A DNA stretch of 63,249 nucleotides, counting the filler, from Platydemus manokwari (Eukaryota), in assembly GCA_037951405.1 (NCBI GenBank). It is 5 parts of 5 records of this genome, joined end to end, with 100 filler letters (N's around TTAATTAATTAA, not from the genome) between each part and the next. Parts side by side here need not be neighbours in the genome. Positions count along the whole stretch, not along the records: positions 49,973 to 63,249 come from JBBMOY011771395.1; 4 more parts are not named here. One strand, 5' to 3'. The notes below the pieces were generated by a model. It searched no databases. It saw only the letters and a program-made list of their open reading frames with translations, and was not told where the DNA came from. Position 1 is the stretch's first letter, and each line of letters opens with the position of its first letter. Of the stretch, positions 1 through 63,249 are shown piece after piece. Position numbers and translations under genes: made by a program.

Positions 1-295
1 AATCATGATTTCCTGGAAATTTTATAGCTTTTTGCAATACATCATCATTAATACTAATATTTTTATTCTCTAGATCTGGAACCAGCTATACAGTACAACA
101 TCAACTTCATAGCCACCACATAAATGTGATTTTCATTTCAATTTTTCGTTTTAAAAATCAGTAAAAATCATATCCTTTTATCATTATTTACACTTCGATT
201 TTTATTTACCAATCATCCTCAATGATACAGGGCGACAAAAAGACAATACAAAATCTGACAAATTATATTTCAAGAAAATCTCAAAAAAATATCAA

Positions 296-3200
296 TTATC
301 TTCTTATCTGTTTAAAAGCTTCATGCTCATGTGGCCCGTATTCACTCTTCTTGTGGCATTTCCTTGAATGAAAATTCCAATTAATTATTCAGTAAATGTG
401 AACGCGAAATGATGATTAATAAAAGGAATATTTTTTAAACACATTTTTTCAAATGGCTTTTTACAATAAAAATAAGCAAATTTCAAATTTTTATCAAAGC
501 TGCCAAAATCTTGGAAAATACCACATTAAATAATTAAATAACCATATTGAAACAAGTCTCCCAAGTGAAAGATTGACATATTTTTGGCAACCGAAGGTTA
601 AATTTATTGTGCTTTGCATTTTGATTTAATACTCTACTAATAATTTTAAATGAGTTATCCTACAAGTACGATGGGTTTAGTCATACCTATTGTTGAGTGA
701 GATGAAATCCTGCAAAAGAAAAATGGATTTGCACCTTGGAATCCTTGTTTAAGCATATTAAACATTTGCATACCTACAAAACCATACAGATATAGTAACA
801 AACCAATCACAGTGAAGGTAGATGGTAAACGACAATTGGAAAGAGGGACATAGCCATACAACACAAACAGGGATTGACCAATCCCACTCATGCAAAAATT
901 AATGAACCCAATAAAGGAACAAGGAAAAGCAAAGGTTGAATCCAAATGTGATACAAACATGGCAAAGAAAAAAATTGCGCACAGATCTCGATTATAAATT
1001 TCGATGTAAAGATGACCAGCTGACAGTTTCAAGTCGGGTTTTGTTTATATTTTTGAGAAGTAGGAGTATTAGTTTGATTGTATTCATGTATTTTTCTAAG
1101 TCGTACTGATTAGTATGCAATTTGGAAATAGCTTGTTTGTTTATAGCCCTCTAGTTTTTGGAGTCAGTAATTATTCAATTGTTCAGAAGTAACCCAAAGC
1201 TATCAAACTCACGAGCTATATAAAGGAAGTGAATTACAAGTGATAGAAGTAATATATAAAATTCAGATTGAAATTGGAGATCTACAAATCATTACCTAGA
1301 AGTTAGGCAACTGTGTTCTACTACAATGGCACTAGCTAGTTACTTACAACATATCCATCCACTACAAAGTAAAATTCTTCGTTAGAAATTACTTAATTAG
1401 CTATAGCAATTTGAACAAACTGGATGTCTCAGAAAGCTATTCGAAAAAATCATTGAGGATCCAATGATAGATTCCACCACTTATCTGGACTCGAGGACTG
1501 CGGCCTACCTATTTTTACAAGTAAAAACACCTGGTCAGAGATATTGCAAGAGAATATTAGAGTAATCCAGAACATTTCCACCGACTCTGGCCGTGACATA
1601 GTGGATGTTCTACTTAGCTACAAGAAAGGTGAAGAAATCCCAAAACTCCTATGGTAATGTATCAAGCGAAGTTACCAGGTCAAATGGAATAATCAAATAA
1701 GATGTGGTTAGCACAGAAAATCCACAATATCAATCTGTATATAGTGGAGCAAATTGGTATTCGTAGGCGGTGTTACCATTGCCGAATATTTCAGGCTTGA
1801 TGATTGTATAATATCAACAACAATCCTGGGAATGGAATATTTTAAAAATCGTTGCGAAAAAATTTGTAAATTCATTTTGAAAATACGATTTTGATTTTTG
1901 AGAAATGGAGATGCTGAAAAATTAAAATTTTAACTGTGAAATATTTGAAATAATTTTTTGACAATAAATGATGCAATAAATATCGAAAAATTATAAATAT
2001 AATAAAATATTAAAATAATGAAATATTATTCTCGGCGTACCTATAGCAAGAATCACAATATAAATCCCCATCACAGTCATGACAACGCCACTTGGCATCT
2101 TCAGTGCATAAACAACAATATGGTAATTCTTCGATGTTATCATTTGATGGTGTGAAATTAGCAGATGGTTGGAACTTGTTTTCGATCTTGATTTCATCCA
2201 TTAACTGGTCGATTATTATTATTAAATAATAATAATAATATTTAAAATAAAATTGAAAATTATTAATAAATAATAACATTACTAAAACATAATTAAACAT
2301 AATTATAATAATAGTAACGTGGTAAACAAACACGTTGTATTTGTTAAAATAAGTGATTAGCGAAAAATGACAGTTTTTTAAATAAATCTTATGAGTGTTA
2401 ATATCAATGACGTAACTGGAGACCACGTCATTCAAGTAAATGCAATAACCAAGAATCAACAGAAAAAGCAATTATTAGAGAGCTTGTAAAACAAGTACAA
2501 GAGGCTCTAAATTTCAATATTCGAAAATTTGATAGAAATGTCAATGATTCCGCTAAGCGGATAAGACACATAGGAGTGTCCATTGATTAATAGTCTAAAG
2601 TGGATTCGATTTACTACTTTCAGACGAGACAGATATACTGTGGAACAATTCAAATTGGATGACACGGCAGAAGAGACGACTAAATCGTGATTTGAAGATT
2701 CACAATAAAAAAAATCGTTCATGGATATGATTTTCGATCTTGCAAATGTTCAACAATCGGAGAGATTAGATCTAGGCAGAACCAATGTAGTGATTCACGA
2801 TATTATAACTACCGGTAATCCTATTTGACAGAATCCCAGGAGACAACCTATGCACTTAGAAGCAAAAATGGAATATGTGGTTAAAAAAACCCGAAAAAGA
2901 CTACGCAATAGTGCAATTAGATATTTAGCCCAACTACAAATAAAGTCCGAGATAATGCATAAGATCCAGAAAACACGAAATAAGTATCAAGAAATAGTGG
3001 AGACGATCACATTTTAAACGGTGAAATAATTTTAACTAGGATTCTGGAATAAGCATTCACTTTCGAGAATTAAAAATAATTTGAAGGTGGTTGACAATAC
3101 GCTGATGCTAGAAAAAGGGGGTTTGGTTGTGATAATCCCAAAAATTTTCGAGGTTCTATTCGTCTAGATAATTCACCAGGAACTATACCACTTAGGCATA

Positions 3201-6190
3201 AAGAAAACTTTGTATATTTTGGATGGCATTTTAGATGTTAACATTATTAAAGAGATACTGAAAGAATGCATTGTCTGTATAAAGAGGAAGGTTTATCAAT
3301 CAGGAACTAGGGAATTTCCGCTTACTCAGGTAGGCTCTGAGTTTCATAAGCAAATAAGGGTTGATATTGCCCAAATGGACCCAGTGCATAGTACCGCGAA
3401 GTAACAAGTACTCATTGTCGACAGGTTTAGCTAACTGGTGTGCCTACCTGCTACATCCAACCAAGACCTAAGGACAATCTTCCAGGACAAACTAAACTAG
3501 TGAATTTATTGATTGGGAAAATAAAATGCATTCTATCTGATAACGGGAAACAATTCGGAGAAAAATTTATGAGGGAGGCGTGCTCTAAACTGGAGATCAA
3601 ACAAGAATTCAGAATTAATCAAATGAATTAGAAGAGAATATCAGCTTCCTTAAAGGGTAAAATCTCAAAGATTAGTTGGGCTGAACTGTTGTCAATAATA
3701 GAGTTCTGCCCATAACGCAATTCATCAATCAACAACTAAGTTCTTATCCTTAGAAATAATCTACAGATGGAAAACAATGTCCATGAGGACGTGAGTCAAA
3801 ACAACTAGGCTCGAGTGGTTATTCTAGCAGCAACAAGAGAAAATTATAAAGTGCTATCCAACATAATGTCTAACCGAACTTGGGGAGAAGAACATATCGA
3901 ATTTTTCAAGTGGGAGAGACGGTGCTAGTTCGCGTAGGTCCTCGTAAGAGAAAAAAATAATTGATACCAGTACGAAGACCCTTATCGAATTACCGCATTC
4001 AAGTCAGGCTGACTAGTGGAAATACAATTTCCTCATGTGATAAAATTCAGACGGATTGAGTAGCTGAAAAGATGGGGCGGATATTAAGAGAAGGCGAGTA
4101 GCATGATTAAATAAACAAACACATTATATTTGTTTAAATAAGTGATTCGCGGAAAGTGCAGTTTATAAAATAATATTAATGATGTAACTATAATTATGAA
4201 AATGATAATCACTAAAAATAGGTTTAATAAAAATTATAATAACGACAATAAGTAACAAGTAATAATAATGATAATAACAACCAAATGACTTGATAATTAA
4301 TATAAATATTCAAAAAATAAAAAAACACAAAGGTTTGCTGTGTACAATGAACGCTTTTTAGTAAAAGAATTAATGTAATAATTTTAAAATAATTTTGATT
4401 AAAATATTTTATTTTTATATAATATTATTTCTGATCAGGAAGGACATTATTTATATTATTTTAGAGAATCTTTTAATTTATTTAAATAATCTGTTTTGTC
4501 AAAAATATATTCTAGTAAGAGTTTTAATGAGTGGTTTTGATAATTCTGATAATTTAATCGATATAGTCACCGCTACAATAGTATTTTGATTATTCTGACA
4601 ATTTAATCGATATAGTCACCCCCTACCATCGTATTTTGATTATTTTGACAATTTAATCGATATAGCCACTGCTACAATAGTATTTTGATTATTCTGACAA
4701 TTTAATCGATATAGTCACCCCTACAATAATATTTCATTAATTTCTGTCAAGTAATTAATTGTCCTCGTCTTCACCAAATTCAATAATATCGATCTTACAG
4801 CCATCGTTAAAAGACTGTTTTATTCAAATTGATAAATCATATCGATTATCATATAAATTTTAACATCAGATGAATTAATGTCAAAATTTTAATTTTCTAA
4901 AAATGTAATAAATTACGTAATAATGGATTTCCACGAATATTATTGATTTATAGTTACATCACATCATTAACATCAATAAAAAAGTCAGCGCACCAGGAAA
5001 TACAGCCGAATTAGTTTGTTTCTGAGTTCAGAAACTGAGAGAGAGATGCGTGTTACAAATATGTTAATCAAATAATAAATCGAAATAATCAAGCAGCGTA
5101 CAACTGCTAAATAAATATTTATTTACAAAATACGGAAATAATAAATAAACCGACACATTTATATGATAATTATGGCGCTCACCTTATCAATAATTTTATT
5201 TGAATTATAATAATCATCATTGTTCGGAATTGTTGACGTTTTGTCCATTGCTTTCCCTCCTTTCAAATTATCCAATCGTTTCGCAATTTCATCAGTACAT
5301 TTTTCCGATTCCAATTGCATTTTACCATCTAATTTTACTTCTTCTTGAGCTCGATTCAATAAATTATTTATCTGATCTTGATCAGTTTGTGATTTCACAT
5401 AGAACTGTGCTGCATATGGCTGAACCGATATAAAAATTCCAACAATTATCTCTAATAATTCATTTTACTTTTGAAGTGTCACTCTAAAGATACAAAAATT
5501 AATGAAATGAAAATGATTTCTGTTTAATAATTACAGTGTTTGTTAATCCTTTCAAATTTTGAAGACGCTTTTCCAAATCTTCAGTCGTTGTCGTTTTTAC
5601 TTTAAATCAATGTTAAATGTTGAAAATCCATATAAATGTTTTACCGTCGTTTGTACGAAGATTATTTAAGCGACTTTCAATTTCTGAGACATTCGATTTG
5701 CTTTGCTTCTTAATATTACTTTCTTTGAGTCTGCATTACATTTATAAAAATTTTAAAAACTCGATAAATTACAATCACCAAGAATCGAAAATTTTTAAAT
5801 ACTCCTTTATAGTACACAAATAATAAATTAATATGAATTTGACATTACTAATAATAACACAACCATAAATAGAATATATTTTACTTTTGAAGACTTTTAG
5901 GAATATCAACATTTTCGTTCGTTTTTACTCTAGAAAAAACTGTAAAAATAAAAGACAAGAAAAAATTACAAACGAATCAAAAGCATGACATTTTTGACAG
6001 ACTTTAATTACTTCATTGGAAGTTTGGATTTTAATTTTATATTTTAAACACTTTGAGCAGAATGAAAAGCGGCATTTCTTACATGTATACTAGAATAAAA
6101 CATTTTCCAATGTGTTTAAAAATAAAATTCAAGTGGAAATACATCTTTATTTAACAAGCCAAAAGACTGATAACACTGATAGCAAGACAT
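296..6190 (-). CDS. ZFYVE19: Abscission/NoCut checkpoint regulator (FYVE + C-terminal B-box-like zinc finger), multi-exon
   Basis: Spliced exons: 6190-6143 MSCYQCYQSFGLLNKD; from 6089 YTCKKCRFSFCSKCLKYKIK...KVCQKCH (FYVE type); several coiled-coil exons at 5180-5940 (e.g. DQINNLLNRAQEEVKLD); ~2200-2041 EELPYCCLCTEDAKWRCHDCDGDLYCDSCYR; last exon 362-296 KCHKKSEYGPHEHEAFKQIRR*. Junctions checked are GT-AG. The architecture matches ZFYVE19 (EELPWCCICNEDATLRC..CDGDLFC..C). Confidence 0.88.
1150..1830 (+). mobile_element. Degenerate gag-like retroelement remnant in ZFYVE19 intron
   Basis: Higher GC, purine-rich, stop-riddled; partial zinc-knuckle-like RRCYHC at ~1762-1780. Confidence 0.3.
2311..4189 (+). 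mobile_element. Degenerate, internally deleted Ty3/Gypsy LTR retrotransposon in ZFYVE19 intron
   Basis: Diverged direct repeats at ~2311-2416 and ~4099-4189 (aaacaaacac..tatttgtt.aaataagtgatt...aatga.gtaact). PBS-like TGGAGACCACG follows the left repeat and a purine tract precedes the right one. Pol fragments: DLGRTNVVIHDIITTGNPI*QNPRRQP (pre-RT), HQELYHLGIKKT...KECIVC (integrase HHCC), ILSDNGKQF (integrase core), FQVGETVLVR. Confidence 0.85.
4551..4735. repeat. Minisatellite, ~4 copies of a ~49-bp unit
   Basis: Unit aatttaatcgatatagtcaccgctacaatagtattttgattattctgac is repeated head-to-tail with few changes. Confidence 0.9.
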
Positions 6191-7559
6191 GTTGATACTT
6201 TTCGTATATAATTTAATTAATTAATTAATTTGTATTAAATGTATTATTAAAGGAAATATTTGAATAAATATATTCACAAGAACTAACCATTATTTAAACA
6301 AATAATAATGAGATATATTAGTTTAGTCTTTTGTTGAGCTATTTTCAACCTTACATTAAAAGTTTACGTCCTACTTGCCAGAATTTAATGAAGAAAGTTT
6401 TGGGAACAATTCTACGCTTTGGAAATATTAAATCATTTTCTTTGTAACTTCCGAAAATAATTAATTAATATTTTATTCATTTTACAGAGAATCAAAAAAT
6501 ATATTGCAAAATTTGGAGATGAATTTATATTTAATATTTTCTGAAAACAGAAAAAAAATATTTTCCTTAATTGAATTTTAACAAAATAATTTTGGTTTTA
6601 AAATGGAAAGAACCTTTTAGCTATTTAATTAAATTTATAAACAAAAGTCTTCATTAAAATGAATGCCAGGATTGTTTTCCAAGTTAGATGATTTTTCACA
6701 ATTATTTCACTCGTCAATTCAAATCTAAATTCTTGCTAAAGTGTAATTTAAAAACATAACAACATTGCTGTTTCGCAAATATTGTGACCTAATTTAGACA
6801 TAGAGCATATTTGTGATATTTGTACTAAAATTATAAAAATATACATCAAAATTTCAAAATATAAATCAAATACAAATTAAAATTTAATTAATTATGGTTT
6901 CACCCATTTTATTTTATAAAACAAAGTCACCACGATACCTTATGCCTTATGTCAGACAAAATATTTATTGAATTGAGACTTTGTTGGACATGTTTTTGTG
7001 TAATTTTGATTATTGTTGACATACTTTATTAACAATTTTCCAAATACCGAACATATCTAATATTCACAACTACAAATGAGAAACTTCGCACTATTTCGAT
7101 GCATGACAATGTAACTATTACTGAATTTTAGATCTTTTTCCGTTTACTTTATTTATGATTTTTATTATTTCTAAACATAATTTTTCAACTTTCATGTCAT
7201 GAATTTTCAAATTACATAAAAATCTTCTCACATACTGCTATGGCTTGACGGAAATTGTTTTTCATTTCAAAAGAATCTGAAAATTCTTCAGTGGTTTTCA
7301 GAAATTCTCATCACTGTCATTATATCATTAATAATTTCTTCAACTGTTCTTCATATTCATGCATGCCAAACACACATAAACACAGCTAACTGTTTGATTA
7401 TATTTTGTATTAGAATTCTTGATTTTCGTTATTTCAACGAATAACGAAAGCGCTGTTTGGCAAATATTGTGATCTAATTTCAATGTTGTGCATATTTGTG
7501 ATATTCGTTTAGTGTGTGATTTGATTGATAGTTCTTTCTTATACTTTGACTATCATTTT

Positions 7560-8750
7560 TCATCAATAAATGACGTTTTAAAATTATTTTTCATGGAAAT
7601 GGATGTTCGGCCATCATTATATGACTTTTCCACTGCACGAAGAAGGCAATAACTATCCATCAAATCACACATAGAACAAAACATTTATCCAATTTTTCAG
7701 CGATATTTTCAAATTTCCTTTTCTTTCTAAAACAGTTTAAAGAAATCACAATTAGAATGTGAAAAAAACTATAGCTGTTTGAGAGCCTTGCAAATTATCA
7801 AGTACAAATTCAGACTGAAAGTTTAAATTATTGAAATCGCACAGAATCATATCTGAGGCTAAGGCGATCACGCATTAGGTCTTTTCCGCTGTTAGGGATT
7901 CCATCGATGATAATGGAATTTGTTTTCCCAGCTGGTTTCGACAGTATGAGATGTACCATTGCACATTTTCAGAAATTCCTTCGAAAAAATCCTTTGATCA
8001 GATAATAAAATATACTTACCAACCTAATTATTGAAGTTATCAGATATTTCGAAATCATTAAAGCCAACAAGACTAACGAACAAACTAGACAGCTCTTGAA
8101 AAATATATTTATTGAACAACATAATACATTAAACTGATTAAACTAGTCGTTAATCGCTCTAGATATGGTCTAACCAATCATAGTTAAGTTTTTGATCTTG
8201 TCCCCGATGTTGTTGTAGCCGACGTTCACGATCCTATCAACTTAGGAAGAATGGTCTAAATCAAAATTCAGAGTTGGAGATCCAAAGCTTTCAGATGAAT
8301 TGCTTGACGAAGCTTTAATTCCAGACACAATAGAGATTCAAAATGCTGCAGTTTGTACCTCAATACAGAATACGTCTGTAAGGCACTCAAACATATTACT
8401 GAATCTCGCTTACCATTGAGTCTCGTACAATAGAAAAATTGGTAATCCGAATTCGCACGATTGTCCAATTCATATTTTCAAGCAATTTCTTCTAGAAACT
8501 GGAATATAATTCAACCAATCCTCATGAATTATATCATAATTATTTCGTACTTAAATTTCAAACATTTGTATCCTTTATGGACGATCGCAGTTAGGGATCT
8601 TGACTTGATCAGGAATACACACTCAAAATATCGTCCTTTCGGCATTATCCTTTGATGATGCCGTCGTGTAGTTGTGCTATAATTGTGCTATAATCAATTA
8701 CCCTTTGATATAATGATCCCCGAAAATATAATCCTTTCTAGGATTTATCT
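7560..8750 (-). pseudogene. Endogenous parvovirus/densovirus-like NS1 (SF3 helicase) fossil
   Basis: Minus strand reads (EFLK)/CAMVHLILSKPAGKTNSIIIDGIPNSGKDLMRD (Walker A at 7902-7879). After a frameshift it reads DFNNLNFQSEFVLDNLQGSQTAIVF and later DFFKLF, the motif order of the parvoviral NS1 helicase. Outer limits are approximate. Confidence 0.65.
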
Positions 8751-9284
8751 AAACAAGTATTTAGTCCAGTATTAACATATAAAATGTATCTCATGATCAA
8801 TATTTTATAAAAGATTTAAAATAAATGGGTTACAACATGTTTTAACCGCCAGTGAAAAGTCTTAGATATCAGATCCAAAGATACCAAACAACCATCAACA
8901 TGAAATAATTCGGTCAAGTTGTGAACACAATAACTTTTCAAATCATACTTTATGAGAGATTAAACTTCAAAAAGTACAGTAATTCTTTTCGTAACATGTC
9001 TCATTTTGTCTTGCAACGTCCTAGACACACATTGGGCGTTTAGAATATTTATCAATTAAAGATCTTCATACTTTTTGTCACCTTGAAAATTGTAATTTTT
9101 AACATTTTTCAATAGCCTGTAATAAAAAAAGAACAAACGAATAAAAATTCTATAAATTAATTCCAAAATTATTATGTAGATTAGTTCGAATTTGAACTGA
9201 CGAATATCTCTACTTCTAAATGAATAACGATTCCTTATTTTGATCAAATCACATTTAAATTGAAATAAATAATGATGAGGATAG

Positions 9285-9642
9285 TGAAGACTTAAAAATT
9301 TAAAAGATTTATACATTAACATCAAAAGATATTAATTTATTTAAATAATCGTGGTTAAATATAAAGAAGGTGTGAAGAAGATATAAAAATATAAAGAAAA
9401 AACAAAGACAGAAGAAATAGAAATTTTCATTTAGAAAATGCAATGCAGAGATAATTATGAATAAATAGAAAATCGAAAATTTTAAAGAAAGAGGAAGGTG
9501 ATACTTTAAAATTTTAAATTTCAAAGATTTTATAAATTAATATCAAAAGATATTAATTGGTTTAAATAATCGTAGTTAAATATATTTTTGTGTCGAGACT
9601 TTTCATTTCATTTTCGGTTTATAATATAGTAGCAGCTAACTA
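9285..9642 (+). mobile_element. Degenerate TRIM-like/LTR remnant related to the element at 44641-45251
   Basis: ~60-bp direct repeat (9303-9363 vs 9523-9585) with a purine tract aaagaaagaggaagg before the second copy. The 3' end tgtcgagacttttcatttcattttcggtttataatatagtagcagctaac resembles the LTR end tgtcaagtcttttcagttcgttttcg..tttataaaatagtagcggcttac. Confidence 0.5.
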
Positions 9643-10699
9643 TACATAAAAAATCCATTTTTGGCATTGATGTGCACAAATTCAAATTTAAATAGATTTG
9701 ATAAAAAACAGTTTATCAAAGCAGTTTAGAAAAATTAAGTAGGTGATTTTATTGATGGTATTACAATTCGTATAAGCATTTTTTCCAATATGATCAGAGA
9801 ATACTAGAACAAGGGCCCTAGTAATTTTCACTGATATGGAAAAATTGCAAGTCAACAGAAACTAGCATCTAGTTGATTCACTATAAATTAACTCAAGTTA
9901 ATTTCATTCTAAGTTAACACCTAGTTATCTTTATTACAATTAATACATAAAGTATGGAATAGAAGATCAATCGAGCCAATATCTTAAACGAAACCATTGA
10001 GACAGTATTCAAAAAAGTGTCAAAGTATATATAATAAGCACGCTTGATTCTCCAAATGAATATTTTTTATTTGATTATTATTTTTAGCTGATGCATGCCT
10101 ACTGAAAGCTAAAGCACCAAAATGCACCTATGATATAGGAGACTGGAGAAAAACTATCAATCAAATACATGAGAAAGTTTTCGAATGAATTTCACAAATA
10201 AAAAATAATACTTTGAACAGCAAGTTAGTTCACATAATAGATCATATGAAATGAGTCAGTTCTCTCGAATAATTGGCAGTCTTTTATGGCCGATATTTCT
10301 GGTGTGATCATCATTCAGTGGTTATCCTTTATTTTAGTGATCATCTTAATTTTATTATTGAACATTCTTTCTTCTTGGAATAATAATAATTCATTTTCGT
10401 TGTAATTATCAGTGATTTTCAGACTTGAAATTGCGGTAATAAATGAAATTACAATTTACTGAATTACTTTTCATTTATTTAATAATATAACAGAAGCTTT
10501 CAGTTCAAATTTGAATATTATTATCACGATACTAGTTAATAGATATCAAACATATTTAAATTGTTTCCTTAAGTTTTATTTATTAGTAATCCACGTTAGA
10601 ATATTGTGCCTTAGTAAAATTAAGGAATATTTACAGCTATAAAAAACATTTTTACTTAAATAAACAGATCTCATTACTAACAAGTCTTTTGACAATAAA

Positions 10700-11820
10700 A
10701 CCGCCTACCGTGCAGATTCTATTAATTCATAAACCGAATCTATTATAAGAAGCTTTTTCAAAAAGAGCTGATGAAGATTTAAATGCGAAATGCACAATTT
10801 AACAGATTTAAGTTGTTAGCTGGGTTGTTTTGAAAAGGTGAAACTAAATTATCATCTTCTCTCTACTAATGTACTACAAAGCAAGAATTTTATTGAATAA
10901 TTTCAATAAAGGAGGATTAAATATAAAGAATACAAAACTTTTAAGGAGAGCGTGGATAAAAGAAGATATGTTTGATTTAATTGAACGGGTTGTGAAGGTA
11001 GCAAAATTATAGCTATAAATTTGGAACCGCTAATGTGCCACAAGTGAACTAGGTGAGGTTCACAGGTAAAATAAAACCAACCATAAATAAGAGTTCGTGA
11101 CAAAAGATTATAAAAAATATTTGAGACAATACCGATATGAAAAGAATCAATTGGAATACTTTGTGGTGTATGTTTTAGTGAAGAATTTTGGGAATAGGCA
11201 TTGGTGGCAGAATGATAGAAATAGAGAAAAGTAACGAGGCTATGTAGAATATAGAAGACCGGGAATGTCATAGATTAGACCACAATAGAAGATGCAATAA
11301 TCATAGAAATAATCAGTTTGGAATTGGAATGGAAAAAAATCTTGAATTAGAACATAAATTAGAACTTAGTAACATTGCCGAATCCATCAATGCCAAATAT
11401 GAAAACTTAAGGAAATCTTTTTAATGCTATTTGTAAAACAGAGGAAAAAAATAAAAAATGTAGCGAGTTGCATGGGCAAAAACGTAAGCAGGGTTAATAT
11501 AAAAGAAGTGAAGCATGGAAATACAGAGTTAACAGAGAAACATGTTAATATTGAACTTTTGAAATCGAGTTAAATGACAGTAAGAATTCCTTCGATTATG
11601 CTTGACTGCAAAGCCTTTAATCTTTAAGATGACTATGAAAAGTCAAAATATCTAAATGTACAAGTCATTATTAATACCATCGGTACAATAGGCCCTGGAA
11701 GTAAAGTCAATGCCAAAACACCAAATGGGCAATGAGAGGAACACGTGATTGAATGATCAATATAATAGTTTGGGTTATAGCGGCAAAGGTTACTTTGCAA
11801 GGACGGTGACAGATATGAGA
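10700..11820 (+). mobile_element. Probable highly decayed retroelement-derived sequence
   Basis: Purine-rich, higher-GC block with codon-like composition and many stops; no diagnostic motif recovered. Confidence 0.25.
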
Positions 11821-12642
11821 GATCATATCACATAATTAAATTTATAAGTTCATTTATATCTAAAAGATTTCCTTGTAAAAAATAACTGTTATGATTGAAT
11901 GGTTTTAAACACTTCAAAATTTATTTTAGAAGGACATTAGGATCTATTAGATGGATAACGGAATTTTTATATTGTTTTAAAATTCAGAGTTGAGCGTTTG
12001 GTACAACTATCTTTATTAAATAAATATTTACATTATCTTATTATTTACAAATAATAAAATAAATAATAGTATATAATGAGTGTGTATATTCTTAAGCAAG
12101 CTTAGCATTATCTCTCATCTGAGTCCAAATGAAAATTAATACCTTGTCACTGAATAAATATTTATTTATAACAGAGCTGGTTATATACTTCAACTGCTTA
12201 ATTCTGTTGTCTATTTATTCAGTAAGGATCATAAGCTATAGATTATCTCTAACCATCACTTCGTTATTTTAAAATGGGTATCTTGTAACTCAAAGAATCA
12301 ATCTTGCTTAGGACCATTTAACACTTGAATCAAATATACTTATCCAAAAGGCTTTATTAACAACATTAGTAATCTAGGATAATAATAATATAAATAATAA
12401 TAATAATGATAATAATAATAAATAAATAATATACCATTAGTATGAACATCCTGCACTCTATTACCACACGTTTACAGGTTATTTTTTGATTACCATAAAA
12501 TGACACACTACTAGAAACTTTTACCAATATGAACTAATTTTTCAATTTCTGGTTTTAACTTTTTCTAATAAATTGCATTAATAGAATGAAAAGATATACA
12601 ATTGTAAAGGTAATATTTTTCTTACAAAAAATTTATTTCAGT

Positions 12643-13612
12643 TACCGTAAATAACGTGTATTAAGACTTACCTTTTTTGCAAAAAAATTCAGTCTTAAAT
12701 TCAGGGGGGTCTTGATCGGTGTAGTCAGCAACTTGGCTTGCTGGATCAACCATTAATGCATGTGATTTGCTAGTTTTCTGAATTTGGATTGTTCTAATAA
12801 TCACACAATTGATGAGAAAGGAGCCTAGACAATTGCAATTCGTACAACAAGTCATGAAAAAAGTCATTTTACCTGTGTTTTAACCTGTATGGCTGATAGC
12901 ACCAAGTTGCCTAAAGACAAAATCCCCCTGGAGTATTTATTCATGTTCATTCAAAAAGATGGATGGACCAGCAAGGCATGGAGATGTGATTTTATAAGGT
13001 ATGGTCTAGATGTCCTCGAGGCTTGTTGAAGAAGAAATCTCTTTTGGTTTTCCGACAGCTTAGAGGGCATTAGAAGGAAAAAGTAAAACAAAAGGCTGAA
13101 TAACTGAGAACCCAGTTAGTAGTCATTCCAGGTGGTCTCACAAGCCAATTGCAACCTCTTGATGTCAGTATCAATAAACCTTTTAAGGCAAACATGAAGG
13201 AGGAGTAGACCAAATGGATGAGTTAACCTAATTCAAACTTAACTCTATCGGCCTGTTGAAGAATCCAACAATCTCACAAGTCTACCAATGGGTGAAAACT
13301 TCATAGGATGCCATCAGAAAAGATGTTATCATTAAATCATATTAGTAATGCCTTGAATGGCTCTGAGGATGATGCTATTTTGCCCAAAATGATTACTTAG
13401 ATACAGATGATGGGGAAATTGATAATTAGCTACAAAACTGGTTAATCAGAAACAGAAGATATGTTTGAGAGTGGAGAAGAATTTCATGGTTTATATGACG
13501 AATAAAGTAAATTAGGTTTTTCTAAAATTTTTGATTTAAAAATGAGGGATCTTAATAAATGTACGATCTTAATACATTTCTATGGGGTTTTAAAAGAGAG
13601 GTAAATATGGCG
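12643..13612 (+). mobile_element. pogo/Tigger-family DNA transposon remnant (DDE transposase pseudogene)
   Basis: Translation LRTQLVVIPGGLTSQLQPLDVSINKPFKANMKEE*TKWM at ~13105-13220 is a canonical pogo DDE motif. Left end TACCGTAAATAACGTGTATTAAGAC is TIR-like; the right end (gtaaatatggcg) is degenerate. Confidence 0.85.
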
Positions 13613-14682
13613 ATGTATTGAACTTAATTTATTTTTCAATATCTACCTTTGAAAGTTTTTGAAATGAAATTTTAAAATTCCAAATAATTCTGCGTAGCTT
13701 ATATATTTATTAAAATTATATTTTAAATGATTTGCTTTAATTTATTGTTGAATTCACCATATAGATAATGTTACATAACGCAAATTTCTATCTAATAAAA
13801 AACATACAGTAACAAGTCGCAAAAAATACGCCACAGTACGCGTAAAGTATTTTTATAAAAATTTTGATTAAAGTGAGCAATGATTTTCATCGTATTAATC
13901 AATCAGCTTGTAATAGCAACCACGACTATTATGGTTAAAAATATCTCAATAAAAGGATTTAGAATATGATTCAAAAAAATTGTAGTAAGTTCATTAGGAA
14001 AGAACAAGGAAATGGAATAAAAAGCTATTTTCGAATAAAGAATAAACTAATTGAATGAAGAACACGCGATGTGATTGACATATTAATGTGTCAAATCAAT
14101 ATTTGTGACATTAATAGACTATTTATAGCATTATTAAATAAAATAAAATTTTCAAAAACAATTTAAATTTTAAGTTTCGAAATTTTTGGGCATTGTTTGA
14201 GAGTTTTCATTTAAATGAATATTTTTACTCAAGTAATTTATACAACAAATAAATTAATAGTCATTTAAAACTTTAAATTAAAAACTGACATTACTTGATA
14301 GACAAAATTTATTAAAAGTATAAAAATGAACTTTTGCCTGTAATCGCGAAGCCTCACACGAATCCATATCGAAAAATGATTTTAGAATTCCAATAATTTA
14401 TTTTAAAGTAAAGTAAATTTTAAGATCGTAACAATAATTTTAGTTATAAAAAATATTTAAAAAACTAAAACTTTAATTTTATTTTATCACATATCAACTG
14501 AAGCGTATAAGATATTATACTGTAAAACATAAAGATTCACATTATAGCAAATTGCATTCATTCGAAGTTCATATTAAGTGACGAACAAGATGAAATTCAA
14601 CATTTTATAAAAATTTAATTTTACAAACGTTAAATTGAAAAATTTTAATTTCATTTTGATTTTTCACATTATTGATATTTAG

Positions 14683-15352
14683 GATCTAAATAGACAAAAT
14701 GTGTATGTATGGATCAGAGTAAATTTAAGATATTATTTAACTTATTAGGACTGAATAAAAATTATTAGATAATTTATTGATTAAAAGTTAATCATTAAGA
14801 AAAATAAAAACTATCACCATTTGATGTTTATTGTTTATTGTTTTACTTTTTCAATTTATTGTATATTAAACTATTCTAATTAAATTTTTGAATAATCTTT
14901 AAAATAAACTAATAAATATATGTCCAATTTTTTATGCGGGTAAGAATTTAGAGTATATTTAATAATTTTAAAATTCCATATCATTTTCATTTTAAAAATT
15001 TTTTAAATTTGTGTTGGCATTTTTAAATTGTTATATTTAAATGTTAATTTCAGCGTGGATTGGGTTGAACTTCACGAACCTTTTAATAATCAAACAGTAT
15101 ATATTAGTTTATCTACTGGCATAACTTCAGAAAAACGACCATTAAATGTAGATATGTAAGATTCTCATTCAATTCATTATTTTCGATTTTGACTTGGAAT
15201 TTTTTCTCCATAGTAAAAATGCATATGAATTTGATTGGTGGGAACTACTCGATTCGAAATCAAATCGATTTTACTATTTCAACACGACAAACAAGCAAAC
15301 TACTTGGATTAAACCTCAATCAAATTCGATTATCCCTTTTGGTAATGTACAG
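14683..15352 (+). CDS. ARHGAP39: 5' exons (two WW domains) of Rho GTPase-activating protein 39 / vilse; rest of gene not found in window
   Basis: Exon ~15054-15155 VDWVELHEPFNNQTVYISLSTGITSEKRPLNVD and exon ~15214-15352 KNAYEFDWWELLDSKSNRFYYFNTTNKQTTWIKPQSNSIIPFGNVQ match the ARHGAP39 N-terminus (WVEIIEP...WWELFD..TSRFYYYN..T..T.W..P....IIPL..LQ). A phase-compatible 20-nt micro-exon candidate lies at 14683-14702. Confidence 0.8.
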
Positions 15353-18300
15353 GTAATTATTATTATTATTTGTAGTATATTAAGTGCAAAAATTAATTTC
15401 GTCTTTCGTTAAATGTTTCAATGTCAATTATATTTAACAGTTATAATTAAATTTCTTCAAATATTTTTCAGTAAATTTTACTTTGTAATGTTAAAAATTA
15501 TCAATGATAATAACTGTTGATTATATATTATTATTATTTGTTGTTGACCACCGGATCAGTTGAAACAATTTGCTATGATAATAGATTTATGTTGAATGAA
15601 TATTTGGGAGTCTTGAAAAAATGTTTTAGTTATTTAAAAGAAAGAAAAATTTCACGTTGGCATTTGAGGCGTTTATTTTTTCTTAAATATTCCCGCCAGT
15701 GTTTTGTTAAGAATGACAAAATGTTCAGATATTACCATTGATTCTTCTCTATTAACATGATCTATTCATATTATCCCTATTTTTCCTTTTTTTCTTTATT
15801 TTTTCTTATTTTTTATCTTTTTGCCTATAATTTCTGTGGTTATTTTTCATTCTTCTATCTTTTTGTCTTATTTTTGTCTGTTTTTTTTCTTTTCATTTCC
15901 CGTTTCAATCATTTCTGTCTTTAATTCAAATAATAAATTCCTGAGATTGGTGAGTAGTAATGACAATTGAGTTGTATTCATCATTATAGTTTTTCAATTA
16001 AATAAATTACACATTCTTCTCTAAAGTGAATCAATATTTGAAGTGTAAACCTTGAAAATTCATAAATCGTGTTTATCATTTGATTGCGTAACCCCGTTAT
16101 TATTATTATTAAACAATTATTGTTGGATTAACTGATTACGTCATGATATGCTGGTTTCTTCTGTGCTTTGTGTTTATTTTGTCGAGATTTATCTTTCGAT
16201 ACTTTTCTGATATTTTTTTTTCTTTTTAATTTACGATATTCGTTTTTTTTCATTTTTTTTACAATTTTATTTAAGCATAACCCTAACCTATCTCGACCCT
16301 CAAAACACCTCCATTTATTTCATTTAAGTCTGATAGAATATCTAAATGAATATCTTAAACTGTGAAATTTTTGGTGCTGAATTTGAACTTAAATTTGTTT
16401 CCCTTTCTATGGGAAAAATCAGTTGAGAGTTGTGAATAATCCTGAACATTTGAATCCGCTATGAAATTGGATTTCAATAAATTCTCATAAAAATATGATT
16501 TTTGAAGTGCACATCGGTTGAGATTTGCATGGAATGAATTTCAAAATAAATCGATTGTGTTTATCATTGTCATTACGTAATCCGGTTATTAATTATTAAC
16601 GGTTTCCGTGGGATTAATTGTTGGATATCATCTCGGTTCATTGCACAGTTTATCGATGATTAATATCACAAAATTGAATTGTGTTCGTGTTTTTGTTCGA
16701 ATAGTTCTCTTCGTTTCGTCTCATTCTATCAATTCGATTGGAAATCACACACACGCACACACAAAAAAATCATAATAAATTCTGTTTAACCATTAAACTA
16801 CATACGAAATGATCTTTATCGTTTTCTCGACAAATGAACAATATCATCAAGCAAAAATGAAATTCGATGATGAGGGAAATTTGTGAATAGACCGGAAAAA
16901 TATCAAATTTCCCTTCTTCTTCTCACCTAGGATAATATATGGCATTTATATGGTATAGGCCTGTGATAGGAATATTTCTAAAAAGTCACCCAACTGATGA
17001 TATTTTTTGGAAATAATTTCATACTCGTAAGAATCGTTTTCAATAAAATTTCAAGATGAGATAATGCCATTGCAGGGGTAAATAAAATAAGTATAAACTA
17101 TCAAAAATAATTTTTCATCGTTTTCCCATATTTTATGGGATTTTAATGTGGAAATTCACTGTTAAGAATATCGAATATGCGATTGAAAAATCATCGACAA
17201 AATCTTTTTAGATATTATTCCAAATTTTATTTCCAATTATTGATAGCCGCCAAATCGCTCCCAATGTAAATTATTCAACCTCCTCTCTGTGAACGAGTTT
17301 GAAAACGCAATTTAGAATAATTTTCAAATGTATTTTTCCCCATATTTTTCGTAAAAATCAATAATATTTCACAATCAATTATTCTTCTATAATATTTGTC
17401 CATTTGGTACTACAAATCTGTGGTTATTCTCATTCCTTCCTCATCTGTTCGTAGCAGTCGTCGCACAATGAGAAGATTAAAGCATTTTTCGTTAATATGC
17501 ACAACATGTCTAGAAAAATGTCCAGGGTCAAGCAATGCTGTCATGATTTGAATGAATTTTTTTTAATATATGTATTCAGTCACAGAAAAATGGTGTATTG
17601 ATTTTATTACTTTCCCTTGAAAAGTCATTTTTACATGAATTCACTTCCAGTGGATATTGAAAGAAATCTCTTTTCATTCTTTAGACTGAACAAGTCTATT
17701 ATATATATATATATGAATCCATTGGCAATCATTTGGTGTTTATCGATGTTTGGCCATGTATCTAATATTGTAATCATCAAAACCAAATTGAACTTAGTTT
17801 TTCGCCTTGACAATGAGAAGTAGTTCAATCGTATAAAAATTAATTTCAATCTCATATGTTGATGGGAGAAACAAAATTTTTCAAAATCACAATTTGTTTT
17901 TAATCTCCCAATATTCAATAAATTTGTCTGATATCTCTCTGTTTGATTTTTGGGGAATGGATGAAATTGAAATAAAAGGAAACTTGTTGGGAAATTAAAT
18001 ATTTTTTTTGTTATTTCGCTTTTAATGTTTTGGCATTTGATATTTTTGTGTTATCATTTATAAATCGTTGAACTTGTTTTGTTTTAATGCGACACTCATT
18101 GTTCAAAATAAATACCTGATGCATTACAAAAACGATATTTGTGTTCATAGATGACGATTATCATTATTATGATTATTATTATGAAATGTGTTTTAAGTGT
18201 CACATGGTTTGATTGAAATGGTACTGAATCTATATTCATTCAACTATTGTTAGATACTTTTCAGTCAATATTAATGCGTAATAACTGGATTTCAGACCAT

Positions 18301-19057
18301 CATCAAATCTGTACAGATTTTGTTTTCAGTGTGTCTATATTTTCAGTTAATATTAAATAACGTTTTAATTGTGAAGAATATATATATTTATAGATAAAAT
18401 AAAATTACTATTATAAGATCACTGATTCCCTGAATTAGAAAACAAATATGACATCCGATAAAAGGTTCTTTTGGAATAAGGATATTTAACTTAGATGTTA
18501 TCCATTTTTTATTATATGCAATTGATGTAGGATTTATTATTAGAGGCTCCATTTGATTATAAATTCATTTGTCAAAAATGATGGATTGAGAAAGAAAGAA
18601 TCGGTGGAGAAATATATTTATCAAAAATTATAATAGTAACATATAAATATATCATCACCTGTTAATATATTGATTGAATGAATCGAATTTAATATCGACT
18701 CAAATTATCACGAATTTGGTTTCTAACATTTTTTAATTGTTATTACAAACGGACTAATAGAAATCTGAAACACAAAATATTCACTACATTACGATCTGTT
18801 GCAATGACGGCTGGATTGGATTATTCTCTTTTATTTTTCAAAAATATATCAGCAACTAACTTCGAATTGTTGTCACTCTCACCAATATTAGAATGTAAAC
18901 AAGAAGTCAGAAATCATTGGTAAATGTAGACGAATTTAGATTGTCAACGTTTTACCATAATAACTGCCAACATGAATTGAATTGAATTAAAAGAGAGCTT
19001 GTTTATTATTGTATTATTAGTTTGATTACAAAGTAATGATAGAATATATGTGACATG

Positions 19058-19157
19058 NNNNNNNNNNNNNNNNNNNNNNNNNNNNNNNNNNNNNNNNNNN
19101 NTTAATTAATTAANNNNNNNNNNNNNNNNNNNNNNNNNNNNNNNNNNNNNNNNNNNN
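19058..19157. other. Assembly gap (Ns with TTAATTAATTAA linker)
   Basis: 100-bp N run with a central six-frame-stop linker; same structure in all four gaps. Confidence 0.98.
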
Positions 19158-19799
19158 AAAAATATTATTAAAATAAATAAACATTTCTACTGAATATATT
19201 AGTGAATATTTTTCTTCAGTAAGGAAAGATAATTGTATATTTTAAAATATTAGAGAATTAATATAATTTGGTTTTTATTTTCATGAAAGTTTGATCGATT
19301 TTTGATTTAACATTAACTCTGATTTTATGACCTTACTAACTAGATGTATCAAGTATTCATTATTTACCTTTGTGATGGATAGATTCCATGGGACTCAACG
19401 TTCATAAATTACAATGAATTTATTATAAAAAATTTTATCATTCCAATTTCAATTGGCTTATAACAATCATAATTTATGTGTATTACAAAACACTTTAAGA
19501 TTATTAGTTTGTTAAGTTTAACAGAATTTTAAATTTTAATGATGAAAAATGAAAATCACCATTTTAGTGATTATTAATCTATTAAATTTATTCTTTATTA
19601 AACAGTGGAACTGAATTAAAGTCACTTCATATGAAAATTTATTCGTCATTTATATGCAAGTTTTAGTGAAAAGTTAAATAAAAATGTTTCACCATTTACA
19701 TCACGATTAAAGTTGTTGCTATTTTTGGTTTGCTGAATTGATGATGGAATATTATTATGTAAGCTATCTTAATCTTATTAGAAAAAAAAAATCTAATAT

Positions 19800-21250
19800 T
19801 AATTACAAATAAACAAGTTCTTCTTGAGGCGAAGGGAAATCCCTCATCTCTGTTTGAGTTGGTAATAGTATTTAGCTTTTTGTTGGTAGCTTGAGTTCCA
19901 GTTAATGGTTGAGGAATGCTTCTACAAACCATGGTTGACGGCAGCACCGTATATTGCGACTTGTCATTAGTTTTTCTGATTTTTGATTTTTTTGGTGAGA
20001 AGTTTGTGAGCAGACTCATACGGGATTCGACAAGACTGATCAAAATTACTGCAATTCTGTTGGAAAATGTGGCAAATCGATGAATTTTTGGACACATTTA
20101 TCGGGATCTCATATTAAGTTAACACTGCCGAGACGTCATCTTACTTGTCAGGAAATTTCTAAGTAGGGTAATGAGTTCGTGCTTGAATGCATTGTGGTGG
20201 ACTGTTTCGTTGGGAATTGTGAAATTTTGGATGAATTTGTCGGGAGCTTTTCTTTATGTTTATCTTGACGGGACGTTATTTGTTGACATTGGGTTTTTGT
20301 TAGTAGATCTTATCCATCACATAGAATATTGCATTTGGTTGATGATCCCATAGATGTATAGACCTACAGTGACAAACGTCTCGGTGAGACTTGAGCATTT
20401 CAAGAGAAGGAGAAGGAGGGTACCAGTGCTGAAATTTTGATAATTTATTCTGATGGGCCCACTTTTGTTATCTTCAATAAAACAATATTAATGATCAGAA
20501 TCAGAATGACTTGTGTTTGTGTGATAATTGGAATACAGGAATTGGAATTAGAAGCTTGTGCTCAGGCAACGGAGAACTGTCTGAGACGAATGGATCACAA
20601 TTGAGTTAATGGCAACAATTACTGTCTGGTTGTGCTGAGTATGTATATATTGTGTGGGGAGAGGTAAGGAAAAGCTAAGCATACTAGAGATTTCTCAGCA
20701 AATGGAACTTTGGCTGAACTGTAAGACTTAATTTCATTAAGAATCCGAATAGAGTTTAGGTGGTGATTCGAAGTTGAGTAGGACAATCATTGTAGTGGTT
20801 GATGTGGTTGTTTGGAGTTTCCTTTCATTGTATTATGTTGCAGTGATTGTTTTCTGGGATTTGCGAAATTCTGGACACACTTGGCGGGATCTCACATAAA
20901 GTTGAAATTGACGCGACGTTATTGTTTTAGTTGAGAATGAATAAGTTTGCCGGTGTTTTTGCGCACTGAGAATGTTGCTGAAAATTTTTTAAGGCAAAAC
21001 AACTGAAGAACAATTGGTAAATTGATTTCCAAAATGAATAATTGTATCTTAAAATTATTAAAAGAAGCGTCATTGAGAATACAAATGAATCCGTACAAGG
21101 GCACGGAGTTACAAAGGATATCGTCTTGTATGATTGCGAGGAAATTTGTGAATGGGAACTGAGGTGGAGTTACAAAATGCGACACTGAGAGTAAAGTGAT
21201 CGTGTATTCAAATTTATCAATCACAGAACAATGCGACTATCAGAGATTCA
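19800..21250 (-). mobile_element. Decayed non-LTR (LINE-like) retroelement remnant with internal duplication
   Basis: A/C-rich minus strand with fragmented reading frames; the duplicated motif NL(I/M)*DP(D/A)KCVQ(K/N)F occurs at ~20085-20135 and ~20865-20920. Confidence 0.35.
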
Positions 21251-21959
21251 ACCAGAGAATTTTTATAAACCTAACAATTATAATAACTACGTGTTTAAAG
21301 TTTCTTTGTTACAAAATAATATTTATAAATCATTTTTATTGATAAAATTTAAAGTTATCGCATGATTTTACTACTTATTAAATACCAGATTTTATAAAAT
21401 TGCTGACTTTCAGATAAGAGACTTTTGCCATAATAATAACCATTAAATATAATTGAAAAGATAAAGTTTATAATGATTTTTTGAAGGACTTAATCAAGAA
21501 ACGAAATAAAATTTGATAATTAATAAGTGACCACAATAAAATGTACCGAATGTATACTACTTTTAAAAACATGGTTTTTTTAATAAGTGGTATTTAAAAT
21601 TATCATAAGAAATAAATTTCCATTTCATATTAAATAAAGAAGATCATCGGCTATAGCCCACACAATCATCATTATATCATAAACTATTTTAATTTCCTTC
21701 TGAAGGTCAAGATTTTCTTTCAAATCAACGAACGAACGTGCTTATCTTGAAACTACAAACTGTTCATGATACAAACCAGTTTCAATAGTCTAATGCTAAT
21801 ATTAAAACAAAATTATCATAAGCAAACATCAGTTATTTGATAAAGAAAGACGAACAAAATTAAACAAAAAAATTTTTAGCATTCGAATTGAAATTAATTT
21901 TGACCAAACCAACAAACGGAATTTATTTAATTTAAAAACGAAATTTTTAATTTATAATT

Positions 21960-22700
21960 GATATTATTCGGGGTGAGAATAATGTCTTCGCAATTGGAAG
22001 GAATGGATTCTGTTATGATAATTACTCTGTATATTTCTATATATTTCGCTTATAGCTCCGATTTTTCCAAACATTCCTTTTACTTGTAGAAGTATAATAA
22101 ATATGTCTCCCAGATTTGTTTTAATTCGCATCTCCTTTATGTGATTGCTTGAAAAATATTCTCCGAAAACTACGATTGAACTTTTGTGTTTGGTTATCCC
22201 GGTGGACAATCGCTTCATTTCTTTACGGGAAAAAGGAATTTAATTATTTCTTTATTTCTCAATGAATATCTACTGAGAATTTGTGATTATTATTTCCTTC
22301 AACTCGATTAAAATGTTTCTTTATTTTTCAATGGAACTTTTTCATTATCGGATTTTGATCAGTATTTTTTAATATATTATAAACCTATGAGTTTGAGAAA
22401 GATAATTGATGAGATGTTGTCAATATTGATTTATCTTAGCTGAAGGAGTCTCCAGTGAATTTCTAAAATTATCAGTCATAGATGATATATTAATAATCGA
22501 TATAAGGAAAGTTTGTTTATGATAATTACGGTATCAATTATGAGCCCGTCATGAAACGGAAGTTGATGATCAAATTTAAAACCATCCAATTATTGGCCGT
22601 ACAGATTTGAAGGATTATAGTTATCATTGAAATTTAAATAATTATGATTAACATTTAACGAAGGATTAAAGTTTCAATCTCTTGGAAAACATGAAGAAAA
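21960..22700 (-). mobile_element. Degenerate Penelope-like element (RT C-terminal region)
   Basis: Minus strand LPFHDGLI at ~22540-22563 resembles the Penelope LPFLDVLI motif, followed by HW and KIPF-like remnants; many stops. Confidence 0.4.
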
Positions 22701-25700
22701 ATAAGTAATAATTCCAATATGTGCAAAGTTTTCTAATTTTTCGAAAATACACAGAAGGATATACTAATATAAAATCTAATACAAGAGGTGCCCGTGATCA
22801 ATGATAAGGGATGATGAGGTTGAGTGAAGTAGTTGTAGGCTCGAATCAGATAAACATCATAATCCTAAATGATAAAATCCAATATGTTGCGATGTTGATC
22901 ATAAACTAGATGAACCCATTATGTCGTAAAGTTTAGAAGTGCTCTAACATGACGGCTAGGTTCAAATTACCTAATACGACTTCTATTATAATTCTGGTGC
23001 ACATTGAACAAAGACAAATACGTCTTTCTAACTAAGTTATATTTTAATTACACTTCATAAGAAATATCAATATTACAAGGACACAGGTCCTAATAAAGTC
23101 AAGTTAATAAAACGAAGACCAATTTCCTATATTTTTCTGGATATTTTGGCTCATAATCTACGCCTGGCTAATAATACACTACTAATACAGTGTTTCATCG
23201 CTAGTAAAAAATGCTTCACTCCCTTACAGCTATACTTGTTGCATGGTTAACTACTTTATCTGTTCAATAGCTTTTCGTTGAATGGAGAAAATAAATAGTT
23301 TATTTATTTCAGTTAGCATAAATAACTGACAATTGTTATTTTAAACCTTAAATTTCTAACCTTTATAATTTATGTACTGAATAATTAAATCTAACCTTAA
23401 AAATTATTATATAATTTTATTTTAAAATGTCAGTCATTAATTAATAGTAATTTAACTTTTATTTATTATTGATTTTTAGTCATTGATTTTTATTATTTGA
23501 ATAAATTTTACTTTTTACTCTCATTTACTGTACCTTACATTCATTTTATCTTATATTTTATTTATCTTTAAGCTCAACGATATTATTCTTTTTACCACTT
23601 AGTGCACATTGACGTGGAACAGAATTTTTCTGATTTAAAAAATATATTTAATAATAATCAAGTGAATGAATTCAGTTATAAAATAAGCATTATCCCATTC
23701 AATTCTGAAATATTGCCATAAAGACTTTTTCTACTTATGTCGATATATAATATCGCTGTATCTACTTAAGTTCTATTTTATAGAACAAAAACCGTTTATA
23801 AATAATAACTTTCACGATTCCACTGATCCTTTAAAGTAAACTTTGTATAAATTGTAATTATAGTTTTGCTTGTTTCTGCTAAAATGGCTGCTATTCACTG
23901 ATTTATTCGAGTATTTATTTTGAAAATTTTGTTCTTAGCGTTATCATACTTTTAGGTTTATATATTTTAGATTTCAAATCTTTTAGGTTTCGTGTTCGCG
24001 TTATACATACCTTAGCGTGTTTATTTATTATTTTTTCCCACACTTCTTTAATATTGGTAATTTTCCACGCTTTCTCAAAAATCTTATTTATATCTTCTTT
24101 TGATTATATTTTTTTATGATGGACGATTTTTATTTTATTTATATTATTAATTTTTCATATAATTTTTTAACATAATTTTTACCATTACTAATATCACAGT
24201 TGTTGTCATCACATTTACATAAAATAACTTCGTTTGTTAATTATACTTCTTTCTTATTTGTTCTACTTTATCATTTATATTTTGGAATCGAATTTTCCAC
24301 CTCCACGGATTTATTATGAAAGTGTCTTTTATATCGGCCAATTATGAATCCATTTAATCTTGTTCTCAAATCCGCATTAATAATTCCAGCTTAGTTCTCA
24401 ATTTTCCCAATAAGAAGAAGTCTCAATTAAAGAGATTAAAATTTCAAAAAATTTCAGATTTTGTTCTTTTCAGATAATAGAAGCAGAGAAAATTTGAAAA
24501 TGCCACTTATTTACTGAGATAATTAAAGATTTATTCAAGATATATTTCTTTTAGTTTACAGAAGTATTTTTCTGGCCTCTCATTTCCGAATAAGAAATAT
24601 ACGAATGTAAAATAAATGATTTCAATATTTCAGAAATATTTTAAGAACGGTAACAGTTGTGGATTAAAATCAATAGGAATTTTCAAATCACGAAAAGGAC
24701 AAAAACAATGATCAACATACATGCTTAAACAACCAATGAAAAATAACCGCATTCACAAACTTATACTTCTACAAATCTTCACATATTCAAGAATTAACGG
24801 AACAAAAACTTTAAACAAAAATTCTTAAAATTCAATAAAACACAGTGCAGGAAGACAGAAACAAATTTAGTAGTGTTCAATCAGCAGCCAAGTAGTGGAT
24901 CTGGAAAGTTTGATCAACTTTCTCATATTTCTCACTTTTATTTACCAATGAGTTTGACCTCTTTTAATTTTCGTTTATTTTGAGCTATTTGCGAATTAGT
25001 AGTCTACTTCTGGCATAATTCATGTTTGGGTTATTTTGAACATTTCGATGAAAAATACTTTTAGTTACTTTTACTGTACATGTTTGATAAGGATTAAGAA
25101 TTCAAATTTTTATTGGTGATTTTGGGATAAAAAGTTTTAATATTGCAAGTTTTCTATACAGAAATTTTGGGGAAATATAGAAAGACTGGTACTCTAATCA
25201 GAAAGTGAAGAAACTGCGAGTGTACAAGAGAACGGAAGGATACTTATTACCTTTAGGGAAAAGAAAAACGCCGAATCAGGGTCGACAAGATACCAAACCA
25301 CATCAAAAAAGTATGTTCTGATAAACAAAAAAGTATGAAATGAATTTCATAATACTTGGCAGCAGTGGCTAGTTTGAAAAAAAGCCTGGGAAGAGAAGAA
25401 AAAGACCTGGGACTAGAGAAAGTGGAGTGTTGACTCGGATGCTTAGAATCAACTGAGGTCAACTAATGCAATCTTCGAATCCTAAATGTGTTATTATTTA
25501 TAAACCTATTCAATGTTCAAGACATTTTATATATATAATTTACAGGAATTAAATCAGTCCACAAAAATTAAAATAAATAAAATTAATAAGATAAATTAAG
25601 AAAAAGAAATTGTTTATAAATTAAAAATATCAAATTACCGAAATTTAAAAATTTTAAATACCAAAATTTTATTATCTAAATTTATAACAATATTTTCCAA

Positions 25701-27322
25701 GAAAATTTCGTTGCAAAGTACAGAAAACATTAAAATTCTAGCGAATGATCGTCGGTACAATGTATTCATCATCGACGACTATATAATTTAATGTTTAAAA
25801 CGATAATTCAATCATTTTGAAATTACGAAGTAGTGATGAAACTTAAAAGCGTTAAAAATATAATTGTTGAAGTCACGAAATTTAGAATTTTGATAATATT
25901 TTATTAAATATCTCAATGATCTGTCAAAACGATCTTTCCATTTTGGACTCTAAATAACTATATTACTAAAATCTGTAACTCTAAAATCACTAATCAGTGT
26001 ATAGCGTTCTTGTTTTTTTATCAGGGCAAGATAACCAAACCTTGATCTGAATTAAAATTGATAGATTAAATCAAATTTGTGTGGAAATTATGGCATCTTT
26101 GAAAATAAATTTAAATAAAATTTATTAGCTGTGTGCATTCATTTAATAACTTGACATATTATCAAATTTGTGTTGAGTTATCAAATTAACGTCCGCAACC
26201 CAAAAGAAACTAATCATTTAAACCAAGATATTTCTCAATTAATAGGTTGTCTTAATATATTTTTATTTTTAAACTTTATCCATATTCTACTCCATCAGGA
26301 AAGTCATTATATAAGATTGAAATTGTTTCAGGAATCGCCAACAATTCTATTAGCAGTCATTAAAAGAAACATAATTCTTAAACAATTAATTCCATTATAA
26401 CAATTTGTGTGAGGAACTAGATAATTTTTGACAATATCAATAACTGATAATATTTAACAATGGAAATAAAAATATGTTCTGTTATAACAAATACTATTAA
26501 CGATTTTAATCGATAAATATCCATCTCAATCCAAACATGAATTATGTCATTCATTATTCAAAGGTTAAGGTAAAATTCTGCACCATTGTTGTAGAGTAAA
26601 CATTTATCATCTTTTTTCAAAGTGATCAAAGAGCAATTCTATATTTGGGTTTGGAGGGATAAAATCTTGTAAAGGAAAAACAATTTTGCACCTTGGTACC
26701 TTATTTTAGCACTCTAAGCGTTTGCATGCCTATACAGCCATATAGGCATAACAACCAACCAACCACAACTAACTTAAAATATAAATTGAAAAAAGGCAAA
26801 GCAACGCAGTAACACACATAGAAAGTAACCGATTCTGAGTACATTAAATCAATAAATCCAATTGAAACTTGATTCATAAAAGATCAAATCGATACGTGCT
26901 AGAAACGCCATACAAAAGTTACCAAATATCGAGTATAAATATTGATGTAAAGATGCTCAACCGCAAGTTTGATGTCGTTGTTTATTGTTGATTATGAAGT
27001 GCTTTGTTGAGTTTAGAATTAATCGTGTTTGAACTGAGTATGACGTTTTAGCGAAATACAGATTGTGATCTTCTATTCTTTTGGAATCCAACATTGGTAT
27101 ACAAATTATCGCACAAAAATATTCGATCATGCAACAATATTTTCTATATACTTCACATTTTCATGTATAATACTCTGTCAGTAGAAATTATCTACAACAC
27201 ATTTTGCATTACTGTTCGCAAACCACGTGGGATTTTCTAGTTTTACCATTTTAATGCCTCGCTACTATTTTTACTTGTTTATAAATACGATAAAAATTAT
27301 TTATCTCGCTTCATATATATTA

Positions 27323-27324
<2 letters not shown>

Positions 27325-27362
<38 letters not shown>
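27325..27362. repeat. (TAT)n microsatellite
   Basis: About 12 consecutive TAT units. Confidence 0.95.
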
Positions 27363-27760
27363 TTGATTGTTATTATCCTATCTCCTATCACTGTTTGTTT
27401 AATATTTCATTTATCTATTTTACATTCATTTATTATTTTATCCTACTTTAAATACTATTTAATATTTTCAATTATATTTTTTTTAAATCTCCTTCGCCTC
27501 TTTTAGATTTCCGATTTGATAATTTATAAGGTACCAAATAATAAAACATAAATATGAATTAATAAATAACTGAAACATTGTTAACGAATAAAGAAAGATA
27601 ATTGTTTTACCAAATATTATTAATTCACATCACACCAATTAATTATAAATAACCACAAGTAAAAGTGTAGAAGTTAAACGTTTCAATATTATATCAGCAT
27701 TTTGTGATTTTATTGAATTTAGCAATGGTACTGAATCTTGTAAGGATTTGTAATTTAAAT

Positions 27761-28095
27761 CAGTGGTCTTCACACTTTTTTTGTGCGACCCACTTTACGA
27801 GCTCAATTTTTTTTGCGGCCCCAAAGGGATTAAAATTAAAATAACAAAGTAATCTTTTTCATACAAAAATTTTTTAACACCAAAAAATTGAAATATATTT
27901 AATAATAACAACGATTTCGAATATTCTGGTATAAAACATTAAATCTTGTCTATGTTTCGGTGATGGCTGGTCTCAGTACTAATTCCAGATTTTTTAAAGT
28001 CGATCGATATTTTGTCTTAATATAAGTCAGTGTAAAAAATGAAATTTCTCGCACTCCCCAAAAAAATTTCGCGACCCCCCTTTTGATAAACACTG
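27761..28095. mobile_element. hAT (Charlie/Buster-type) MITE
   Basis: Ends CAGTGGTCTTCACAC...TTGATAAACACTG; perfect 8-bp TSD ATTTAAAT at 27753-27760 and 28096-28103. Confidence 0.88.
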
Positions 28096-30325
28096 ATTTA
28101 AATAATAAGTAAAAATAATTTTCAATAACGAAATGAGATTTGTCTGAATTTAGGGAATTATTTGAGAAATCAATTTAATTTAAATATAAATCTAAAAATT
28201 TTAGGAAATCATTAAGAAATCAATCGAGATGAGAATTTACAATCTTTACAACAAAAAAATTTTTCAAAATATCAATAGAAATCTGAATAATCTCATCGAA
28301 ATCAAATTTGAAAATCTAAAAATGTAGAAGTCAACACATTACACAACAATTCTCAATTTCTAAAAAAATCTGCTCGGTTCTCACTTCAGTATTCTACACA
28401 TTACACAATCTGCGAAATTCTCACTTCGAGGTTTCTCTTCATAAATTATGAAAATCAATAATTCTGTTCAAAACTCTTAACAAATTATGAAAATCAGTGC
28501 TTTTCACTAACCATGTAAACCATATATATAACTACAGGAAAAGAAAATTAATTTTTGTAAAATTGATTATTTTAATCAATATGAAAATCATTATTTAATA
28601 TTAAATAATAAATAAATATTTACATAAATGTGGAAAATATAAACAGAGACTCAAATAAAAATCACGGCAATTTTTAAATTACCATGACAACTTACACACC
28701 TATTATAACAACCTATTAAAAGAAAATAGATCAAAAACAACAACAATCAATCATACACAGCTACGGATAAGGACAGCACAAAAATTGTACAATAAGGAGC
28801 GTTAAGCAGTGAAATCTTGCACACAAATTTGACACAAAAAGAAAAATTGCCAGAAAAATTCTTTCAGAAGACAGAACAATTCCAGACCATGAGCAATTTT
28901 TTTAGTTGATACAATAAAATTGACGGAGCAGAATTTTTAATAGATTAACATGGTAAAGTACTCAAAAAAATTTGATTTCCTTCTAAACTAGTTCTTCGCT
29001 GACCACTTTACCAACTAAAGTTGGGGTACAGTAGTTACCAACATTGGTTACTTTATATCCTCGGGACTTCACAGTGTAACATAAAAAATTTATCTCACCA
29101 CACATTGTATTGTAGCAATATTAATTTTGTTGTGATTAACAATTTACGAACATATTCTAGTAGTCTTCAGTTATTGCTATTTATAAATTAAATTTAATAA
29201 ATACGTCCAACTTACTTTTCTGCACTGCTAAGAGTCGGATATTGGTAGATTTGTAGATTCATACCCCAGCCATAGGAGCTAAGAAATGATAGCCATAATC
29301 AAATTCCATCAACTTAATTGGAGATTTGTACTCAGAGTTTTTTGTATAAGGATTGCATTTAATTATGTTATCGTGTTGTTCGACATCGGATTGGCTTGAT
29401 ATGTATTAAATGTTGGATGAAATAATATCGATTTGATTATATATTGATTTTTTTATCAAAGAACTATTAAAAGACATATAATCTATCCAATGATTTGCAA
29501 CAGAAAGAAATAGACAATTACTACTATAATTTGCAAATATTTCGAAATCACCTGTGGTTTCTTATTAAGGTACTTTTATTTTTGATTTATAATATGTATA
29601 AATTAATAATCTAATAAATTTATATTAATTGTTTCTTATTTATTAATATTTACTTATTCCTATAATTATTATTAAGAAAATAATTTTCAAATTATCACTT
29701 TTTCTTAAATTTTGGCATCAGACATCTAAAGCTGTTAATATAAAAGCATAAAATTTATCAAATATCTGTAAAATCTTGACAAATTATTTAAAAACATAAA
29801 TTTCAACTGTAATCTTTTTAGAAAATCTAAATAATTAAAAGCAATAGAGAAAATTCTCAAAGCTCATTTCGATACGTTTAATTAATGTTTATAAATAAAG
29901 ATTCCCATGATTATAAATTTATGTTTGAAATTTTACAGCCTATGATTCAAGGTATCTAAAAATAAATGTGATAATTATTTAAGCGCTTTGATTTACGAGT
30001 AGTTCTTTTAACAACCATATAAGTTCAAATTTGAAATATTTTAACTAATTTTAATTGATAATTTAGAAATATATTTTAATTAAAAATCATACGATAAATG
30101 ATTAATAAAATTCCTTGTTTAAATATTTAAACATATTTATTTACTGCTAAATCTTTGAACAAATTTAACATAATTTATATAAAAATATTTTTTAATTAAA
30201 AATTCGATTAAAGTTAAGCACAATTTCTATGATATTCTTTTACATTTTAGGCTTTGAATTTCGATAAAATTATTTCGGAGAACGAAAATGTTTGTAAGTT
30301 CTTTTTGATTTACTTCTAATAATTT

Positions 30326-30425
30326 NNNNNNNNNNNNNNNNNNNNNNNNNNNNNNNNNNNNNNNNNNNNTTAATTAATTAANNNNNNNNNNNNNNNNNNN
30401 NNNNNNNNNNNNNNNNNNNNNNNNN
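30326..30425. other. Assembly gap
   Basis: 100-bp N run with TTAATTAATTAA linker. Confidence 0.98.
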
Positions 30426-30508
30426 GTTTAAATGATTTGGTAAAACAAAAACTTTAAACAACTAAAAAACATGAATAACTTTTGACTCAGCCTAATAATT
30501 GTAAGAGT

Positions 30509-33500
30509 TCAAAGATGAGAAATATTGAATCCAGTAATCGGATGACAGAATTTAGAGAATTTTCCCATCACAATATGCTTCTAGATAAATGACAGAAAAT
30601 CAATAAATTAATCTTATTGATCCAAAATATTTAAATCAATATCAGTTATGACTGATGTATAAGTGATGTATACAAGATGAAATTATGATATTTTGTCTGA
30701 AAAATTGTAATATATTCGTCCGTATGGAGTACATTAATGAAATAATTCAAATTCCATATAATAACCTTATCCATAATTGAATGCAAATTGTAATCCAATG
30801 GTCCACAGAGTGGCTTAATCTCTAAAGGACGCAAAATGACTGAGTCGCTTTTAGATTGATTAAAAACATTTTGAGTACTGATAAATTCTTCATCGTTTAC
30901 ATACAATTTTAATTCTATTTCACTCAATGGAAATGCAAGTGTTCCCATTTTAATTTGAGGATGGATTTTATTTTGAAAATTGATAAAACCGAAGTTATCT
31001 ATTGGATTTTCTGAAATTAAATTTTTTTATAATTTCAAATATTGACACCAGAAGCAAATCAATTAAATTTACCAATAATAATATCGGGCAAAAAGGTTTG
31101 GATAGTTTCATAATCAGTCCAGCTATCATCCAACATTTCCAAAAAAATAGAATCTTTTATAATAGCTTCATCATCAAATATTAGCATTTCTATGGTATTT
31201 GGAATATACAGTCCATATTTCTAATAAGTAATAAATTGTTAAAGAAAATTATTAATAAATAATAATAGTTAAAATACTGTAAATCTGGAGAAAGAGACTC
31301 GCTATGGGAATGAAAAATTTATTTTCGTATAACTTTTATCGTTATATATACAATCAACAGTAGAAACCAATAAAATTATGCTTATTTCCGAATTTTAGAA
31401 AAATTCTATTACGATCTAAAGTTTAGAGATCTAAACATTGTGATCCTTAACGGGTATTTTTATTAATAATCCAATTTAAAAATTCATCTTGTATCATAGA
31501 ATAATGCTATATACTGTGGCAATACGGATCATCTAGACTATGGTAAATATTAATATACAAAAACGATTGGAAATATCGTCTCATCGTGCACACCTATCGC
31601 TCTACTTAAATAAAGCGTTCTAATTGTATGAACGGTAATAAAGTATTTCATTATACATTAATATTTTATATTAATAAAAATTATAAATGTCAAAACAGGT
31701 TAAACCCATTCAACTAATTTAATAGCATTTTCAAAACTACAAATAATGTATAAAACACCTTTGATTTTAATTTTATTTTGTTTCGTCCGGGAATAATCGT
31801 TAAAATTTTCGCTCCATCGTGAGAAATAAATTGGGTAATATCATCAGCGATACCTTTTGAATTTTTACGACTTTCACTAAAGTTCATTGAAAAACCAACA
31901 TCAAGTGATATCGATGTTTTTCGAGCCTTAAGACCGGCATCTATCTTTGGAAAACATATTAGCGATAGAATTTCGTCATTGCACTCATCAGCACCATTTT
32001 CAATTGTCTTATATTGAACAAAAACACCATCATTAATGTTTGATAATTCTTCCGTTGATAATTGGCATTGAAAACTTTTCGATGAAAATGCTAGACCAAA
32101 ATATTTGCAAATATTAATTAAAATAAAATAAAATTAAAATAAATATAAAAATTAACAAAATATGTAATGAAAAATATTATGAAATTAAATAATCCAACCA
32201 ACAAATTTAATATTTATATCTTAATATGAATATAAACTACTTTGATGACGATCGAGAAAGTTTAAATTTTTAAATGCTAGCCATCAGCATCCCATGGCTA
32301 GGATTGGATAATACTAGCGATACTTCATTTTCATTTTTGAAAAATATCACAAAAAGAGGATAAAATAAAAAAAACATTTCGTTGATTTTAATCTTTTGAG
32401 TACTATTGGATCTTATATGTCCTGAGAGAAGTTGTGCTTAAATTTCTATAAACGATTAAACGGACTATTCCAAATATGGGATATCTTAATAAATGAACTC
32501 ATTACACAACATGCGCATAGACAATGGTCACTTGTATTCGATCTTAACCTATTTTTCGTTCATACGAGGCACTTTTGTATTGCAACTACAATAATTTATC
32601 GTCGAATGAATTTGTTGTATGTTTTTAATTATTCAAAAATCACTTCTCCTATAATCAATTGAGCAGTAGACTAATTTAGCGAAGAATATTAAGTGAAAAT
32701 TATTAAAAAATTTTAGTTTATATAAGTTTTTATAAAGGATATTGTTACCAAACTTTTAGAAAATATTTGGAAATATATATAAAACGTACTAACTCGTAGA
32801 TTCGGAAAAGTATTTGTTTATGTCGATTTCCTTACATTCAGTGACGGCTATGATATAGTTAAAATTGAGATGCTTCTCATTAAAACATGAACGTTACGAA
32901 CATTAAACAATATAATTTATTGGATGACTTGCAATTTATATTGTAGAGCCATTCTTCCTTATATTTTGCAAGCTTTGTTTAACAATACAAAAATCACTAG
33001 TATTACCGGGTTTATCAGCTCTATATATTTTTGGACTTGTTGCTGAAGAAAGAGGAATAGAGTAGTCGACTGGAAAATCATCAAGATCTTTATTCGAAGA
33101 TTGTAAATCAAAAGTGGCTTTGTTCTTCTGAGGTTCTGTTAAATCTAATTCTGGAAATTTTGCACCATAAATTGTCAATCTAATTTTAAAATTTTAATGA
33201 AACATTCCATACAAAGAAAATCATTATAAAAAACTAATAATAATAATTGCAACTTCATAATCACCGATGTGAACTTCAATATGATAATAACATAACTAAT
33301 GCTGGAGAAACCATAGAACAAATTAAAGCATCATTAAGATTTACAATTGCTTCTGAACACGATTTGATTTAATACATTTATAATATTGTTGGTGAAATGC
33401 TATTCACAAATAAAAGTACTAGATGTTCATATTAGCCTGAATGAATTGACATATAGAGCATTTGTGACATCCAAATTTGATTAGTAAAAATACAAGTGAA

Positions 33501-36500
33501 ATCTTTCAATGATCTTTCAAATGGAAAAAAAACTCCATAGAAAAATAACAAAACATCAAACATATTAATGACATATCAACCAGAATACAAGATAACCCAG
33601 AATTAAAGACGAGTTCAGACTGATGAAATATTTGTAAAATTCTAATTATATGACAATATACAATTTCCAGAACAAAACAATAAAGAAGAATATAGGACGA
33701 GTTTAATTCAATAGTTTTTATTGGGGGAAAGCCTCACCTTATATTAAGAATAATATAATAAAGTGAAATGAAACTAAATCGTGAGATTAATACATTTTAA
33801 GAATCAAATAAAGAATGATAAACATCTTACTTAGCATCTATGGGTTGCGATAAATGAGACTCGATCACCAATTCAATCAATTCAAAACCATCATCACTGG
33901 GAGATAATAAATGCATATTGTCAACAGAAAATAATGGTTCCATTTTCAATTGTTGAGGTTTCCGGATTTTATCGTAAAGAATATTAATGCATCTCTTTAA
34001 TTCGTTGAAATAAAATTGATGATCAGAATCGTTTTTCAACAATAAACTTGGATTGAAAGTTGATTTGTTCGGAGAAAATGTTGCTCCAGCTAAATGTATA
34101 CATGTCTTCAAGTACCTATGATGAGAGAAATATCAAAAATTATCAAATAAATTGAAGCACATGCGGTCATATATTTCTATGCAAGTGCAATTTATGAAAG
34201 AAACACTTATTTTTAAATTCAATGCTTCATTTAAGAAAAGTTAACTTCATTTTTCAAGTAATTTACATTTCCCAAACACAATACCGATGACAGTCTGAGC
34301 TTGATAAACAAACAATTTACGTATAAAGTTACTTTAAAATATCATCAAAAAGAATTTTAAAATTTTAATTTTTGAAAATTTTAGTATACCAATTTCTGTA
34401 AGCTAATCAAAATAACGTTATTTTTAAAATAAAATTATTTGCAGATCGGTTGTATTAATTCAGGGGTGGCCAACAGGTCGATCGCAATCGACTGGTCGAT
34501 CTTGAAGCCAATTTTAGTCTATCGCGTGAGATGTTATTCAAATGAAAGTCGATCTTACGTACACAAAAGTTGGCCACTTCTGTATTAATTTATAAATAAA
34601 ATTCATCATGTTGATATATATGATCAGTACAAAATGATTAAAAATTATAAATTATTATTACTAATTTAATAATATCGTTTATGTATAACAGTGGTTTTCA
34701 ACCTTTTTGCTGGAAAGGAACCACACGGAAACATTCCTCCGACTCGAGGAACCCCGGAGTTTAATTATGTTAAATTTAGTAAATTTAAACAATAGCTAAT
34801 AATACAAGTAATATAAATAATAATACAAATAATAATGAAATAATAATAATAAAATAGATTTTTGAAATTGAATTTATTTGTTCGTTGTTCTAGTTTAGAA
34901 ATTTAGAAATTGTGGAATCCCTGGAATGTACTGACGGAACTCTAAGGTTTCACGGAACACTGCTTGAAAACCACTTATGCATAACCATAAATATCGTTTG
35001 AAATAAGAAATAATTAATTAATTTTATTATTAGTATCATTATTATTACCATAGGAATTCATATAAGAATCAAAATTGAAAATCATCACCAAATTTTAATG
35101 ATAATATATTTGTAAAATCAAAAGATCACACACACTAATGATGCAATATCAAAGATATTTAAACATGCGTCAAATCAACTAGTGGTTAGCAAAAATCATT
35201 GATAATAAACACAATTCAAGAGGTTGATTATAAAATATCTCAGATTTTGTTTTGATATGAGTTTGTTGATCAGATAATTTTATAAATGAATATATCTTTT
35301 GAAAATATACTCGAAAATAATCAAATACATTTTGTGTCCATGAGATTTCAATGACATGATTACAGTATTGTTGATTTTATTGAAGAATCTAAGAAAATAT
35401 CTTTATTCCCAATGCCATTAGAATGAATTTATGAGTATTCTGATAAATCATCAATGTTTGTTTTAATTAAAACTATTTTTAAATTGAATAGTCAAAATAG
35501 AATTGGTTTCCATTATTTATTCCAGCGGATGATAATAACCAGAATATCAATATAAATATATCTGATTCATTTTCATAAAATCACATTACTAACACTGACT
35601 GATCAAATACAGAGAAAATAAAAATATTTTTGATAGTAATTTCATTTTGAATCACACTGCTGAAGTCAATCATTAGAAATAATATTTTCTTGATTTTTCT
35701 TACCAATCCATTGATTATTTGAAGAATAAATTATTATAATATATCTATATGAAATAAATAAATATTTTCTGCTTTATTCAATCAGTTAAGAAAAATATTT
35801 GCTCATTTTTCGTTTCTCATCTCACAGAATATGACAAAAATAATATCATTTTAAAAATTCTTCTAAAGCCCGCCTTATTTCCAATAATATCAGATTTTTC
35901 TTTCTTTCTTGATACATTATTGTATTCAATTGTAAACCAATTAGAATTCAATATCAGTTAATAATTTGTGGCTGGATCTTTATATAAAATATCTTTACAG
36001 GTACGAACATCGATTCAAGCTTTTCTAATACACAACTGATAATAATTATGAGTATCCAAACCACCCAAACATAAAACTAACGAAAAAATAATAATAATAA
36101 TAATAACAATAATAATAATAATAAAAGGTACATCATAATAATGAAAAGCTATAACTATGGAAAATGTAAATAAATAGAAATTTAATGGATTTTGACATTG
36201 TTAACAGAGACATTTCATAATCAAGCCACTTCATATAAAAATACAACGGCTAACCTTTCTGATAAATAATTTACAAATCTAATAATGGAATATATTAAAA
36301 ATGATAAAAATACAAAATAATAGTTAATCAAAAAAATGATATTTATATATTTATCTTTACAAATATTTAACATAAAAATACTTTTCCGGATCTGTTTCAA
36401 ATTTATCCTTTTGACAAGTTGCAAGCTTTAGTCTTAAAGGCATTGCTAAATGAGCCCAATTTTCTTTTCGCAAGCACTTAATTGCTTTAAAATATAATGG

Positions 36501-39500
36501 TTCTGCTTTCTCATATTGTTCGGCTTTACTGAAAGTGAAATATTATATATATGATTGATTGTATCTATTATTATTATCATAACATAAAAATTATTACAAA
36601 TTATATTTCATTCATTAATTATAAAGGAATTCTGAATTTGTATTTCGGGAATTAAAAGTACATCCGTGATTTATGCCACATTTTAATAAGATCTTTAGAT
36701 GTCACAAAAATGTTGATTGCTTTTGTCTAAATTCCAGATATCAGTGAAATAATATGCTTCATTCCTTCAAACAGATCTCGAAACAGCTGATATTGAACAT
36801 TATAAACATTAATTTTTAATTTATTAGCTACTAGTTCAGCAGTTGGGCATCTAAACTCCACATGAAATATATAGAAATGTTCAAAAGAATGCTAAAAATG
36901 TTGAAAAATAATTTTAAAACTCAATGCTTAACACAAAAACCCGTATTTTCAAAATTTTAAAAATAAAATAGAAGAAATAGAAAAAAATTATTGCATTTGA
37001 GTTAAAACTTATGCCAATTCGATTCCACTACTTCTTAATAATATTAGTTTAATTCATCATTATAAATATTTTATGAAAATAACTGTGGCAAGTAATTCAC
37101 GTTTAATGCAAAAATACAATGAAAGTTCATCCACTAAAAATGTATATGTGTGTGTGTTGATATTACTAACAGAGTTGTAAATTAACGGATTTTCAATAAT
37201 CAATTTTCCTTAATTTTCACATTTCCTCTCTCAATTTTTATTCATTGTAGAGGCTTTATCTTCATATAATTTTAATATTAATGACTTTTAAACTTGATAA
37301 TACTCATAAAAATCCGATATTATTTATATTCATTCATTAAACGTCATTTGTAGTTTCTATCAATAAGAATATTTGATTAGAAATTAATTTTGGGAAAAAT
37401 GTTAATAAATAAATAATAAAATAATATCGAAATCGATAATAATTAATTAATTAATTTAATTTAATTAAAAATAAAATAAATGATCATAAATTAATTGTAT
37501 ATTATATTTTTTCATTTTTTTATTATTGAATTTACAATTAAGCTTTATTGACTTTATTGGATCATATCGAAAATGATATCATCATTGAAATAAATACATT
37601 AAAAATATAATTATAGGATAAAACATACTAATACAAATCTGCCAACTGTATACCTAGCAAATTAGCCGATCTCATTCGACCGATATGTTTCCAAATCATT
37701 ATTGCTTCCTCAAAAAATTTGGAATGAAAATCTTGAAAATCAGCTTGGCTTTCCAATCCTCCAGCCAATCGATGACTCGGAGTATCGCCGAATTCTAATA
37801 AATGCTTAGATGAATATTTAAACATCAAACATCAGCAACCATCAATGCCGAGAATACTCAATTTTGCTTTCAAAATATTGACTGGTTCCCAATCTATCAC
37901 TACCGGTGTCCAGATATTCAATGAAAGAGCAAGCTTGTTAACGCTATTCAATGCTAATCGAAATAGAGCTGCATAATCTTGACCTAGTGAATCCTCGCAA
38001 TCAATTGGGCTAAATCGTTGTAAAGCTTGAAGAGCAGTTAAAAATATCCAACAGTTTTTAAGGTTCAGATCAACTTCAACCTAAGAAAAACAATGACAAT
38101 TTCAAAATTTCAGATTTAAATAAAATTTTAACATGATTTCCGCGAATGATTTGAAATAAATAATCATTTATTTCACCGTATGATATGTTCACAAATGTCA
38201 GTTTTTATATTAATATCATTATATTTTACCAGCTTAACAGGGTATAATAATATATTAATATTCAAATTTAATCCGGATAGTACCCTGGAATTAGTGATTT
38301 AAATGGCATTACTGGTATAGATAGGTGAACATTCAATATCGAATTATTAAACAGTATGTCCATATCTTTACAATATTTACAAATTTAATATTATTATTAT
38401 TATATTATTATATTCTTTGCAATAAATATAGGGCATTTCAGAAGTAGCCTTACCGAAAATTAAACGAAAAATAAAAAAATAGGAATATGCAAAATGAAAA
38501 TTGCGAACTTAATAATGAAATAAACGGTAACAAGTGTTCGAAATGTTACCCTTCAGATTCATCTTCAATATTAAATGTGCAATTACTTTGTATAATTCGT
38601 TGTTTATTCTCTAGAACTGATGAGTTATTAGTTGCAGAAAATGTGGAATATCTTGAATGATGTTTGCAAATAGACATTCTTTTAGTTTACCCCACATGGT
38701 GTTAAATCAGGTGATTTTCGAGACCATTTCATCTAATTTTTATCTACAGTTCTATTCATTAAATTTCTAACTTTCTAATGACATCGATCGAATATAATAT
38801 TTATTAAAAAAAATAACTTAAAAATTAATGTTAAAAATTCTATTTAATGTCAGTAAAGAGTAACTGTATCAAAAGTAAAAGTCTATTTAATTATGTGCTC
38901 ATCATCCAAACTATAGTCAGTATTTAGCAATTAAAGTGGAAGGAAAGTTCTATTTGTAATGGCTTATCACCCTAAATTTTTCTGTAATAGTATCAATATG
39001 AAGATAAAAGCGCATCATCTACATTGATATTACTCATATGAAATATACTTATCTAAAATTTAAGCAGTTTTGAATACTATTAATTGAGAATATGAGAATT
39101 TTATAATAATAATATGTAATGATAATGTATAATAATATATAGGTAATAGAAATAAATATCTTCGAAAAATTCCCAAAAAAATAAATAACTAATAAAAAAT
39201 AATTAAAATAAATAATTATTGATAAATAATTAAATTATAAAAAATACATAAATTACAATTATCTTAATTAATTAATAAATCAATAAATTATTTTTCAATA
39301 ATTTATTGATAACATAGAAACGATAAATATAAAATAAATCGATTAAAAATTCTGCAAATCAAATCAATAAAATTGAAATAAATAAATAATATCATTAAAT
39401 CTAACTTTTAAAAGATCGCATTCGATCAAAAATCTGAGCAGAGTCGAATAAACCAACGAAGGAATTTCTTTGTATCGATTAAGAAGTTGTAACAATGCGC

Positions 39501-41277
39501 ATTGACGAGAAAGCAAATACGCTCGGAAATCTGCCAGACATAGACGACCTTTCGATAAATTAATTCGTTTATCGGGATCAGAATAATTAGTGAGAATCAA
39601 ACAATCAATTTTCTCGAATGGAATCTCTTTGAATTCAGAGATCCATGAAGCGTTCTCTGAATAATTGAAGCAATCAATGGTTGGTTACCACTAATAGATA
39701 ACCATCCAAACCAACCTCCTTTATGATAACATTCCAAACATTTAGAAAACACCGAATCTGATTCCTCAAACTGAGCGAAAGATTCTTCATACAAATGCAA
39801 ACATTCATAAATGTCAGCCAATTCTTCCTGTTGAAATATCGAATTAATAATAGTTCGAAAAATGAAATTTTACACGAAACTTGTAAATAAAAATAATCGA
39901 AATAATTCCAGAGATTTGTATATCGAGTTTCTCGTTGAATGCGAATTTTATCTTCGATTTTAAAACACATATCATCATAAATACTTAAAACAGTTTCACG
40001 AAGAAACTTTTGAATTTGATTGAATCTCTCACGAGAATTTTCACTGGTTTTTATGCAATGACTGGAAAGATAATTTTCTTTTTAATAAATATTCATTTTT
40101 TTTCTAAAAATGTTGCGAGATCATAATTAAATATAGCAACAAATATTTTTATAAAAGAGAAAAGAAATGCACTTTTATCGAATTTACCATTATCAAAAAA
40201 GTTTATTATTAATTATTTTCTGGATTTATTTTAACCTAGTTCACTGATTTTACCGTTAAGACACGTTTTAATATATATGTATGTATATCTTTAACATCAA
40301 TCATATCTCACATCATGCTCACACAAATAATGAATAAATATAAGTATAAAGATCCATGAAACAACCATCAGAAATCCATCATCTACAACAATGGTTTTCA
40401 ACCCCGGGGTCGGCAAGTATTTTTAAAGGGTTCGCCGAATTAAATTAGGTGTACAAACCATTACATGTGAAAAATCGTGTTTTATGATGCATTTAAATGA
40501 ATAGTTTGTGATGCTGGTTAAACTACTTGTCCAAGTATCCTGCTTTATCAGAAACAATTCTTCGTGTCATCATGCCTTTTCCATCCACATATATGTGTGA
40601 AATAGGCTTCTCTTCATTATTGATGATAAAATTAAAGTCCAGGAACAGACTTAGTGCGGAAGATTATTTGCGATGTGCATTATCCACAACACTTCCTCAA
40701 ATTGATAAGCTTGTGATAAGGAAACAATATCAACATTCTCATTAACTTGTTGCAAATTGGTATTATTAAATATTGTGAATTATAACTTATTTTTAGCAAT
40801 ATTGATATCTTTTGGGGTGGCCAAGATCTTAAAAATGGGTCACCATAGAAAAAAGTTGAGAACCGCTGTTAGAGTCTAAATTATTAAAATTATAATAAAA
40901 TAAATTACAGAATCGGAATATTAATTAAATANNNNNNNNNNNNNNNNNNNNNNNNNNNNNNNNNNNNNNNNNNNNTTAATTAATTAANNNNNNNNNNNNN
41001 NNNNNNNNNNNNNNNNNNNNNNNNNNNNNNNTTTGTGTCAGTTGTTAAATATAGAAAAGTAATGATATTAGACATTATATTTGACAATAACATTATAAAA
41101 TATTTTATTCATCAATAATTTCACAACCATTTGTTTCAAAATCGATGAAATCTGATATTTATCATTGCATTAATTATGATATAATGAACCGAATAAATTA
41201 TATATAAAGTGCTACTTACTTGAAATAAATACTGAAGGATCGAGCAGTATGTTATGGGAACGAGATACGATAAACAT
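30509..41277 (-). CDS. TRAPPC10: Trafficking protein particle complex subunit 10 (TRAPP II), multi-exon, interrupted by a gap
   Basis: Exons give KIEDKIRIQRETRYTNLWNYFDYFYLQ|EELADIYECLHLYEESFAQFEESDSVFS, LADFRAYLLSRQCALLQLL, FFEEAIMIWKHIGRMRSANLLGIQLADLY and KAEPLYFKAIKCLRKENWAHLA, all collinear with TRAPPC10. The putative first exon (41277-41220, MFIVSRSHNILLDPSVFIS|gtaagt) and last exon (KHIVMGKF...SHL*, stop 30509-30511) are less certain. Confidence 0.88.
34461..34582. mobile_element. 122-bp hAT MITE in TRAPPC10 intron
   Basis: TIRs CAGGGGTGGCCAAC / GTTGGCCACTTCTG; perfect 8-bp TSD TATTAATT. Confidence 0.9.
34689..34976. mobile_element. hAT MITE in TRAPPC10 intron
   Basis: TIRs CAGTGGTTTTCAA / TTGAAAACCACTT; TSD ATGTATAA / ATGCATAA (1 mismatch). 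Confidence 0.85.
40389..40868 (+). mobile_element. Internally deleted hAT (Charlie/Buster) element retaining the transposase C-terminal dimerisation domain
   Basis: TIR-like CAATGGTTTTCAAC / GTTGAGAACCGCTG; ORF 40527-40745 YPALSETILRVIMPFPSTYMCEIGFSSLLMIKLKSRNRL...QYQHSH. TSD not evident. Confidence 0.88.
40932..41031. other. Assembly gap
   Basis: 100-bp N run with TTAATTAATTAA linker. Confidence 0.98.
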
Positions 41278-41589
41278 TACTCTTTTATACAATTTAAAGT
41301 TTAATAAAGAATCTCAAACAAATGTCTCATTATCGAAAACGAATCTTATTTAATAACCTCAGATAAATAATTATTAAACAAATTTTAATTAAAATCATTA
41401 TTATAAACATTATTGATTAAATAAATAAAATAACATTTTCAACTTCAACATTTATTTTTAATCAAATTAAAATTTCTCACATTTCTTTCCATTTGAGTCA
41501 ACACCGGCTTTGATTTATTGCCTCGTGTGCCGTTCCGTTAAGGTCCTTGGAAACATATTTATAAAACATGTGTGCAGCTTGTAATTTTA

Positions 41590-42534
41590 TTAAATGAATG
41601 GACTTTCCAATGATAAATTTCTTATCAATTCTTTCAATTTATAAATTGCAAGATGTTCACCAAGTTTATCCAAAAGAACACTTCTTATTCCCGGTTCTAA
41701 TAATAGAGATGTATTTCCATTTCTATCATTACACATTCTACTATGCCTATTGGGATTCATTAAACTAGCTACAGTTTTTCGAATCGTATGTGGAACCATT
41801 GAGAACGTTGCTGGATTGTTATATTTATATAAAGGATCCAAAGCATTGGGATAATTATCAAGACTGATCATTTGACAAATCAATACACCCAAAGAATAAT
41901 AATCAACAGAATGATCCAAATATACCACAGAAGCGTTGTAAATTTCGGGTGCTATATGAGTACTTTTTCCAAATATATTGCGTTTGTATGGTCGCATAGG
42001 TTGTGATGTTATCTTCGATGTTCCGAAATCACAGAGTGTCAAATGACCATTTTGTCGAATTAGGATATTCGATGATTTGATATCTTGATGAACAATTCCG
42101 ATAGCGTGAATCATGCTCAGAGCTTCACTAATTTCAACTAATGTGAAAACAAGTTGGTATATGGATGGTGTGAATGGTTCTCGTGAAGAAATATATTGAT
42201 ACAAAGATCCATTAGCTATATATTCTAGAAAAATTGAACCAGAATTACGATCAATTACAAATCCATAAGCTTTCACAACAAAATCATGATTGATGTGCGC
42301 CAATAATTTCTCATAAACATCAATCTCATGCCACATATCACTTAAATATTCCTTTTCCATACGTTTAATAGCTAACAAATAATTTTTATCACCAATAAAT
42401 TGAGGGCATTTTATCAAATGTACGCTCGCACTGCCACCATCTGAAATGTGCGATATGAATGAATAATTAATCGAGCAAGAGCTGAATGATCCTGATAATA
42501 ATATCTCGATATATTCTTTACAAGATTTATCCAT
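41590..42534 (-). CDS. Intronless divergent Ser/Thr protein kinase (AGC-like, non-RD), 314 aa
   Basis: Gly loop ISDGGSASV, VAIK-equivalent LAIKRM, alphaC E, catalytic loop VHQDIKSSNILI, DFG, THIAPE and DYYSLGV, all in one uninterrupted ORF. Confidence 0.9.
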   Translation of the reverse strand: MDKSCKEYIEILLSGSFSSCSINYSFISHISDGGSASVHLIKCPQFIGDKNYLLAIKRMEKEYLSDMWHEIDVYEKLLAHINHDFVVKAYGFVIDRNSGSIFLEYIANGSLYQYISSREPFTPSIYQLVFTLVEISEALSMIHAIGIVHQDIKSSNILIRQNGHLTLCDFGTSKITSQPMRPYKRNIFGKSTHIAPEIYNASVVYLDHSVDYYSLGVLICQMISLDNYPNALDPLYKYNNPATFSMVPHTIRKTVASLMNPNRHSRMCNDRNGNTSLLLEPGIRSVLLDKLGEHLAIYKLKELIRNLSLESPFI

Positions 42535-42766
42535 AATTATATGATTTGTGAATTTGATATTATTTGATTAAAACAAAATAATAGAAATGTTTGAAATGTT
42601 ATGTAATAGCGGTGATGATTTTGAAGGAAATGAATGTGTGTGTGTGTGTGTATTTTAGATTTAAAATAATGAGTCTGTATATGTAGAGAGATGTTTTAAT
42701 AATCAATTAATAATAAAATAATAATAAAACGACTTTAGTAAATATTTGTTTTAAATAACAATATCA

Positions 42767-53594: not shown

Positions 53595-55620
53595 TTCTCT
53601 AATATCCTCATTTGATGACAAAACTTGGAATGAAGATGATGGGATAAAAACTAAACCTTGGTTTAACCACTGTAAATAATAATCATAATCTAAGTCACTT
53701 GGGGCTGATCCAGACCTAAATTCATCAAGTTTCGAATAGAATTTTGAGGTAGGATACTCATTTTCATTTTCATTAGAAGAATCATCGATAATTTTTTTAA
53801 ATAAAATTTGAAGGAAATTCATTAAAGTGATCTCCATTCAAAACTTTGTGTATTATAGATCTAAGTAATTTTCTAAAAATAACTTCTTAAGATCATCATA
53901 ACTAAAAGTCTAATAATTTATTAAAAATCATAAATTCCAAAAGAATATCTTTTGTGGGCTTATGTAGAAATATATTACTAATAAATAAATTTATTTCGAA
54001 CACGAAATCAGATTCTTGAATTGTTTTGTCTTCATACATCTTTGCAATTTTTTGTTTTCTACGAAATTTTTCTTCAAAAGTAAAATCACCACCTACTCCA
54101 ATGTTCGATTTTTTACTATTCGAAAAACAATACCAATCTGTTGGATGTAAATTATAATTATATTTTACATATTTTTCATAATTTTTAGGAAGGTCATCCT
54201 TAAAAATTATATTGTCAAAAATATAACAAGTGGAATAATTTTTTGTACCTTTTTGCAAAAGACATTCGGTAGTCATTTTTTATTTATTGTTTTCACCTTT
54301 ATAAAACTAAACTAATGCTTTTAAATCAGAAATGATTTCTGATAACTTATTGATTTCTGTTCTATCTTTAACTTTTAAAATATAATCTTTAATTGATTTA
54401 TTTAATTTGTCACTAAATTGAAATCTAAAATAATTTGCCATGATTTCAACAAATTCTCCTTCAGTTTTTGCTTCTATAAATTTAATGTTTAATTTGATCA
54501 GATATTAATTTTATTTCAGCTTTACTTATTTTTGTATTTTTTTTCTATTATTTTAATAATTGAATTATACAGTGATTGAATCAATACTTTCTGTGTTTTT
54601 AGTAATTGATTTTTCATTATTTGTAAATTATCCTTTTGTAGACGCGAGTCTTCTACTTGATGCTGATAAATGAATTCTTTTTATTAATGTTGATGATTTC
54701 ATTTTCTAAATATGATTTAATATCATCAACATATTGTTTATTTAAACCATCTGTTAGAATTTCAGGATTTCCTGAATCGGTTATTTTATGATTCCTCATC
54801 CCTAAATCACCCTTCATAAAATCACTTTTCTCATTAATATATTTTTTATCATAGGTTCTTTCATTAGTATTCATCTTATTTTGTACATCTTTCATGTTAT
54901 TTTTTGAACTGTTATTAAATTTGTGAACCAAGTCAAACATTTTTTGAAGTATAAAAAAGTAATGTATACGATTGAAGATGATTTCTCATATCATTAATAA
55001 TGTAATCAAATTTTAATCAGTTGCCTAAACAATACAAAAAAATTGTCCACATAATACAAAATTGTCCACATAATTCTCTTTCGGTTTGTATTTGAAAAAT
55101 TTTATAAACAAAGTTTTCACCTTGAAAAAATTATAATCCTCTTTGGCTGGTAAAATTCCATAAGAATCGAAATAAATATTATGACGTTTACTGATTGGAA
55201 GAAATATAATTTATCAATACCGTGTTTAACCGCTTCACAAACTTCACATTAAATTTTTTCTTTTTACTACTTAATGCAAGATGAAATGATTTTCCAATAA
55301 CAGATTTTCCAATAAATAAACTAACTCGTACCTCATAATATAAAGTAAATACTGGAAAAATTGATAATACATTCAAAACCCCTAAAGATATTATATTTTA
55401 ATTGAATATTTTAGACCACTATCCACTTTTGTATATTTATTTTTTAACTTCCTATAATGACTTAATAATTATTATAAAACTCATTTTTTCATAAAATTTT
55501 CAATTCTAAGATTGTTAATGTTTACTTTTAATGTATCATTTTCATAACCTAGATTATTGGTTATTGGTTCGTTAAGTTTAAGAATTATTCCTATTGTTCG
55601 TTTTTAGATATTGCTTACAA
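53595..55620 (-). mobile_element. Maverick/virus-like segment B; 53683-54247 duplicates 50527-51079
   Basis: Near-identical ORFs to segment A (TKNYSTCYIFDNIIFKDDLPKN; FYSKLDEFRSGSAPSDLDY); fibre/stalk-like motif MKGDLGMRNHKITDSGNPEILTDGLNKQYVDD at 54653-54940. Confidence 0.6.
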
Positions 55621-56295
55621 TATTTTAGAGGGAAATGCAATATGTGATCTATCTGTGATATATTTGTTTTTAAAGGGCATCAATAACGAAATTTGAAGAC
55701 CACTTTTCAGTATATATATAATGACATGTTCCTAAGTTTGTAAAACTTTATTTCGATTATGTACGATTATTATTTAATTCTATGAAATTATTTACTTATA
55801 TCATACCATATATGAAGACATGGACCTGATCAAGAATCCATGGAAAAGTATTCACAAAATTAACAATTTGGAACACAATAAATACCAAGTTAAAGTCCCT
55901 AAATTCCTTGAATTTTATTTGATTCTTACTGTTTAATTAATTATTTGAAGTTTCAACGAACGATTATATTGTTGTTTAATTAAAAATTAATTATCATTGG
56001 TTCATTTTTTCTTTAATTCATTTTGTTTAACTAAAGCATTATAATCATTTATTTGTATAATTTATATTTTCAAGTATTTTGAAATTCTACAACTATGTTA
56101 AAATATGAATTACAAAAAATTATTAATTAATTTAATTATAAATTATTTTATTTATATTTATATTTACTATGCTCATATTGATCCGTTTATTGCCACTATT
56201 TATTATTTCTTGAATAACAATATAATATTACTTCAGATTTATAATAAGAATAACTTAAGTATTTTAGAAAATTCACTTTGTAATTCAGAGTTCCA

Positions 56296-58038
56296 ATGCA
56301 CATAATTATTGAAACTGTTGATGGAAAAGTAATTACATTGAACGTGTGTTCATCCACAAATGTCCAGGAACTGAATTTACAAATTCAACAAAAAATTGGA
56401 ATCAAACCAGATGAACAAAAGTTAGTGTTTCAAGGAACAACATTAAATGCTGAAAGTACTTTAGAGGAAAATGGAATATGTGATCGCTCTGTGATATATT
56501 TGCTTAAGTTTGTTAGGTAATTATATGGTTTGAGATGATTTGAAATTCAATAATTTGATACAACAGAATTGGTTGGATACAAATATTCATTAAGATTGTT
56601 AATGAGGAGATGTTTTTGTTGGAAATAGAAGAATATATGACTGTCATGGAACTGAAATTGAAAATTGCGTATAAAATGGGATTCAAACCGAAAACACAAA
56701 TATTATCATTTCAAGGAGGAGATTTAAGAGATGAGTGTACTCTGGAGGATTACAGAATATCCGATCAGTCTGTGATCAGTTTGGCTGTCGAATCAAGGCA
56801 ATGATTTGATTTGAGATGATTTGTCTTTCAATAATTGTGCATTTTAGAGGTGGTGCGATGGAAATATTTATTGAAACAATGGATGGAAAACAATTTGTAA
56901 TGCAAATGTGCAAGCTGGATAAGGTTCGAGAACTGAAATATAAAATTGAAAATAAAATCAAAGCCAGTCCACATGATCAAAAATTAGTTTTTAAAGGCGG
57001 AATATTAAAGGATGACGGGCGCACATTGGGTGAATGCGGAATACGCAATAAGTCTGTGATAAATGTGGTCACGAGATCAACGTGATTTTATGGTTTGCGA
57101 TGATTTATTGATTGGTTACAGACATGGTATTGGCATGATACATCACGGAAAGCGTGGTTTTTCAGCCTCTCGAAGATTTGATTATTCTATGAATGATCGC
57201 GGACGGGATGTTTTATTGAATGATCAGAGATTCGATCACAGACGTATTCGCATCATTGTCAAAAACAGCGATGAAAAAAGAAGAGTTTCAAATGCGCACG
57301 TATGATACGGTTGAAGATTTGAAATTGAAAATCCGAGACAAAATTGGAATTCTACCGGCAAACCAAATATTAACATATCAAGAAGGAGCATTGGAATTTT
57401 CAAATTTATCACAAATTCATTATTTATTTTATAATTGAGAGAATAATTATAAAATAAATAATGAATTTGTGATAAATTTGAAAATTCCAGAGAAGTAATG
57501 ATTTTGATAATTTGATGTTTTATAACTTATAAATGCAGACCTGAATGGATAAAAGTAATTATTAAAATGATGAATGAAACTCCTTTCCGTTGGAATTATT
57601 AAAATCCGTGAAAGTCTCGGAAATAAAATTGAAAATTGAAGAAAAGATTGGATTTACACCAGATGAACAAAGATTGTTGTTCGGAGGTAAAATATTAGAC
57701 AGTGATGAATGCACATTGAGTCAGTGCGGAATACAAGATGACTTTGAGATAACTGTGGTTATCAGATTGGGGTGATTTTATTGTTTGAGATGATTTACGT
57801 TTCAATAATTGATTGGTGCAGATTTGATATAGTTATCAAACAAATGAATGGAGAAACTATAATGGTTAATGCTTCTATAAAACCAAAAATACGAGATATA
57901 AAATTGAAAATTGAAGAGAAATTGAAAATAAGCGCAGATGAGCAACAGTTAAGATTCAATGATGCGATTCTAGAGGATAAGAGAAGATTACGTGATTATA
58001 ATATTGATGAGAAATGTGTCATCGATTTGATTTCCTAA
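56296..58038 (+). CDS. Multi-ubiquitin-like protein, six diverged UBL domains on six exons (two apparent frameshifts and one palindromic insertion; may be a pseudogene)
   Basis: UBL1 MHIIIETVDGKVITLNV..V.EL..QIQQKIGIKPDEQKLVFQG..L....TLEENGI.DRSVIYL, with five further UBL repeats. Short introns at 56517-56566, 56798-56847 (GC-AG), 57082-57121, ~57495-57538 and 57772-57821; phase 2 where checkable. Confidence 0.85.
57392..57489. repeat. Perfect 45-bp-arm palindrome (8-nt loop) replacing the end of UBL4
   Basis: 57392-57436 is the exact reverse complement of 57445-57489. Confidence 0.95.
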
Positions 58039-58869
58039 AGGTATTCGTGAATCCAATCTATATACTTAACAATGAATTATATTTATATATCACTGAATTT
58101 AAATTTTAAAAATCACTTTGTCATTTATCGATTTCTAGTGATTGATATGGCTCATAAAATGCAAGTACACAACAACAATTTCAAAACATCTTGTCTTTAT
58201 TATATTTTATGTTATGTATTATGTGCTATGAATTGCTATAGAATTGATGAGATAAATATAAAACAATAGTGAAGCATGCCAAATGATGACAGAATAATAA
58301 AGACGTAATAATCAATAACAAAATGGATTCATTTTACAAATGTTTAATATATAGCTATTATATTGCATATATTAGGAATTTAAAATTAAAACAAATAAAT
58401 AGAATTATAAAATGTATTTACAAACTGTTATGGAAAATATACTTTCAATTAAATACAGATTTAAGAACTTGATGAACAGTCTCAATATATATTATGTACT
58501 CATCATTTTAGTCAGATTACTTGCCACTTGCCATTTTCTTTGACATGTGTGTCAGTAATTATCTGACATTTATGTAGATTTACAAAAATTGATAAAAAAA
58601 TTGTTCTCTTTTATTGGTCACATTCAATTTTGATAATACGGTTCTTGGTCTAAGATAAAGATTTGAGGCAGAATCAAAATAAATGACTAAAGTTTTAAAA
58701 TACATCATTTAACGTAAAATTATTTACTCAAAACCGTGCTGGAATTCCTTATCGATGTTCAGTCGCGTGTAGAATTCCCACCATCTCGATGACCCAATTA
58801 TTGCTTCATTAGCTGATTGTCAGCTCCGCCTTGATTTTCTGTTTTCTAGCTTCGACCGACCTTCAAAAT

Positions 58870-61800
58870 CAAACTAACCACAATTTTTATTTTTTGAAAA
58901 TATAAATTTCTTATAATTTAAACCCCATCAATTAGTTAAAAACATTTCGAATGCTACAACTGACTGATTTAATTATAATAATAATTTGTTTTAATTTAAG
59001 AAAAGTTTAACTTCTAAATCTATAAATTTATAAGTTATTTTTTTAGTTTGGTAAACTTCTTTAATAATGTAGATGTTTCTTGAAAATTTATGGTTTTTTC
59101 TTTGAGAAATATTATAACTTTTAAAATTTTTTTAGATTTTTTATATTCATGAGTTAAGAAATCATTACTGTATAACATTGTATATATATGTAGGGATTGG
59201 ATTATTTCGTAAAATAAATTTTATTATTTAATTAACATTTGTATTTTTAATAATCTTGTTTTGTTTTTCATCAATTGCTTTTAAATTTTGATTCGTAACT
59301 AACAAACGCTTATTTATATTTTCCTGTTTTCCCTCAATAGCTTTTAATTTTACATATCCTCCTAACTAACTCTTATTTTCATCATCAATAGCTAATTGTT
59401 GTTTGCTTTGATTTTCAGTAACTGGTTTTAGTAATAGTTTAAAAAATTCCGCAATACCTTGATTTATTAAAATCTTTGAATATTGTTTTTCTTCAGATTC
59501 TGTGTTTAATTTTTTTTAAATCTATAATCTTTCTTCAATCCTTTTTTTATATCAAAACTGTTCATTTCTTCATATAAAATTTGAGATGATTAAAGTAACA
59601 TAAGTTACATAAACCTATATTACTTGCTCCTAGTCTCGGGTCACAAGCACACTCAAATTTGTTTTTCTGATCAGGGTATCTAATATTTATATCTATCACC
59701 GACAACTCATCGTCAGTATAAACATCGTATCGAATTTTATTTGGATCCATTTTTATAAATCTTTATTTAAAATATTCTTTATTTTTGTAATGTCAGGGTA
59801 TAACTCAAGGGTATATGAAAATGTTTTTTTTTATTTTTAAATAGATGACACAACCCGTAAAACCTCACCGGATATGAAATTAAAAAACTTTAAACCATTA
59901 TCTATTTTACTCCATTTATTTTTAATTTACTATAATATTTACTTTTAATGTATCGTTGTCATAACCAAGATAATATGGACTCATATTTGGAGCATCTGAT
60001 GTAGCACTTAAAATTATCAAGGTTGGGATAAAGTTTTATCAGTCAATATAAACTCCAATTGACTTACTATTTGATGGTCTATCAGGAAAAATAATTCCAC
60101 CAAATAAATTAATTTCATGTGGAGTATTAAATTCTTTAAGAAATCAATTATTTAAATCAATTTATTTAACCCAATATCTGATGATTTATTAAATCCATAA
60201 ATTACTAATCTAGGATTAATACTCAAGACATATTTTTTTCATATAAGGAAAAGAACATTTATCAATACATATATATTATCTACACCATAATTATTTTCCA
60301 GAAAAACAGTTCCACCTTTTATTCCAATAGAAATTCCTTTTTACCAAGATATTTAAAAAAACTACAAAATAAATTTATAAATTTTATACCTCCAACCACT
60401 CGATTAAATTCTGGTTCATAAGTAAAATTAACACGAATTCCTATATTTTTATATTTGCCATTATATTATTCCCAAAAACAATACCACTAATTTACATCGG
60501 ATTTTTTTGTTACCTATCTTAAGATATTTTCCAAGATGTTTAGATGGATTATCATTAATTGATTCAGATTTTATTTGTTTTTCTGATTTCTTATTCAAAA
60601 TTATTTTTAATTTCTTCAATACATTTTTAAAGATATTTCTCATTTACACATGAAAATCATTTTCTGGATTTCTTAACGTTGTTATTTTGTAAATGTTAAA
60701 TCATACATTACCCCTCATACAATTTTCTTCCTTATTAATATATTTTCTATCATGAATTTGTTCTCTAGCATTAATCATTTCTTGAACATCGCTTATATTG
60801 TTTAATGAAAAATTTTTAAATTTTTATATTATCAAAAACTTTTATCTGTTATTGAACAGTTAACATTTATTACCTTAAGCTCAGATGAAGTAATATAAAA
60901 GTTAGTTAATTAGTTAAATATAATTAATAAATAGTGTTTTGATAACTGTTCCTAAATTTTTTACTCATTAACCTATTGCCAAGGTTTTGTGTGTTTACCA
61001 TTTTTTTCAATGTATTTTTCATCATCAAATAGGGTTATTCCATATTTTCTTATTAATAATAATATATTTTATTTTATATATTTATAAAAAATAAATTTAA
61101 TCTTATATAAAATTAAATTTGAATTAAAACTTTAATTCATTTAAATATCTCACAATAGATGTAAAAAGATATTACTTGATTATTATAATAATTGAATCAT
61201 ATAAATTTTTAAAAATGAATTTCTGTGCGTACCTTTCCTTTTTATATGAATCCCTTTTGTTTTCCAAAAATTTGAAATAACCCACCAATAGATTTGTTGA
61301 TATTCATGGTTTTTCCAAATATTTCGAAATAACCCACCAATAAATTTATTGATGTTTATGTTCTTCACAAAAAAATATTTTTAAATTCTCAATTTTTTTC
61401 TAACTATAATAATGATAATAATAATATTTATAATAATAATATTAATAATATTGATAATAATAATGATAATAACAATGATAATAATAATAATAATTCTACA
61501 TACAAACTCGGTGAGTGGAGAAATTTTCAACGAACATACTCAGTGTCTCGATAATTTCAAATTTAATCGATAACGATTTGCATGTTTTGAAAATCGTTAA
61601 CATGATTGTGTGTTATGCTATTGTTTAAGTGAATTTGAATCGAGCACATATTTGGAAGGGTATTGAGAAGTGTTTTGAAGGGGTTTCGAGCCTGAATTAA
61701 ATAAAATTTATAACTTTTGATTTACTGAACTGATTTTATTAAATTATATATCAAATTGATGGGAATTCAATGGGGAAATTAAATAAGAACATTTACATAT

Positions 61801-62040
61801 AAATTTCCGAATTCTAGTAAATTCCAATTGCCATTAAGCTTGAATAAATCTTCTAACTTTTGTGGAAAATCTTATTAATTAAATGTTCCCTTGATTTTTT
61901 ATGAGAGATTAATCCTCTTTTATTTTTAAAATATTTATTACACACTTCAAAATGAAATTCAAAATTGGGTTCATTCATTTTTAATGAATAATTTTTAATT
62001 AGAAAGTATTTTATTACTTTAATATCTAATAAAAACACAG
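58870..62040 (-). mobile_element. Maverick/large-DNA-virus-like segment C (degenerate)
   Basis: Packed Lys/Asn/Ile-rich intronless ORF remnants; RPB1-clamp-like ORF at 59562-59750; C2H2-like F(H)FEVCNKYFKNKRGLISHKKSREH at 61853-62038; LGY(D/E)NDTLKVNI repeat shared with segment B. Confidence 0.5.
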
Positions 62041-62299
62041 AAATTACATTTAATTAACTTTGTTTATGCATGGAGTAGAAGGAAAATGAAGGGACTGGCT
62101 CGGATTAGGGGTGGGTCTGGGCTAGAACCCTCATTTTCCGTCTTCTAATGAAGGACAAAATGTTTCTAATAGCTAAGATTCAGAAAATAGTATGAAGATA
62201 TAAAAATTTATTAAGATTTTCTAGGAATACACTCCTCAACAATTCTGAACTATTATTTATTTAAGAGATTTAATAAAAAACTGAAAAACTGAAAGACTA

Positions 62300-63060
62300 T
62301 TTTTGATGAGAACGAAGTACTTACTCAAAAAGTTTTGAGAGCAATAAATGTACACTTAAAAAATATTGTTAGCCCATCTAAAAATGAGTTGAAGATCTGA
62401 TCTTAAAGGTCATAGGTGATTCTAGTACTTTAGTTTAAATTTTCATAATAAAATTGTTGAGCAAATTAGATTAAAATATTTATAAATTTGTACATGAAAT
62501 TAAAAAAGATCTTTGTGTGATTAAACCATCAACAAAAGCAACAAATTTAAATAAATCTGCTGATAGTGTTTGTGAATCTTAGTAAACTTCAACTCCTTTA
62601 GATATTTGTAATAGTTTTTCAGAATATGAAATAGGCATGTTGATCATAAAGTAACTTAAGAAAATAATTTCTCTCCAAATTTATTTAATTCGTTAAGATT
62701 AATTACTTGAAATAATGACTTTGATTCCAACATTTCATAGACCAGATGTTTACCTTCTTCCAACCAAAATGGAATTCTACGAGGTTTAACGGCTATTGGT
62801 TAATCAATGTTTGTTTTCATACTATATTTCACGATCTCGCATTTTTCTAAGCCCTTTGGGCCTATACTAAAACTATTTCTATATTTCGATAGAACTCTCA
62901 TAACATTGTTCTTATCCTCAGGATTCAGTTTATCACCTATGTTCAATGATTTTTGATATTCATCTAGCATATTTTCTCTCTTTTTGAAATATAAATTATA
63001 CAACTCAACTGAATTCCCAATGCTGTCCTCGTTTATTTCTTCTATCCAACCTAGATTCAT
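62300..63060 (-). mobile_element. Ty3/Gypsy pol pseudogene (pre-RT and RT N-terminus)
   Basis: LNPEDKNNVMRVLSKYRNSFS...LEKCEIVKYSMKT...PIAVKPRRIPFWLEE...EMLESKVII is typical of the Gypsy RT start. Confidence 0.8.
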
Positions 63061-63249
63061 TCCAATATAAATTTAAATATAAAATTAACATAAGAAAATT
63101 TATTTATTTATTTATTCATTGTCAAACAATTTATTATAGAAATAATCAATATTTAATTGTAAGTGTTAGTTGCTAGCACTTTTTCATTTTTTATAATGAA
63201 TTGAATAGTTGTAATTTCCTAAAACACAAATATAAAATTACAATTAATA

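What the first reader, a model, noticed from the sequence alone, without database searches (positions are those of the whole stretch)
56296..58038. Six-domain, hyper-diverged multi-ubiquitin gene built by tandem duplication of an exon+intron unit
Seen: six beta-grasp UBL repeats, each on its own exon, separated by 40-50 nt introns at the equivalent position. Most introns share the sequence gt(g/a)attttat.gtttgagatgattt...tcaataattg...ag, so the intron was duplicated along with the domain. The repeats differ strongly from each other and from ubiquitin. Only the UBL2/UBL3 junction keeps RGG, and the protein ends DLIS with no di-glycine. Established: canonical polyubiquitin is near-invariant and ends each unit in LRGG, whereas diverged tandem UBLs (ISG15, FAT10, OASL) are typically immune-related. 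Inference: a lineage-specific, fast-evolving multi-UBL family, possibly a defence or decoy factor, given its position among virus-like sequence.
Basis: partly seen in the sequence, partly recalled or inferred. Interest (0 to 1): 0.8.

Follow-up and report, generated by a model that had tools for sequence, protein, structure and literature searches.

The report
Broken six-repeat ubiquitin-like gene
A gene built from six diverged ubiquitin-like repeats, one per exon, is really there, but as assembled it is broken after the third repeat, so it looks like a recently decayed copy of a lineage-specific ubiquitin-array gene, with no evidence that it is a defence factor.

Summary
The six ubiquitin-fold repeats at 56296-58038 (+) are real. 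Five pass Pfam's ubiquitin cut-off. A model of unit 1 superposes on ubiquitin at TM 0.98. The five 40-50 nt introns all lie in phase 2 at the same codon, so the repeat arose by tandem duplication of an exon+intron unit.

Exon 4 carries a +1 frameshift in an A6 run. It also carries a perfect 45-nt inverted duplication with an in-frame TGA beside it. Exon 5 carries a -1 frameshift. Intron 2 has a GC donor. As assembled, the ORF stops after 289 aa, which covers three UBLs plus a tail. Two older relics of the same gene and several segmental duplicates lie nearby.

The units are 35-42% identical to ubiquitin and 27-45% to each other. Codon-position identities (2 > 1 > 3, third positions near saturation) indicate old duplications with the fold under purifying selection, not demonstrated hyper-evolution.

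No close relative was found in any search, but proteins of about 140-450 aa were not covered. Diverged multi-UBL arrays are common in public data. Nothing supports a defence role.

One oddity remains: the intron core GTTTGAGATGATTT is better conserved than any exon segment.

The parts
56296..56516 (+). Exon 1: start codon and UBL unit 1, intact
   Evidence: Pfam PF00240 at 53.1 bits. AlphaFold pLDDT 93.8, TM 0.98 to ubiquitin. Open frame.
56517..56566 (+). Intron 1, 50 nt, GT-AG, phase 2. Carries both conserved motifs.
56567..56797 (+). Exon 2: UBL unit 2, intact. Its tail ..ESR joins GG at the start of exon 3.
   Evidence: Pfam 52.6 bits. Spliced translation.
56798..56847 (+). Intron 2, 50 nt, GC donor with AG acceptor. 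Carries both conserved motifs. If it is retained, a stop follows at once.
56848..57081 (+). Exon 3: UBL unit 3, intact and the best preserved
   Evidence: Pfam 68.1 bits. Best solved-structure match is ubiquitin.
57082..57121 (+). Intron 3, 40 nt. It is 10 nt shorter than intron 5 and lacks the TTCAATAATT motif. An alternative acceptor at 57240-57241 would give a 160-nt intron.
57122..57494 (+). Exon 4, broken. It has a 41-aa stretch with no UBL match and then UBL unit 4. U4 has a +1 frameshift in the A6 run at about 57273-57278. The first stop in the spliced frame is TGA 57303-57305.
   Evidence: Length 373 nt = 1 mod 3. Frames. Pfam only 23.4 bits. Nucleotide alignment to U2 and U3.
57392..57489 (+). 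Perfect foldback inside U4. The right arm (57445-57489) is native U4 coding sequence. The left arm (57392-57436) is its inverted copy. An in-frame TGA lies at 57436-57438, at the left arm/spacer boundary.
   Evidence: I1, 100% complementary; D3 shows the right arm is homologous to the other units. dG -55.8 kcal/mol. Stop.
57495..57538 (+). Intron 4, 44 nt, GT-AG, with diverged motifs
57539..57771 (+). Exon 5, broken: UBL unit 5 with a -1 frameshift near 57580-57583. Each side is open in its own frame.
   Evidence: Length 233 nt = 2 mod 3. Frames. Pfam 58.0 bits for the part after the break.
57772..57821 (+). Intron 5, 50 nt, GT-AG. Carries both conserved motifs.
57822..58038 (+). Exon 6: UBL unit 6, intact. 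It ends ..DLIS then TAA and has no Gly-Gly.
   Evidence: Pfam 49.0 bits..
51078..51400 (+). Old relic of the 3' end of a paralogous copy (a U5/U3-like unit fused to the end of U6), with several stops
   Evidence: tblastn and blastn. Frames.
55612..55669 (+). Relic of the C-terminal part of a U1-like unit, 84% identical to 56448-56505
58045..58864 (+). 3' flank of the gene, duplicated at 52685-53597 (87-89% identity) without a UBL gene in front of that copy

Best explanation
This is a duplicated, intron-containing copy of a lineage-specific poly-UBL gene that descends from a polyubiquitin-type array. In this assembly it is recently disabled.

Shown:
- An ancestral exon+intron unit was duplicated in tandem to six units. 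The unit comprised one ubiquitin fold plus a phase-2 intron in the codon that aligns with ubiquitin R74.
- The units then diverged over a long time while the fold core was kept.
- Nearly all Gly-Gly junctions and most surface residues that ubiquitin uses were lost. These include the lysines, I44 and H68.

Inferred:
- The intact protein would have been a fixed chain of UBL domains. It could not be cut by deubiquitinases or activated by E1, so it would have acted as a ubiquitin-domain adaptor or scaffold.

Shown:
- The present copy has three or four lesions: a +1 shift, a foldback duplication with a stop beside it, a -1 shift and a GC donor.
- It lies in a patchwork of segmental duplicates that also holds two older relics of the same gene.

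Inferred:
- The locus evolves by birth and death. This copy is a young pseudogene, or at best encodes a truncated three-UBL protein.
For: - Six PF00240 units and a ubiquitin-like model. The closest solved structure by sequence is ubiquitin itself.
- All introns share phase and position, and they share motifs.
- Exon lengths are 373 and 233 nt. The first stop comes after 289 aa, and 11 stops lie between the two shifts.
- There is a perfect inverted duplication with a TGA beside it.
- Every unit is still free of stops in its own ancestral frame. Random windows of 62 or 71 codons from this piece are open only 1.8% and 0.8% of the time. So the lesions are few and young.
- The relics at 51078-51400 and 55612-55669 and the duplicated flanks at 87-91% identity show repeated duplication and decay.
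- Codon-position identities of 2 > 1 > 3 and the invariant core residues show past purifying selection on the fold.
Against: - Both frameshifts lie in or beside short homopolymers, and they cancel each other (the six-exon CDS is 1509 nt, 0 mod 3). A perfect 45-nt foldback can also be an amplification or assembly artefact. All of the lesions could therefore be errors of this assembly.
- No reads, transcripts or second assembly were available.
- All exons are symmetric (phase 2-2). Skipping exons 4 and 5 would give an open 300-aa four-UBL product, so the locus need not be dead.
- The source organism is unknown, and genome-wide paralogues could not be counted.
Confidence: 0.5

Rival explanations
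1. The gene is intact in the organism, and the lesions are artefacts of this assembly. The artefacts would be indels at short homopolymers plus a foldback chimera. The real product would be a roughly 490-aa chain of six diverged UBLs that is neither cleavable nor conjugatable.
For: - The +1 shift sits in an A6 run, and the -1 shift sits beside CC/TTT runs.
- The two shifts cancel.
- Units 4-6 have no stops in their ancestral frames apart from the TGA beside the foldback.
- The foldback arms are 100% identical, while the units are only 47-62% identical in nucleotides.
Against: - The foldback is not a simple insertion. Net unit length is +25 to +28 nt, and part of U4 is missing. That fits a real template-switch mutation.
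- The second shift is not in a long homopolymer.
- Intron 2 has a GC donor, and intron 3 has lost 10 nt that include the second motif.
- The locus demonstrably contains decayed copies.
Confidence: 0.25
2. The locus still makes a shorter working protein. This would be either the 289-aa product (three UBLs plus a 61-aa tail) or a 300-aa four-UBL isoform (U1-U2-U3-U6) made by skipping the two damaged exons, which are frame-neutral when skipped together.
For: - Exons 1-3 and exon 6 are intact and score well.
- All introns are in phase 2, and the exon-skipped CDS is open to the native TAA.
Against: - There is no expression evidence.
- A stop in exon 4 followed by two introns would normally mark the full-length mRNA for nonsense-mediated decay (established knowledge, not tested here).
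- Nothing indicates regulated skipping.
Confidence: 0.15
3. One reading: a fast-evolving multi-UBL defence or decoy factor, analogous to ISG15, FAT10 or OASL, that is maintained by conflict with viruses.
For: - The surface residues of the units differ strongly while the core is kept.
- The locus is duplicated and turns over.
- No close relatives were found.
Against: - Codon-position pattern gives no sign of accelerated protein evolution, and synonymous sites are saturated, so dN/dS cannot be measured.
- There is no C-terminal GG for conjugation.
- The neighbours gave no significant viral or defence-family hit.
- The gene is broken as assembled.
- Diverged multi-UBL arrays are widespread and are not known as immune genes.
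Confidence: 0.07

Closest known systems
Canonical polyubiquitin genes (UBB/UBC type)
   Same: Both have head-to-tail ubiquitin-fold units in one gene. Ubiquitin is the best sequence and structure match for the units. One junction still reads RGG followed by a new unit.
   Different: The units are only 35-42% identical to ubiquitin and 27-45% to each other. Five of the six unit ends lack Gly-Gly. Every unit is separated by an intron. The ubiquitin lysines and the I44 patch are mostly replaced.
Diverged multi-UBL array proteins in public genomes and metagenomes (for example P0001, P0003, P0004, P0011 from Pseudo-nitzschia, P0081)
   Same: Both are long chains of diverged ubiquitin-fold repeats, 30-70% identical to ubiquitin. 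In P0001 the first three unit junctions inspected have no Gly-Gly.
   Different: Those arrays have 7-26 units. The two loci examined are uninterrupted ORFs with no introns. None is closer than 40-47% per domain to the units here, so they are analogues and not shown to be orthologues.
ISG15 / FAT10 (tandem di-UBL modifiers) and the UBL pair of OASL
   Same: All have tandem diverged ubiquitin folds on one chain.
   Different: Those have two UBLs, and ISG15 and FAT10 end in Gly-Gly for conjugation (established knowledge). Here there are six units and no terminal Gly-Gly. The top solved-structure matches, by sequence and by fold, were all ubiquitin.
Unprocessed (duplicative) pseudogenes in tandem gene clusters that evolve by birth and death
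   Same: The introns are retained. There are frameshifts and a stop. Older relics and duplicated flanks lie in the same 13 kb.
   Different: There are very few lesions, and every unit is still open in its own frame. Death of the gene is therefore recent, or only apparent.

Membership tests
Ubiquitin family / beta-grasp fold (Pfam PF00240) | Domain HMM score above the curated cut-off (25.4 bits) | tested here: met
   U1 53.1, U2 52.6, U3 68.1, U5 58.0 and U6 49.0 bits. U4 scores 23.4 bits, below the cut-off, because it is disrupted.
Ubiquitin family / beta-grasp fold (Pfam PF00240) | beta-beta-alpha-beta-beta fold that superposes on ubiquitin | tested here: met
   The U1 model has pLDDT 93.8. 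Foldseek against the PDB gives TM 0.98 and rmsd 0.5 A to ubiquitin. Only U1 was modelled.
Canonical polyubiquitin | Near-identical repeats that encode ubiquitin | tested here: not met
   35-42% identity to ubiquitin and 27-45% between units.
Canonical polyubiquitin | LRGG at the end of every unit, directly followed by the next unit, so that deubiquitinases release monomers | tested here: not met
   Only the U2/U3 junction has RGG (..ESRGG|AMEIF..), and R72 and L73 are replaced there. The other junctions read FVR-IGW, RST-HGIG.., PEK-PEW and RLG-F. Cleavage itself was not testable.
Canonical polyubiquitin | Intact open reading frame across all units | tested here: not met
   The first stop comes after 289 aa. 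There are two frameshifts and a foldback with a stop beside it.
Conjugatable (type 1) ubiquitin-like modifiers such as ISG15, FAT10 and NEDD8 | C-terminal Gly-Gly, exposed or exposable | tested here: not met
   The last unit ends ..VIDLIS followed by TAA.
Immune tandem-UBL proteins (ISG15 / FAT10 / OASL) | Induction by infection or interferon-like signalling, or linkage to immune genes | not testable with these tools
   No expression data. The neighbours gave no significant hit to viral or defence-related families.
Unprocessed pseudogene | Retained introns plus disabling lesions relative to the ancestral frame | tested here: inconclusive
   The lesions are present in this assembly. They cannot be told apart from assembly error without reads.
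Introner-type (transposing) introns | Near-identical introns at non-homologous positions in many genes | tested here: not met
   All five introns are at the homologous codon and phase. The core motif occurs with at most one mismatch at six places in the window: four in this gene and two elsewhere, of which one is on the opposite strand. The combined motif gave only two chance hits in metagenome contigs and none in viral contigs.

The most novel reading that the evidence does not exclude
The gene is intact in the organism (the lesions are assembly errors), and it belongs to an undescribed family of UBL chains that are neither cleavable nor conjugatable. All exons are symmetric phase 2-2 cassettes. 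The introns carry a selected core element (GTTTGAGATGATTT) that is more conserved than any exon segment. This element would control cassette skipping, so that one gene yields UBL chains of different length and composition.
Probability: 0.06. Interest if true: 0.6.

Novelty: new member of a known kind. Interest (0 to 1): 0.25.

Why it matters
If the reading given here is right, the finding is a modest one. It is a clean example of how a polyubiquitin-type array can escape concerted evolution. The array acquired one intron per repeat, lost its processing sites, diverged into a fixed multi-UBL chain and then decayed by birth and death.

It also warns against treating domain arrays read by eye as intact genes.

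The only feature that might repay follow-up is the intron core that outlasts the coding sequence. It could be a splicing element for very short introns, or it could be a trace of short-tract gene conversion.

Tried and rejected
- **Alternative genetic codes** (tables 4, 6, 10). With table 6, ORFs open in every frame simply because the DNA is AT-rich. In their own frames the intact units (U1-U3, U6 and the parts of U5) have no in-frame TAA, TAG or TGA, so they offer no sign of stop-codon reassignment. I kept the standard code.
- **Rescue of exon 4 by other splice sites.** An acceptor at 57240-57241 shortens the linker but still runs into the frameshift. An acceptor at 57226-57227 enters the later frame but reads the first strand of U4 out of its ancestral frame. 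A GC..AG 'intron' across the left foldback arm is possible on paper but contrived. None of these is supported.
- **RNA structure or a known RNA in the introns.** Fold energies are within the shuffle range. There is no Rfam family and no tRNA in the piece.
- **Relatives.**
  - Word search with U3, with the neighbour ORF and with the six-unit profile gave nothing. The one unrelated 38-bit hit, P0153, came from a Logan contig.
  - The viral contig scans by protein and by intron motif were blank.
  - The metagenome scan with the intron motif gave two hits at 45-48% GC with no UBL, so they are chance matches.
- **Two-unit (di-UBL) periodicity.** Introns 1, 3 and 5 share one kind of start, and introns 2 and 4 share another. 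U2 groups with U4, and U1 with U3. The identity matrix is weak, though: odd-odd 0.40, even-even 0.33, odd-even 0.35. I leave this as a hint only.
- **Source organism.** It could not be identified. Nothing in the piece looked human. No N was filled in.
- **Literature searches.** Three searches found nothing describing this kind of gene.

Full report
**What is there.**
- The piece (49973-63249) has about 25% G+C.
- At 56296-58038 on the + strand, the repeat finder gives a six-copy family with spacing of 281, 281, 386, 304 and 275 nt (D2).
- Translated in their own frames, all six units match Pfam PF00240. U1 scores 53.1, U2 52.6, U3 68.1, U5 58.0 and U6 49.0 bits against a cut-off of 25.4. U4 scores only 23.4.
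- By sequence, the nearest solved structure to U3 is ubiquitin itself.
- An AlphaFold model of U1, built with the six-unit alignment, has pLDDT 93.8. It superposes on ubiquitin at TM 0.98 and rmsd 0.5 A.
- The beta-grasp repeats are therefore real and far beyond chance.

**Gene model.**

| Feature | Coordinates | Notes |
|---|---|---|
| Exon 1 | 56296-56516 | |
| Intron 1 | 56517-56566 | 50 nt, GT-AG |
| Exon 2 | 56567-56797 | |
| Intron 2 | 56798-56847 | 50 nt, GC-AG |
| Exon 3 | 56848-57081 | |
| Intron 3 | 57082-57121 | 40 nt |
| Exon 4 | 57122-57494 | |
| Intron 4 | 57495-57538 | 44 nt |
| Exon 5 | 57539-57771 | |
| Intron 5 | 57772-57821 | 50 nt |
| Exon 6 | 57822-58038 | ends DLIS, TAA |

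- Every intron splits a codon after its second base. That codon aligns with R74 of ubiquitin.
- The start of each following exon holds what is left of the Gly-Gly: GGA in exon 3 and IGW, HGIG and PEW elsewhere.
- Introns 1, 2 and 5 share TTTGAGATGATTT, four variable bases, then TTCAATAATT.
- Intron 3 has one mismatch in the first motif and is 10 nt shorter, lacking the second motif. Intron 4 is diverged.

- Exons 2 and 3 are 231 and 234 nt. Exon 4 is 373 nt (1 mod 3) and exon 5 is 233 nt (2 mod 3).
- In exon 4 the first strand of U4 (IRIIVKNSDE) is in one frame and the rest (KEEFQMRTYDTVEDLKLKIRDKIG..) is in the next. The switch lies in an A6 run at about 57273-57278.
- Further on, U4 holds a perfect 45-nt inverted repeat, 57392-57436 / 57445-57489, with an 8-nt spacer (I1; dG -55.8).
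- The right arm is native. It is homologous to the C-terminal coding part of the other units (D3) and reads NYKINNEFVINLKIPE. The left arm is its inverted copy and replaces part of U4. An in-frame TGA lies at the left arm/spacer boundary.
- In exon 5 the frame shifts by -1 near 57580-57583.
- With the exons joined, the first stop comes after 289 aa. That product covers three intact UBLs, a 41-aa stretch with no UBL match, the first strand of U4 and an out-of-frame tail.
- Eleven stops lie between the two shifts.
- The two shifts cancel (CDS 1509 nt, 0 mod 3), so exon 6 is back in frame.
- Intron 2 has a GC donor. If it is not spliced, a stop follows at once.

**Are the lesions real?**
- I cannot tell. 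Both shifts lie in or beside short homopolymers, and a perfect foldback can be an artefact.
- Against a pure artefact, the foldback is combined with loss of native sequence.
- Intron 3 has lost 10 nt that include the second motif, and intron 2 has a GC donor.
- The same 13 kb holds clearly dead relics of the gene. A fused U5/U3-like plus U6-end fragment with several stops lies at 51078-51400. A U1 C-terminal fragment lies at 55612-55669.
- The flanks are duplicated as well. 58045-58864 matches 52685-53597 at 87-89%. 50527-51078 matches 53683-54247 at 91%.
- On the other side, every unit of the main copy is still free of stops in its own ancestral frame. Random windows of 62 or 71 codons from this piece are open only 1.8% and 0.8% of the time.
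- The damage is therefore either very recent or not real.
- My estimates are a young pseudogene or truncated gene at about 0.5, an intact gene with assembly errors at about 0.25, and a shorter working product at about 0.15. The shorter product includes the open 300-aa U1-U2-U3-U6 isoform made by exon skipping.

**How diverged, and how fast?**
- The units are 35-42% identical to ubiquitin and 27-45% to each other.
- Ubiquitin core positions I30, L43, F45, L50, L56 and I61 are invariant. The surface positions used by the ubiquitin system (I44, K48, K63, H68) are mostly replaced.
- Between units, nucleotide identity is 0.62-0.75 at second, 0.45-0.66 at first and 0.35-0.59 at third codon positions.
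- Synonymous sites are close to saturation and the fold has been under purifying selection. This is the pattern of old duplicates. It does not show hyper-evolution, and dN/dS between units cannot be measured.
- The copies of the whole gene differ far less than the units do (84-89% in the relic fragments). The six-unit structure therefore predates the segmental duplications.

**An oddity.**
- In an alignment of the exon+intron units, the best-conserved 15-nt window of the whole repeat lies in the intron. GTTTGAGATGATTT has mean pairwise identity 0.89. The exon maximum is 0.79, in the helix-coding ..CTGAAATTGAAAATT.. segment.
- The introns do not fold better than shuffles, and nothing in Rfam matches.
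- Outside the four introns, the core has two one-mismatch matches in the piece, at 52290-52302 on the opposite strand and at 59580-59592.
- The cause is either selection on an intronic splicing element of these very short introns or short-tract gene conversion. This is unresolved.

**Relatives.**
- A profile of the six units was searched against 1.84 billion representative proteins. It gave 36,190 hits at E <= 0.001.
- The top 150 are true polyubiquitins (about 70 bits per unit) and many diverged multi-UBL arrays with 7-26 units at 30-70% identity to ubiquitin. One of these is from the diatom Pseudo-nitzschia, and others are labelled 'ubiquitin C' by their source.
- None is closer than 40-47% per domain to the units here.
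- In a domain tree the six units do not form one clean clade. Only U1 with U3 and U2 with U4 pair up.
- Two of the arrays that I looked up are intronless ORFs on large eukaryote-like contigs.
- The word searches, viral scans and a metagenome scan with the intron motif found no kin.
- Blind spot: proteins of roughly 140-450 aa with two to five units would fall outside both the length window of the word search and the top-150 list. 'No close relatives' is therefore not proven.
- The source organism could not be identified. The neighbour ORF had no homologue. Nothing looked human.

**Function.**
- The ancestral intact protein had no Gly-Gly at its end and only one RGG junction, in which R72 and L73 are replaced.
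- It could not be processed into monomers or conjugated. It would have been a fixed chain of distinct UBL surfaces, that is, a ubiquitin-domain adaptor or scaffold. This is inference.
The neighbouring ORFs gave no significant viral or defence-family match, and ISG15-type features are absent.

**Verdict.**
- This is a new member of a known kind: a diverged polyubiquitin-derived multi-UBL gene, here probably a young pseudogene in a birth-and-death cluster.
- Its gene structure is unusual, with one UBL per exon.
- Interest is low to moderate, at 0.25.
- General background on ubiquitin conservation and polyubiquitin organisation is taken from the abstract of PMC10457151 as listed. Statements about ISG15, FAT10, OASL and nonsense-mediated decay rest on established knowledge and were not tested here.

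Noticed in passing
window 50415-51191 (-) and 53484-54276 (-): Two paralogous copies (91% identical in DNA) of an orphan gene lie next to the UBL copies. Both keep an in-frame TGA between ..YTKF and MEI... There was no Pfam, PHROG or database homologue.
   Followed up: partly
window 55028-55210 (-): This ORF has the pattern ..YFDSYG.. and ..CGQFFC... From memory, it recalls the His/Glu/Cys region of adenain- or Polinton-type cysteine proteases (clan CE, which includes deubiquitinases). Pfam and the solved-structure search gave no hit, so this is unsupported.
   Followed up: partly
window 49973-50284 (-), cut by the piece's edge: The ORF ends ..YLGCSIDKLERWIEYQFNENMSWDN. From memory, this resembles the region just before the catalytic motif of HNH endonucleases of phages and giant viruses. 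There was no significant Pfam or PHROG hit.
   Followed up: partly
window 61856-62038 (-): A short ORF has a C2H2 zinc finger of the dsRNA-binding JAZ type (PF12171, 24.3 bits, just above the cut-off).
   Followed up: no
window 62803-63072 (-): From memory, this ORF resembles the stretch upstream of the protease or reverse transcriptase of LTR retroelements. There was no Pfam or PHROG hit.
   Followed up: partly
window 61333-61551 (+): A low-complexity Asn/Asp-rich (AAT/GAT) tract.
   Followed up: no
L005 / L006 2001-4838 (+) and L004 2001-4022 (+): Public eukaryote-like contigs carry intronless ORFs of 945 and 673 aa made of diverged UBL repeats (12 and 9 units). In L005 and L006 the gene is followed by a protein kinase gene and a Death-domain gene. 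Such arrays are numerous among the top hits but seem little described.
   Followed up: partly
window 56268-56285 and 58108-58125: An 18-nt direct repeat (AAAATTCACTTTGTAATT / AAAAATCACTTTGTCATT) brackets the UBL gene. A similar motif follows the relic at about 51420. It may mark the boundaries of the duplicated segment.
   Followed up: no
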